Assembly (NCBI GenBank): GCA_937625935.1
Contig: OW569382.1
Coordinates: 248,001-312,000, forward strand
Source: Tetramitus jugosus
Taxonomy: Eukaryota > Protista > Heterolobosea
Direction: 5' to 3'
Length of the DNA stretch: 64,000 bases
How positions within the stretch are numbered: position 1 is the stretch's first letter; each line of letters begins with the position of its first letter. Below are positions 1-64,000 of the stretch, in pieces. The position numbers and the translations under genes are program-made. The notes beneath the pieces were generated by a model that saw only the letters and a program-made list of their open reading frames with translations, was not told the DNA's origin and did not search any database.

Positions 1-1
1 T

Positions 2-1573
2 TATGAAAACGTTGCTCCTTTGCTAGTATCTGAAAGTATTGATGACGAGTCTGATTGTCTCAATTCTATTTCCAGTGAACAAGAAATTCGAGCTTTAACA
101 CGTATGTGTATCGCAAACCATAAATTGAAGGGACAAGAGGATAGTACTCTTCAGGATTATATTGACAAGTTCACAAACATTGCAAACTCCACCATCCAAG
201 AACAAGTTGTCCGGATGCTTTTCAATATCGAGAGACTGTACAAAACGAGTGTTTCTAATTCTAAGGTGATTAATTTCTCCAATATGGAAGACCATTTATC
301 TCATATCAGATCTGAAATCGAGGAAAGAGTTGCATTCGATCCTAACATCGAAGATCGCGAATTACGAAACAATTTGATAAATCTCATCTACTGCTATGAT
401 GTGGAGGTGAAAGATAAGTTAAACCAAGAGAAAGAGAATTACATAGAACAATGCAGGCAACTTTTTGGTGACTTATGGAATTCAGAACGTATCTCTCTCA
501 AATCCTTCTTTGGGTTTTGGTCTGACAGCGACCATAAACACTACTTGAAAATTCTACATCAATCTAAAGCTGAATCTGATGTTTTGAGCTACAAACCAAT
601 GACCTACTTGGAATTATGTCAAAAGGAATTACCCCATAAATCTCAGAGCGATTTTCTACTGCATGATAAGTGGTACAGGCAGATACACAGTTTTTATACT
701 CAAAGAGTTCATACAATCAAAGGTTCCTACATTGAAAATATTAGACCAAGTGTAGTTGAAAATGCATGTGATGCCATCCTACAAGCAATTGATATTCACC
801 ACTTTGAAGAAATGAAACGGAAACAAGAATCTCAACAAAGAGAAGACAAGCGAAGAAGAGACGAAGAACTGTCTTATTTGAGGAAGCAAAAACTAGAGGA
901 ATTAGAGAAAAAGCTCCAAGAAACGAGAGAGAGGGAGAGAGAACATCTGGAACAAGAAGAGAAGCTAGCGCAAAGGGCTTTGCATGAGAGATTAGCACAA
1001 AAACAAAAGTTGATTAAATACAAAGAAAACGAGAGAAAACTAAAGCAGGAGATTGAAGACAACCGAGTAGCAGAAGAGAGAGAAAGAGTTAGAGAAAAGA
1101 AAGAACTCGAAAAGTATAATGCAGAGAGGGTTGCTTATCGAACGAATCAGACTCAATTAGCACAGGAAAGAAAATTCGAACTTCAACAACAAGGAATAGA
1201 GAAGGAACGAGAAGCACAGTACCAATTAGACAAATTGAGGGAAATAGTCAGACAAAAACTAAAGTTGGATTTAATAGAGACAGATATGGATAGATTGACA
1301 CAACCCACTGAATCATTGCACCATGCGCACCAACAACAAGTGATGGAAGTAGAGCAAAAGAAGAGGAATGCTGGTTCTCGTGGTGCTACAGGAGTGCATG
1401 GTTATACCACTGATGAGTTGATGAAAGACAAGAGGTTCAAGCTCAAAACCTTGCTAAGCGAAGTTGGACTTTTGCACTTCAATTATGCGAAAGAAGTAGT
1501 CATGACTGCAACTCCATTCAAGCCACCTCGAATCGATACATTCACTACAGATGAGCGACAACGGTTTCGTTAG
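2..1573 (+). CDS. CCDC148: Coiled-coil domain-containing protein 148-like (5'-partial)
   Basis: Frame is open from the window edge. A long E/K/R coiled coil is followed by a C-terminus (GYTTDELMKDKRFKLKTLLSEVGLLHFNYAKEV...KPPRID) resembling the CCDC148 C-terminal motif. Confidence 0.7.
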   Translation, partial: YENVAPLLVSESIDDESDCLNSISSEQEIRALTRMCIANHKLKGQEDSTLQDYIDKFTNIANSTIQEQVVRMLFNIERLYKTSVSNSKVINFSNMEDHLSHIRSEIEERVAFDPNIEDRELRNNLINLIYCYDVEVKDKLNQEKENYIEQCRQLFGDLWNSERISLKSFFGFWSDSDHKHYLKILHQSKAESDVLSYKPMTYLELCQKELPHKSQSDFLLHDKWYRQIHSFYTQRVHTIKGSYIENIRPSVVENACDAILQAIDIHHFEEMKRKQESQQREDKRRRDEELSYLRKQKLEELEKKLQETREREREHLEQEEKLAQRALHERLAQKQKLIKYKENERKLKQEIEDNRVAEERERVREKKELEKYNAERVAYRTNQTQLAQERKFELQQQGIEKEREAQYQLDKLREIVRQKLKLDLIETDMDRLTQPTESLHHAHQQQVMEVEQKKRNAGSRGATGVHGYTTDELMKDKRFKLKTLLSEVGLLHFNYAKEVVMTATPFKPPRIDTFTTDERQRFR

Positions 1574-1618
1574 TGAACAAAACGTATCCATGAGTATATC
1601 ATGGCAGTATCGTTCCCC

Positions 1619-3022
1619 CTAAATGATACATGTTGCGCTTGTGATGTTTGTCCCAGATTCCGTCTTGGCCACACGATAAGTCTTGTAGCAATCGATTCCC
1701 TTCTGTTCTGAATCAAAGTAATACTGCTGAAACTTTTCGATTTGTTGTGTGTGGAACAGAGATCCCATAGTTGTCGTTATCTTGCCCTTCAGTGAATAAC
1801 CTTGCTGCGGTTTTCGCATAATCAAATCTTGAATCTGACAAAAGAAGGGAGACGTTTTCACATCGATATACGATTGAACGTAGAATTGTTGGCTGGACCA
1901 ACGAGGTATCGTATCACTCGCATTCCAATTGAACTCTATCGGTTGTTCAATAATGTAGGACAAAGAGAGCGTTGGATCATACAGAGTCAACTCTAGCTCC
2001 AGACTCTTCATCGCAACGCGAGCAATATTTGGATTGAAACAGTTGAGAGAGGTTTGTAAGCCGAGCCAACCATCGATAGGTAAATGATACACCTGTATCT
2101 GATCAATAAATATGAACGCCGACCGGAAAAAGAAGTAATATACACTCACAGACGCAATCAACAACATGAACAAGATACTGAGTACACTTGTGACACAAAA
2201 GGACCACTTCCATCGCTTGTTCTTCTTCATCTCCATCGATATCATGGCATTGTACTTGACAACATGTCTCTGTTCTTCAACGTCGTTCAACGTGGCAAGT
2301 GTTGTGTGCGATGGTCCCATGCGACGCCTCGGAGTTGCCATCATATCAGGATAGTATTCTTCATTATCGTCATTATTGTACGTATTGTTTGCATATTGAC
2401 TGTGGGTATCATTACCGTCTTGATCATGAGTCATTTGACTATTGTTATTGTCATTGTTATTGTTATTGCTCGGGTAATTGTGTGATTTACTACTAAATCT
2501 TCTCAATGATCTCTTATTCGTATACGTATGATAATATTCTTCTTCATCCGATGGATCACTACTCGTATTCCTTGCTCCCATCGATGCATAATACTTTTTA
2601 GTCGACGACGATGACGTTGACGCTGGCTGCTGTACATTATACTTGGTGGTGGCGGCGGCGGTTGACTGAGATGATACATCACTTGGCACCTGCACTACAC
2701 TACTCGAATTTTTTCGCTTGTGTTGACTCGCACTACTGTTGGCACTCTGAGGTGAAACAGCAGTGATTGCAGAGCTATTGCTCACAGCATGCACTCTCAT
2801 TTGTTGTTTAATGAGCAGAGAGGAACGTTCACTTTTTCTTTGAGAGGAGGAAGTAGCTGCATGGCTGTTACTGTTGATACTGTTAGCTACAGGTGTCGAA
2901 AAGGAAGAAGTGTTTGCTCCATAGTGATAATAAAAGGATTCATCATCAGTGTGATCGTCGTTGGTACTTGTTGCGAGGTCATTGGCAAAACTGTGTCGCA
3001 TACGCGCGATTCTATCCTCCAT
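1619..3022 (-). CDS. Single-pass membrane protein with a low-complexity N-terminus and an LEA_2-like C-terminal domain
   Basis: ORF of about 467 aa. One TM segment (FCVTSVLSILFMLLIASVSVYYFFF) is followed by an NPN motif (CFNPNIARV) typical of LEA_2/WHy domains. Confidence 0.5.
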   Translation of the reverse strand: MEDRIARMRHSFANDLATSTNDDHTDDESFYYHYGANTSSFSTPVANSINSNSHAATSSSQRKSERSSLLIKQQMRVHAVSNSSAITAVSPQSANSSASQHKRKNSSSVVQVPSDVSSQSTAAATTKYNVQQPASTSSSSTKKYYASMGARNTSSDPSDEEEYYHTYTNKRSLRRFSSKSHNYPSNNNNNDNNNSQMTHDQDGNDTHSQYANNTYNNDDNEEYYPDMMATPRRRMGPSHTTLATLNDVEEQRHVVKYNAMISMEMKKNKRWKWSFCVTSVLSILFMLLIASVSVYYFFFRSAFIFIDQIQVYHLPIDGWLGLQTSLNCFNPNIARVAMKSLELELTLYDPTLSLSYIIEQPIEFNWNASDTIPRWSSQQFYVQSYIDVKTSPFFCQIQDLIMRKPQQGYSLKGKITTTMGSLFHTQQIEKFQQYYFDSEQKGIDCYKTYRVAKTESGTNITSATCII

Positions 3023-3243
3023 TCTCAAATCTCGTTATTGTTGTGTCTTCTCTGAGCTCACGCGTGTTTTCGTTCTTTGTTGAATGAGTTGGAATTGTTT
3101 GTTTCCGCTTTGGAACTTTTTTCTCCTTCAGCAGAATCAAATTTCCCGCCGATTGCATTGAAAACAGAAAACAACCAAATTTGAGTTCACAACAATTTCG
3201 TAGTACACTAGTGTAGAGAGAGCATATATATATATCATTCACA

Positions 3244-4426
3244 ATGTCAGAGGATAACGGTTTTGATTTGTATGGTGATGTGCTTGACACAACAGATAAC
3301 AACACCAATAGCACCCACCACCATCACCATCATTCCTATTCACAACAACATCAACAATTGTCTGATCCAAGACTTGCACCATCTCTCAATCATCAACATC
3401 CATCATCAACATCCTTCCACTCAAGTGTCGTTGTTCCATCCAACATTATCATTCAACAACAACAACAACAGCAACAACAAGCATCAACAGTTGCAAAAGC
3501 AGCAGTAACAGACAATTTTATAGAAGAAGCCAACAACAACAACAACATGTTGATTGATGTTGTTCCTGGATTGATCACTAGACGTCAAACACCGTTTCAA
3601 CAAGCACCCATGAATTGGTTACAACATAGTAGTTCATCATCCACGATGGATCATGATGCCACCGTGTATGTGTCCATTTCTGGATTGCACTGGTATACGA
3701 CGGATGCTTACATGGAGAATTTGTTAGGACAGTATGGAAAGGTTGTTCGATGTGATTTTTTAGAGGAGAAGACCAATGGAAAGTCAAAGGGGTACGTGTT
3801 TGTTGTGTTGCTGCAATATTTTTCATTACATTTAATTTAACTCCAACATGTGTGTATGTGTGCGTGTATGTAGTGCCTTGTGTTGTGAGTATGCAACGTT
3901 GGAGGCTGCCAACTTGGCAAAGAATAACTTGAATGGCGCGTTTATACAGGGAGTGCCCATTACGGCTTCTTTTTCATCCAATTATCCAAATTCAAGGTAT
4001 GGTATCGGAGGAGAAGCATTGGTATCTAGTGGTGGTGGAGGTGGTGGATCAGGAAGCTATCATGGTGGTGGTGGTGGCAGTCGTAATCAGGGTGGACGCT
4101 CAACCGGACGTGGTGGCGGTTCAAAATCATCGTCATTCAGATCTGACTCCCATTCAACGATGGATCATGATCGTGATCGCCATGATGACGCACAACAAGA
4201 ATATTTCAGTAATGACAAGAACGAGTACAACAAGAGATCGAGGTCAGATGACAATAGAAGATCAGATTATTATGATGACCATCATCGATATAGAAGTAGT
4301 CGAAGAAGTAATGAAAGAGAGGATCGATATAGAGACAGTGACAGCAGAGGAAACAAAAGCCATGGTACTCGTGAGAGAAGTCCCTCTGATCGAAGAAGCA
4401 GTGGTGGTCATCGAAATCGAAGATAA
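3244..4426 (+). CDS. RRM protein, cleavage factor Im large subunit (CPSF6/7)-like; 2 exons, intron 3792-3873
   Basis: RRM (ISGLHWYTTD...FLEEKTNGKSKG|ALCCEY) is restored by a GT..AG intron. Gly-rich and RS/RD-rich C-terminus. Confidence 0.7.
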
Positions 4427-4525
4427 ACAACAGTTGCCAATTCGAGCGTGATTGATGGAAAGCACACGAGACATTGTATATGCACAAAGTGTGAAAGAAA
4501 TTCAAAAATGTGGAGTTTCGAATGT

Positions 4526-5314
4526 TTATTCATTCCGCTTTCTCTTACCTGTCATTTGCTTGGTATTGGATGACTCGCTGTTGTTCGATTTTTTGGTGGC
4601 TGCATCACTTGCATTGGTTGATTTTCTGACTTTGACTCTCGATTTCTTTGCTGTTTTAGTAGCGGCAGAGTCATTCTTGATGGTCGTGGCAACTGCAACA
4701 GATCCAGTGGTGGATGTTGGCTGCGTTCTGTTCATTTGATGCACTTTGACCTTGTTGGACAAGTGCTGTTGAATGGCACTCAATGGTGAAGACTGAAACA
4801 CTGGATGCTCAAATACATTTTGTAATTGTTGCACTTCTGAAGACAATAGTTTTGCACGTTTCTTGGACGTCAGTCGCTTCTTCTTCTGTCCTTCGAGCTT
4901 TTGTTTCTCCAATAGTTCTCTCTGCTTGATTTTTCCATCTTCAGAGTGTAGCAAAGATGAAATTGCACCAAACGAAAACTTGGACTCATCATTTGCATCC
5001 ACAGCACCATGATTTGCATCGCTCATGTCGCTTGCTTTTTTGAATTTGGCTTGTTGTGCCTCAAGCTTTTGAAGAAATTCTTCTCTCTTTGATTTCGATT
5101 CGACTCTCTTCATCTTCCTTCTCTTGTTTCTCGACATGGGAACTTTGGAAGATGCAGCACTTGATGTTTCCTTTCTGTTGTTGAGTGATGATGCAGCATC
5201 GTCGCTGTTTTCTTCTTGCGCTTGTTGCTCTTCTTTTTCTCTGGTGGAAATCTCTTCCTGAGTCTCAATTTTTTCAAATGTATTGTCTGCTGCTAACTTT
5301 CTTCTCTTTGCCAT
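4526..5314 (-). CDS. Ribosome biogenesis factor SLX9/FAM207A-like
   Basis: Basic protein with the SLX9-type motif EVQQLQNVFEHPVFQSSPLSAIQQHL. Confidence 0.65.
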   Translation of the reverse strand: MAKRRKLAADNTFEKIETQEEISTREKEEQQAQEENSDDAASSLNNRKETSSAASSKVPMSRNKRRKMKRVESKSKREEFLQKLEAQQAKFKKASDMSDANHGAVDANDESKFSFGAISSLLHSEDGKIKQRELLEKQKLEGQKKKRLTSKKRAKLLSSEVQQLQNVFEHPVFQSSPLSAIQQHLSNKVKVHQMNRTQPTSTTGSVAVATTIKNDSAATKTAKKSRVKVRKSTNASDAATKKSNNSESSNTKQMTGKRKRNE

Positions 5315-5478
5315 CTTTTTGTGTGTTTGTCTTTCGAATTGTTTTGTGTGAATTTTTTCGTTGAGACTTCAAGTTGCATTTTTTTCCCTCCAAAAAAGCA
5401 AGTTTGGGAGTTACAGAAAAAACTGGAAGTGCCCTTGGAAGCAAAGTTTCTCATATGATTAAAACCATCGACGTTTGA

Positions 5479-6452
5479 ATGAATAGTACGACAACAAAGG
5501 GTAGCAAAAAACAAAAAGCTCATGTTTCTTTTCAAGCGAGCACTTCAGAGCAAACACAATTGGTAGGTTTCGAAAATGGTGTCAGAATTACTGTTGTTGG
5601 GATCGTTCATTTTACTCTATCGTTATTTAATTATCTAATCAGACACGAGTTGCTCTACGAGAAGTAACAAACAAGGTACCAGAAGATGCAATGGACACAA
5701 AGAATAGACAAATTGCGTATCTTCAACAACAAATAGCTGAATGTAAGGTTATTGGTTTTCATTCTTTGCACGTTCTATCCTGAGGGTATTCTCTGTTATA
5801 ACTCTCTTGAATTATCGAAGTAAAACGAAGGACCTCTGAAACAAATAATAATATTATTCAAAAGAATGTGAGACTCTCTCGACAATTGACTATCGTTGCT
5901 TCTGAGAGAGATTTGCTAAAAGAAACAGTCGAAGAGTTGAAATTAGAGAATGCTCTTTACAAAGGACGGACTGAAGAGTTGCAGCGAATAATTCAAACAT
6001 TGTTGGTTAACTTGAGAAGTAGGGATAATTTGAATGAAACTTACCAAACATCTTCGATCGCACAACCACATTTGGAACTCAATCGAGAACCAACTCCCCC
6101 AAAAGACAATGAGTTTACAGAAGAGCCTCGAAGAAGGACGCTAAGCTTAAATTCAACTGAATCTCTTACTCATTCGTCTTTCGAATCCCTTGAAAGAACA
6201 GAACAAGAACTGCCTGGAGATTCTGAAGCAGACCAGGATGATCGAGGGAACATGGATGAACCAATGAACCAATCAACAGCACATCGACCCAGAAGAAATT
6301 GTACAGCCATGAAGAAGAGATACATAGAACCGAATTCGAGGTCAAAATTGAGAAGGGGTGACGCTAACACGTTTGGCATAAACGATGTCACGAAACTGTA
6401 CAAGTGCTTTGATAAAGTAATACACAAAAAAAGGAAGAATTCTCTGAAGTGA
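5479..6452 (+). CDS. Shugoshin-like protein; 3 exons (introns 5563-5642, 5743-5820)
   Basis: The spliced model is in frame. It has a D-box-like RVALREVTN, an N-terminal coiled coil (LKRRTSETNNNIIQKNVRL) and a C-terminal SGO motif (RPRRNCTAMKKRYIEPNSRSKLRRGD). Confidence 0.75.
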
Positions 6453-6457
6453 ATAAT

Positions 6458-9220
6458 TTACAATACACCATATTTGTCAATAAGGAATTGTTTGTCGTCT
6501 CTCTCAAGCTTTGCATCGGCTTCAGCAGTGACCATTCTTGTTCTAAACATTTGAAGTCTCATGAACAAGAAATATGATAACAAAGCCATAATTATTGTCG
6601 TGATGGCGAGAGTTATTGGATGAAAGACATAAAAGGTTGCCAAGTACCAATATTTTCGAAGATTGTCCACATTTTTGAATACGACATTATTATTCCATGA
6701 TCGAGCCATCATATCCACAGGCGTCAAACGTTCGCTGTTCATGTGAGGTCCACATTCATCAGCAGTCCTCAATAAAAACACGACTGCAGGCACTATACTA
6801 AGTATCATTGTAATGAAGAGAAGCAAATGATTATAGGGAGAGCTCCTTCCATCAATCTCTGGATTGGTAGGAAATTTGCACATCAACATCATCGTGAAAT
6901 ACTTTGTATAGAACAGTATAACAGATGACAACACTCCTAGCAAAGGGATCATCGGAGACATGATCGATCCAATCCAAATGATTGATTGACGATACATAAG
7001 TTCGATTACATTCGTATGAATTTCAAACTCTAGCAAGGCTTTGTTGTGAGCAGATCTTCTCTTTGTTTCGATTTGAATCTTAGACCCTTCGCTATTTCTT
7101 CTGAACCATCGCCTTCTTCTCACACCCTTTGATTCTTCATTTTCTGATGCTGATGTATTGTCAACAATAGTTTGAATTGCCTCTGTCACTCCTTCTTGTG
7201 TACTAACTGCAAATATTCCTTGTTTTTTAATAGTTTCGACAGCAGTCTTTTGTTTCAACCGATACACGACTTCTTCATCTTCATCTTCTTTCACAAACAA
7301 CCTCATCCCTTGGTAGAAAACAAATGTACCAACAACAGTGAACAGCCAAGACAATACAAAGTCAATGAGAAGCATTTGCCAGAACAGCAAGCCCGCTTCG
7401 TTGGCTATACACTTGTTTGGCTTCAGAACATTTGTTTGTTTGATTAACTTGTTGGGATACAATACTCTAATCATCAACGCAACTGTAGTACTCATCTTGA
7501 CGAAGAAAATCCTCAGGATGATATTGTTGTTAGTGGTGGCCATACTTTCATAATCCTCCAGGTAGACTAAAAACTTCAAAACTAGTGGGAAGACAGCATT
7601 GATTGCGGATGTAATGATTGAAGTGGTATAAGCGAACTTGGTATTAATTTCATCGTAGTAGTACGCAACAAAGCCGACTGCAACAGGGGCACCAATAATA
7701 AGAATTAGGGACAGTACTATCCCAACTATTCTCCGAATAATCAATATGACTAGCTCTTTCTTGGACTTCTTCTTGCTCCGTTTCTCAAGCAATTCATCAT
7801 GTTTTAATCTTTCCTTCAACATATTTGCAATGCTTCTTTTCATTTGATCGACCGACTTTTCCTCTGAAGTGTTGTGGTCCCACATATTGAATACGCAGTT
7901 GACATAGAAATAGGAGGTACCAACCAAGGAACTTACTCTACGTAATCTCTTACCAATTGCATGTACAATGATTATTAGAGACACGATAAAGTAGCAAATG
8001 ATCGCCATAGGATGGAAGAATGTAAAGCTCCAATGAAGTTTCCCGAACAAATAGGAAAAACTTGCTGGATAAGCTCCATAGAAGAACCAGGAGTAATGTC
8101 CAATGATGCTCCCGTCTAATCCAATTATTCCAGAGAGAAAATCTACTGTCCAATTGTTCCAACCTCGAAAACCGATAAACCAAGGAAGAATCAAGAGTAA
8201 AAACATGATCACGAATGTCACAATATTCATATAGATAATAGATACAAAAAACTCGTAAAATGAAGCAATTCCACTTCCAAAGTTCTTTTCTACCAAGCGA
8301 ACAGTGCTCTTAAAAGGTCTGATTTTGTTCAAGAAGACCATGTATTTCCTTCCACCTAAGTACCTTTTGGCAGTATTCCAACTCTTTCGAATAAAAGTTA
8401 TTATTTTGGAATTGGATTTAATCTCTTCCTCTGCAGTGTTGGTCTGGATTGTGTATCGTCTGATGTACTCTCTTAGCTTATGTTTATCCTTTAATAACTC
8501 ATACCTCTCCTCTCTCTCTATCATCTGTTGATACTTTAACAATCTGTAATTCTGAGAGTAATCTTGTGAGACAACCTCATTTTCTATAACAGGACAGGAG
8601 GGAATCGGATGGTCTGTGCTAAGAGACTTTTCTCCAATTGATGTCATTTTGCTTATTTCTAGATGAGCAATATGAGGATTAAACTCTGGTTTATCCACTC
8701 CTCCATGATACTCATCCATTGGTACAGGATCAGCTTCATGTGTCCATTTTCCATCTTCCATCTGTTCGTTCTTTCGAAATATACCAGGAGAAGTTTGGTC
8801 AACATTCTCCATTTCAATTTCATTGAACGGAAACGGATTGTTGCCACCGTAGTCATGCATGGCAAAGGTAATAGAGCTTGGAGATGTAATGTTTAAGAGT
8901 GGTCCTCCGCTGTTCGCATAGGCAGGTGGGTGTATATTGCTCAGCGATGGAACTGAAATGTTATGATGAGATTGAGAAGCATTATTGGGAATAATTACAA
9001 TTTCTTCATCGGTGTCCGACCCACTGGAATCAGATATTTCAATGCCCCATTCGCTAGGATTTTCAACAGAATTGATTCTTGTCCTTGCCTCCACTCTTCT
9101 TTGATGCTCTTCTATGGCTGCCTGTATCTCTCTCAAGTTTGGAACTCTATTGGAGTAGACAGAGTTCCTAGTGTCATTGAAAGACCTGGGAGAATCGCGA
9201 GGTAGATTTTTATCAGACAT
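6458..9220 (-). CDS. Transmembrane channel-like (TMC) protein
   Basis: 920-aa multi-TM protein with the TMC signatures VEKNFGSGIASFYEF and EFEIHTNVIELMYRQSIIWIGSIMSPMIP. Confidence 0.85.
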   Translation of the reverse strand: MSDKNLPRDSPRSFNDTRNSVYSNRVPNLREIQAAIEEHQRRVEARTRINSVENPSEWGIEISDSSGSDTDEEIVIIPNNASQSHHNISVPSLSNIHPPAYANSGGPLLNITSPSSITFAMHDYGGNNPFPFNEIEMENVDQTSPGIFRKNEQMEDGKWTHEADPVPMDEYHGGVDKPEFNPHIAHLEISKMTSIGEKSLSTDHPIPSCPVIENEVVSQDYSQNYRLLKYQQMIEREERYELLKDKHKLREYIRRYTIQTNTAEEEIKSNSKIITFIRKSWNTAKRYLGGRKYMVFLNKIRPFKSTVRLVEKNFGSGIASFYEFFVSIIYMNIVTFVIMFLLLILPWFIGFRGWNNWTVDFLSGIIGLDGSIIGHYSWFFYGAYPASFSYLFGKLHWSFTFFHPMAIICYFIVSLIIIVHAIGKRLRRVSSLVGTSYFYVNCVFNMWDHNTSEEKSVDQMKRSIANMLKERLKHDELLEKRSKKKSKKELVILIIRRIVGIVLSLILIIGAPVAVGFVAYYYDEINTKFAYTTSIITSAINAVFPLVLKFLVYLEDYESMATTNNNIILRIFFVKMSTTVALMIRVLYPNKLIKQTNVLKPNKCIANEAGLLFWQMLLIDFVLSWLFTVVGTFVFYQGMRLFVKEDEDEEVVYRLKQKTAVETIKKQGIFAVSTQEGVTEAIQTIVDNTSASENEESKGVRRRRWFRRNSEGSKIQIETKRRSAHNKALLEFEIHTNVIELMYRQSIIWIGSIMSPMIPLLGVLSSVILFYTKYFTMMLMCKFPTNPEIDGRSSPYNHLLLFITMILSIVPAVVFLLRTADECGPHMNSERLTPVDMMARSWNNNVVFKNVDNLRKYWYLATFYVFHPITLAITTIIMALLSYFLFMRLQMFRTRMVTAEADAKLERDDKQFLIDKYGVL

Positions 9221-9428
9221 CTCAGACTTCGTTTTGTTCTTGTTCTTCGTTTGAGATTTAATGGGAAAAGATTTTTCCTAAGAAGGGAGCTCCCTTCTAA
9301 CTGCAATGGAGCCTTTCAACAGTAGTTGAATACTGAACGGTTGTCATTTTCTCCGTCAAGGCGCCAAAGAACTGACATCAAGTTCCGATCTCACTTTCTC
9401 TTCTCAGAAAAACGACGAAAAAAACCAA

Positions 9429-10052
9429 ATGAAAAGCGCGCGAACCTTGGCCGTCGTAGTGGTGCTTGTTTTGCTACTTCAAGCAATGATTACGACAATC
9501 ATCGCTGATTCATCGCAAATCTATCAAAACTGCTCTCAACTCTACCGAACACAATACAAGTGTCAATATCCATCTTTATCGAAACGAACATTCGAGTACA
9601 AGAATTGTCCCTCCAATGGAACACTCCTTGTTCGATGCTATCCAATACTAGGCGTCAACTGTACGATTGATGGAGACTCGTTTGAAGTGTTTGACGATGA
9701 ACAGACAACAACAGACGAAGCGCTGTCCACTCTTGTCAATACGAACATTTATTTTTTGAAACCAATTTCCTGTGTTTACACAAATGGCGCCAAATTTTTT
9801 GTAGCATTGGGTTTGAGTATCTTTTTGGGTATATGTGGAGTGGATCGGTGTTATCTGGGTTATTGGGGACTCGGTGTCTTCAAGTTGTTTACGATCGGAG
9901 GATTCGGTGTTTGGTGGATGATTGACTTGATGTTAATTAGTATGCAATTTTTGGGTCCGAATGATGGTAGTTCCTATGTCGTGGGTTACAATGGACCACG
10001 AACAAGTGCCATGTACCGAACGAATGAAACACTTGTGGTCAACTTTGGTTGA
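9429..10052 (+). CDS. TM2 domain-containing protein (TM2D1-like)
   Basis: Signal peptide, Cys-rich ectodomain and a TM2 motif (LSIFLGICGVDRCYLGY...KLFTIGGFGVWWMIDL). Confidence 0.9.
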   Translation: MKSARTLAVVVVLVLLLQAMITTIIADSSQIYQNCSQLYRTQYKCQYPSLSKRTFEYKNCPSNGTLLVRCYPILGVNCTIDGDSFEVFDDEQTTTDEALSTLVNTNIYFLKPISCVYTNGAKFFVALGLSIFLGICGVDRCYLGYWGLGVFKLFTIGGFGVWWMIDLMLISMQFLGPNDGSSYVVGYNGPRTSAMYRTNETLVVNFG

Positions 10053-10257
10053 AAGGATGGAAGATTTCAGGAATGTTGAAACCAACAACAATTCATTTAT
10101 TTCAACGATAGAGTGAGGAGAGAATTGCTTTCAGAGACAATTGCACATACCACCATTTAACTGATGACATCTGTGCATCAATAGCAATTGCAGATGGCTG
10201 TGTGACAGAATCAAACTAAAAAAGTACAAGACAAAATGGTCACGTAAATAAACACGA

Positions 10258-11508
10258 CTATTTTTTATTCTTGTTTTGAGATGATTGTTGTTGAGGCTGT
10301 TGCTGTTGTTGTTGTGCTGCCTTTTGTTGTTCTTTCCTCTTTATCGTCCTCTTCTTCTTTCTGTTCTTTTTGCTAGGCTGTGGAACAGGAATGGTTTTCA
10401 CCGTTGGTTCACTCGCAGTTGGATGTTGGTGATGACTGGCTGCTGATGTCGATAACATAGATTGTGCCAACAATTGATGTTGATGCATGAGTGAATCAAC
10501 CAAGGTTCTCATCTCGAGTCTCGTTCGATTCAACTCTTCAATTTGCTTCTTATTCTGACTCAACTCTTGCTTCAATGATTGATTCTGTGTCGAGTATTCA
10601 ATGAGAGCTGACATTGCCTTTTGATACTTGATTGTGAGTGATTGATTCTGAGCAATGAGTTCATTCAGAGAGGAAACAGTGAAAATGGACAGCTGTTGTG
10701 GGGTCAAGTCACTAGTATCACCGTTTGTGGTATCCATGATGATGGGTAATGTCAGGGAACATGCCAAATTTTCATCTAAACTACTACTATTGTTGTTTGC
10801 GTCTATCGATTGTATCTTGTAGAGTGAAATGTTTGGTTTGATACTCTTTTTATCATCATCATCATCATTATCATTAGTTGTCGTAGTAGTATTACAATTT
10901 TGGTTCTGTTCATTACTCCGTTGTTGCGTCTTCAACCACTTGTTTTCAATGTGTTGCTTGACTTGATTGTACTCGTTGGTCGAATCGCTGCTCTCCACTA
11001 CACACTTGCAAAACTGTGGTACTATTAAATCAACTGTTACAATTCTCTTGTTGTTTGTTTTCACTTGATTATTATCACTGTTATTGTTGTTGCTGTTTGA
11101 TAATGTTTCTTCATCGACCATTGCCGTGGTTGTTGCGTTTGAAGCAGCAGCTGCAATCGAAGCATTCGACAATTTCATTGAACTCAAATTCAATTGTAAT
11201 TTTGGCATCAGTGTCGTTCTTATCTCATCTTCATTATCACCACTCTCTTCATGCTGTTCATCATCATCAATAGGATCATTATCGTTGTTATTTTGATCAT
11301 GTTGGTCCGTCAATTTCCCGTTTCTTAGTTGTGAGAGTGAGCTCATGTTCAATCGGAGAATTGTATCGGTAGAGGAAGAGTCGAGTCGGCTAGTGATGGG
11401 TGCTTGTTGTTGTTGTTCATCGACTGGAGTGGATGCTGAGGAAGAGGGTTCACTGTTTGATGGTGTTGTGGATTTTGGGGGGAGAGAACCAAGATTGAGT
11501 TTGAACAT
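10258..11508 (-). CDS. Hypothetical low-complexity/coiled-coil protein
   Basis: 416-aa ATG ORF with N/Q/D tracts, a C-terminal coiled coil and a basic NLS-like stretch. Confidence 0.6.
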   Translation of the reverse strand: MFKLNLGSLPPKSTTPSNSEPSSSASTPVDEQQQQAPITSRLDSSSTDTILRLNMSSLSQLRNGKLTDQHDQNNNDNDPIDDDEQHEESGDNEDEIRTTLMPKLQLNLSSMKLSNASIAAAASNATTTAMVDEETLSNSNNNNSDNNQVKTNNKRIVTVDLIVPQFCKCVVESSDSTNEYNQVKQHIENKWLKTQQRSNEQNQNCNTTTTTNDNDDDDDKKSIKPNISLYKIQSIDANNNSSSLDENLACSLTLPIIMDTTNGDTSDLTPQQLSIFTVSSLNELIAQNQSLTIKYQKAMSALIEYSTQNQSLKQELSQNKKQIEELNRTRLEMRTLVDSLMHQHQLLAQSMLSTSAASHHQHPTASEPTVKTIPVPQPSKKNRKKKRTIKRKEQQKAAQQQQQQPQQQSSQNKNKK

Positions 11509-11968
11509 GATATGATGCTTGTTTTTTTGAAGTGGTGTACGAAATCAGCAAATGTGTGTTTGTTGATTGCTGCCTATATGATGATGTTGTCCGTTTTCTT
11601 GTTTTTTTTTCTGTTGTGTTTGGCGGTTTTGTGGGGCAATCAAATGTCAAAGAGCGGCCATTTTTCTACGGTCACCGAAACGCTGGTTTTGTTTCATTCA
11701 GAAAAACGGTCACAATCTCTGACTTTTCGACAGTGGATTCATCTCGGACGTGAAATCACTACAGAAATCGATTGCCACTCTGAACTTGATAAAGACTGAA
11801 TTCATTTCAAAGACTTTTGTTGTTGTAATGATGTGGCGGGCAATTATTGTTCAAGGCTTTTTTTAGTTGGAAAGTACGAAGAAGAACTTTGGCGTACTTT
11901 GTTCATTTGGGATCAATCATTATTCTTTGAAGAAAAAAACGCGCACAAAACGAAAGCAATAGTAAATT

Positions 11969-14596
11969 ATGGCAAGCTTAGCAAATCGATTTAGAAGGCA
12001 AGCTGAACTCACACTCAAAGATGAAGAGTTGAACCCTGGAAATTTTAAGCTAAAGCAAGTTGGCACAAACACAATGACCTTTGCTGATGCAGACGATGAA
12101 GAAGAAACCAATTTCGTTCTCACCATTGTCGATCACAATGGAAACTATGAAATATCAACGGATAATGTGATTCTTGAGGGAGCATGGCTCAAACATATGA
12201 ACCAGTACTGTAAACAGGGCAAGCAGGACATTCAAGATGTCATCTCATTGGCCAGCAAAGAATACTACAATATTTTAATGAATGCTGATGATGTGGAAGA
12301 TTCTGAAGAGATGGAAGATGAAACCATGGAGGATGCAAATGCGAGTGGTAGGGGTGGTGATGAATTGCTAGAGGACGAAGAAGACGAGGAGGAAGACGAC
12401 GATGATGAAGATATTGTGATTGATGAGGATGAGATTGATGCGAAAGAGTTGCCGATTCATCAAATTATTCGGACAGAGTTGGAATCTTGGTTAAAGTCTT
12501 TCAAGTGGAGAAGAGATCAGGAGCAACGAGCCATTAGACGCGATCAAAAAATGCTGGAGATTCAGTATGAAAATATGGGAAAATCATTGCAGAGCAAGCC
12601 ACAGTTGGACATGGAGTTGATCGAAGTTGATTCAGACAAGAGAACAATCACACTGGCCCTCAATAAGCAAATATTCAACGTTCGATACCCTATTGATTAC
12701 AATCCTGCCAGAGGACAGAATTTGTTTGTTCAGACAGATTCACCTGAACTGGTGGATGTCGTGAAGAGATTGAATGCATATTTGAGTAAGAAGGCGGCTT
12801 CACTTTACGCACCAAATGTTGCCATTTCTGTTCTGTTGACCAAACTTCTCGAAATATATATCGAATACAAGTATATTGAGCCTATGACTCCAATGTCCAA
12901 GGAGAGCGCAAAGGAGCAAATCTTTGGCATTTCTGTCGAAGAGGAAATGATTGACGATGATTTCGAAGAACAACAAAAGGACACTGAGACCATGTATCAA
13001 GAAGCCTGGGGTTCCGCAACCGCCGTCACAGGTCCCTATTCTCAGGAATCAAAACAAGCTCTTATGAAGCAATTGCAAAACTGTATCAAGAGAAATGGTT
13101 TGGACGGATGGGAAGTTGAATTGTTCGAAGACAATCCTTTTATTTGGAGGATACGATTGTTTGATTTTCCAAAGGACAGCGACCTCGAAGCCGATCTTGA
13201 GTGCTTTGACGAGAGATATAATCTTGGAAAGGATGTTCTGATTGAAATGAAGTTCACGGGTCAATATCCAAACGATCCTCCTTCTGTTCGTGTCGTAAGA
13301 CCTAGAATGGTGTACTTGAGTGGTAATGTGTCATTCGGTGGTACATTCTGTTTGGATTTCTTAATGCCACAGAATTGGAACAAGTACACGTACTTGGATA
13401 CATTGATCACCCAAATCAAGAAAAGTTTGCTTGATAATGGAGCAAGGGTCGATCTACGAACATGTTTGGAGTATGATGAACAGCAAGCAACAGATACATT
13501 TATTAGGTTACGAAGGATGAATTCGATTCAATTCCCAACAGTTAACAAGTATTCGGACAAGCTACTTGCCTTCTCATCCAATTTTGCTAAGAATACCTAC
13601 GCAATACCGTTCAATCAAAATGCATTAGAAAAGGGTAATAAGGTTTTGTTGCCTCTCAGTGTTGCCGATCAAATTTTCCAGGGCAACTTTGAACTGCCAC
13701 TTATCTTCGAACTCAAGTCAAAGAGAAATGTGAAATTGTATGCGGGTGTAAGTGAATTCACTGCTCCAGAAGGTAACATTATCATACCTCAATGGTTGCT
13801 AAAGAGCTTGTTCTCTACTGAAGGCCAAAAAATTGGTGTCCGATGTGTCACCCTTCCACATGGAACTTATATGAAACTACAGCCTCACTCCAAGGAGTTT
13901 TATGAGATTGAAGATCACAAGACCGTTTTGGAAGAAACTTTATTTAACTACAGCTGTGTGACTGAGGGTCAATCGATTCCAGTGTACTACAACAACAAAG
14001 AATATTTGGTGGAGATCATTGAGTTGAAGCCTGAGAGAGCATGTTCTCTCATTGCTGACAAGGGATATCTCGAAGTTGAGATTGATTTTGCACCAGCTGT
14101 CGATTTGATTGACGAGAATACATTGAGAGAAATGCAAGATAAGCAGAGAAACTACAGAAAGATGGTGTTCAGAAAGAAGGTTGAGAAATGCATCAAGGAG
14201 GCTCAAAGAAGACGAGAAGACAAGATAGCTCGTGTTAAGAAGGCACTTGACGAGGCCACACGATATGACAAGAAGGAGCTATCCACCATTCGATTCAAGT
14301 TCCCTAATGGTGTTTCAAATCATGAGATCTCACTCCCATCTACAACCCCAACCCAGATTCTCTATGAATATGTGGAGACATTGGAGGATCCTTCTATTTA
14401 TGTTTGCAAGCCCTACACTCAAGGAATAGATCTCGAATTGAGTACCCAATATCAAGTCGGTACGTCAATGAGCAAATTCACCATCCCCAACTCCTTCGTA
14501 GATAACCTCGAAGCAGCAGGATTACATCCCAGAGGTATGGTTTTGGTCAGCGAGCACGACAGATTCCCTTCACTTGTCATGTCACCCAGCATTTAA
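11969..14596 (+). CDS. Fusion of UBE2Q-like ubiquitin-conjugating domain + UFD1 domain + UBX-like domain
   Basis: UBC motif YPNDPPSVRVVRP...GGTFCLDFL with the catalytic Cys. UFD1 motifs GNKVLLP, GVSEFTAPEG, LPHGTYMKLQPH and LEVEIDFAP. C-terminal IRFKFPNG...LYEYV...AGLHPRG. Confidence 0.85.
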   Translation: MASLANRFRRQAELTLKDEELNPGNFKLKQVGTNTMTFADADDEEETNFVLTIVDHNGNYEISTDNVILEGAWLKHMNQYCKQGKQDIQDVISLASKEYYNILMNADDVEDSEEMEDETMEDANASGRGGDELLEDEEDEEEDDDDEDIVIDEDEIDAKELPIHQIIRTELESWLKSFKWRRDQEQRAIRRDQKMLEIQYENMGKSLQSKPQLDMELIEVDSDKRTITLALNKQIFNVRYPIDYNPARGQNLFVQTDSPELVDVVKRLNAYLSKKAASLYAPNVAISVLLTKLLEIYIEYKYIEPMTPMSKESAKEQIFGISVEEEMIDDDFEEQQKDTETMYQEAWGSATAVTGPYSQESKQALMKQLQNCIKRNGLDGWEVELFEDNPFIWRIRLFDFPKDSDLEADLECFDERYNLGKDVLIEMKFTGQYPNDPPSVRVVRPRMVYLSGNVSFGGTFCLDFLMPQNWNKYTYLDTLITQIKKSLLDNGARVDLRTCLEYDEQQATDTFIRLRRMNSIQFPTVNKYSDKLLAFSSNFAKNTYAIPFNQNALEKGNKVLLPLSVADQIFQGNFELPLIFELKSKRNVKLYAGVSEFTAPEGNIIIPQWLLKSLFSTEGQKIGVRCVTLPHGTYMKLQPHSKEFYEIEDHKTVLEETLFNYSCVTEGQSIPVYYNNKEYLVEIIELKPERACSLIADKGYLEVEIDFAPAVDLIDENTLREMQDKQRNYRKMVFRKKVEKCIKEAQRRREDKIARVKKALDEATRYDKKELSTIRFKFPNGVSNHEISLPSTTPTQILYEYVETLEDPSIYVCKPYTQGIDLELSTQYQVGTSMSKFTIPNSFVDNLEAAGLHPRGMVLVSEHDRFPSLVMSPSI

Positions 14597-14855
14597 TCAC
14601 CTCTTCCCATCTCATCCCATCAACAAGTTGTAAATAAAGTATCTCTCGTTGTGTGACTACATTTTTTTTCATCTCCTCGGCACCAATCAGTTCATTCAGA
14701 CACGAAGCGACTCCAACTGTTGTCATCTGTCATTGACCAGAACCGACAACTTGAATGGGGCAAAGGATTCTCCCATAACGCGCCACACAGAATAGAACAG
14801 CAACAAACAACACAAAACTTTCTGCCCCAGAAAAGATCTCACGCAAAAACCGATT

Positions 14856-16226
14856 ATGTCATCTTCAGAGTCTGGTCCAAGCACCACCGAATCACAGAAA
14901 TCACCAAGGCTAAAATTTCCAAGTCTCTTCCAAAGGGGAAAACCACAGGGTGCAACTGTGTTTGGTGATGACAGTGGCCTACCACACTCTGACAGTTTTC
15001 TTCACAAGGATGAATCATCATCCAGTGCTTCCACACCCAGAAAAAACGCAAAGGCTATCAAGCGCTTTTTTGGCAAACTAAAAAATGTGAAGATTACAAA
15101 GCGAAAAAAGGCGCCAATTTTTGATGACGAGTCCAATTCATCGTCTACGATTCTGGATGCCAATGTGCTCACAATTGAGAATGGCATGGAATATTTGATA
15201 TTGAGCAGTGGAGATGGGAGTCAGTCAGCACGAGACACTGAACATGTAGAGTCAATGAAAAAGTATGAAGAATCCATTAAGCACTTTATGAAATTGATTG
15301 TGTTTCAGAGTCCTCTGGACAATTACACGGATGTCTCCGTGTTGTACACTGGAGCTTCCAATCAGTCAAAGATTATGAGAGCTGTTCTCAAGCCGCGATC
15401 TTCAATTGTTGTTGTGAGTGATCTTGATGTGAATCACCAAGCTGACACCACCCAGTCAACGACAACCATTTGTCTCAAGTGTGCTCCGCTGAGCAACGAA
15501 GATAAAATTGTTGAGTTGAGCAACGAAGTACTGATCATGGAGCAGTGCAATCATGCCAATGTCATCCAGTTCAACAGTGTTTGTGTCTTTGAGAAATCCG
15601 TGTGGATTTCAATGGAGTATTGCACACGTGGTTCACTGACTGATCTCATATCGAGTCGCGGACTCTGTTTGACAGAGCTTCAGATTGCCAGCATTTGTCG
15701 CGAATTATTGAATGGCTTACAGTATTTGCATGAACAAATGTTTATCATTCACAGGGACTTGAAATCGGACAACATTCTAATCAGTGATCAATTTGAAATG
15801 AAAATTTCAGATTTTGGATTGTCAGTAAAGTGTTCGAATGCAAGTGAAGAGCACAGTGCATGTGTGGGCACTCCCTTTTGGGTTGCACCCGAAATGATTC
15901 ATCACAATAGCAAGTATAATTTTAAGGCTGACATGTGGAGTTTGGGAGTTGTGATTTGGGAAATGACTCATCATGGAGAGCCCCCACATTTTAATGTTCA
16001 GGATTCGAATCAGGTGTTGAACACGATTGCATTTAAACCTGCTCCTAGACTGACTGGTGATTGGAGTCCAATATTCAAGGATTTCATGGCCAATTTGCTC
16101 TGCAAAACACCTCAGCAACGGTTGAGTGCTCGACAAGCGTTGAATCACGAGTTCATTCAAAGTGCAACTCAGAGACCGAACGAATTTCTTCCAGAGATTT
16201 TTGCTGAGCTGCACTCTGTCATATAA
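14856..16226 (+). CDS. STE20/PAK-like Ser/Thr protein kinase
   Basis: HRDLKSDN, DFG and VGTPFWVAPE are present. The Gly-rich loop is degenerate and no CRIB motif was seen. Confidence 0.85.
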   Translation: MSSSESGPSTTESQKSPRLKFPSLFQRGKPQGATVFGDDSGLPHSDSFLHKDESSSSASTPRKNAKAIKRFFGKLKNVKITKRKKAPIFDDESNSSSTILDANVLTIENGMEYLILSSGDGSQSARDTEHVESMKKYEESIKHFMKLIVFQSPLDNYTDVSVLYTGASNQSKIMRAVLKPRSSIVVVSDLDVNHQADTTQSTTTICLKCAPLSNEDKIVELSNEVLIMEQCNHANVIQFNSVCVFEKSVWISMEYCTRGSLTDLISSRGLCLTELQIASICRELLNGLQYLHEQMFIIHRDLKSDNILISDQFEMKISDFGLSVKCSNASEEHSACVGTPFWVAPEMIHHNSKYNFKADMWSLGVVIWEMTHHGEPPHFNVQDSNQVLNTIAFKPAPRLTGDWSPIFKDFMANLLCKTPQQRLSARQALNHEFIQSATQRPNEFLPEIFAELHSVI

Positions 16227-16283
16227 TCTCAGTTTGTCAGTCTTCCTCAGGAAGGAGGATTGTAACAACAACACAACCATTCA

Positions 16284-17375
16284 TTATACCAAATGAAACA
16301 TGGTAATCTCAGGTCGACAAGCAATTCGAAGTCCCAAGTGGGATCCGATTCCTCGATTAATGTACATGTATCGAGAGTTTCCAAATCCTATCAAACCCTG
16401 TACCCATTCCCATTTTCCAACTGCATTATAATAGTTTCTAAAGAAGGATATCTTTTGATGGAAACTCTGAGGTAGTAGACGATAAATGATTGGCAGTAGA
16501 GGTACGTGCAGTATGGGCAGTCGAATCTGTGTCGCATGCGTGTGTCCACTGCACACTAGATCGGAGCGTATTCCATTGCCAAAATCGCACAACTTTCGTT
16601 CTGTTTTATCGTCCAACAAGCACTCTGCACTCACAGGATTATGAGACATGGTGATCACATAGGGTGATTGCACAGAGAGTTTTTGCTTTTGAGACCCTTG
16701 CTCTATTAAAGCTGCAGCCATCTTTTCTCTTACACGTTCATAATGAAAATCAGATCCACCATTGTGAATATAATCACCCAAACCCACAATCATTACTCGC
16801 TCATCTCTCAACATGACATAATCATTGTCCAACAGATGAACACGACATTGCTCTTTCAGAAAAGCCACGAGTTGTCGCTTCTTGTTCATCATGAGATCAT
16901 GATTGCCCAGAGAACCATAAATCTTCAAATCCTCTGGCAACAAGCTAAAAAATTGCTCATGCAATCGCTTCACTGATTCTTCCACTTCTCCATGCACGAA
17001 ATCACCAGTAATCAACAAAAAATCAATGCGATGCCTCCGGTGCAGAAGCTTCACCTTAATTGCCAACTGATACAGCACCTTGTCAGACAGTGCACTCCTC
17101 TCTACATCACTATGGATGTCACTCAATTGTAAGAAGCGTAATCCACGCACGTGATCATGCTGATCCGACACTGGAATATCAATTTGCACCAATTCAATTC
17201 GATGCTGGAAAGGAATCAAGTAACGCAACAGGGCAGGTGCATTTTGTTGAAGAAACACACTTGATTGGTCATCCATCATGGTGAAATAGATGCTGGGCAA
17301 CAATATAGAAAGGAGTATGACCCATAGAAAGAGCAAGCCTAAAGCAATTTTGCATCGTTTGGAAAGAACTTTCAT
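16284..17375 (-). CDS. Membrane-anchored calcineurin-like metallophosphoesterase (YkuE/TMPPE type)
   Basis: N-terminal TM segment plus the motifs SDIH, TGDF, GNHD, SHNP and SGHTH. Confidence 0.85.
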   Translation of the reverse strand: MKVLSKRCKIALGLLFLWVILLSILLPSIYFTMMDDQSSVFLQQNAPALLRYLIPFQHRIELVQIDIPVSDQHDHVRGLRFLQLSDIHSDVERSALSDKVLYQLAIKVKLLHRRHRIDFLLITGDFVHGEVEESVKRLHEQFFSLLPEDLKIYGSLGNHDLMMNKKRQLVAFLKEQCRVHLLDNDYVMLRDERVMIVGLGDYIHNGGSDFHYERVREKMAAALIEQGSQKQKLSVQSPYVITMSHNPVSAECLLDDKTERKLCDFGNGIRSDLVCSGHTHATQIRLPILHVPLLPIIYRLLPQSFHQKISFFRNYYNAVGKWEWVQGLIGFGNSRYMYINRGIGSHLGLRIACRPEITMFHLV

Positions 17376-17543
17376 TGTTTGTGATCGAATCACGTGCTAC
17401 ATTCGCTTTTGTTTTGCGACTTTCAGAAAATAATACTTCCGCTTGCAATCTCGTAGGTGCGAACATTCTCTGATAGACACTGAACCCTGACAATAGTTCG
17501 AAAGGAAATTGACCATTGAGAACAATGTTGGACCAGCACCGGT

Positions 17544-17742
17544 CCAAGGCGACCAAAATTTGTTTTTTTTAATTCAACCAGTGCAATGGTTGCTCACTTT
17601 ATTATCAGTCCGTTGGTGACATCTCACATTATCGGACCAAACGTCGATACAGCTGTTAGCAGACACACCAATGCTGATCAGCTCCTTACCGCCACAACTA
17701 GACATCTCTAACATACACAGTCCTTACCCAAGGCGACCAAAA
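17544..17742 (-). mobile_element. 5'-truncated non-LTR retrotransposon insertion (169 bp, 17559-17727) with A-rich tail and 15-bp TSD
   Basis: Perfect direct repeat CCAAGGCGACCAAAA at 17544-17558 and 17728-17742. The minus-strand insert ends GAGCAACCATTGCACTGGTTGAATT-A8CAAA. Its translation MSSCGGKELISIGVSANSCIDVWSDNV aligns without gaps (11/27 identical) to the ORF2 tail of the element at 51061-52182. Confidence 0.8.
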
Positions 17743-17780
17743 AGTTCGACCCGATTTCAAATTCCTAAGTAATATGGAAC

Positions 17781-17852
17781 GGGGGGTTAGCTCAGCGGTA
17801 GAGCATCTGACTCCAGATCAGCAGGTCGGGCGTTCAATTCGCTCACTCCTCA
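17781..17852 (+). tRNA. tRNA-Trp (CCA)
   Basis: Cloverleaf: GGGGGGT/ACTCCTC acceptor stem, GCTC/GAGC D stem, anticodon loop CTCCAGA, T loop TTCAATT, followed by an oligo-T terminator. Confidence 0.95.
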
Positions 17853-17909
17853 CGAATATTTTTTGTTGTTTTCTCTTTTCTTCACACAAGAAACAAAACA
17901 ACAAAGAAA

Positions 17910-18528
17910 ATGGAAGTGAATAAGAAGCCAGTCAGACATTGCAACGTTTGTGACAAGGAAGAGCAACTCAAACAATGTACGGGATGCAAGCAAGCCATGT
18001 ACTGCTCTCAAGAGCATCAAAGACAAGATTGGCCCACTCACAAGGAGCTTTGCAAAGCTGTCAAGTCAGCAGAGCAAGAAGGTTTCACGATCATGAAAGT
18101 GATCAAGCAAGGTGATGAAAAGACTTTTGCAAAGAAGGGAGATAAAGTCAGAGTTCACTACACTGGTACCTTGGTCAATGGTAATCAATTTGACTCTAGC
18201 AGAACACGCAATGAACCATTTGAGTTTATTGTTGGTGGAAAGCAGGTGATTAAGGGATGGGACGAAGGATTCAAGAGAATCTCTGTTGGAGAACAAGCCA
18301 TTCTTGTCATTTCACCAAGCTACGGATACGGTAGCTCTGATTTGGGAGAGTAAGTGTGATTAAGATTTGTTTGTTGTTTGTTGTTTGTTGTTACTTGCTT
18401 GTTAGTTTGCATTGTGTTTTTTTTCAAGTGATCATTTTGTACTCACTCAATTGTGTGTATGTGTGCCATTTAGTATTCCTCCAAATTCAACTCTTGTGTT
18501 CGATGTTGAGTTGCTTGAAATTTTGTAA
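17910..18528 (+). CDS. MYND zinc finger-FKBP peptidyl-prolyl isomerase fusion; intron 18350-18473
   Basis: MYND finger (CNVC...CTGC...YCSQEHQRQDWPTHKELC), then FKBP (VHYTGTL, FDSS, VIKGWDEG, YGYG). Exon 2 supplies IPPNSTLVFDVELLEI. Confidence 0.9.
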
Positions 18529-18573
18529 AGAGTCTCTCTCACTCAGTAAACGCGTGCACAACGATCTGTGATC

Positions 18574-20667
18574 TCACATTGGAAAAATTTTATTCTTGTA
18601 GAAGGACGACCGCGGCTCTTCGACTTTGCGTTTGAATATGGGAATGGCCTTCTTTTGTGCTTCAGAATCAGCTCCTATCGCTTCAAGATCTAGAAGATAG
18701 GTCTTCATTTTTCCCTTTCCTTTGATATCTGTCATTCCTCTCTCTTCAAACGGAAATTTGCCATTCAATGAGGTATGAGTTGTTTCTGAAATGTGTAGGT
18801 GGCCTGTGAGACCGTGTGATTGCATTCTGGAAGCCACATTGACCGTGTCCCCAAATATGTCGTACACATATTTCGTAGTGCCTACGACACCAGCTACGAT
18901 TGGGCCACTGTTTATACCTATTCTAATGCCAATGCTCAGACCTAATTGTTCTCCAATGATTTTGGTGACATTGTACATGCCAAGGGCTTGCTTCACTGCT
19001 CGTTCTGCATGATCTGACACTTGTACAGGTGCTCCTGCCACGGCCATGAAAACATTACCAATGGTTTTAATCTTTTCGACACCTACCTGTGAGCATACAT
19101 GATCGAATCCAGAGAATATGGTGTTCAGGAGGCGAACCATCTCTGTGGATTCTGCATTGAAATTGTACAATCCAGACATGTCACTGAACAAAACTGACAC
19201 TTCTGATATTGTATCTGCGATTAACATTCGACTGATGATAGATTCACTCTCTGTCTTCACGTGATCTGCTCCCGAGTCGCTCGTAAGTGTGGACTCATCC
19301 ACCTTTTTTGCCTCTTTTAACCGCTCATAGATCACCTCAGGTAACATGTTAAATACTAACCTCTCACTCTTTTCCTTCTCCTCCTTCACTCCCTTCTGCA
19401 ATCCCTCAATACCATCCAACAATAGATTTACCTGCTTGGCCATATTCCCTAGCTCATCTCTCCCTTTCAACACGACTCTCTGTCCCACATTCATCGTTTT
19501 GGCTATACTCTTCACTTCTTTAATAAGTCGTAGAGTTCTGCTTATCACAGCTCTCTCGATGAAGAGGATAAAGGAAACAGAGACAAGAATACCTATTAAC
19601 ACTAGCGATCCAAACGCGAGCAAAATGGATTTGACTGACAACTTGTAGATATCTCTTTCAATGTCAGCTCTCCAGATTGCCACGGGTTTGCCGAAAACGT
19701 CAGACACTATATTATACGCAGCTATCCGGTTCACTGACAACTGTTCCTCCATACCCTCACTACAAACCCTATTCAGCTCTTTACCAGACTTGAGTACACC
19801 AATGTATGAAGGAGAACTATTCTTCCACTCAGGAGTCGTAACAGATACAGAGGATACTCGATGATTCCCTTTTTGAACGTGGCTCCACATTGGCGAAGAG
19901 TGATTATATGGTTGCATAGTTATACAAAATCTGTTTCTTGAAGCAATGTTTTGTAGTTGTAACTCTCTTAGGATGGTAGCCATACAAAATAATCCATAAG
20001 AGTTTCCAACCATAGCTCCAGCTTGTATTGGAGCACAAGAGATCATGAGAATATCATCGCTACAATTGATGTATCCGCCACTCCTCGTAGTAATATCCTC
20101 CACTCCTTTCAAGAGAGGATGATTGATGTCCAGATGTTGCAATTCAGACGGTGGAGTGAGAGGTGTGCTATCTATGGAATCATAAGAAGAATGAAACAGC
20201 AAAGTTCCATTCCGGGCATAGAACAGGGCATAATCCACTCGAATCACCTTCATGAACGCGTCGCCTAGATTGTCCACACTGAATGTCTGAGCTTGAGTCA
20301 TATTGTTGCTATAGTTGAAATCATCCAGCAATTGCATGGTATCATCCCATGCTGCTATCGGAAGAGCAGTAGCCAACAAACTTTCTAAATCATCATACAG
20401 GTTCCGTATCAATCGTTGTGATACATTATTTGCTTTAGATACTTCCAACTTTGAGAAACTCTTTGCAAACACACTAACAATCACTATTGCAAAGGCACAA
20501 AACATTACAAGAAAAAGAAAGACCAATACAGTCGTTGTCTTGACTCTCAGACTCATTAACCGTCTCATGAATCTCTTTCTGAATTTCTCGCTTCTGGTAG
20601 ACAAGGAACCGAAACTGGTACTCCAACTGTTACTCCCATTGGGATATGAGTGTGTGGTATCTTTCAT
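18574..20667 (-). CDS. Receptor-type class III adenylyl cyclase (TM-CHASE4-like-TM-HAMP-cyclase), C2-like subunit
   Basis: AAWDDT sensor motif and HAMP (GRDELGNMAKQVN). The cyclase has KIKTIGN (second metal Asp replaced by Asn), YDIFGDTVNVASRM and KGKG. Confidence 0.9.
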   Translation of the reverse strand: MKDTTHSYPNGSNSWSTSFGSLSTRSEKFRKRFMRRLMSLRVKTTTVLVFLFLVMFCAFAIVIVSVFAKSFSKLEVSKANNVSQRLIRNLYDDLESLLATALPIAAWDDTMQLLDDFNYSNNMTQAQTFSVDNLGDAFMKVIRVDYALFYARNGTLLFHSSYDSIDSTPLTPPSELQHLDINHPLLKGVEDITTRSGGYINCSDDILMISCAPIQAGAMVGNSYGLFCMATILRELQLQNIASRNRFCITMQPYNHSSPMWSHVQKGNHRVSSVSVTTPEWKNSSPSYIGVLKSGKELNRVCSEGMEEQLSVNRIAAYNIVSDVFGKPVAIWRADIERDIYKLSVKSILLAFGSLVLIGILVSVSFILFIERAVISRTLRLIKEVKSIAKTMNVGQRVVLKGRDELGNMAKQVNLLLDGIEGLQKGVKEEKEKSERLVFNMLPEVIYERLKEAKKVDESTLTSDSGADHVKTESESIISRMLIADTISEVSVLFSDMSGLYNFNAESTEMVRLLNTIFSGFDHVCSQVGVEKIKTIGNVFMAVAGAPVQVSDHAERAVKQALGMYNVTKIIGEQLGLSIGIRIGINSGPIVAGVVGTTKYVYDIFGDTVNVASRMQSHGLTGHLHISETTHTSLNGKFPFEERGMTDIKGKGKMKTYLLDLEAIGADSEAQKKAIPIFKRKVEEPRSSFYKNKIFPM

Positions 20668-20771
20668 TTCTCGAGTTCTGTGATAGCGTAAATCATGAAA
20701 AGCCGTTGCCGGGTTTGTGGCGACATTTTGGAGGAAACATCCTCAAAAGGAAGAACACTCATTACACGAAA

Positions 20772-22816
20772 ATGAGCGACGAAGGAAGTATCATCGAGAA
20801 ACATATGACAGATAACGATGTAACTAATGAAGTTGAAAAAACTTCTTTCTTAAGAAGTATACGTTTCAAATCAATCATAGTTCTCGCAGTATTGCTCGTG
20901 TTAGTCTTCCTCGTATACTTGGCAATTATTCTAGGAATTTTTCCAAAGAGCTTTCAGGTGCTAGAGCATTCTCAATCAGGAGATACCATCATCAGAGTCC
21001 ATCGAGTTCTTTATGATGATCTTCGAAGTATTTTAAACGTTCTACTTCAGTACAGTCAATGGGATGGAACTCTGGAAGGTAAGAATTTTCCTCCCTTCTC
21101 TTTTCTTCATCTTGGAATACTCATCCCTTTGTGTCTACTCTAATAGTGATGGACAACTTTTCGAACTCTGCTGCCCATGATTATACGATGAACAACTTGA
21201 GTAACGAGTTCCTTAGTAGCGTGAGACTCGAATTTGCTATTGCCTATTTTCCTAATGGATCTTTAGCATTTGGTAGAGGCTATGATTATCTGAATGATAA
21301 GGACATCGAAATACCGCAAGAATTATCTCATTTGGAACCGGGAGTCCATCCGTTGATGATTAATACTTCTTATGCGGGTTCGAGAAGTGGAGGTTTACTA
21401 CATCTATCGGGTGGGAAAACACTAGCAGTAATAAGTGACCCTATTCAACAAACCATTTATGATGAGAATGGAAGAACGAACGGTCGGATGATATTTGCTA
21501 GAACTTTCAATTCTAATACAACAATGTTGGACTACGCCACCCGATCCAGAATATGTTTTTCAATGATCCCATATCAATCCAACGATTCTCGGTCTGTGCA
21601 ATTGAGAAGAGAGTCACTTGGAACCAAACCGGTTGTTGTAGACGTTTCTACTCCCCGGTGGAAAAACAATCGGGAATTCTTAATTGCACCACTCCATGAC
21701 ACTTCCAACAGGTATTGTTCGCCCACGGATTCAGAGAAAGGAAAACGAATCGCAAGTTACTCCCTGCTTCAAGATGTGTTTGGTGAACCAGTGTTATTCC
21801 TTCAATCTGACATCCCTCGAGATATAGTTAGATTAGAAATATCCAGCTTGTCCCTCGCGTTTGGAATGCTACTGCTCGTTATATGTATAGTTTCATTCGT
21901 CATCGCTCTATTCATTGAAATGGTTGTAGTCAAGCCTGTCACTGAATTAAATGGAAGGGTTAAGCAAATTGCAGCCAGGAGCGAAATGACTGATAGAGTA
22001 AAGGTAAAGAGCAGAGATGAACTTGGATCTCTGGCATTCGGTATAAACAGAATGTTAGACTCTCTGGAATTAGGTCACCAAGAACTGGAAAATCAGAGAG
22101 CTGAGAGCGAAAAACTACTCATGAACATGTTGCCAGAAGTTGTATCCAGAAAACTGAAAGCACAAGGACATTCACATCCATCATTTGTTGGAACTGTTGG
22201 TATTTCTGTGGAAGATAGTCTCTTGAACACTTACAATACCACTATTTTAATTGCCGAGTCCTTTCCCAACATTTCTGTCATTATCAGTGATATAGTAGGA
22301 TTCACTGCCCTTTCATCAAAAACAGAGTCACATAAGTTGGTATCCATATTGAACATGATGTTCTCTTCTTTTGACCAGGTATGTTCAAGAGTAGGAGTCG
22401 AAAAGATTAAGACTATTGGAGATGCATTTATGGCTGTCGCTGGAGCACCTATTCAAGTGGATGATCATGCTGATCGAGCTATAAAGCAAGCTCTAGGGAT
22501 GCTCGAGGTAATAGCTAGCATGAGAAAACAGTTGGATGTGGATGTTAACATTCGAGTAGGTATCAACAGTGGCCCCGCGGTTGCAGGTATCATTGGAACA
22601 ACAAAGTATGTCTATGATATTTTCGGAGATACTGTGACTGTAGCCTCGACAATGGAATCTCATAGTTTGCCTGGTTGTGTCCTTGTTTCGGAGTCAACTG
22701 TCTCCCTGGTTACAATACCCTATCCCTTTGAAAAGATGTCTCCTTTCCCAGTCAAAGACACAAAGGTGACAGGATATCTATTGAGACCGGAAGATATCTC
22801 CACAGTCAATGAGTGA
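20772..22816 (+). CDS. Receptor-type class III adenylyl cyclase (TM-CHASE4-like-TM-HAMP-cyclase), C1-like subunit; intron 21079-21146
   Basis: Paralog of the divergent neighbour. SDIVGFT and KIKTIGDAFM are intact, but it has DTVTVASTM (Asn and Arg lost) and no KGKG. Confidence 0.9.
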
Positions 22817-22926
22817 ATGGTGGCTCGTCAATGAAAAAGTGAATATTTATGGTTTTGTATTTACATGATCCTGAGTTTGATTATTTTAACCTAAGGTTCT
22901 TCCGATCCAGAATAACTCCTTAGAAG

Positions 22927-24000
22927 TTACTGAAGCAATCGTGCAACAGCTTTTGAAATGTCTCCCTTGAACTTGTCCAACCACTTCTTATTTTGTTCAA
23001 CATTGTCGAATCCCATGGCAACTAACGAGTCCAACGCATTTTGGAACTGATACTCTGGAATGACTGGAACAGGGGCTGGTGTTGGTGTTGGTTCTTCTTC
23101 GTCCATGACAATGTTACAAATCATGTCTGAATTGAATTCTCGAGCCAAGGGATTCAAAATTTCAAATTCTTCATCATCTTCTTGCTCCTCCTCCCAATCA
23201 TCTTCCATCAACTCACTAGAATCTGAAGAAGATAATGATGAAGTGTCAGAACCTGAGCTAGATTCTGTATCGACATGAATAACATCAATTTCCTTGGTTT
23301 CAATGGTGAATGGTATGAAATCTGTGATTTTGGTTTGTCTCCAGTCATAGTCACTCGTGCTAATTTCATCCATTTCTTGGGGACTCAATTCTTGATCTTC
23401 CGAGACGACTGTCTCTTCCTGCTCGTTCAGAGGAGTTTGAAGGACGAATTCCGAGATTCCAGTCACGACCTGTCCCAAGGAATTTTCAATGTCTTTGGAG
23501 GTTTCCTTCACCCAAGACATTCCCCTTTCAATTTCTTCACTGTCTTCAATTTGTCTCTGCAAACCGTTCAAAGCTTCACTTGTCTCTTGCATCAGAGTGT
23601 TCAATGCTTGAGATGTTTGTTGGATAATGGTGGAGACGGTGGCCGAATAATCCACGTTTTGCTTTCTTTGATTGAATGCCTTACTTCTGACAGTGAATTT
23701 CATGGTGTGATGAAAGTTGGACATGTACAGTTTTCTTTGTTCTTCGACGGCATCTCTCCACTCTGTCTCAGAAGCAATGGTTACCCAGTCATGTTCTCTG
23801 TCACAATAGGAAATGTGAATGTCAAGTGGCTCTGTCAGGAATTGACTCAATGATAAGTCTTGTTCAGTTGTGTTTTCGCATTGAAGATCTCTGATCATGA
23901 GTTGGAATTCGAGGAAACTGATTTCAGGATCGATTCGATTTCTTCGAACGGAGCGTTCAGGTTGAAAGTAAATCTTAATTGGTAGTAGAGTTCCGTCCAT
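22927..24000 (-). CDS. PB1-LIR-UBA protein, p62/SQSTM1/NBR1-like autophagy receptor
   Basis: PB1 OPCA motif (SYCDREHDWVTIASETEW), acidic LIR (DEEFEIL) and UBA (LVAMGF...KFKGDISKAVARLL). Confidence 0.75.
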   Translation of the reverse strand: MDGTLLPIKIYFQPERSVRRNRIDPEISFLEFQLMIRDLQCENTTEQDLSLSQFLTEPLDIHISYCDREHDWVTIASETEWRDAVEEQRKLYMSNFHHTMKFTVRSKAFNQRKQNVDYSATVSTIIQQTSQALNTLMQETSEALNGLQRQIEDSEEIERGMSWVKETSKDIENSLGQVVTGISEFVLQTPLNEQEETVVSEDQELSPQEMDEISTSDYDWRQTKITDFIPFTIETKEIDVIHVDTESSSGSDTSSLSSSDSSELMEDDWEEEQEDDEEFEILNPLAREFNSDMICNIVMDEEEPTPTPAPVPVIPEYQFQNALDSLVAMGFDNVEQNKKWLDKFKGDISKAVARLLQ

Positions 24001-24323
24001 TGTTCTTTGTGGTAGGTGAGTTCTTCTGTTTCTGTTGTTGATGTAAGTATTGTTGTTTTTTGGTTCCTTCTGATCACATATGATCCGCTCTGGCTATTAA
24101 ATGGCTTTGGGTTTGAACGATTGGCAGGTGTCTGAATCGAGGTTGTTCATGCCATTTTTATGGAGGAACAAAAAACCAAGTGCCCAAAACCAAAACAGCA
24201 TGATCAGCAGGGATAAAAAATACTTGTCTGGTTGACTTTCTGGAATTGTTTATGAAGGAACCAAAATACTCTGTTTAGTATTCCATAGTAATGAACAGAA
24301 TTCTCAAGGTGCAATCTTGTTAT

Positions 24324-27219
24324 TTATTTGATTTGTGGGGCAAGTGGATCCACTGTTTCAATTCTCTTTGTCATGACAGACGTCTCTGGATCGAATGATC
24401 TCAGTTCATACTGATAACTCTTTCCTGCAAGAATCTTCTTGACCACAGATGAAATATCTCGATAAACCTTCCAACTGTTGAGATCCTCTTTGGATAGTTC
24501 GATAATATTTTCGAAGATAGGAGTGTCCTTCATCTGCGTGTGCACCTTCTTGTTGTCATGCTGTAATGCAGCAGCATCTCCAATAATGACTGTCTCCACT
24601 CCTCCCAATAGATTACAAAGAATTGGATTCTTCATTATGGATTGCATGTTACCATGAGCTGACGCACACAAGACCACTCCTCTTTGAGCTATTGTTCTTG
24701 CAGTCAAAACTTCTTTGCTTGTTCCAATCTCGTCAATTACAATGACGTCTGGAGTATGGTTCTGAACCGCTTGAATCATCACTTCCTGTTGCATACGAAT
24801 ATCAGGCACTTGCATTCTTCTGGCTTTCCCGATTGCTTGATGAGGAGTGTCTCCAAATCCGCCAATTTCACATGAAGTATCCACAATCATCACTCGATCC
24901 TTTTCAGACATGACTCTTGCAATGTCTCTCATTATCGTAGTCTTTCATTCCAAGCAAAGAGTTAGTGGTGGGATACAAATAAGAAACACATCAGTTGTTG
25001 AACAATAGATAACAAACCTTGCCTGTACCAGGATGTCCAAGAAGTAGAATGGATTGAGTCTTATCAGTAATATCGCTCAGACGATCAGCGATATTCATGA
25101 CAGCTCTTCCTACTCTAAGAGTTAAACCATTGATTTCTCCTCCTCTATTCTTCATGGAACTGATGCGGTGAAGCGTTCCATCGATTCCAGATCTGTTGTC
25201 ACCTCCAAATTCCAGTTGTTCAGCCACATGATTTATATGTTCGAATGTCACCTTTCCGAAAGACATTCTCTTGCCTCTGTAATAGAATACCTCGTAAGGT
25301 CTGTGAACATCCATTGCAATCTCCACAATTTCCTCTACAGAGAAATCAGCAGGCAGACCATTTATGTAATCCCTAATCTCTTCAGGCATCAGATCCAATA
25401 ATTGATCAACTTCATCCACAACCATTGGTTCAGTGCATTGTTGAATCAAAACAGTCTCAGTTGTCACAGAGTTGGATTGTGGAACTAGAATGGGATTGGA
25501 TTCTGATACAACGACGGGATTGGTTTGTGGAATCGCGACAGGGATAATCTTTGGAATTCCAACATTTGCAACCAATTTTTCAAAATGCATTGTATATGCG
25601 TCGATCTCATCATTCATTTCTTCCATTCGAGATTTGTCGACCTCAGAGAGCATAGTTCTAGCGAGCACTACCAACGAAATTACATCCTGAGCGGCATACA
25701 TCTTCATGAGGGGAGTCAGTGGTCTTACTCTCCAGTATGTTCGATTTAACTGGAAGAAAGGTTTAATTTGCTTCTTGTAAGGATTTCCTAGTCCATATTT
25801 CTCGCAGAGTGTGGTAAAACAGATTCTCTTTTTCCCATTCGTGCCGACAAATTTGTTCATTACTTGTGTGTCTAGGACTCCTCTGAGTCTGATGTTATAC
25901 TGATGATAGAGCACACAACTGTCCTGCCTACAATCATGAAATATTTTAATCTTCTTCTCATTCTCGAACCACTCCTTGAGGAGCAACGTAACTTCCGCCT
26001 TTACAGGATTGGAGTCAAGCATATCAAAGAGGAATTGATTGGTCTCACATCCAATCTGTACCAAACACAATTGGCCGCTTTTTCCCAAACCTTCCCCCTC
26101 ACAATCCACCGCTATGGTATCAGAATTAGAAATAATATGTCTAGCATAAGCCAACGACGAGTTATCATCGACCAAGGTCACAGAGTCAAGTTCAACGACT
26201 GGAACGCTACTCTTAGGGATAGGATTCACTGGTGAAACTACCATAGGGTAACTGTTGATTTGTGGAGCGACTACAACAGGAGTCTCAATGATAAGCTTCT
26301 TCTTTTCTGATAACCTCTCAAAATGCATAACGTATGAGTTGATCGCGTCATTCATCTCCTTGATTCGAGGCAATTCCACGCTTTTCAACATAGTGTTGTA
26401 CAGCTTTACCAACGGTTTCACATCATGAGAAGCATACATCTTCATAAGTGGAGTCAGTGGTCTGATTCTCCAGTATGGTTGATTTCCTCTGAAGAATGGT
26501 TGTACTAGTTTCTTGTAAGGATTTTCTTGTAGTCCATACTTTTCACATAGTTCACAAAAGCCGATTTGGTTGTTTTGGTTCTCAATAAATGCGTGCATAA
26601 CCTGTGTATCCTGTACACCTTTGAGTGTAATATTGTATTGGTAATACAATGCACTGCTGTCCTGTCTACAATCATGGAACACTTTGATTTTTTTCTCATC
26701 CTCGAACCACTTCTTGAGTAGAACTGTAATTTCTTCTTTCATCGGATTGGAATCCAGCATGTCAAACAAGAATTGCTTCTTTCCGCATCCAATCTGGACC
26801 AGGCACAATTGGCCAGTTTCACCCAAATTTTGACCCTCGCAATCCACGGAAATTATGTGGGCACTACCGATACCTTGACTAGCAAGTGCCAAAGAAGTGC
26901 CATCTTCTACCACGATCACAGACTCAGGTACAACTATATTACGGCTCAACTTAGTTAGATCCTTTATGAATTCTTTAGCTTCCTCCTTCAATAAGGTTAC
27001 ACGTTGGATTGCACCGTTTTCGTTACACACTGTCTGTACGAATGAATACTTCTTAATTTGTCTTCTTATTCCTCCAACTGGATATCCTTGGAGTACTAAT
27101 CCCTGTTTTATCTGGGAAATTGTTAGACTTGGTTTCTTTTTGAGCATGTTGATAAGGGCTTCTTCTCTTGTAATAACAGCAGTCGCTCGCTCATTATTCT
27201 TGGATGTTGATTGTGACAT
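24324..27219 (-). CDS. Tandem DEDDy 3'-5' exonuclease (EXD1-like) domains fused to a Ycf45/SpoIIIAA-like AAA ATPase; intron 24942-25017
   Basis: Two copies of VDCEG...LCLVQIG...FHDCRQD...DTQV...WRxRPLTPLMKMYAxxDV. The Walker A motif GHPGTGK|TT is split by the intron. Also IVDTSCEIGG, VIVIDEIG and SAHG. Confidence 0.85.
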
Positions 27220-27466
27220 ATCTTCTTGTTGATAGGCAATTCTAATAAGTTAGTTGTTTGGTTTTTGTTGTTCTTGCAAAGTGTCAGTCTGATCCCACAA
27301 AGTTCTAAAAAGACCATTTTCCAAGGACCTTCCTTCAAATTTTGTTCCGCTTGATGTTCTTCCTTGACTTTTTACCGCCAAAGAAGCGAGAATTCTGTCC
27401 GACAATAAAATAAATCCGAGGAACAATAGAATATTTTCCGGCAACAACCAGTGGAAAATCAAAAGC

Positions 27467-28531
27467 ATGGGTGCTCACTTTGAACGTCTCGGTCAAGCCA
27501 CTCCATTCTATGGTGATCAAGTCACAGTACAACAAGTATCCATCCAAATCCCAAACTGTTCCCATGTTGCTGCTCAACTCTACACTGTAGTCAACAACTC
27601 TGACAATCTAAATTTAGCTCTGGCAGTGCATGGCTGGATGGACAACTCTGGTTCTTTTGTTCCCCTGTTGAAACACTTGCTACCCATGCTGGACAGTCGT
27701 GTATTCAAGTATGTGCTCGCCATTGATATGCCAGGCTGTGGTCAAAGCACCAATAAGGGCACTGTTTCTTATCCTGTCATTGAGTCCGTGTATGACTTGT
27801 TGCAGGTGTTGAATGTGAGTTTGAATGGATTGGGTATCTCTGGTAGACGACTGCCATCGGAGGTTACCTATCTGGGGCATTCTCTTGGAGGTGGTCATGG
27901 CTATATTCTCAGTAGTCTATTTCCTGATCGAATTCATCGATTGATCACTATTGATGCACTGGGATACTTTACGGATGATGAAGAAAGGTTGCCTGATCTG
28001 TTGAAGGAAGCTCTACAGAAGAGAGAAGAGTTTGATGAAAAGATGAACATTTTGTCTCACAATACAAGCATTGCGAGACGTCAATTGTGTGACACAAAAG
28101 AGGAATTGATTCAGAGACTTCACAAGAGATACAAGCACGGATTGACCATTGAATCAGCTCGATATCTCACAGAAAGAGGATCAGAGCTCGTCGAAATTGA
28201 AGGTAGGAAGGGCTGGAGACTTACATATGATCCAAAGCATACGGCCATGAGTCTGTTTCGCATGTCTGATCAAGCTCTGTTCCAATTCCTGGGTCGCCTA
28301 ACGAATGTGCCCATTTTGACCTTGTGGCCCGAATCCAGTGGATGGCCATTCCAAGATAGAATCGACACCACCAAGAGACGACGATTCATGCAACAAGTGA
28401 ATCCAAGATACAAGGAAGTGTTTGTCGCAGGAACAAGCGGACATCACTTCCACATGGACTATCCAAAGGAAACTGCACTGACCATTGCTTCCTATCTACA
28501 GGAACAAACATCTCTGCGATCCAAGCTCTAA
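27467..28531 (+). CDS. Alpha/beta hydrolase (SERHL-like), with PTS1 -SKL
   Basis: HGWMDN, DMPGCG, nucleophile elbow GHSLGG, GHHFHM. The protein ends in SKL (peroxisomal signal). Confidence 0.85.
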   Translation: MGAHFERLGQATPFYGDQVTVQQVSIQIPNCSHVAAQLYTVVNNSDNLNLALAVHGWMDNSGSFVPLLKHLLPMLDSRVFKYVLAIDMPGCGQSTNKGTVSYPVIESVYDLLQVLNVSLNGLGISGRRLPSEVTYLGHSLGGGHGYILSSLFPDRIHRLITIDALGYFTDDEERLPDLLKEALQKREEFDEKMNILSHNTSIARRQLCDTKEELIQRLHKRYKHGLTIESARYLTERGSELVEIEGRKGWRLTYDPKHTAMSLFRMSDQALFQFLGRLTNVPILTLWPESSGWPFQDRIDTTKRRRFMQQVNPRYKEVFVAGTSGHHFHMDYPKETALTIASYLQEQTSLRSKL

Positions 28532-28693
28532 TCCTCACTTTTAACAACAAAAATTCACAGTGATCATTGCTCGCTCTCACTTTTCGGTTTTTATTTACTT
28601 TAAGGAGTTTGTGCATTCTTTTACAACAAACTTGATTGAATCAAAATGGAGAGACAAGAGCACATTCACACCAACACACATTAACACAATTCA

Positions 28694-29515
28694 TCATCGA
28701 TGATTTGGAAAAAATCTTCTCATCAAAGCTTCTTGATCTCTCTTTGCTGGATCTTCAACTTCAGGATACAATTGATTCCTTGATTGTTGTTGCACTTGTT
28801 GTTGCTGCTGTACTTGCGATTGTTGCTGTTGCTGTTGCTGTTGTTGCTGTTGCTGTTGTTGATAGGGCAATCGATACGTCTCTGGATTACGTGGCGTGTT
28901 TTTGCCTAGTCCCTGTATCATTCTTTGATTTTCATATTGTTGTCTCACTTGTTGCAATTTTTGTTGTTGTTGTTGTTGATAAATAAAGCTATTATTATTA
29001 TTATTGTTATTATGATTGTTATTGGCACTAGGAGTAGCTACAGCTGTCAGAGGACTCGACACGGTGTGTAATTGTCCGCCCATACTGGTCGGAGAGGAGA
29101 ATTGTTGTGGTGGTTGTTGATAATGTTGTTGATGAGAAACAACAGGAGGAGAGGGCAATGGCTTTCCATGACTATCAAACATGGGAGGTGCTGATGGTGA
29201 GTGATTGTTGTTCAAGTGATAAGTGTCGGTTGGAGTGCTCGTAGTTGTTGTTGTTGTTGGTTGCTTTGTTGGAGGTTGTTTTTGAAACAAAAAATAATTA
29301 CTATTGTTGTTATTGTTGCCAACATGGTGGATATGGTTGTTCATGATGGTTGGTTTTTCAGGTTCAATGGGACAAAAATACATGTAATCGTCGTCATTGA
29401 GGAGTGAGGCAGGTGGTGGACCAGGATCATTGATACTCGTTATATTGTTATCATTGTTATTGTTATTATTGTTATTATTGTTGTTGTTATGATTATTGGA
29501 TGGTATCGAAATCAT
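28694..29515 (-). CDS. N/Q/P-rich low-complexity hypothetical protein
   Basis: 273-aa ATG ORF with poly-N/poly-Q microsatellites and PSAP and LYPEV short motifs. Confidence 0.55.
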   Translation of the reverse strand: MISIPSNNHNNNNNNNNNNNNDNNITSINDPGPPPASLLNDDDYMYFCPIEPEKPTIMNNHIHHVGNNNNNSNYFLFQKQPPTKQPTTTTTTSTPTDTYHLNNNHSPSAPPMFDSHGKPLPSPPVVSHQQHYQQPPQQFSSPTSMGGQLHTVSSPLTAVATPSANNNHNNNNNNNSFIYQQQQQQKLQQVRQQYENQRMIQGLGKNTPRNPETYRLPYQQQQQQQQQQQQQQSQVQQQQQVQQQSRNQLYPEVEDPAKRDQEALMRRFFPNHR

Positions 29516-29976
29516 TTTTTTTTCGTTGTTTTGCTTTTTTGTTTCTGCTGCAGAAAGGATGTTTTTTGGGAAGCGCGATTATTCTGGAGAGAGAACAGCT
29601 GTATCGGAGTGATGGGAGAACCAACGGTGCAACTGAGAAGCAAAAAAATATACTGATGAAAGCCTGCTGGGTATGTTTTATGTGTTCGTTGTGTTCACCA
29701 GTGCTCAGGGTTTTTGTTTTCCAAGTGTTTGTTCTCAGAGATTTATTTTCAGAAAAGGTTAGAAGGAGTTAAAAAATCGCACATTCCATTTCGCACCACC
29801 TTCCTTTCGCGCCAATGTATTACTCCGACCGCCGTAGATGACGATTCGAAGCTGACACTGAAGGCCGAACCAGTCAAGTGTCAAAATATCGCATCACTTT
29901 TGAGAGCAAAGCACAACAAAAAGGGGTGAACAAGGCCACACAAACCAACCATTAGTTATAGAGAGTGTGACACAAG

Positions 29977-31515
29977 ATGACGCCCGGCCCGACAATCTAC
30001 TCCATTGACCAGAGCCCCATTGAGCCCTCCATCATCAACCAAAGCACCAACAACAATCACACAACTCTCTTTCACAGCAGCAGCAGCAACGACATTTCAG
30101 ACGACATGAACAGCAGCAGCCACAATATCAACATTGTTCACATCACTGAGAACAACAGCAGTATCAGCAGTAGTAGTAGTAGTGCTGCTCAAGAAGAATC
30201 ACCTAGATCCCTACCCAACAATGACTCTACATATGCACAACAAAAGAGGACTGAAAGATGGGCCACCGTGATGAATCAACGCGTCCAGCACATGATTCAG
30301 TGCTCCAAGACAAAAATCAAGCTCAATGTCGGTGGTTACAACTTTACGTGCAGCACAGAGACACTCACTCGAGAAGGCAACACATTCTTCTCTTGCATGT
30401 TCTCTGGTCACTTTTTGTTGGGTCCTGATTCCGATGGAGAGTACTTTGTGGATCGCGATGGTGATTTATTCTATCTGATATTGAGACATTTGAGAGGGTA
30501 TCACATTCTTGAGTGCATTGCTCAATTGTCAGAGTCTGATAGGAATCGGTTGGCAATGGAGGCAGAATTCTACGGAATTCAGAGCATGTTGAAATATTTT
30601 AGAAGAAGACCGAGTGCTCTGGAGCTTCGATGTATCAGTAAATTGGCTTCATATGCTCCAACGGACACTGGAAAACCTCTGATCAGTAACAATGGTTGTC
30701 ATACGATTGCACTAGACTTGCAATCTGGTTGCATCTTTGTGAGTGATTCTGAGAATCATCGGATTGAGATTTTTGAACCAGATGGAACGTTGAGACAAAC
30801 GCTTGGTAGCAAGGGATCTCAGGACGGTGAATTCAATAGTCCTAGTGGTATTACACTCAATTCCAAGGGTCATTTGATTGTGTGTGACACAAACAATTCT
30901 CGTGTTCAGATATTCGATGCTCATTTGAATCATATTCGAACTGTGGGATCACGTGGTGGAAGAGCAGGAAGGTTCCTCACTCCAACCAGTGTGGCTGTTG
31001 ATTCCTTTGATTTAATCTATGTGACCGACAGTGGAAATCACAGAATTCAAATCTTTTCATCAGAGGGTTCTCTGCAGAGAGTGATTGGAGCAGGTTATGA
31101 GAGACAAGGATTCAGAAATGGAGGATCAGAGGACGGTGAGCTCAACACTCCATCAGGCATTGCTGTCAACGGACACAATGGACAAATCTATGTAGCTGAG
31201 GCTTGTAACAACAGAGTTCAAGTGTTCTCCAACGAAGGACAATTCTTGTTCAAGTTTGGAACAGGTGGAACAACGGGAGCCAGCTTGAATAATCCTAGTT
31301 CTATTACTCTCACGGATCAAGGTCATTTGATCGTTTGTGATAGTGGTAATCACAGACTACAGATCTTTGATTCCAATGATGGAACATTCTTGAACACAAT
31401 CAATGCACCAGAGGTTACTCGACCTTGCATGATTGCCTATGGACCAAACAATACCTTGTTTGTGAGCGATAGTAAGGAGTCAACCATTTGTGGTTTCGAA
31501 CTAGATGCTATCTAA
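29977..31515 (+). CDS. KCTD-type BTB/POZ + NHL repeat protein
   Basis: IKLNVGG...YFVDRDGDLF...EAEFYGI, followed by multiple FNSPSGI...VCDTNNSRVQIF repeats. Confidence 0.9.
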   Translation: MTPGPTIYSIDQSPIEPSIINQSTNNNHTTLFHSSSSNDISDDMNSSSHNINIVHITENNSSISSSSSSAAQEESPRSLPNNDSTYAQQKRTERWATVMNQRVQHMIQCSKTKIKLNVGGYNFTCSTETLTREGNTFFSCMFSGHFLLGPDSDGEYFVDRDGDLFYLILRHLRGYHILECIAQLSESDRNRLAMEAEFYGIQSMLKYFRRRPSALELRCISKLASYAPTDTGKPLISNNGCHTIALDLQSGCIFVSDSENHRIEIFEPDGTLRQTLGSKGSQDGEFNSPSGITLNSKGHLIVCDTNNSRVQIFDAHLNHIRTVGSRGGRAGRFLTPTSVAVDSFDLIYVTDSGNHRIQIFSSEGSLQRVIGAGYERQGFRNGGSEDGELNTPSGIAVNGHNGQIYVAEACNNRVQVFSNEGQFLFKFGTGGTTGASLNNPSSITLTDQGHLIVCDSGNHRLQIFDSNDGTFLNTINAPEVTRPCMIAYGPNNTLFVSDSKESTICGFELDAI

Positions 31516-31879
31516 GCGAAATGTACAACAATTATTATCTCATATTCAAATAAAAACAACATCCTTCCATGATATCAGCCATCACCAACCCGTAGTCTTT
31601 TCCCGTATTCGATACTCGGAAAATAACTACAAAACGTTTTCCCGCTTGTCATATGTCATTTGGTCACCAAATGATGTCGGTTGTTTGTTCTCAGGAAGTT
31701 TTTTGTCAGTGCAGAGGAATCACCCCCTGTTGCTCACCGCAGCATCTGTCACTCTGTTGGTTAAAAAGCTTTCAACAAAAAAACAAACTCCACCACTCCT
31801 CACAAACAACAAACAAAGAAACCCCCAAGTGTACTACTAGAACTATAGTTTTTTTTTAACCTCAAAAAACAAATAAACA

Positions 31880-32734
31880 ATGGCAAATAACAACAAGGAT
31901 ATGGAAGAATACAAGCTGGCCGTCGTCGGTGGCGGTGGTGTTGGTAAATCAGCTCTGACTGTTCAATTCATCCAAAACATTTTCGTTGAAGAATACGATC
32001 CAACTATTGAAGATTCCTACAGAAAGCACGCCAAGGTTGACGATGTCGTATGTATCTCTATGCACTTCTCTCTCCCACACAACACACAATTTGCTTTTTT
32101 GAAGGCGCTCAATTTTTCACACACCATGAAAAATAATGGCAACGGCCAACCAAATCACAACCACAAAAGCTCTCTTCCCTTGTAACGAACAGTGGTGCCG
32201 GTGTGGTGTGAGAAAAAATGAGCGCCAAAAAAATACTTGTTTACAACGGGGGAACCAACAAACATGGACTGACACCAACGTATCATTATCATCATTTTAC
32301 AAAATAACAAAAAACAGACATGCTTCTTGGAAATTTTGGACACTGCTGGTCAAGAAGAATACAAGGCATTGAGAGATCAATACATGAGAACTGGTGACGG
32401 TTTCGTCATGGTCTACTCTGTCATTGACAGAAAGACTTTTGAAGAAATCAATGAGTTCTATGAGCAAATTTTGAGAGTAAAGGATGCTGATGCCGTACCA
32501 ATGGTATTGGTTGGTAACAAGTGCGATTTGGAGAGTGAACGTGTCATCTCTTCTGAAGAAGCAAAGAACTATGCCAAGGAGTTGAAGATTCAACACTTGG
32601 AAGCTTCTGCCAAGTTGAGAAAGAATGTTGATGAGTGCTTCTACGAGTTGGTCAGAGCTGTCCGTAGAGCAATCAACAAGAAGAACCCTGATACTAAGCC
32701 ACCAAAGAAGAATGGCAAGTGCCTCATTTTGTAA
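31880..32734 (+). CDS. Ras-family small GTPase; intron 32048-32317
   Basis: [31 protein letters not shown] and the CAAX motif CLIL. Confidence 0.95.
32104..32226. repeat. 23-bp inverted repeat (21/23 match) inside the Ras intron
   Basis: GGCGCTCAATTTTTCACACACCA (32104-32126) pairs with TGGTGTGAGAAAAAATGAGCGCC (32204-32226). Confidence 0.75.
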
Positions 32735-33001
32735 ATTTCTTCCGCTCCTCCCCCTGTCAGAGTAGTAGTAGTCGTCGTATTAAAGTTCATACAAATATCT
32801 AGATTCAAAAAAACAAATTTTGTTATTGATTGCCATCAGATGATTGTTTATTGGAAATGGTCTTGTTATCTTTTGCTTGAATGATGATCCTTTAAACAAT
32901 GGTTTTTTGCTCAACATGGAATACAATGCAAACACCACAATGCATATGTTGCGGTATGCGAGGTTGATTTAGTTAAATAGTTTTATATGAGGTGTATCCA
33001 C

Positions 33002-33907
33002 CTAATAGTTTGGAGGTGTATCCACTTCGTTGAAATTTGACTTGACTAGACTAGGAATCTCCACTGCACGTGGAGGTTCATTATGCTTTCGTTGTGGTAG
33101 AGAAGGCAATGACAGTGTTGGCATCGATATGTCTGGTAACTTATCCTTGAAGACCACATACAGGATATAGCCCAGAATGATACCTCCAAGCACAATGAAC
33201 ACGAACGTGGGAACAGCAGCAATAATCGTCACGATGATCAAACCAGCAATCTTTCCCTTGGAGTAAGCAATGGACAAGACGACTCTTGGAAAGTTGTTTG
33301 GATCATAGTAGCACGAGAGCTCACTGTTCACAACTAGAGAACTGAAAAAGTTGGTCACACATTGACCACCATCTTGCTTACAATCCTTGTAAATGTTGGA
33401 CGTGTAGTTTCCAGTGTATTGAGACGAGCTCACTGGATAGCTAACGATCACTTTTGGTCGATAGCACTGGAAACATCTCGTCGTGCAAGCACGATTCTTC
33501 ACACTATTACAACAGTAGCAGTTACAATTGTAGTAGGAGCAAGATCGACCTTTCCCCGTCCCCGAACATGAGCGGCAAGTTTGACAGCATTGTTTACAGC
33601 AATAATATCCCGCGCAACAGTCACTGACCTCCCCCGGCTTTAAAACAGCTTCCAAGTTGCTACAAGTGCTGAGACTCGAAACACACTCGGTACACTGACA
33701 AGTTCTCTGACAGCACGTATACGGATTATTCTCCTGTTGAAGCACCGTACAGCTCGACGATTTGTACCGGTTATGGATTTTTATCTCGGGATAATTCACT
33801 CCGAAAAATATGCCCGCCCATAGCGCGTAACAACTGAGAACGGCGAGAGGCAAACCGAGGAAAGCAAAAAGGTACCAATAAATTTTACTAATGCCTAGAA
33901 ATCCCAT
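33002..33907 (-). CDS. Two-TM protein with a very Cys-rich extracellular loop
   Basis: N- and C-terminal hydrophobic segments flank a loop with about 25-30 Cys ending in SCYYDP. Family not identified. Confidence 0.6.
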   Translation of the reverse strand: MGFLGISKIYWYLFAFLGLPLAVLSCYALWAGIFFGVNYPEIKIHNRYKSSSCTVLQQENNPYTCCQRTCQCTECVSSLSTCSNLEAVLKPGEVSDCCAGYYCCKQCCQTCRSCSGTGKGRSCSYYNCNCYCCNSVKNRACTTRCFQCYRPKVIVSYPVSSSQYTGNYTSNIYKDCKQDGGQCVTNFFSSLVVNSELSCYYDPNNFPRVVLSIAYSKGKIAGLIIVTIIAAVPTFVFIVLGGIILGYILYVVFKDKLPDISMPTLSLPSLPQRKHNEPPRAVEIPSLVKSNFNEVDTPPNY

Positions 33908-34123
33908 CGTGTTCGGTCTTGTCTGTTATGGATATGATATCGAATTGTTGTTTGTTGTTTGTGAGATTTGCAAAGTAACTCGATGAGAACTTGGAATTTT
34001 ATCCCCGGTGACAGGGAAAGAATCAACCAGTGACCTTATTTCCATCGCGCTATTTGAAATCGGACAATTGAACATTGAACTAGTGACATTGAAGTGACAT
34101 TTTACAGTTTTTTTAGGGCTTGT

Positions 34124-35770
34124 TCAGATTTCGTCTTTTGGATGAATGATTTTGTCTGTTGTAAACTTTGAGGTCGTGTTCTCCATAATCTCCCAATCAT
34201 CATCCTCTGGGTCATCAGCTTCCCGGAAATATTTGGGTACGCGATTAGTTTCGATTACTTGTTTGTTCTTTGAAGGAGTTATGATACGAGCAGGCGTTGA
34301 GTTATTGGGTTCTGCTGAGCTGGGAGAGGAACCTGAATATTCTAATATTACTGGATCAATATGAGGGACGAGCTCACGAAGACTGGGTAATTCTGTTGGA
34401 ACATAGGTGGATTGGCTGGTGTCTGATTCAGGAAACACAACATCAGTATCTGCGTCCAAATCTGTCATGTCGTACTCATTCATATCAACAAAATCACTTT
34501 CACATTCTGTTGTTACGACATCTTCTAGAGGAAATCCATAGTCTCTTGAGTTTACTTTCTCAGAGACTGAATTTTCCTCTGATTCAGTACTAACGAAAGA
34601 TGAAGCTATTTCATGAGTGGGTGTTTCCGTTGTCTTCTTTTCAATTGTTACTTGTATAAAGTCATCTTGTTCTTCGTCGCTCTCCACAGTTGACAGATGG
34701 ACATTGGTGTTTGGTACAGCGATTGACGTTTTTGCTTGGGATTGTCGCAATTTGTTATAACACTCCTCAAGCATCTTGAGTTTTTTCCTCAAATCTTCAA
34801 TATGTTCCTTATCACTTGCTTGCTGTTTGTAGGACCGAACAACTTGTTCACTCAGATCTAACACTTTCTTGTGTTGACCTTCAAGCATTGTGCACAGGTT
34901 GAACTTTGGTTCCTCGTCAAATCCTGCCTTCACACTAAGCGTAAAGTTATCAATACCTGTAATGGCCTGAGATTTCGATCGACTCGTACCAGACACTGTC
35001 ATGTATCCGAAGCGAATCATAGATCCCTTGTTTGAGAAATCCATAGGCATTGTTAGCTCGCTTACAATCACAGCATTCAAGGAACTACTAGCACAGTCAC
35101 TATTCGTATCGCTTTTTGAGCGGTGAAAGATCTCTGTTCGATCAATCAACTGACAAAAGTCATCAGATTTGATATTCTTTGCAACAAATCGTTTCCATGA
35201 GCTATTGCTATGAGTCAATTGAAAAACAGCCTTATTACACATGAACAATCTCCCATTTTGCTCTGCTAATAGCACATAGGATACAGTGTCATTATCCATC
35301 ATTTCAACTGAAATCAGATCCATGCTCAACTGAACGGACGAGATTCCATTGATGAAACGAGGTTGAACCATTGCAAAACGGTTCATATGACTCACAACCA
35401 TCACAGATCTCTTTGCTACTCCAATATGAGCACCACTCTTGATCATATTCACCAGTTTGAGGGTCTTGTTTGGTATCGTGCATGACCATTCTTGAATAAG
35501 CTGTCGGAATGCAGCACAAGAGCTCTTGCTCCCCTCTGAAGAAGGGCAATATTTGGGTACGGTAGAGCCTCCTTCACTCACGTGAGACACAAGATATGTA
35601 CTGTCGCACGAGTCATCAAACTGGTCATCGCTTCTAATGACCGCCGTACATGGCGGCATTTCATGGTTGGCGCCATTTTTCCAAGGTTGGCAATTGGATA
35701 GTTTACAATCGATCCACTCCGATTCAAGAAACGTCGAATCGTTAAAGGTAATGTTGTTATGAATGTTCAT
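34124..35770 (-). CDS. Hypothetical protein: globular N-domain, coiled coil, acidic tail with LIR-like motifs
   Basis: 548-aa ATG ORF with DDFIQV, SDFVDM and DDWEIM in the acidic tail. Confidence 0.6.
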   Translation of the reverse strand: MNIHNNITFNDSTFLESEWIDCKLSNCQPWKNGANHEMPPCTAVIRSDDQFDDSCDSTYLVSHVSEGGSTVPKYCPSSEGSKSSCAAFRQLIQEWSCTIPNKTLKLVNMIKSGAHIGVAKRSVMVVSHMNRFAMVQPRFINGISSVQLSMDLISVEMMDNDTVSYVLLAEQNGRLFMCNKAVFQLTHSNSSWKRFVAKNIKSDDFCQLIDRTEIFHRSKSDTNSDCASSSLNAVIVSELTMPMDFSNKGSMIRFGYMTVSGTSRSKSQAITGIDNFTLSVKAGFDEEPKFNLCTMLEGQHKKVLDLSEQVVRSYKQQASDKEHIEDLRKKLKMLEECYNKLRQSQAKTSIAVPNTNVHLSTVESDEEQDDFIQVTIEKKTTETPTHEIASSFVSTESEENSVSEKVNSRDYGFPLEDVVTTECESDFVDMNEYDMTDLDADTDVVFPESDTSQSTYVPTELPSLRELVPHIDPVILEYSGSSPSSAEPNNSTPARIITPSKNKQVIETNRVPKYFREADDPEDDDWEIMENTTSKFTTDKIIHPKDEI

Positions 35771-36009
35771 ACTATGTTTCTATTTCTTTTGTTGTTGCTG
35801 TGTTCTTGTTGTGTTGGGAGAGAGAAGCATTAGGTTGAAATCAAAATCACAACTTCCCGTCAGAGTACTTCCATCTTGTTAATCGAACATTCTGCTCTCA
35901 TTTTCGCCGAACCTTCGGGGAAAAGATGCCCAACCGGCCAGTTCAATGAATTACTTCTTTTACAGTGTTCAGAGCACACCAAAACCCCGTCAATTATTGT
36001 AGATAATCA

Positions 36010-36336
36010 ATGAAGGTTCATTCTATTGTTATTCTAACTCTGCTCGTAGTGCTCGGTTTTCTCACTGTCCAAGCTGTTCCCATTGGACCTTCTTGCTTCG
36101 GCGTCCCTTTTGATAGCCCCAACACTTGTGGTAGTCACGGAATTTGTGTTGACGAAGATGATTGTAAATGTTTTGGAAACTGGCAGGGTTCCAACTGCGA
36201 CATAACTTCGTGCTTTGGATTTACCTCTGGATTGAAAGACAAGGTTTGTTCAGGCCATGGAGAATGTGTTTCAAGGGACGTGTGTAAGTGCAACCCAGGA
36301 AGAGGTGGTCATAGATGCCAAGTAGTTCTCCCATAG
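36010..36336 (+). CDS. Small secreted protein with two EGF-like (tenascin-type) repeats
   Basis: Signal peptide followed by two SCFG...CxxHGxC...CxC...GxxC repeats. Confidence 0.8.
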   Translation: MKVHSIVILTLLVVLGFLTVQAVPIGPSCFGVPFDSPNTCGSHGICVDEDDCKCFGNWQGSNCDITSCFGFTSGLKDKVCSGHGECVSRDVCKCNPGRGGHRCQVVLP

Positions 36337-36452
36337 GCAAAAACTCAAGTTCATCCATACATAACCAAAGTTATTGAATAAAAACTAGGAATATCTGTAG
36401 ATGGAGGGAACAACTTCAATGAAACAATCAAAAACAAACCTTGTGCAAAAAA

Positions 36453-37148
36453 ATGAAGAGACAAATTTTGGTGACGTCAAGTCACATGATGAAACAACTT
36501 GGATCTGTTGTTGCTTCTGTTGCGAAACCACATGATGTTCTTCTCCTCACTGGCGAAATGGGATCGGGAAAAACTGCGTTCGCCCAGGGATTCATTCAAA
36601 AGCTTTGTAACGATGAATCAATGTCCGTTCCGTCCCCCACTTTTTTCCTTGACAATACGTATCCTGTGAAGCTACCATCGTTGATGCGATCTGGTAGATC
36701 CCATCACCATCGTGATGAAAAGGATGCATCTTCTTCCGTTGTCGTTCATCACATGGATCTCTATCGTCTGGGAAAGATGACTCCACAAAACTTGGCCCGG
36801 TTGACCATACCAGAGGTTTTTCAGATGAATACAATTTCGTTGATTGAGTGGGCGGATAGTCTCATTGAGTACAATGAACATCACAATCAAGTGCTACACT
36901 TTAATCGGCTGCCAATCTTGCATGTGACGATGCATTACAATCTCGAAAAGTTCTCGAGTTTGCTCATAAACAAGCACAATAGCGACATGGACGATAGTGA
37001 AGAGGGAGGAGAAGGAGACGAAGATAGACTCGTTACTCTGTCCACTGATAGTGACGATTGGACAGCTAGGATAGACACTGTGTGGACTATGATGGACCAA
37101 CTTAGTAAGCATCAGACACAAACATTTGGTAGTGCCAGTGATGAATAA
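36453..37148 (+). CDS. tsaE: tRNA threonylcarbamoyladenosine biosynthesis ATPase TsaE (YjeE)-like
   Basis: LTGEMGSGKT, VPSPTF, HMDLYRL and LIEWA are all TsaE signature motifs. Confidence 0.9.
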   Translation: MKRQILVTSSHMMKQLGSVVASVAKPHDVLLLTGEMGSGKTAFAQGFIQKLCNDESMSVPSPTFFLDNTYPVKLPSLMRSGRSHHHRDEKDASSSVVVHHMDLYRLGKMTPQNLARLTIPEVFQMNTISLIEWADSLIEYNEHHNQVLHFNRLPILHVTMHYNLEKFSSLLINKHNSDMDDSEEGGEGDEDRLVTLSTDSDDWTARIDTVWTMMDQLSKHQTQTFGSASDE

Positions 37149-37426
37149 AGTGGGAATGAAACATTTATTAGTTGAGTCATTTGTTGCTTTTTCGGTCAGT
37201 TCTTCCTATCATAGTGTTAATATCATTCATTGGCTTTCGTAAATTATTGCTGATGTTGTTGGTTGTTGGTGTGGTTGATGTTGTTAAGGTTTCTAATGAT
37301 AAGAATGTTGTAAATATCGAGAGCGGTGTGTACCGTTCTTTACAATATCGGTTTCCATCCATTGCGGTACACTCATCTGAAAATATTAGTTGTTGAATTG
37401 TAATGAGTGGCCTTGCAGTGGACTTC

Positions 37427-40276
37427 TTACACTTGGTAGAGTGCTTGAAGCTTTTGCTTCAAATCAGCAGGGAGACTGTTGATAAAGGCGACCCAGGCTT
37501 GTTCATGCAGAGCTTGCTTGAAGCCATTGAAAATCTTTTGGAATTCTTCCTTCATCTCTCTTGATGGATCTGGATAGGCAACAATAGCATCACAAACGAG
37601 AGCAAATGTCTCGAATACACCGTGAGGATTCGTTCTAATCAAAACGCACAATCCCCGGTATGTGTGCTCTCTTTCGACTTCGTTTCTGATTCTGCGCAGA
37701 GACAAGAACCAATTCTTGCCAAAGGTGGCGAGACCAGGGGCCACAATCTCTGGAGCAACCAGACCCAATCTACCAATGGTAATGGCAATATTCTCCAATA
37801 GACGAATATTGTTGTCTGGATCTTGAATGATTGGTAGAATATTGTTCATGATATCAGCAGCAAATGGCTTCATATCAGGACCCACTTGCACAGCAATCTC
37901 ACCCAGTGCCCATGTGGCATTGTTGGACACAAATGCAGGTGCAGGAGCAACATTCTTTGTGAGGACGGCAATGTAGTTGGCAAGCACAGGTCTCAAGTGA
38001 CCAATGCATGTTCTTGCCAAATCACCAACTAATCCGAATGCGGATTGTCTAATGTCTTCTGTCTGATCTTGCATACATCTGAACAAGAGTGGCAACAGAT
38101 TAGAATCGGCTACCAATGATTCCACATTTGGTCCCAATCCTTCAATGATACCACTGACAAGATCTAGGGAGCAGACAATAAAGTCAATCTCTGGGAATTC
38201 CAAATCATTTGCCAAGGCATAGTCAATTTGGACATAAGTCTTCTCGATCAGTGTTAGGCATCTCTTGAAGACTGGTGGAGCAAATTGTTGGAATCCGGTT
38301 CTCAATGCACCAGCAACTCCAGTCAAGCACTCGAGCAATGGGAACAAGCATTTGTCACCATCGTCCAACTTGTTCCACTTTTGAATGAGAGGAGGCATGA
38401 GCTTTGAGATATATTCAGGGTTGTTGAGCTTGTCACCTACAGAGTCAGTCAATGCTCTAATGGCATCATACAGAACGAAAACATTCTTCTTTTGATAGAT
38501 CTGGAATGCTTGAGAAATAGTATCGAGCACTATGCCGAGATATGGCACCAACAGGAGACATGCTCTCTCTTCCAATGTAGCAAAGGCTGAGCAAGCAGCT
38601 TCTTGAACTCTCTTGTTAACGTCCAACATTTTTTGTAGCAATGAAACCAACACAGGCTGCAAGCATGTGTTTGCCTGTTCGACAACCCATCCAGAGTATC
38701 TGCTCAGAGTCCAGCACGTAATACTTCGCACCAAAGGCTTAGGATCATTCATCACGGACACTAAATAAGGAACAAGTCCAGCCAAGTGAGTAGACATACC
38801 ACCGCTGCATCCTTCTGCAACAGCACCCAACGCCAGAATGACACTCTCTCTGACTTCCCATGGTTGATTTGGCAGCATCTTTTCTTGAATCAATGGGAGC
38901 AAAATGGGCAGAATTGCATCACCAAAGCACATTGAGAATGTGTCTAGACTGCTGGCAGCACATTTTCTGAGATTCCAGTCGTGACCCTGAGCAAAGTCAT
39001 CAAACTCCTCATCGTCCTCGTCTTCTTCGTCCTTGTCCTCATCAATGGACTCTCCACCGTGATGACTCTTGGGACGAACGAAAAAGTTGCTTGGTGAAAT
39101 GTCAGAGTCTCTGTCTGGCATGCTTGACTCTTCTTCGAGCATAATGCGATCACTCTGTGCGTAAATCATACATTTGAGCAAAACAGGTATCAAAGCAGGC
39201 AAAACCTTTTGAATGTCGGACATGAACTGAGAACAGGAATCGCTCTCGGCAATCATACTCCAAAATTCACAGGCTTCCAATGCCAACTCCTCATCCGAAT
39301 CATTTGTGCACACAATCATAAACTGGATAATGTCCTTGATGTATGGGCTGAGGAATTTTGGATTGTCCAACATGACAACAAATGCTCTGCACACAAATCT
39401 CTTTACTCGCTTGTTCGGATCACTTGTGGCCAAATGGAAAAGTCCCTTCAAGAAATTGTCCATGTGCAACAAGAGTGCATTCGGAATGGTTTCATTCGGC
39501 AGGAATTGAATCAGTGCAATCAGTGCATTCTTTCTCACAGTTTCATCACTATGACCCATAAACATAATCAATTTTGGAATCAACACATCCAATGGCTTCG
39601 TATCATCATATATCAACTGTTCTGGGCTGTCTTCAGCAATCTTTAACACGGCATCGACTGCTCCCTGAACAGCAAACAAGTTATCCTTTGAATCCATGAG
39701 TGCAACCAATCGATTGATCAAATCTGGCCACAATTCCAACTGAATGTGAGTCACGATGCTTGTGACGAGTGAACCTGCAGTGTTTCGAATATAAATGACT
39801 GGATCACTCAGTGCATTCACAACGACTTGTTTAATGTGAGTGAGAGAGACTTCTGGAATGTGAGAAAACGATGTTCGTATATTGTTCTTCAATATCAAAC
39901 CAGCTGCTTGTCTAAGCTCTGGGTCCTTGTCCTTCATATTCGCAAAAATGTACACCAGATAATTGTTAAAGTCTGGGACATTGGCTTTAAAATTGGCCAA
40001 TTGCTATAGTTTTCAATGTTGAGTGTATTGATTGATGGTCGATTATTTTTTTTGGAGCATTTTGGTTTTTACCGAAAAAAATGTGTTAGCAAAAAAAAGC
40101 TCTCACAAAATGATGATGATAGTGATCAATGGGTTCACATGTGTGTGGTGTATGACACGAATGGAGAGACATACCCTTGTGCACTCGGCTTGAACTTGAT
40201 TGTCATATGTTCGACTGTTGACAAGAAGTTGAAGAATTTGTGCAAGTCCTTGCTCGTTTGGTTGCCAGTTTGACAT
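37427..40276 (-). CDS. TNPO1: Transportin-1 (importin beta-2); intron 40004-40174
   Basis: Exon 1 MSNWQPNEQGLAQILQLL. HEAT repeats, acidic loop followed by WNLRKCAASSLD, NKRVQEAACSAFATLEE and LLENIAITIGRLG. Confidence 0.95.
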
Positions 40277-40638
40277 GTTGTTTCGGTGAGCAAATGTTTG
40301 TTTGTGTGTGGGCTTTTAAAAAAAAAGAGGAAAAGGTTTGTTTTGTTGTTGTTGTGTGCGGTGGCGCTTGAGAGTTTTTTTGAGTGTTCGAGCTCCACGC
40401 TGTGTGTTGTGAAAAAAAGAGGTGGTGGCACTCAGGGGAATTGCGCCACCAGCGTCAAAATCAGAAGCGAAAGAGAGATTGTGTGAAGCTCTTTTTTCCG
40501 ATCATTTCAATTTCAAGGAATTAGTTGAAGCTCGTCAAATTGACGAGATCGGTCCGAAAGGACACAAATTTGAAGCGAAGGTGGTTGAATCTCCATTCAC
40601 AAATGAGGTTGTATTACTTGTACATTCAACTTTGTATT

Positions 40639-41439
40639 TTATTTGCTATCACTAGCACTGGAGCTCTTCAATCTTTGTTGTGTCGCCTCGAGAATCTTGC
40701 GTCTGTCGGCCGACATGACTGGCGAATCCCCACCATTGCTCTTGAGGGAATTGCTGGAGCTTGTTTTGGCCAAGTTGTTTCCGTCTGGTTGAGGGCTGGC
40801 ACCACCACTCGTAGATGGCTTGGTCCAACTCGACAACCGTCCAAAAAAGGTATTACTGGTCGTTTCAGAAGAAGCTGTAGAAGCAGTAGAAGCAGAGCTT
40901 CCCAGAGCTCTTCCCTCACCACTAAACGCACTAAACGATGGTTGTTGGCTTTGTTGCAAATCAGCAGGAAAAGACACGCTTTCTGAACCGTTTGGCACTG
41001 CACGATCACCAAATGCATCCTTTGGCAGCATCCAGCTAAAAGCACTACCAAGACCTGCAGCTCTGTTCACCCAACCAGGAAACGAGGACTCAGGAACGAG
41101 CTTCTCCGAGAACGCCTTGGCAAAATGATTGCAGTTTCGTTGTAAAATGTGATAATTTCCCTCTCTTTTCAAAGTTTCGGCGACTTCAGCGGCAATTTTT
41201 GTAATTTCGGCCGAGTTCTTGTTCGTGTGACCAAGAAGGATGGATTCCCGATAGAGAACACCATATGCTTTCTTTGGTTCGTTGCGGAATGGTCCGTCTG
41301 TTCCCCAAGAGTACTCTACCCCGTTGACTTCGAGTCCACTGTGATAGAGACCGAAACCTAGCTTATAGTATGATACGTTGCTCTCTGAGAGATCATAAAC
41401 ATGGAGAGTGACAGGTGTGTTGCCAACAGGTTTTGCCAT
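40639..41439 (-). CDS. PPPDE/DeSI-family isopeptidase
   Basis: LHVYDL, GLYHSGLEVNGVEY and YHILQRNCNHF (His/Cys dyad). Confidence 0.9.
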   Translation of the reverse strand: MAKPVGNTPVTLHVYDLSESNVSYYKLGFGLYHSGLEVNGVEYSWGTDGPFRNEPKKAYGVLYRESILLGHTNKNSAEITKIAAEVAETLKREGNYHILQRNCNHFAKAFSEKLVPESSFPGWVNRAAGLGSAFSWMLPKDAFGDRAVPNGSESVSFPADLQQSQQPSFSAFSGEGRALGSSASTASTASSETTSNTFFGRLSSWTKPSTSGGASPQPDGNNLAKTSSSNSLKSNGGDSPVMSADRRKILEATQQRLKSSSASDSK

Positions 41440-41739
41440 TATGTTATTTGGAGGAGATATTTGAGGTTGTTGATGTGGAAGTTTGGGTGGTTTTGTTGTT
41501 GATTTGAGTTTGTTTTGTGTCGGTTTTGTGCGCGAGAACACAGCCTAAAGATGCGATTCTTTTTTTCGATTCCCTCTATTCAAATACACATATTCCTCAG
41601 ATTACAATATCCAAACCACCCAAACCACTCCAACGATACACTGTGTATTCTGACCATTTGAGGGCAATGACACCCACCTTATCACAAGCAAGTGATTTTG
41701 CTTGTTTTTGAACAACAATTTTTATTTGATGATCAATGA

Positions 41740-42156
41740 TTAAGCTTCCATTGCTTCCATGGATTCCTTTTCTCGATTGCTCCTATAGTACATCCAATGC
41801 CTTCGTTGCTGATCCATCAAAAATTGTGAGAATCCTGCTTTGGCACACTCGGATCGAAATCCTTCATCTTGCAACCGATCCAAATAGTAGAGACAGTTGG
41901 GGTACATGATAAACTTGGAGTACTCTGGTTGTTTCCAATATAATAAATATTTGAGGTAGCTAATGAATGACTTGTCTTCAAAGTACTTGTACTGTGCCAA
42001 GTGTTGCAAGTAAAAGGGATTGGCAAGCATTTGAACAAATTCTAGTTCGACTTGAAATCGAATTTGTTCTTCTTCGTCTATGGGTGCGGTGGTATCGGCT
42101 TCCTCGTCTTGTTGTTCCTTCTCATTTTTTATGACTGGATTGCTTGTGTTCATCAT
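41740..42156 (-). CDS. MED31: Mediator subunit 31 (SOH1)
   Basis: RFQVELEFVQMLANPFYL...YLKYLLYWKQPEYSKFIMYP. Confidence 0.95.
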   Translation of the reverse strand: MMNTSNPVIKNEKEQQDEEADTTAPIDEEEQIRFQVELEFVQMLANPFYLQHLAQYKYFEDKSFISYLKYLLYWKQPEYSKFIMYPNCLYYLDRLQDEGFRSECAKAGFSQFLMDQQRRHWMYYRSNREKESMEAMEA

Positions 42157-42426
42157 GTTCTCTCGTTTTCCGCTTTTTTGTTCAAGAGATCACTCGAACC
42201 AAATTCTAAAATACCGATCAAAAAGGCGCCAAGAACTCATCTGTCGTTTACAATTTCATAGCCAGGTTGACAACGACCATGTTCAATCAGCTATAAATTC
42301 TGTGCACAAAAACAAACAACTACAGTTTCTTACCACCAATACAAAAAAAATCAAATACAATAATCTCCATCTTAACTTAAAGCTTTGAAGCTCTATTCAA
42401 CAATCATACCTCCAATACAAAAAATA

Positions 42427-43506
42427 ATGACTCATACAACCAACAATCAAGAATACCCTACCAGTAGAGCCATAGAAGAACGTTACAGTACTCTGTCTCT
42501 GGATACGGAAGCAATGACTCTGAATAGTCTATTGAATTTTACTCCAAGTGATACCATCACTACCCAAGAACAACACTCGAACAGAGTTCCCTTTTCCAAG
42601 TCTTCCTCCTCTGCTCCCTCTCCCTGTAATCATCATCATCATGAACAGCAACTGCAACAAAAAGACCAAACTCAAAAATTTCAACACCATGATGAAATTA
42701 TCACCCAAGAACAAGAACAAGAAGCAGAAGCTTGGCTCTTTGAACAAAATGTTCAACACACAGTGTCTCAGTGTATTGATACTCTGTTTTCAACCAACCA
42801 TTCTAGGAGTGAAGATGAACATGCCATACAAAAACACATGGAGCAACAACAGCCATTTGCCTATCATTTGTTGAGTCAAGTTCCACCCTACTTGAACCAA
42901 TGTAACATTGTTCATTCAAGAATACAAAAACTCGTCCATGATGATGCAAGTGTAAAGCTCAACAGCCAACCAAGTTGTCCTCTGTCCAGTGATCATCATG
43001 ATGTAGTTGTTGTTGGATCATGCCATCACAACAACTCCCTTTCATCATCATCATCATCACCAACTGCAACTACAACTGACAATCACAAGTACAAGACAGA
43101 GCTATGTAGGTCATACTTTGAAACTGGTCATTGTCGATATGGCAAAAAGTGCAAGTTTGCTCATGGGAGACAAGAGCTAAAGACTGTTGTTCGTCACTCC
43201 AAATTCAAGAGTGAACTCTGCTACAATTATCATTATTGTGTGACTTGTGTTTGTCCCTATGGTGTTCGTTGCTGTTTTTTGCACGAGATCCCATTAGAAT
43301 TCTTGGGAAAAGCTGTCGCCGAAAATATTGACTCTGTTTTGTTGTATCAGAGCAATCTGCGATTGAAAGCTTTCACTGAGCTATGTGAACAAAAAGAGGA
43401 GGAACCGGTGGCCCTTAGTGAGATGATGAAAAACAGAGCAAAAGAACCAAGTTTGGGAACGAGATGGAAGAAGAATGAAAATCAGGGGTTGTATCATAGA
43501 GCCTGA
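42427..43506 (+). CDS. Tandem CCCH zinc-finger protein (TIS11/ZFP36-like)
   Basis: KYKTELC-x8-C-x5-C-x3-H and a second KFKSELC finger with longer spacing. Confidence 0.85.
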   Translation: MTHTTNNQEYPTSRAIEERYSTLSLDTEAMTLNSLLNFTPSDTITTQEQHSNRVPFSKSSSSAPSPCNHHHHEQQLQQKDQTQKFQHHDEIITQEQEQEAEAWLFEQNVQHTVSQCIDTLFSTNHSRSEDEHAIQKHMEQQQPFAYHLLSQVPPYLNQCNIVHSRIQKLVHDDASVKLNSQPSCPLSSDHHDVVVVGSCHHNNSLSSSSSSPTATTTDNHKYKTELCRSYFETGHCRYGKKCKFAHGRQELKTVVRHSKFKSELCYNYHYCVTCVCPYGVRCCFLHEIPLEFLGKAVAENIDSVLLYQSNLRLKAFTELCEQKEEEPVALSEMMKNRAKEPSLGTRWKKNENQGLYHRA

Positions 43507-46500
43507 GTTAATAAAACGAGTTGTAATGTAGATTTTTATGTGATTGCAATCACTTTGTGTTGCGTTTATTCGTTAGTGTGTATGAGAAAGCGAAAACTCA
43601 TACTGTTCAACTCCTGATTCATTTGCCAAAGCATGAATGGAATAAGGTCATTCACACAGGAGGAGTCCTTTGGAGAGAGTCTCATTGCAGAATAATTGCT
43701 ACTCATGTTCGCACTGATGCCTAGCTCATCAGTGATGGGTACCTCTGTTTCCCTTCTGGAAATATCAGCCTCTGTTAGACGAGGAGGAAAGCTTTTGTAC
43801 ACAGTCTCTGTACTTGACACTTTTCTTTGAATTACCATCCATCGTCAATCGATACTAGCTTGATCCTGCTTTCAGTATGTTGTTACTTTGTTGTTACTTA
43901 TTCATCACTCAGCTCACTACGATTTGATGAACGTAGCTATTCATTGTTCAATTCCTTTTATCCCAGTAGATCCTTACAACTGTAAAACTAGCACCTATTG
44001 TATAGTGACCGTCGTCCAAGAATAATCACTTTTTCGTCAGTTCATACTAGAGTCATTCAAAGTGTGGTTGGTTCTTCTTCACGAAGAACATCACATAGAA
44101 CACAGGTTTTTCGACTTCTTCTTTTCCCATTAGTGGATTGTTCCTCTGTAATCTTCAGGTATTATTTCATTGCTTGAGCCATTGCTTGGCATCTCTTTCG
44201 GGAAATCAACTCCTTTTATCAAAAAACAATCACGAACTTGTATTGTTCCTAAGGTTGGCTTGTACCTTTGTGAGTCAGCAGTGTTTTCTATAGATCCTTG
44301 TTGTAGTGGCACCACAGTGGTTCGTCATATCGTCGTCGCAACTCTGTCTGGTTCAGAGATTTTTCAGCATTACTCCAGTTGAGAAGTCCTCATCTTCTCT
44401 TCTGTTATCTTATCTTGATCGTCCATGGACTGACCTTGGTTGAATCGAGCAACGTGCGATCTCTTCTCATAGATATCACTCTTACTAGTTCTGCTCTTTG
44501 TCCTTTAACAGTATTGCTCTTTGTCTGTCGTCACCCAATGATCTATTACCCAATGATCTATTCTCTTCGAATAGTCAACTGAATTCATGCACATTGCTCT
44601 TGGCCGAATCTGAATAGAACCTATCGTGTGTAGTATATGAAGTTTCCTTCACCAAAACAAATCCAATGTCTAAAAGCTCTATTGCCATTTCTGGCTCTTT
44701 TCCTTCAAGTGACCTGAGAGATGGCAATCTTGTGTGGATACGTACCATTTAGTGATTGATTCCTTTGGGTGTGTGTTAGCCACACACAATCTTCAAATCA
44801 TCTGTTGTAGTGTAGGAGGTTAAGGGATTTTTCATCCATCCACCGAGTGGAAGTTCCTTCACAATGATCCAAACAGTCCGAATCAATAGTATAGGGGGTA
44901 GGGGTGAGAGTAAAATACTCATGCCGCTTCGATAGAGTAGTTGATTGTCGTGGTTGTTGCATGACCAGACTGAAGAACTCTCTTCACTGAGCTGACGTGT
45001 GGATTGAGTGAACCAAGGAAGGATTGATTTTTGCATACCTTCATTCCTATCCTTGTCACCTTTCTTCCTCACACTCAGTCATCCTAACGTTTTCACCAGG
45101 TAAGATTCAGTCATCTTGTAGTTCGCCTGTCGCAGTTTGTCAACATTTTCATCGTCGTCATCATCTGTCGTCTATCTTCCAAGTTATCATCATATCACTT
45201 GATCAATTGTAAATAGCTCTGCTTACACGTAGGTAGTTTTCTCGCATATAATAAAGTAAACCTTAAAATTTCCATTTTCTGAATGATCGTCCTAATACAT
45301 CTATCTGCACAATTGCTTTCTTCTGCCAATCAACATCTCTGTGAGTCCCAGGGAGCTCGTGAACCAACACACACTAGCCAGTGTGTGCTGGCCACATCAG
45401 AGAAGATGATACATGTATAGGATTAAAATGTGTCAGTAACTTTTATCACAATTCCAAGCTGCACTGAAGCAGCATTGGAATGCGAATGTTCTCATGAAGA
45501 ACGGAAAATTCTTTCAGAAGGAGTAGGTCACCAAAACAACAATTGTAAGGTAGCAAGAAACACTCCGATTACATACCATCACCCTGAGACTGACTGCATC
45601 CACTGGTAGTATGTGGATACAGTCAAGAAGTGAGCAGTGCTTCTCTATAGAGTACGTGTTCCGAACGGATCCAACAAACCAAAAAGTGTATCAAAAACTC
45701 AAACATTATTACTATTATTGCTACTATTATCGTATATAAAAATCGTCCTAGCTAGATAAGCTATCATCCGCTTCTGTAGGGTACTTAATGTACATCCGAG
45801 TTGTGATAATTCTTTATTTCCCGTAGTAGTTAACACTCAAGACTGTTTCTTCTCTTGACAACAAGAAAGATCTTCCTCAACACTTCAAACTTGAACCTAG
45901 AGTTGTTGTGATCATGTCAGCACAAAAACAAACGCTGAACACTGAGACTACTTGCCGTCGGTTTGGTTCACCTTACACATGAACACTTCTTTCGTTCTAT
46001 GCCGTGAAAAGTAAAGGAGGAAATGACGGAGGAGAACACAGTAAAACCAATCAAAAAACAAAAATGTCGACAGCAGTGCAAACAAACGTTTCTGAGAAAG
46101 CGAATACGAGTATGACTAGATCAATCTGAGTGGTGGTAGGTGTGGTCCATGTGTAGTTGATGATTGTGTGAACGTAGAAGTGAAAGAACACTGGAACGAT
46201 GTTGAAACGGTTCCTTTTGAGTTGTTGCTTGGTACCTTTGGAGTTTACCTTCTGGCTAACATCATGGGTAGTTTAGTACTCATCATATCATGGTTATTAG
46301 TTTCGGGATTGTGTGTGATTGGTTTGCTTTGTGTGACTATTGCTCGGTTGATCCGTCCGAGCTGGCTTTTAAACCTTCGGTCTGCGATCAAGTTGTATTC
46401 TTGGGTTCCTGAAATAAATTGTTGGTTGACCTGAATTTGTCCATCCTTGGTGATTTGAACACATCGAGTAAAACAGATCATTCAAAAATAGTCTGTTTTG

Positions 46501-46560
46501 ATTCCTTTTCAAGTTTGATTGATGGATATTTTTTTGGTTTCTCTTCCTTCATAACCTTTG

Positions 46561-47988
46561 TTACCATCTTCCTTGTCGCAGAATAACACCTGGACGAGGA
46601 GGCACAACTACAGGAGCGTTGGCAGCGTCTTCATCAGTTAGTACTGGGTCCTGCCTTGGAATACACTGATAGTTTGAGAGGGCATCCACCTGCCACAGAT
46701 AGCCTGGATACTTTCTGAACCGTTGTTGCTTTTTTGCTGCACCGATAGCATAGTTGTTGTGCACTACATACACATCGGCAAACCTAGAGCGTGGCAAACT
46801 TGGATCAAAGTAGAACATGCCATTGGGGAAGAGATTTCCTGGGAGATAGGCCACTTTGATTTGTCCCCTAGTAGCTGCTCTCTGAATCATTTGTTGTTCA
46901 TTGTCAATCGATGGGTCAATAGCATTTTGTGTCAATTTTGTAAATTCCAAAGTCACATTCCTCCACACTTCCTTCATTTTGCCTGTGTTCTTCATGTACA
47001 AAAATCCACCACAGGTGACATGTTGATCGTGTACAGGGCTATCATCTTGAGCAATCAGATCATATTCCTTAAACTGTTCATTCAACAAGTATGGAATGGG
47101 ATTGCGCAGCCAAACAGAATCATTATCAGCGATAATCACGTTCAAATCAGAAGTCACCAATAACTTCTTAATAAACTCAGTTCTGTACAATATTAATCTC
47201 TGATAACCAAGTGTTTGAAAAGAGAGAGAACTTCCATCACTGGTGCTGTGATCCTTGGAAGCTCTCTTGTCTATAAACACATTGAAAAAGTTGTGTTGTG
47301 TAATGAGCTCCCATGCAATCTTTGAATCTGGAGTGTAGATGATTACTTGATCCAAAATCGATTGTCCACTTCCATCTGGCAAATTCTTGATACTACACAA
47401 CCAATTATAGAGGTAAGCTCTAAATCCAAATGTTGTCGTCGTCGCAATAATTTGTCTTGCTGCTTGTTTATTGCCTTCCTTGTCATAAATGGGCGTCGCA
47501 ATTCGCGCCACTTTTTCTTGTAAAGTTTCATGGAGGGCATATTTCGCAAATAGAGCCACACTGGCAGAGCTTTCCTGTGTGGTGGTCCATTTGGCAAGCT
47601 CTTGTTCATTCCAAGCTTGTTCATTAAATTCTGAGGAATGAAAATCGAGCAATGCATTGACATGCTGTGGCTCTGGTTCCTTCTTCTTCTTCTGAGGAGG
47701 AGGAGGAGGAGTAGAAACAACAGCATCAGCAGCAGCAGTAGGAATAACAGGAGCAGTATCAAGAGCACCTGCGAGTGGTGGTGATTGACCAATAGGAGAT
47801 GCATCATCACGCTCTATCCGTCTTACGCAACCAACAAACAACAAGGAGAGAATAAAAAAGACGAGAAAAAATTTACTCTTGGAAGAGATGAGGACACGGT
47901 GAGTTTGGTCGCAGAATGATGATTGTGGTCGGGATTCTTCTGATGATGAGAATCGATGACGTGGAGTCCTAGAGGTGGCTACTATCAT
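46561..47988 (-). CDS. Type II membrane nucleotide-diphospho-sugar transferase (GT77-like)
   Basis: TM anchor and Pro-rich stem. DxD motif in ADNDSVWLRNP, plus CGGFLY, NEQ, LFPNG and VHNNY. Confidence 0.85.
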   Translation of the reverse strand: MIVATSRTPRHRFSSSEESRPQSSFCDQTHRVLISSKSKFFLVFFILSLLFVGCVRRIERDDASPIGQSPPLAGALDTAPVIPTAAADAVVSTPPPPPQKKKKEPEPQHVNALLDFHSSEFNEQAWNEQELAKWTTTQESSASVALFAKYALHETLQEKVARIATPIYDKEGNKQAARQIIATTTTFGFRAYLYNWLCSIKNLPDGSGQSILDQVIIYTPDSKIAWELITQHNFFNVFIDKRASKDHSTSDGSSLSFQTLGYQRLILYRTEFIKKLLVTSDLNVIIADNDSVWLRNPIPYLLNEQFKEYDLIAQDDSPVHDQHVTCGGFLYMKNTGKMKEVWRNVTLEFTKLTQNAIDPSIDNEQQMIQRAATRGQIKVAYLPGNLFPNGMFYFDPSLPRSRFADVYVVHNNYAIGAAKKQQRFRKYPGYLWQVDALSNYQCIPRQDPVLTDEDAANAPVVVPPRPGVILRQGRW

Positions 47989-49526
47989 GTGTTGTTGGTT
48001 TCGTGTTGTTTGTTTCTGTGCAAGTTGTTTTCCTTGGGTATAATTGTACGTGAATTCATTGAAGAGAGTGGAAAATATTTCCCTACGGACATGGCGGAAA
48101 AGACCATCACATTGGACTCTACACCTTCACATGGGAAGTTATGTGAAGGTGAAGAGTAGGGATAGAATCTTCTTGTGGAATAGGTCATTCCTTCTCACAT
48201 ATTCCTCATTGCAACACCAGCTCACTTCATCACACCACGCCAAATTCATCTGGATGAATCAACTCAATTATTACTTGGTTACAGAGGTTGCCTATTGGAA
48301 GCTGCTTGAAAATCGAACACAGAACAGAAAGGCTGTTCGCAAATTGATTCGTCAATTGAAGAACCAAGATGCGCTTTTGAAACGATTTGAATCACCCATT
48401 AGGAACTACCAGAGCAAGAACTGCATGGGTTGTGCAAGTCAAGTAGGCACCATATCGGATGGTGGAGATAACTTCAATAGTCTGTATACCTTGTTTTATC
48501 ACAGTTTGAAACAGTTGGTTTACGGAGGCGTACTTCGGCGGTTGTGAGTAATGATTTGAGTGCGTTTCGGAGTGACGAATCAGTGGAGGACTTGAAGCGA
48601 GTTCAACGTCAAGAACTCAATTTCTGGAGTACTAAGATTCACGCCAAGAGCTTTTTCTTTTTTTTCTTACATGGAATACAAAGATTAAAAGATCTCATTA
48701 ATAGAGAGGGCTGATTCTTTAGTACAATGGTCGCACTGTTGGGTTCTCGTTCAGTGCACAGCAATCGTTCCATTTTTGACTATGAATTGTCTTGGATTCA
48801 GGCAATCATCGATCGTTATCCAGTCGATACTCATCTATATCAGAACGTGCTTTTTTTTCTGCTGTCGTATCCAAGTCATCTAACACTTACGAGTTGATGC
48901 AGTCTTTGCAGCTTGGCACCATTGATCTAAAGTGAGACCATTAGGATCAGTGGTCACACTAAACAAACTGAGTTTACATTGAGTTAGTTGATGTTCTACA
49001 GAGACCCAAAAGAGGTGGTAGACTTTTCATACAAAGAAAAGATAGCTTAAAGTACATCTGTCTATCCTGTTTCCTGACAAGATCGAAATCATTGAATAGT
49101 TTGGAAACCATTTCACGGTTTCCAAACTCCAGGCTGCACAGCAGAAAAAATTACCTCTTTCGGTAGTTTCTTGTAGAAACCAACAACGGTAAACTATTAA
49201 AACAACATATTCTAAAGCGTTGAGAACCCCTAGGCTCAAGTAAGGCAAGGCGATCTCAGATCATCACCTTATTCCCTGAAAATCCACGACTTCCAAATTC
49301 AAAGCGAAAATTTAATCCCACGTTACTTACACATCATCTGTAATGCTAAGTATTGTCAAAGAACATGATCTTGAACAATGGAGTGTCGAACAATGGAGTT
49401 CCAAACACTTGTTCTTGTAACATTAGTGTTCCCATTACTAGAGTAGTAGGGGTACTTGCCAACTCAAAATGAACAGGATTGTTAATTCGTGATGAGAATG
49501 GTTTTGGCTCTCAAAAAAATAGATAT

Positions 49527-49599
49527 CTCCTCCAGTTGGGCTCGAACCAACGACCTGCAGGTTAACAGCCTGACGCTCTACCAACTGAGCCATGGAGGA
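49527..49599 (-). tRNA. tRNA-Asn (GTT)
   Basis: Reverse complement folds as TCCTCCA/TGGAGGA acceptor stem, GCTC/GAGC D stem, loop CTGTTAA and T loop TTCGAGC. A T7 terminator lies downstream (49513-49519). Confidence 0.95.
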
Positions 49600-49655
49600 A
49601 TTGTTTCATAGTTCCTTGCGCGAGTAGTAAAACGCAGTAAAAACGCTCATGAAAT

Positions 49656-51049
49656 AAAAAAACCCCGATGAAAAAACGAACACACACCCCTGTTGTTCGT
49701 GAGTATGAGAATCCACGCTATGCTGTGTGGACCACAGCACCAAGAGGAACTGCACCAAGCAGCAAGGAGGTCATCATCACTGGAAAGTGTGATGACTCTC
49801 CCAAGGCTGCCTTGGCCAAGAAGCTTGGCTTGGATTTTGGTGATTTGCTCACCAGGGTCCAAGTCATCAAGAAGGGCCCCAAGAGGTTTGTTGCGTGGGT
49901 AACTGTTGTTGATGACAACATTTACCCATTTGTTGAATCCTTCAACCGCAACAAGAAGACGAGTGGCTGCAAGACAGCACTCAAGCACAACGTAGATTGT
50001 GCCAAGAAGGTCGTCCTCCACGGTGTCAAAGGTAAGACGGAGGACGACATCAAGGCCATGCTTGGCACAACAAAGGTCAAGAACGTGCTCAAGAAGCATG
50101 ACACCGCCTTTGTTGTGATGGAGTCCGAAACGTATGCCGAAGCTTTGCTTCGGAATGTTCAATCCATGCCAGTGGAGGTGGAAGCAAAGCGCCTCATTCC
50201 ACGCCCATGTGATCTGGTCAAGGCTGTCAGCAAGAGGCTGACCAAGATGTACCAAGAGCTACTGGCTGTGGTGGACGACCTGCGCCACCAAGTCAGTGTG
50301 TTAAAAGATACGGCTTCCGTCAACCGGATTCCCCTCGCATCCCTGTCTCCAAGGACGCCGGAGCGAATCTCCGAATTCGAACCTTCGACTCCGTCTACGA
50401 CCGATGATTGGGAGTCGATCATGCCGGAGTCCCATCCCGCCACTCCAACTACGGTCACCCAAGAGCCAACCAACAACACCATTGATGAGGATGCTCGTAA
50501 CAGAGCAATCCTCGAGCTAGTATTGAACACCTCCGAGGTGTTCAAGAAAGTCAAGAAAGAGATTGCTGCCCGAGCAATCATGGTGGACCGTGCAAGAAGC
50601 ACAACCACCGAAGAAGATCCAGTTGAGTTGGATCTCAGTAACCCCGACTGTGAGTTACAGAGTCCCCAACTCAACGAACACAAGAAGCGATCAGCACGTG
50701 TCACCGTTGGTGACACTGCTGCCAACAAGATCCCGGCCAGGTTGGCCAGTATCAAGTCAGGTGCTCTCCGTAGGTCCTATCAACTGGCTAGGACTACGGA
50801 GCCATCTGACCTCACCAGTGGTGCTCCAGATGGTAGTGGAGGCCCTCGCAACGAATCCCTGAAGAAGGGATCAAAACAACATTCCAAGAAGAGAATGAAT
50901 CCTGTTGCGTAGGCCTGCCACTCCACTGGGCAAGCACCACATCATGTTAGACAATTGAGAGCAGGCAAGCCTGCTCTCACGCAAAAGAAAAATAAAAGTT
51001 CCGCAACGTGGTGCGTGAGCACCATTTGTTGTATTAAAAAAAAAAAAAA
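49656..51049 (+). mobile_element. ORF1-only non-LTR retroelement (about 1.4 kb) with structured 3' UTR and A14 tail
   Basis: Flanked by the near-perfect 17-bp duplication AAAAACGC(T/C)CATGAAAT (49639-49655; 51045-51061). Has homologous copies at 52176-52750 (+) and 52751-54111 (-). Confidence 0.8.
49668..50912 (+). CDS. Retroelement ORF1-like protein (RRM-like folds + coiled coil)
   Basis: Intact 414-aa ORF, GC-richer than host genes. VVLHGVKGKTEDDIKAML...TAFVVMESETYAEALL is RRM-like. Multicopy within the window. Confidence 0.65.
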   Translation: MKKRTHTPVVREYENPRYAVWTTAPRGTAPSSKEVIITGKCDDSPKAALAKKLGLDFGDLLTRVQVIKKGPKRFVAWVTVVDDNIYPFVESFNRNKKTSGCKTALKHNVDCAKKVVLHGVKGKTEDDIKAMLGTTKVKNVLKKHDTAFVVMESETYAEALLRNVQSMPVEVEAKRLIPRPCDLVKAVSKRLTKMYQELLAVVDDLRHQVSVLKDTASVNRIPLASLSPRTPERISEFEPSTPSTTDDWESIMPESHPATPTTVTQEPTNNTIDEDARNRAILELVLNTSEVFKKVKKEIAARAIMVDRARSTTTEEDPVELDLSNPDCELQSPQLNEHKKRSARVTVGDTAANKIPARLASIKSGALRRSYQLARTTEPSDLTSGAPDGSGGPRNESLKKGSKQHSKKRMNPVA

Positions 51050-51060
51050 CGCCCATGAAA

Positions 51061-52182
51061 TGGCTCAAGAGCGATGTCACAGTTTCCTTCCGAGTTACTG
51101 TCGGTCAGTAGCGATCGTGGATCAGTGGGTCTCAATGACATAGAGGAAACTATAACCGCACAAACCGCCTGGTTTATCGGATCAATGGTGTCTGGTAAGA
51201 GGGACACGGAAGCGAAGCAGTTGCTGCTTGACACGCTTGAGGAAATCAAGCACACACAAACATTCCAGCATGAGAATGTCTTCCAGTCAAGCAACCGCCT
51301 CGAGTACGTCAAGAACACTTACCTTAAGTGGTGTGCACAAAGGATGCACACCCAAGGCATTACACTTAACAATGGGAGCATCCACCGCAATTGTGACGAT
51401 TGTAACATTGCCCGGTATGTTCCAACAACTATTCTCAAGAAGCAGTTCAAGGGTGGAATCACTAACAGAAGTCAGCTGATGGTTGGTGTGAGAGTCATGA
51501 GTTTAAAAGAGATCAAAAACAAGTTCCCAGGATGCAAGATTGGAACAAGGTCTCATGAGTTGTTGACAATAATGGTGTCACAAATGAATGAATGTGAGTG
51601 CACTCCGACGTTAGAGACTAACGCCAGAGTCTCTGTAGAGCAAACTTTGATGATAGGACAATATCCCGTCGAGGGCAGAGAGCAAATACAGTTGCGTATG
51701 GAGCATGAGAGACTCTGCAGGATTAAAGAGATTGGCGGTCTGTGGTGGTTACAAGTTGAAGCAATGGATGGTGGGGTGGACTGTAGTTTTCTAAAGTACC
51801 CCCACAAGATTGATAGAAAGCTGGAGTGGTTCTATGCACAAGTGCGGAGTGGTACTTTGCACACTCGAGAAGTCATGAGGGTATTTTATGGAAAAAATGA
51901 AGCTCCAACAGTGTGTGAAAGATGTAACAAGGAGTCAGAGACTATTCTACATTGTCTCATTCGCTGTCCACGAGCCATTTTGACTAGAAGAATGGCTATG
52001 TCGGTAGGTGATGAACTGAGTGGTCTGGGAGTCCACCCAAAGCACCAGATAGACCTATGGTTCGACTCTGTGTGTTGGAAAGGAGGTAAGCTGAGTGTGC
52101 AACCAAACCGAAAATCGAGCGTTATCCATTGTAAATATTCAGAAAATAAAACAGAGCAACCAGTTGGTTGTATTTAAAAAAA
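51061..52182 (+). mobile_element. 5'-truncated L1/Tx1-like non-LTR retrotransposon: ORF2 C-terminal fragment (51074-52177) with zf-RVT finger
   Basis: Post-RT motif GSVGLNDI (GGLG-like) and CCHC finger CERCNKESETILHCLIRC. Ends ...GAGCAACCAGTTGGTTGTATTT-A7. TSD AAAAACGCCCATGAAA at 51045-51060 and 52178-52193. No RT catalytic core is present. Confidence 0.8.
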
Positions 52183-52750
52183 CGCCCATGAAAAAACGAA
52201 CACACACCCCAAGAGGGACTGCACCAAGCAGCAAGGAGGTCATCTCCCAAGGCTGCCTTGGCAAAGAAGATTGGCTCGGATTTTGGTGAATGGCTCACCA
52301 GGGTCCAAGTCATCAAGAAGAGCCCCAAGAGATTTGTTGCGTGTGTAACTGTTGTTGATGACATTTACCCATTTGTTGAATTTTTCAACCGCGACAAGAA
52401 GATGAGTGGATGCAAGGCAGCACTCAAGCACAACGTAGATTGTGCCAAGAAGGTCGTCCTCCACGGTGTCAAAGGTAAGACGGAGGACGACATCAAGGCC
52501 ATGCTTGGCGCAACAAAAGTCAATAATGTGCTCAAGAAGCACAACACTGCTTTTGTTGTGATGGAGGCGGAAACGTATGCTGAAGCTTTGTTTCGGAACG
52601 TTAAATCCAAGCGCTTCCTTCAACGCCCACGTGATCCTGTCAAGGTTGTCAGTAAGAGGCCGACCAATATGTACCATGAGCTCCTGGCAACTACGGTCAC
52701 CCAAGAGCCAATCACCACCAATGCTAATGACGAGGATGCTCGTAACAGAG
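52176..52750 (+). mobile_element. Degenerate, internally deleted copy of the ORF1 element
   Basis: High nucleotide similarity to 49660-50505, with several deletions and frameshifts. Truncated at GAGGATGCTCGTAACAGAG. Confidence 0.85.
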
Positions 52751-53957
52751 AATTTGAGATCTTTCGCTCCAAGGCTTGGTAGGACTTTCCAGTTACCATG
52801 TGATTTCTCTCATGACACAATAATTTGTCAACCCTCCCCAAATCACAGTCTTCTCTTATTCCACGTTGATTTGAGGAAAGCGTCGATGAAAGACTTAGGA
52901 ACTTTTCCTTGACCAATCCACGGATAACTTTCACCAAATTTTTGTACCAGTGCATGAAGCCATTACAGCTTCCTGTCTATACCATGAGGGTATTTGAGGA
53001 AGTTAAAATCTGGGCCCCTGTTTTTGCGGCTCGCGGTAGCCAACGCAGCTCGTCTACTCTTGCACTTCTTGGTCAAACAGAGACTGTAGATGCGATCTCT
53101 ACACATGCAGATTACCCCTCTGCACTTAAGACAGACCTCCGCCATCCGGCTTCCACACCCACTCACCTGGTATACTAACACTGTCACGTTGTTATTTTCT
53201 TCTTTTGGGTCTTGTTCCTCAGATCCTAGCACTCCTCTTCTCTGAATCTCCTTTTCGGAGTCATCATCCACATCCACATTGACTGGTTCGTCCTAAGTCA
53301 AACCATACCTTTTACGAGCAGTAACCAGCGCCAATGCTGCAATTTCCTTCTTCACTCTTGCTAACACATGCTCCAGGATAGGCCGATTCTCAGCACTGAG
53401 CGGTACAACAGATACTGGCTTTCTACTTCCACTAGTTCAAGTAGTCTCCACACTAGCAGTGGTTTGGTCAACTACTTCCTGTTTTGGAACGGTTTGTTTC
53501 TACCTTGATTCCTTGTCTTTCCTAACTCCTTGGTGAGTTTTATGACCTGCTGACGCGGTCCGTCTACCAGCGTCAGCAGCTCCTCCCTCATACATCTTGG
53601 TCAACCTTTTGTTGACAGCTTGAGAGGATCATGACGTATCGAGTTACTTCATAGGCACCATGTTCTTCATGCCGTGGACGACCACCTTTCTTGTGCAATC
53701 AACACTGCGCTTAGGTGCAGCAGTGCTGTTGCCAGGCCTCCTCTCTTTGTTGAAGAACTCAACAAACTCATAGATGCGGTCACCCTTGACCGTCACCCGA
53801 GCAACAAAGCGCTGGCCTTTCCTCTTGATGACTTAGACTCGGTTGAGCCAGTCATCACACATCTCTCCTATCTTTCTTGCCAAAGATGACTGAGAGACAC
53901 CATTACCGTTGCCAGTAATGACGACATGTGATTTCCGTTTTTTCTGAGTTTTTTCAT
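52751..53957 (-). mobile_element. Decayed, diverged relative of the same family (ORF1 remnant ~53957-53170, ORF2 remnant ~53170-52751)
   Basis: Minus-strand translation gives VIKRKGQRFVARVTV...YEFVEFFN...VDCTRKVVVHG and NRPILEHVLARVKKEIAA (ORF1 homology), plus FNFLKYPHGIDRKL (ORF2 homology), with stops and frameshifts. Confidence 0.75.
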
Positions 53958-54111
53958 TTTTTTATTTTTTTTTTAATACAACCAATGGTGCTCGCGCACC
54001 ACGTTGCGGAACTTTTGTATGTTTTTGTGTGAGAGCAGGCTAGCCTGCTCTCGATTGCCTAACATGATGTGGTACTTGCCCAGTGGAGTGGCAGGTCTAT
54101 GCAACAGGATT
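53958..54111 (-). mobile_element. Short 3'-end-only copy of the ORF1-only element
   Basis: Reverse complement matches 50898-51049 (end of ORF1, both hairpins, poly-A). Confidence 0.85.
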
Positions 54112-55647
54112 AATTGGGGTGATCAGAAGTCAATTTGTTTCGCTATGCTGGGAGCTCAACTAGCGATTGCCAAAAGGCACATTGTGCATTCTCAGTTCAA
54201 AATCCCTACATTAGTTATTGATTCCTCCCATTTTAAGGTGATCAAGCAAGACTCACACTCCCAGATGGTAAAAATTGTCTGTGTAATTCATAACCATGTC
54301 GTTCATGAGCACTCCCACTTGTAAATTTGTTTGTAAATACAATCAAGATATTTTTGACTAGATAACCTTCAAAGGTCAAAAAGCTCCATTATGATACGAA
54401 AATCGAGAGGACTCAGCAGCAAACAGGATGAGCTCAGGCGTTAACAATTCTGGTTGCTTGACTAGTTCACAGTTTTTGCATTCTCAAGAATCTTTAGTTC
54501 TCTATTTTTTCTTGTTTCTTCTTTGACCCTGTCCCCGTTGAGGTTTGTGAAGTCCGAGAGCTCTGACACCAGAATGCCTGTGGTTTGATCTCCTCTTGAT
54601 ATTCTCTGCGGCCTGCATAGTTTTCGTATCTTTCATAGATGAAGGAATTCCTTGGACGCAGCGAAACAGTGTTGAATGCGACAAAGTGATTTCCCTCAAT
54701 GTTGCTATGTTTCTATCGGTGGAGAGGTATGGAGGAGGAATATGTATCAACGATTACAAAGATAATCTAAAGGATAGATCTTGCATCGAGATAGAAGTAC
54801 GGATACTTCTTTTGGATATGATGTCAAGCATCTTCAAACACTCATTCGGTCTATCATATCCAACATTCGTCTTCGTGAGACATGTAATATGTCAAACTTC
54901 TCTATTGTTCTCCTCACCTATTTTAATATGATTTTTATTATGTCCAAGATGCCATGCAAAATCGGATACCTTCGTCTACGGTCTGATCAGATGTGGGTGT
55001 AATCGATGCATGCCGCAAGCTTGAGTTGAAAGTCTGTAAAAAACGCTCAGATTCCCATTGCATACTGTAGTTTGACAAGGTTATGTTCATTTCAAGGTCT
55101 CGAAAGACTCGAAATGGTTGATATAGAAAGGAAAGCTTTTGATAAAGTTATGGATGTAGTAGTGAAATGAAGTAGGTTTCAGTGTGTCGGAATCTATTCG
55201 TTGTTCTTGATATACACCCCATGGATAATGTCTAATCATATCAAGACAGAAAGATGTGGTAAATGTCAATAAATGTATGTATATCAATATTGCCCTGTAA
55301 AGACTGATAGGAATCTGTTTCATATCTGTTTAATTATCTAGATACATTGATTTTTCAAACATAAGATGTAATATCTGAATGTTGAGCTGTGCCAACGAAT
55401 TGCAAAAACTAGATTCGTTGATCAAGGAGCATGCAGATCAATTCCTCCTTCCACCTTCTGAGAAAAGTTTAATATCTGGACGATCCCATTCTGGTTCAAA
55501 GTCGAGAGTGAGACTCTTTTATTGAGTCCGACACTGTTATAAATATTGGATTTCGGTGACTACAATGCATATCCTCATTTGACTGGCAGGCACATAAAGT
55601 TTATGAGTAGCAAAAAAATATATCGTTTGTTTTCGCTCAGTATGCGA

Positions 55648-58231
55648 TCATTGTTTAGTTGCGAATAGCGACATATCAGCATCAGTCGCACACACCAGCC
55701 GACGATCATCGGGACTGAAATCAAATGAAACAATTGGTGCGTTAGCTTCCATCCTGACCACTTCATTGTTAGTTGGTTGAGAAACGTCCCAAAGAGCCAC
55801 CGTGTTATGAAAACTTGTCGCTAGAAGAGTGGAGCCGTTTGAATGCCCCCAAGTCGAATAACGTGCTGAGGAATGTATAGGGCTTTCATTTTGCTCAAAT
55901 TTATGAACAGGACGCGATGATTTCCTCAAATCGTAAACTAGATGACTAGAGTTTCGCATTGACACGCACATATATTGATCATCATTGCTAAATGAGCAGG
56001 TAGAAATGTTAGTATCCTGAGTTGTTAGACAAGGCTTCATATTCAATTGTGTCAAGGGATGTGAGTCCTTTTTCAGTCGCAAATCGAAAAGATTCAACTG
56101 AGAGCTGGAGCAGGTGGCCAGAACAGTTCCAGAACCACTCAGTTGAAAAGATGATATATCCCGAGTTCCAAAAGGCAGTACACGAACGGAATTTTGTCGC
56201 ATATCTGAATCATAGCTCAGACAACGAAAATCAAAAATTGTGACACACCCTTTGCCGTTTGATGAATCTGAAAGACCAAATAACCAATCACTAGATCTAT
56301 TCTGGCCAAATCTGATATGAGAATATTCTGTCGCTACGGGTGTTTTTACATTCAAGAATGTTGGGACCGTGGCCTTGTTCTCACCCGTTTCTACATCCCA
56401 GATCATGATCTTACAGTCCTTGCTGGAGGCAGCAAAATATCGTTCATAACAGGGGTGAGGGGCGATAGAATTTACACTGTGTCTATATTCTAAACCATAT
56501 TGATTATGTCAGAATGTTGTCTAACAAGTTTGTTGTAATATACGATCAATACATACCAATAGAAAGCAACTCACTACCGCATGCAGGATTAACTATCCGA
56601 ACCGCATCATGGCAACCAAGCATTAAAAATCTCCCATTGCAAGAATGCATGGCAGCCCTTACTTGCGATTGCAACTTTATACTCGTGCACTGTTCATAAT
56701 TTGTCGAGAGTAGTACCTGATTGGATTTGTCCCCCGTTACTGCCACTAAGTGTCCCAACTCACTAAAACTAGCAAATCGGACGGGTCCAGAGTGAAGTCG
56801 ATTGCGCACATGTCCCTTCCTCCACTCCGACGTAGGATTCGATGGATTCTGCGAGCGATAACACAAGGATTAATATCTGGATCAATTGACAAGAATTTAA
56901 AGTAAAAATTACTCACCATTTCATATCGTTCATGATATTCAAGAACGTATCCGCTAATAAATGTAAACAACATCCAGAAATGAGTAAAAACTATTCAACC
57001 ATATCATCAAATAAAAAAGAAAATGTACATACTATTGCGACTTATTGTTTAGAACATCATCCAAATAGACTTGAATCGAAATCAGATTACGCATCGGTAA
57101 TCGATCGCAAATACTTGGATCCAATTTTTGCTTCTTCTTCAAAAAATCACGAATCACAAGTTGTTCCTCTAACGAGAAAGGATAGTGCAACAATTGACCG
57201 TTACTCAATCCAAGACCACCTAAATACTCAGTCAATTCTTGATTCGTCATGTCTTCTGTCAAATGACGACATACTTCAGATGAAATGTACGGCTTTAACG
57301 TAAAATTCTTTGTGAAAAACCTTTCGCTCTTTTTGCGTATTTTGTCATTCGTCCAACTGTGCGTCTCCATGCGAAACGATGTCATTGACGGTGTTAGGTT
57401 AAATCGAGGGAAAGGATCATTCGGCAATATCTTATCAATCGAATTCTCTTCTTCTAGCTCCAACAGCGCTACTCTTTCCAAATAAAAATCCGAGTCAGCA
57501 GCATCGTTCAATGCCAATAATTTCGCATAATACTCTTGGTCACATGTCGACACAGAACATTGATATTTGTGATTGCGTATTAATGGACACAAACTACTGT
57601 ATCTGCTCTGATAGGGGAATGTGTCCTGAGTCACATTTTCAACTGCACCATCATCATCATCCTCGATAGTATCGTTCGTTGTTGCTTGATCTCCACTCAG
57701 AGCTGGAGAGGACTTTCTTCGTTTTGATTCACTGATTGTGCCTCCATTCTGCTTGACTGTTGTTGAATCATCTTTCGATCGATTTCTCTTGTTGGAATCA
57801 CTTGATTTGGATGCCATTGAAATACTCTTGCATTGTTTCTCTGCAATTCGATCACATGGAGAAGTTACATTAATGAATGAAAATTTTGATGAGTAAGCAA
57901 TCAACAACAACAATTTTTAAAAAAATGGTAAATCGGACAAGCCGATCCTCTACTCAAAGCACACACACACGTACTCTTCTCCTTAATCTTGTTAATTTTT
58001 TGTTCGAGAGAAATGAGTTGCTTCAATGCCTCCATCTCCTTCTCCATTCTGTTTCACGACACAAAATTGATGAGAAAATGAACGATCAGTGTTAGTCGCA
58101 CACATTCAAAACTTCAACAATCTGTTGATGAGATCCAAACAGAGATAAAAAATCAAATCCATGTTTGGTTGATTGATCACATACTCTCCAAGAATATGGA
58201 TGGTTTGAATAATGTTAAAACCGGACTGCAT
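55648..58231 (-). CDS. WD40-repeat protein, 6 exons (possible DCAF)
   Basis: Five GT-AG introns join MQSGFNII..., MEKEMEALK..., the 57032-57913 ORF, YGYVLEY..., NPSNPTSEW... and EYRHSVNSIAPHP...IWDV in frame. WD repeats carry FDFR/FDLR/YDLR. Confidence 0.7.
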
Positions 58232-58354
58232 TTCGACAAACGTTTCAGAGAGACAAGTGAATGCGACGTTCGGGTGTGATTGTGTTTTTTTTGGCTGACA
58301 GAAAATTGAGCGGGATGAAGAAGAAACCGTTTTGGTCAAGCGGAGAAATTACAG

Positions 58355-59947
58355 TTAAAATTTTCGCCATTTGTCTCTAGAGTTGGGAGTTATGCTTACA
58401 GAGGAGGATGTAGGTGTCATTCTTCTTGCTTGGCTTCTATTGTTTCCATTTGGTGGAGAGCGCCTGTTATTGGGAGCTGTGCTGGGTCTTGGAGGGCTTC
58501 CACCTGACACGACAGCTCGGCTAACGGGTGCATTTCTCATCACTCGCACCTTTTGTTGGCTAGCTCTTAATTCAGAAGCATCCATCGCAGAATTATTGTT
58601 GAATTGTGAGGTTTGTCTAGGCGCAGGTTGCTGAGTCGGGAAATAGGGCTGGTTGGGAGGTTGGTACTCCTTAACATATTGGTGTATGTGCGCTGAGGTT
58701 GCCGCGGGGATTGGTTCTCGAGGCATCATCAAATCTTCCTCATTGATATTATTCTGGCCCATTTGGGGACTATGATTCGATTGATCATTCTCAAATAGGT
58801 GTCTCAACATTGTTTCTTCTACTTCAGCCTCACTGAGATTAGGAATAGGGTTCTCTGTCGTTCCCTTAATGATATCTAAGAATTGATTATTCATTGCACA
58901 GACACCTCTCATCAAAGCTTTCTTCAAATTCTCTTGCAAAACTCTCTTATCCTTGGTCTCGTGAAGCAATCTAGAGTTCAACACTTCGATCTGTTGTCTG
59001 AGCTGGTCCATTTTCATATCATAATCGTTCTTTAATTCAGCTACAGTGGTGTCTAATCTCAGTCCCCAGATTGCATCACTGCTACTCTGTTTATGCTGAA
59101 GTATCCAGATGTACCAACCTTGAAGAATGCGCCGCTTTATTCCCCTCAGATAATGCTTCCTTGCGATAATTGAAAGTGTTGCAGTTCTCTTCTTATCATG
59201 AACGTATTCTCTCCACCTCATGAAACATTCAGCCCTCAAGGTTTTTAGATGTTCTTGATGGCGCACATGAGCCACAAGATCAGCCATTCTAAATGTTAAA
59301 CCTTTAAATTTGTTCAAGTAGAAATCTCTCTTCTTCACTCCTTCGATGAGCTTCTCAATCCTCTCCTCCCTCTCTGCAATGATACCTTCCTTCTCATTTA
59401 TAATTTTCCTCAACTGATCTTGTGTTTTCTTGTGTAACTTTCCCTTCACATCAAAATATTGAGACTACCCAAAGATAAATTGAATCGTTAGAATATTATC
59501 ACAGAATGAAAGAATTCTAGACATGAAAATAATCCTTACCATGATTTCCTTTCGAAGATAGTTTGAAACATCGTTTAGCTTTTCCGTTAAGCTCTCTACA
59601 TCATAGCTGGTTTCATCATTGAATATTGCAGAAGTATTTTCGTCCACTTCCTCTGATAATTCACTTGGATTTATCGCACTATGTTCACCTTCATGATCCT
59701 CATGCTCCTGAAAAGACTGCTCGTTAGACATTTCACTTCGATCTGCGATGGAAGCGCCAGTCGTTGGTGCCACAGTAGTTACAAAAGATGCTCTTCTTGT
59801 TGCAGGTCCTTGCAAAGATGAAACTAAAGAATTGTTAGAGCTCGATGGAACTCCATTACTTGAAGGCTCTTGTACGAGAAGCTGGTCATCAGAGTACTCA
59901 TCATCGTCATAGTCTAATGATGCACGAGAACTAAACATGGGGTTCAT
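58355..59947 (-). CDS. POC5: Centriolar protein POC5; intron 59465-59539
   Basis: Centrin-binding-type repeats (FMRWRE, LQGWYIW) and the POC5 box LKKALMRGVCAMN. Confidence 0.85.
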
Positions 59948-60326
59948 TTTTTATTGCGAGCTGGTAGAGCACAAGGTGATTGTTCTGCTGATTCTTCTTT
60001 CCGACACAAACTAATTTTTTCGTATGGTGTTTTTGGCGCCAATGTTCGAGCGGTGAAGTGTGTGATCACTTCTCATGAGCTGCAAAAGTGAGACACCAAA
60101 GGTTCAGGAAGCTACGGCAACATTTCCCAACATCCACTCCCTCCCTGGCCCTTGAATGGCTCAACGGAATGTGTGAAGAAGGCTATTTATGATTCGTCGA
60201 GTATTATTGTAACACCCACGAAAGCTGACAACTTTAAAAAAAGTTCCAAATCTCCTCCCACCATCGAAAACGAACTAACATTGGTACCACCACTTTTACT
60301 CATTAAAACTATCAACAAACTACAAT

Positions 60327-61377
60327 ATGTCTGGTATGTTTTTTGCACTATTGTGATTATTGTTCTCTCATCTATCTTGTCACCAAAGATCACAAGAGGG
60401 CAGCAAATTTTTGTGTTGCTTGTGTGTGGACTCTCCTTTGATCCGATCAAAAAAAAGCTAACTTACTTGTTCTACTTCCACCAACCACACTAGACACAGA
60501 ACAAAATGAAGGAAGCAGCACTAGCGTAGCTGACACTACTCCAGTCACTACCACCACTCCAAAGGAAACTGTCGCAAAGAAGGTTTCCAACTACAAGGCA
60601 CCTGCCAAGGGTGAATTCCCTGTTCGCTTCGATCTCGGCAACCAGAAGCCAATCGAACAATTGTCATTCTTTGACATCTTCTTGTGGAGAAACTTGTTTG
60701 TCTCTGGTGTCTTGTTCCTCTTGGTCCAAGCTGTCTATTTGCTCTTGACTAGATATCAATTCAGTGTGATCACACTCGTTGGTAGAGTCGTCCAAATTCA
60801 AGTTGTCGTTTTCTTCTTGTACATTGTGTTTGCAAGAATCGTCAAGAACACTTCTGGAAGGTAGGGTGATTTTTAGTTGAACTTTTTGATGTTTTCACTT
60901 GGTTGGATTCGCAATTTTGCTAACGTTCATTTTTCTCTTATTTTTTTATTGTTTGTCATTGTTAACATTAGCATTGTGTTGCCATTGACTGACTTCAAGG
61001 TCAGCAAGGAATTGCTTGAGCCATACGTTCATGCTATTGTTGAGAAATTCAACTCTTTGGTTTCTTGCTACGTTGATATCCTCATGTGCAAGGATTTGTT
61101 GAAGACCATTCAATTCATTGTTGTCGTCCAATTGGTTTGCATCGTTGGAAAGAAGGTTGAAGGTTTGAACTCTGCTTATGCCTTGTTGAACATTTTGTTC
61201 GTTGTTCCATTGATCTACGAATGGCAACAAGAAAAGATTGATGGTGCATTTATGCAAGCTTGGGCCAAGGTGAAGCAATTGCTCGACCAAGGTCTCACCA
61301 AGGTTCCTCCAAATATCAAGACTCAAGTCGTTGCTATCGTTGACAAGATCCAAGGAGGAAAGCAAAAGAGCCAATAA
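60327..61377 (+). CDS. Reticulon-like protein; introns 60334-60493 and 60861-60971
   Basis: 7-nt first coding exon ATGTCTG. Reticulon homology domain DIFLWRN...VPLIYEWQQEKID. Confidence 0.85.
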
Positions 61378-61597
61378 GTAAGTTGATATCAATCACACTC
61401 ATGTATGAATTAAACAATACCGGATTAACCTATGACCAATGACGACCTTCCAGATCACCTTTTACCGTAGTAATTTTGTTTTGTTTGTAAAATTCAACCG
61501 TTACGCTCAATCTACAAATATTTGTCAGACTGAAAAATTTCAACAGCGACAGAAAAAAGCTGAACAAAAACACCAGCGATATCACTTTTTGTACATT

Positions 61598-64000
61598 ATG
61601 AACTATGAAAAGGGCCAAAGAGTCTTTTTCAACCATCCTTCCGAGTCTTGGATTGTAGGCAAGGTTGACAAAATTGAAGAGAATCCACGAGCAAAAAATA
61701 AGACAAAATATTGGTGCGTACCTGAAGAAAAGTCGATCAAGGTAAGTGTAGCAAATACTATATACGAGTCAACTTGTTTCTTGGTAATATTGACATCAAC
61801 TGCTTGCTAGGATGCGGCAGTGTTTGCTGATGATCTTCTGGATTTAAAGGGAGAAGCTCTCGTTGCAGAGAATGAAGATTTATTGGAGATGGATGAACTA
61901 CATGAAGCTACTTTACTTCGATGCTTAGAGAATAGATATAACAAGGATGTGATCTATGTATGTAACACCATTACTACCACAATTTTGTTCAACAACAATC
62001 GTTCTAACTTTATGTTAACGTCACAAATTCAATAGACCTTTATTGGATCCTTAGTGGTATCATTTAATCCATTCAAATGGACAATCCCTTCGTACCAAGA
62101 TGATCAGATGGTAAACTATATTCAACGGAAAAAGACACTACCTCATGCTTGGTCTGTTGCAGATAGAGCATTCAGAGACATGGTCGAAGGAAATGGTAAC
62201 CAAACAATGTTGGTTTCCGGGGAATCAGGGGCAGGCAAAACGGAGGCGTGCAAGACAGTAATCAAATATTTGAGTGAGTTGAGTTGTAGTATGACAACAG
62301 ATGAAGCCATTAAGACAACAGCTTCCAACATTGCCCAGAGAATTCAAGAGTCTTCTCCAATTTTGGAAGCTTTTGGAAACGCAAAGACAAAAAACAATGA
62401 CAATTCATCTCGCTTTGGTAAGTTTATCAAACTCCAGTTTGATAGAAATGGAATTATCTTGGGAGCGGATATCGTGAATTACCTACTGGAGAAATCTCGT
62501 CTGATTATGCAAGGTCCCAATGAGAGGGGTTATCATGTCTTTTACCAACTGTTAGCTGGTGCCACTCCTGAGGAGAAGGCCAAACTGAAATTGACTTGTC
62601 CCGAAGATTTTGTCTGTGTGATGAAGGGTCAGTGCACAAGGATTGACGGAGTCGATGATGAAGCAGATTATAAACACGTTCGCAACGCTATGAACATTGT
62701 GGGTATGACAGAACAGGAACAAGAAGCAATTTTTAGAGTTGTAGCATCCATTTTACATTTACAGAACATCACATTTGCAGGGAGAGAAGATGCTTCGGTT
62801 GTAGAGAACGAAAACGTACTTGCTACAGCTGCTGACTTGTTGATGATTGATAAGGAGGGTCTGCGTTCAGCCCTGACAACAAAAACATACACTATTATGA
62901 ATAAGGAATACACATCTCCCTTAATGCCGGACAAAGCTTCAGACTCTAGAGATGCTCTATCCAAAAGTTTATACGATAATATGTTCAATTGGATTATTTG
63001 GAAGATTAACGAGAGAATTTGTGCGAAGGAGTTCGATAGGTTTATTGGATTACTCGACATTTTTGGATTTGAAATGTTTGAAGTCAACAGTTTCGAACAG
63101 TTCTGTATCAATTTCGCGAATGAGTCACTTCAAGGTCATTATAATGCTTACACTTTTAAGAGAGACAAAGAAGAATGTATTGCTGAAGGAATTGACACAA
63201 AAGATGTTTCATTCAGAGATAATCAGCCCTGTATTGATCTGATTCAAGGAAAGTTTGGCATCTTGTCTATGCTTGATGAACAAAGCAATTTTCCAAAGGC
63301 GACAGATATGACCTTCTTAGAGAAGTTAAAGAAGAATTTTGAAAAGAAACATCCATTCTTCCACATGGATCCTCGAAAGAGAGAAGAATTTATCATAGAA
63401 CATTTTGCTGGTAAGGTTGAGTATAATGTCTCCCAATGGCTGGAGAAAAATCGTGACTTGTTAAAGCCGGACTTAATCACTCTAATGAGTTCAAGCAAGT
63501 GTGCTTTTGTCAGCAAACTGATTCCAGACCAAATCGATGGCAAGAAGTTAACAGTAGCAGGATCATTTAAAAAACAACTACTTGATTTATTGGGTGTAAT
63601 TAATTCTACCAACCCTCACTGGATTCGATGTATCAAACCTCATCCCGCAAAGAAGCCTAATATGTTCAGTAGACCAAATGTCATGTCCCAACTGAGATCT
63701 TCAGGAGTTCTCGAAACCATTCGGATCAGAAGAGAGGGTTATAGCGCTCGAATTTTGCTTCAAGAGTTCTGGAAACGGTACCGTATTTTGATAGACGAAT
63801 CAACCACGAATGATTACAGAGCTTCCTGTATCCGCATTATCGAGAAGGTTAAATTCGACAAAGTTAAAGCTCAGATTGGAAAGACCAAAGTATTCTTGAG
63901 ATCCTATGCCTATGCTGAGATTGAACAACTCAAGAACTTAAAACTCCTCAAATCAATTAAGACTCTACAGAGATTCACTCGAGGATGGTTAGCTAGAAAG
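61598..64000 (+). CDS. Myosin heavy chain (motor domain, 3'-partial); introns 61742-61810 and 61958-62035
   Basis: GESGAGKTE, LEAFGNAKT..NDNSSRFGK, YLLEKSR, LDIFGFE and WIRCIKP. The frame is open to the window end, where an IQ-like motif begins. Confidence 0.95.

What the first reader, a model, noticed from the sequence alone, without database searches (positions are those of the whole stretch)
18574..22816. Head-to-head adenylyl cyclase paralogs with reciprocal loss of catalytic residues: a predicted obligate heterodimeric receptor cyclase
Seen in sequence: two paralogous TM-CHASE4-like-TM-HAMP-cyclase genes diverge with only 104 bp between their ATGs. The minus gene has KIKTIGN (second metal-binding Asp replaced by Asn) and a degenerate SDMSGLY loop, but keeps the transition-state Asn/Arg (DTVNVASRM) and KGKG. 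The plus gene keeps both metal Asps (SDIVGFT, KTIGD) but has DTVTVASTM and no KGKG. Both keep the ATP-specifying Lys/Asp. Established: class III cyclases form active sites at the dimer interface, and exactly this split defines mammalian C1/C2 domains; soluble guanylyl cyclase alpha/beta subunits divide catalytic residues similarly. Inference: an independent subfunctionalisation produced a two-subunit receptor cyclase co-expressed from a bidirectional promoter. It could act as an AND gate or a composite ligand site built from two different sensor domains.
Basis: partly seen in the sequence, partly recalled or inferred. Interest (0 to 1): 0.85.

Follow-up and report, generated by a model that had tools for sequence, protein, structure and literature searches.

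The report
Two-gene split receptor adenylyl cyclase
Two back-to-back sister genes of a soil and groundwater amoeba-like protist each encode half of a cAMP-making active site, so they most likely work only as a mixed pair, an arrangement known from fungal light receptors but not described for this kind of sensor.

Summary
Two paralogous TM-CHASE4-TM-HAMP class III cyclase genes (about 40% identical) diverge from a 104-bp spacer. The plus gene also has a 68-nt intron.

- **Minus protein:** it has Asn at the second metal Asp and a degraded phosphate loop. It keeps Lys/Asp, Asn/Arg and KGKG.
- **Plus protein:** it keeps both metal Asps. It has Thr/Thr in place of Asn/Arg and has lost KGKG.
- **Together:** the pair can build exactly one complete ATP site.

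New evidence:
- The only full-length relatives among 1.84 billion representative proteins include a second head-to-head pair, 124 bp apart with different flanking genes. It lies on a contig from a metagenome sample that also holds this genome's closest transportin (61% identity). One member is C1-like (Thr/Lys, no KGKG); the other keeps the full set.
- Acrasis kona has a single, unpaired, full-set gene.
- Environmental strains keep the odd codons, with mostly synonymous changes and only in-frame indels.
- A heterodimer model passed its controls (0.83 vs 0.15). This does not distinguish hetero- from homodimers.

The best reading is a heterodimeric receptor adenylyl cyclase with one active site (confidence about 0.6). 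No biochemistry or clear co-expression data exist. The principle is already known from sGC, the fungal NeoR/RGC head-to-head pairs and Rv1625c D300A+R376A. This is therefore a convergent new variant, not a new kind.

The parts
18574..20667 (-). MINUS gene, 697 aa, intronless: TM1, extracellular CHASE4-like sensor, TM2, HAMP, transducer helix, class III cyclase domain. It is the C2-like subunit and supplies Lys/Asp, Asn/Arg and KGKG.
   Evidence: ORF; Pfam; AC9 alignment; residues
19915..20400 (-). CHASE4 domain of MINUS (residues 90-251)
   Evidence: PF05228, E 6.5e-15, 55.9 bits against a cut-off of 26.2
19405..19554 (-). HAMP region of MINUS (residues 372-421). It is below the Pfam threshold but aligns without gaps to the HAMP of PLUS.
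   Evidence: PF00672, 16.9 bits; pairwise alignment
18691..19215 (-). Cyclase catalytic domain of MINUS (residues 485-659)
   Evidence: PF00211, E 5.7e-53; PDB matches
19054..19056 (-). Codon AAT = Asn538, at the position of the second metal-binding Asp (Rv1625c D300 equivalent)
   Evidence: unchanged in the X3 and X12 contigs
20668..20771 (.). 104-bp divergent intergenic spacer, a presumed shared promoter region
   Evidence: the relative has a 124-bp spacer in the same arrangement
20772..21078 (+). PLUS gene exon 1: cytosolic N-tail, TM1 and the start of the sensor, up to the WDGTLE motif
   Evidence: 42% identity to the P0028 N-terminus, E 2e-23
21079..21146 (+). PLUS intron, 68 nt, GTAAG...TAG, phase 1
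   Evidence: Read from the sequence; the frame is restored and homology continues across it; no spliced read was found
21147..22816 (+). PLUS gene exon 2: remainder of the CHASE4-like sensor, TM2, HAMP, transducer helix and cyclase domain. It is the C1-like subunit and supplies both metal Asps and an intact phosphate loop.
22253..22783 (+). Cyclase catalytic domain of PLUS
   Evidence: PF00211, E 1.5e-48. It scores better against AC9 C1 (103.8 bits) than C2 (65.4 bits).
22637..22651 (+). Codons ACT (Thr498) and ACA (Thr502), at the positions of the transition-state Asn and Arg
   Evidence: kept in the X3 contig

Best explanation
The two genes encode the two subunits of one heterodimeric receptor adenylyl cyclase.

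**Shown**
- Each subunit is a single-pass-in, single-pass-out membrane protein. It has an extracellular CHASE4-like sensor, a HAMP domain, a transducer helix and one class III catalytic domain.

**Inferred**
- Class III domains form active sites across the dimer interface.
- PLUS supplies the two metal-binding Asps and the phosphate loop.
- MINUS supplies the adenine-specifying Lys/Asp, the transition-state Asn/Arg and the KGKG hairpin. The heterodimer therefore has one competent ATP-to-cAMP site.
- The mirror site (MINUS Asp/Asn plus PLUS Lys/Asp/Thr/Thr) is catalytically dead, as in mammalian C1/C2 and sGC alpha/beta.
- Homodimers should be inactive (PLUS) or strongly impaired (MINUS).
- An inverted duplication of a homodimeric ancestor, of the kind still found as a single gene in Acrasis kona, produced the pair before this organism and its metagenomic relative diverged.
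- One catalytic domain became C1-like first. In this lineage the other then lost its metal site.
- Divergent transcription from the short spacer would keep the subunits in balance.
For: **Residues and modelling**
- Complementary residue pattern, verified against AC9 C1/C2.
- Degeneration is confined to the elements of one of the two potential sites.
- The canonical 44-residue spacing between the metal positions is kept in PLUS. It is shortened to 42 in MINUS.
- The register from TM2 through HAMP to the transducer helix is gapless between the two proteins.
- The heterodimer model of transducer helix plus catalytic domains scored ipSAE 0.83 against a best control of 0.15. The runs share at least 85% of contacts and the partner's pLDDT is at least 84. 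The mark was reached by 51 of 78 solved complexes and 2 of 108 mismatched pairs. Contacts run through the KIKTIG and GTTKYVYD strands.

**Relatives**
- An exhaustive search found only four full-length relatives. Two of them, P0027 and P0028, lie head-to-head 124 bp apart on one eukaryotic metagenome contig with no shared flanking genes.
- P0027 is C1-like (Asp, Asp, Thr, Lys, no KGKG). P0028 has the full set.
- The four cyclase domains form a clade (99/97) apart from the unpaired full-set genes of Acrasis kona and P0030.
- MINUS and PLUS as sisters, meaning two separate duplications, is disfavoured (AU p 0.035).

**Selection**
- In the cyclase domains, environmental variants are 6 synonymous to 2 non-synonymous (MINUS) and 6 to 3 (PLUS). 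All four indels seen are in frame.

**Uniqueness in the genome**
- No other single-domain class IIIa-like cyclase in the genome has a complementary defect.

**Experimental precedents**
- Rv1625c D300A and R376A are each inactive, and activity returns when they are co-expressed (PMC4821796).
- NeoR/RGC(a) pairs are divergently transcribed and active only when co-expressed (PMC10622942).
Against: - There is no enzymatic, binding or clean expression evidence.
- The structural pass is expected for any two class III domains, and the tool warns that it cannot tell which family member binds. It does not rank the heterodimer over homodimers.
- Asn can still ligate Mg/Mn weakly, so MINUS homodimers may keep some activity.
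- Both subunits, and both proteins of the relative, have Thr where mammalian C1 has the phosphate-binding Arg484. Even the composite site is therefore not fully canonical.
- In the relative, one partner has all six residues, so heterodimerisation need not be obligatory in the family.
- This genome holds many catalytically degenerate cyclase domains used in other receptors, so loss of activity is common here.
- Short divergent spacers are ordinary in this compact genome.
- Contigs from RNA libraries touch both genes, but one runs 9 nt into the intron and no splice joint was seen.
Confidence: 0.6

Rival explanations
1. This is an asymmetric regulator model. MINUS is the working enzyme as a weakened homodimer, with Asn538 still helping to hold a metal. 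PLUS is a catalytically dead paralog that titrates or modulates it, acting as a dominant-negative or sensitising subunit rather than an essential half of the active site.
For: - In the relative, the partner whose cyclase domain resembles that of MINUS (P0028) keeps all six residues and could act alone.
- In NeoR/RGC the isolated RgRGC1 cyclase domain is active as a homodimer while NeoR's is not (PMC10622942).
- D to N is a conservative change.
Against: - The degradation in MINUS goes beyond D to N: the phosphate loop reads SDMSGLY and there is a 2-residue deletion.
- PLUS keeps both Asps and a perfect SDIVGFT loop under purifying selection. This would be pointless in a mere decoy.
- Rv1625c D300A is inactive alone.
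Confidence: 0.15
2. Both proteins are pseudo-cyclases. No cAMP is made, and the cyclase folds serve only as dimerisation or signal-relay modules, or as nucleotide-binding sensors. This would resemble the many degenerate cyclase domains elsewhere in this genome.
For: - One search shows a large family of cyclase domains (open frames of about 670-770 aa) that lack the metal Asps, and several domains that lack nearly everything.
- All four pair-clade proteins lack the Arg484 equivalent.
Against: - The losses are strictly complementary, not random.
- Every residue needed for one composite site is retained in two organisms.
- The catalytic motifs GVEKIKTIG and GTTKYVYDIFGDTV are identical in all four proteins.
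Confidence: 0.15
3. Partnering is promiscuous. Each protein pairs with other cyclase paralogs of the genome rather than with its neighbour, and the adjacency merely reflects a tandem inverted duplication.
For: The genome has at least 52 cyclase-domain matches, including full-set single-domain enzymes.
Against: - The other class IIIa-like paralogs are very distant (branch length 4) and have other architectures.
- The other CHASE4-HAMP paralogs carry PAS-RGS outputs, not cyclases.
- The head-to-head pair is kept in a distant relative while the flanking genes changed.
Confidence: 0.05
4. The substitutions are unconserved decay or assembly errors in genes on their way to becoming pseudogenes.
For: None beyond the substitutions themselves.
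Against: - The same codons occur in independent metagenome contigs.
- Reading frames are intact and indels are in frame only.
- Synonymous changes are in excess in the cyclase domains.
- The C1-like pattern is shared with the relative.
Confidence: 0.03

Closest known systems
Chytrid heterodimeric rhodopsin-guanylyl cyclases, NeoR/RGC(a) (Broser et al., PNAS 2023, PMC10622942)
   Same: - Two paralogous single-domain receptor cyclases lie on opposite strands and are transcribed divergently.
- They arose by duplication and inversion of a homodimeric ancestor.
- They function only as heterodimers.
- The cyclase moiety decides between homo- and heterodimerisation.
   Different: - The sensor there is an 8-TM rhodopsin (light) and the product is cGMP.
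- Here the sensor is an extracellular CHASE4-like domain plus HAMP, and the Lys/Asp pair specifies ATP.
- The lineage differs (fungi against a heterolobosean-like protist), so the origin is independent.
- Function is shown there and only predicted here.
Mammalian membrane adenylyl cyclases (C1/C2 pseudo-heterodimer) and soluble guanylyl cyclase alpha/beta
   Same: - One competent site and one degenerate site at the domain interface.
- One domain supplies the metal Asps; the other supplies the base-specifying and transition-state residues.
- The PLUS domain scores better against AC9 C1. The MINUS domain retains the C2 motifs GDTVNVASRM and KGKG.
   Different: - In tmACs the two halves are fused in one 12-TM polypeptide. 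This genome also has such fused enzymes.
- sGC is soluble and senses through haem.
- Here both halves keep the Lys/Asp pair, and both lack the Arg484 equivalent.
Mycobacterium tuberculosis Rv1625c engineered complementation (D300A + R376A)
   Same: The positions are the same as the natural changes here: the second metal Asp in one subunit and the transition-state Arg in the other. The mutants are inactive alone, and activity is restored when they are co-expressed (PMC4821796).
   Different: - That system uses laboratory mutants of a natural homodimer with a 6-TM anchor.
- Here the split is natural, and Asn or Thr replace the residues rather than Ala.
Bacterial CHASE4-HAMP signalling proteins and CHASE4-HAMP-cyclases (e.g. 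P0065, P0003)
   Same: - Same sensor-HAMP module: profile E 2.5e-51 to P0003.
- P0065 aligns over residues 38-659 with the same domain order and a full catalytic set.
   Different: - Those proteins appear to be single genes, presumably homodimeric.
- Their outputs are often PAS/GGDEF/histidine kinase.
- Their organisms are not named in the sources.

Membership tests
Class III nucleotidyl cyclase (PF00211) | Significant match to the catalytic-domain profile | tested here: met
   MINUS 179.7 bits and PLUS 165.3 bits, against a cut-off of 21.9. PDB hits to AC9, AC5, AC8 and Rv1625c.
Class III nucleotidyl cyclase (PF00211) | All six canonical catalytic residues in one chain, giving homodimer competence | tested here: not met
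   MINUS has Asn538 for the second metal Asp. PLUS has Thr498/Thr502 for Asn/Arg.
Heterodimeric C1/C2-type cyclase (tmAC, sGC, NeoR/RGC) | Complementary half-sites that together give one full set of residues | tested here: met
   PLUS D382/D426 together with MINUS K534/D603/N610/R614/K649-K651.
Heterodimeric C1/C2-type cyclase (tmAC, sGC, NeoR/RGC) | Physical heterodimerisation of the two subunits | tested here: inconclusive
   The model passed (ipSAE 0.83 against a best control of 0.15; at least 85% of contacts shared between runs; partner pLDDT at least 84). The mark was reached by 51 of 78 solved complexes and 2 of 108 mismatched pairs. The test cannot separate hetero- from homodimers within a family that has solved dimers.
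Heterodimeric C1/C2-type cyclase (tmAC, sGC, NeoR/RGC) | Activity only, or mainly, when both subunits are present | not testable with these tools
   This needs an enzyme assay or cya complementation.
Heterodimeric C1/C2-type cyclase (tmAC, sGC, NeoR/RGC) | Co-expression of the two subunits | tested here: inconclusive
   Contigs from three soil metatranscriptome libraries lie on both genes. No joint or transcript ends were seen, and DNA carry-over cannot be excluded.
Adenylyl (not guanylyl) cyclase specificity | Lys and Asp at the base-recognising positions | tested here: met
   K534/D603 in MINUS and K422/D491 in PLUS. That Lys/Asp specifies ATP is established knowledge of class III cyclases.
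CHASE4 extracellular sensor (PF05228) | Profile match located between two transmembrane helices | tested here: met
   MINUS 55.9 bits against a cut-off of 26.2. PLUS exon 2 alone gives 22.2 bits (the start of the domain is in exon 1), but it is 36% identical to the MINUS sensor. Hydrophobic helices flank both sensors.
HAMP domain (PF00672) | Profile match directly after TM2 | tested here: met
   PLUS 36.6 bits against a cut-off of 25. MINUS gives only 16.9 bits but aligns without gaps to PLUS.
Cyclase transducer element (class IIIa/b) | Conserved helix immediately upstream of the catalytic domain | tested here: inconclusive
   The SE.L..NMLPEV...LK motif is conserved in all six family members. 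There is a weak HNOBA C-terminal match in PLUS (E 0.052). No dedicated profile was available; the motif was recognised from memory of Ziegler et al. 2017.

The most novel reading that the evidence does not exclude
The pair is an obligate two-sensor receptor adenylyl cyclase that evolved convergently with the fungal NeoR/RGC pairs, and its history is caught in steps.

- **Ancestor:** a single full-set gene, as in Acrasis.
- **Intermediate:** a head-to-head pair with one C1-like partner and one full-set partner, as in the metagenomic relative.
- **Present state:** fully reciprocal loss in this organism.

The sensor halves and the catalytic halves pair up differently between the two organisms. 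This would be explained by an inversion between the inverted paralogs that swapped their 5' halves. Such a swap is nearly neutral only if both proteins always sit in the same complex.

The dead mirror site keeps Lys/Asp and could be an allosteric nucleotide pocket.
Probability: 0.25. Interest if true: 0.72.

Novelty: new variant of a known kind. Interest (0 to 1): 0.55.

Why it matters
It would be a second, independent natural case of a receptor cyclase split into two divergently transcribed subunit genes. This one would have chemical (CHASE4-type) sensors rather than light sensors, and cAMP as its output.

Two different extracellular sensors feeding one active site is a simple architecture for coincidence detection or for a composite ligand site. 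The ligands of CHASE4 domains are largely unknown.

The relative with one still-complete partner, and Acrasis with a single gene, offer a natural series. It could be used to test how homodimeric enzymes become obligate heterodimers.

The pair is small and intronless or nearly so. It can be tested directly in E. coli cya strains.

Tried and rejected
**Searches for further relatives**
1. The word-index homolog searches found no further pairs. One search was swamped by generic cyclase hits. One search recovered only P0030 and bacterial CHASE4 proteins.
2. The metagenome contig scan with the family alignment returned 80 loci that match only the transducer helix plus cyclase domain. They look like HAMP-cyclases of the bacterial type. 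No new pair was found, and the known relative's contig was not among the loci kept.

**Gene structure and context**
3. Shared intron positions with the Acrasis gene were checked. The introns lie at different places, so they carry no information.
4. Synteny around the pair was checked. None of the five flanking genes of L051 has a match in the window.

**Expression**
5. A splice joint or transcript ends were sought in RNA libraries, and none was found. One RNA-library contig runs 9 nt into the intron. Expression therefore remains weakly supported.

**Orthology**
6. Orthology of the partners could not be settled. The whole-length tree gives (MINUS,P0027)(PLUS,P0028) with 83-91% support, and the alternative is not rejected (AU p 0.058). 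The partition trees conflict and neither is significant (AU p about 0.09).

**Readings rejected**
7. The C11 locus (L006/L007) looked like a second split pair. It is one multi-exon gene of the 12-TM C1-C2 type.
8. The pseudogene or sequencing-error reading was rejected.

9. A homodimer-versus-heterodimer modelling comparison could not be run, because only one complex job is allowed.
10. The spliced PLUS protein was never joined.


Full report
**What is there**

The window belongs to a 26.35-Mb, 56-contig eukaryotic assembly with about 41% GC. Neighbouring genes are eukaryotic in type.

The closest named relatives of its transportin-1 are Acrasis kona, Willaertia magna and Naegleria, at about 47% identity. 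An unnamed protein from JGI sample 3300062347 is 61% identical. Near-identical DNA occurs in groundwater, soil and hot-spring metagenomes. The organism is therefore a free-living protist, probably heterolobosean-like. That placement is only weakly supported, because animal transportins score almost as high.

The minus gene is one ORF at 18574..20667 (697 aa). The plus gene starts at ATG 20772 and has a 68-nt phase-1 intron at 21079-21146 (GTAAG...TAG). It ends at 22816. Exon 1 aligns to the N-terminus of relative P0028 right up to the splice point.

All searches and alignments used exon 1 and exon 2 separately by reference.

The spacer between the two ATGs is 104 bp. An in-frame ATG at 20646 would overlap the minus start. 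Homology favours 20772.

**Domains and residues**

Pfam finds CHASE4, HAMP and Guanylate_cyc in both proteins, and hydrophobic helices flank the sensor. The proteins are 40% identical along their whole length.

Alignment to the solved AC9 structure places the catalytic residues:
- **MINUS** keeps the first metal Asp (D496) but has Asn538 at the second. Its phosphate loop is degraded (SDMSGLY) and lies 2 residues closer to the second metal position than is canonical. It keeps K534, D603, N610, R614 and KGKG.
- **PLUS** has a textbook SDIVGFT loop with D382 and D426 at the canonical spacing of 44, plus K422 and D491. It has Thr498 and Thr502 for the transition-state Asn and Arg, and VKDTK for KGKG.
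- PLUS scores much better against C1 than against C2 of AC9 (103.8 vs 65.4 bits). MINUS scores equally against both.

Every change lies in the elements of one of the two potential interface sites, and the other site is complete. By a rough count this happens by chance with p about 0.03 here. Combined with the relative, p is about 0.005.

**Are the substitutions real and maintained?**

An independent groundwater metagenome (X3) covers both cyclase domains at about 99% identity, and none of its differences touches a key codon.

Variants listed by the read-laying tool, over four environmental runs:

| Region | MINUS (synonymous : non-synonymous) | PLUS (synonymous : non-synonymous) |
|---|---|---|
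| Whole gene | 8 : 8 | 11 : 12 |
| Cyclase domain | 6 : 2 | 6 : 3 |

The four indels are all multiples of three. Both genes are therefore under purifying selection, and neither is decaying.

Contigs from three soil metatranscriptome libraries lie on both genes. No splice joint or transcript ends were seen, and DNA carry-over cannot be excluded. Co-expression is only weakly supported.

**Relatives**

An exhaustive HMMER search of 1.84 billion representative proteins found only four full-length relatives.
- **P0027 (657 aa) and P0028 (713 aa)** are encoded head-to-head, 124 bp apart, on one 12.4-kb contig of JGI sample 3300062347. This is the sample that holds the 61%-identical transportin. The contig carries eukaryotic genes (ORC5, retroelement parts). 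None of its flanking genes is found in the window, so the pair itself is the conserved unit.
- **P0027** keeps both Asps but has Thr and Lys for Asn and Arg and has no KGKG, so it is C1-like. **P0028** keeps all six residues.
- **P0029** is an Acrasis kona gene. It has three exons, no divergent partner and a full catalytic set.
- **P0030** is a fragment on a 3.1-kb contig.

The four paired cyclase domains form a clade (99/97) separate from Acrasis and P0030. MINUS and PLUS as sisters is disfavoured (AU p 0.035). The inverted duplication therefore most likely predates the split of the two organisms.

**An unresolved mosaic**

The sensor part, including exon 1, groups MINUS with P0027 and PLUS with P0028 (support 81-87%). 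The cyclase part groups MINUS with P0028 (65/74) and PLUS with P0027 (83/85).

Two-against-two informative columns:

| Part of the protein | MINUS~P0027 / PLUS~P0028 | MINUS~P0028 / PLUS~P0027 |
|---|---|---|
| N-terminal (sensor, HAMP) | 18 | 3 |
| C-terminal (transducer helix, cyclase) | 3 | 6 |

Fisher's test gives p 0.008, but the boundary was chosen at the domain junction after looking at the data. The AU tests on each partition are not significant (p about 0.09).

Two explanations are open. An inversion between the inverted paralogs may have swapped their 5' halves in one lineage. Alternatively, the catalytic domains may have converged. I leave this open.

If the cyclase grouping reflects descent, the C1-like state (Asn to Thr) is old. 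The Asp-to-Asn loss in MINUS would then be a later, lineage-specific step that completed the reciprocal split.

**Mechanism**

Class III cyclases build their sites across the dimer interface, which is established knowledge. The natural changes sit at positions whose alanine mutants in Rv1625c (D300A, R376A) are inactive singly and regain activity when co-expressed (PMC4821796).

A model of the two cytosolic parts with ATP and Mg gave ipSAE 0.83 against a best control of 0.15. The runs share at least 85% of contacts and the partner's pLDDT is at least 84. The mark was reached by 51 of 78 solved complexes and 2 of 108 mismatched pairs. The interface runs through the transducer helices and the KIKTIG and GTTKYVYD strands. 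This shows likeness to solved cyclase dimers. It does not show a preference for the heterodimer.

The best explanation is a heterodimeric receptor adenylyl cyclase with one active site and one dead mirror site (confidence about 0.6). The rivals are:
- a decoy or regulator role for PLUS, with a weak MINUS homodimer;
- two pseudo-cyclases;
- promiscuous partners;
- decay.

**Context in the genome**

The genome has at least 52 cyclase-domain matches. They include:
- fused C1-C2 proteins;
- a 12-TM-type enzyme;
- full-set single-domain enzymes;
- a large family lacking the metal Asps.

No other single-domain enzyme complements MINUS or PLUS. The same CHASE4-HAMP sensor is also fused to PAS-RGS outputs in about ten paralogs.

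**Comparison with what is known, and novelty**

The principle is known from three systems: mammalian C1/C2, sGC alpha/beta and, most closely, the chytrid NeoR/RGC(a) receptors. The chytrid receptors are paralogs on opposite strands and are transcribed divergently. They derive from a duplication and reverse reintegration, and they are active only as heterodimers (PMC10622942).

The present pair differs in its sensor (extracellular CHASE4 plus HAMP), its predicted product (cAMP) and its lineage, so it is a convergent case. Two literature searches did not surface a description of such a pair; neither asked for it specifically.

I rate it a new variant of a known kind, with moderate interest (0.55). 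It is well supported as an observation, directly testable, and it has a natural evolutionary series. It is not conceptually new and has no functional data.

Noticed in passing
G000:C31:100363-101322, C3:73240-74499, C43:198150-199325, C14:109903-111063, C30:284225-285469, C45:128631-129812, C11:214628-232694 (three copies), C10:222943-224305: About ten paralogs carry the same CHASE4-like sensor plus HAMP without a cyclase. Of the three checked, two end in an RGS domain (one of them via PAS) and one showed only a weak PAS match. A bacterial-type extracellular sensor therefore appears to be wired to eukaryotic G-protein regulation. A metagenomic homolog (P0147) has the same architecture.
   Followed up: partly
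G000 loci L031-L041, L047, L023, L036, L037, L039 (e.g. C34:326953-338601, C44:73376-102357): There is a large family of proteins (open frames of about 670-770 aa) whose cyclase domains lack both metal Asps but keep Asn/Arg and KGK. They are half-site, C2-like domains. Some lie in clusters, including a head-to-head pair on C34 in which both members are C2-like and so not complementary.
   Followed up: partly
G000:C1:29947-32175, C33:369219-371288, C11:199638-201746: Three genes have a C1-like and a C2-like cyclase domain in one polypeptide: two 1212-1214-aa open frames and one multi-exon gene with hydrophobic blocks between the domains (12-TM type). The genome therefore holds fused as well as split solutions to the same enzyme design.
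   Followed up: partly
window 18574-22816 compared with L051:3735-7974: The sensor halves and the catalytic halves of the two pairs give opposite orthology (informative columns 18:3 in the N-terminal part against 3:6 in the C-terminal part, Fisher p 0.008). Either an inversion between the inverted paralogs swapped their 5' halves, or the catalytic domains converged. AU tests are not significant.
   Followed up: partly
window 19283-19304, 18602, 20834: Environmental strains carry in-frame indels. There is a 21-nt deletion in the linker between the transducer helix and the cyclase domain of MINUS. There is an AGG insertion in the MINUS C-terminal tail. There is a 9-nt insertion in the PLUS N-terminal tail. 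All lie in poorly conserved segments.
   Followed up: partly
window 20646-20771: An in-frame ATG at 20646 upstream of the PLUS start would extend its ORF by 42 codons and overlap the MINUS start codon by 22 nt. Homology to P0027/P0028 favours the ATG at 20772.
   Followed up: partly
L051:1-1633: In the relative, genes with zf-CCHC and phage-integrase-type domains lie about 2.1 kb beyond the 3' end of P0028, past the ORC5-like gene. They are probably parts of a retroelement or another mobile element.
   Followed up: no
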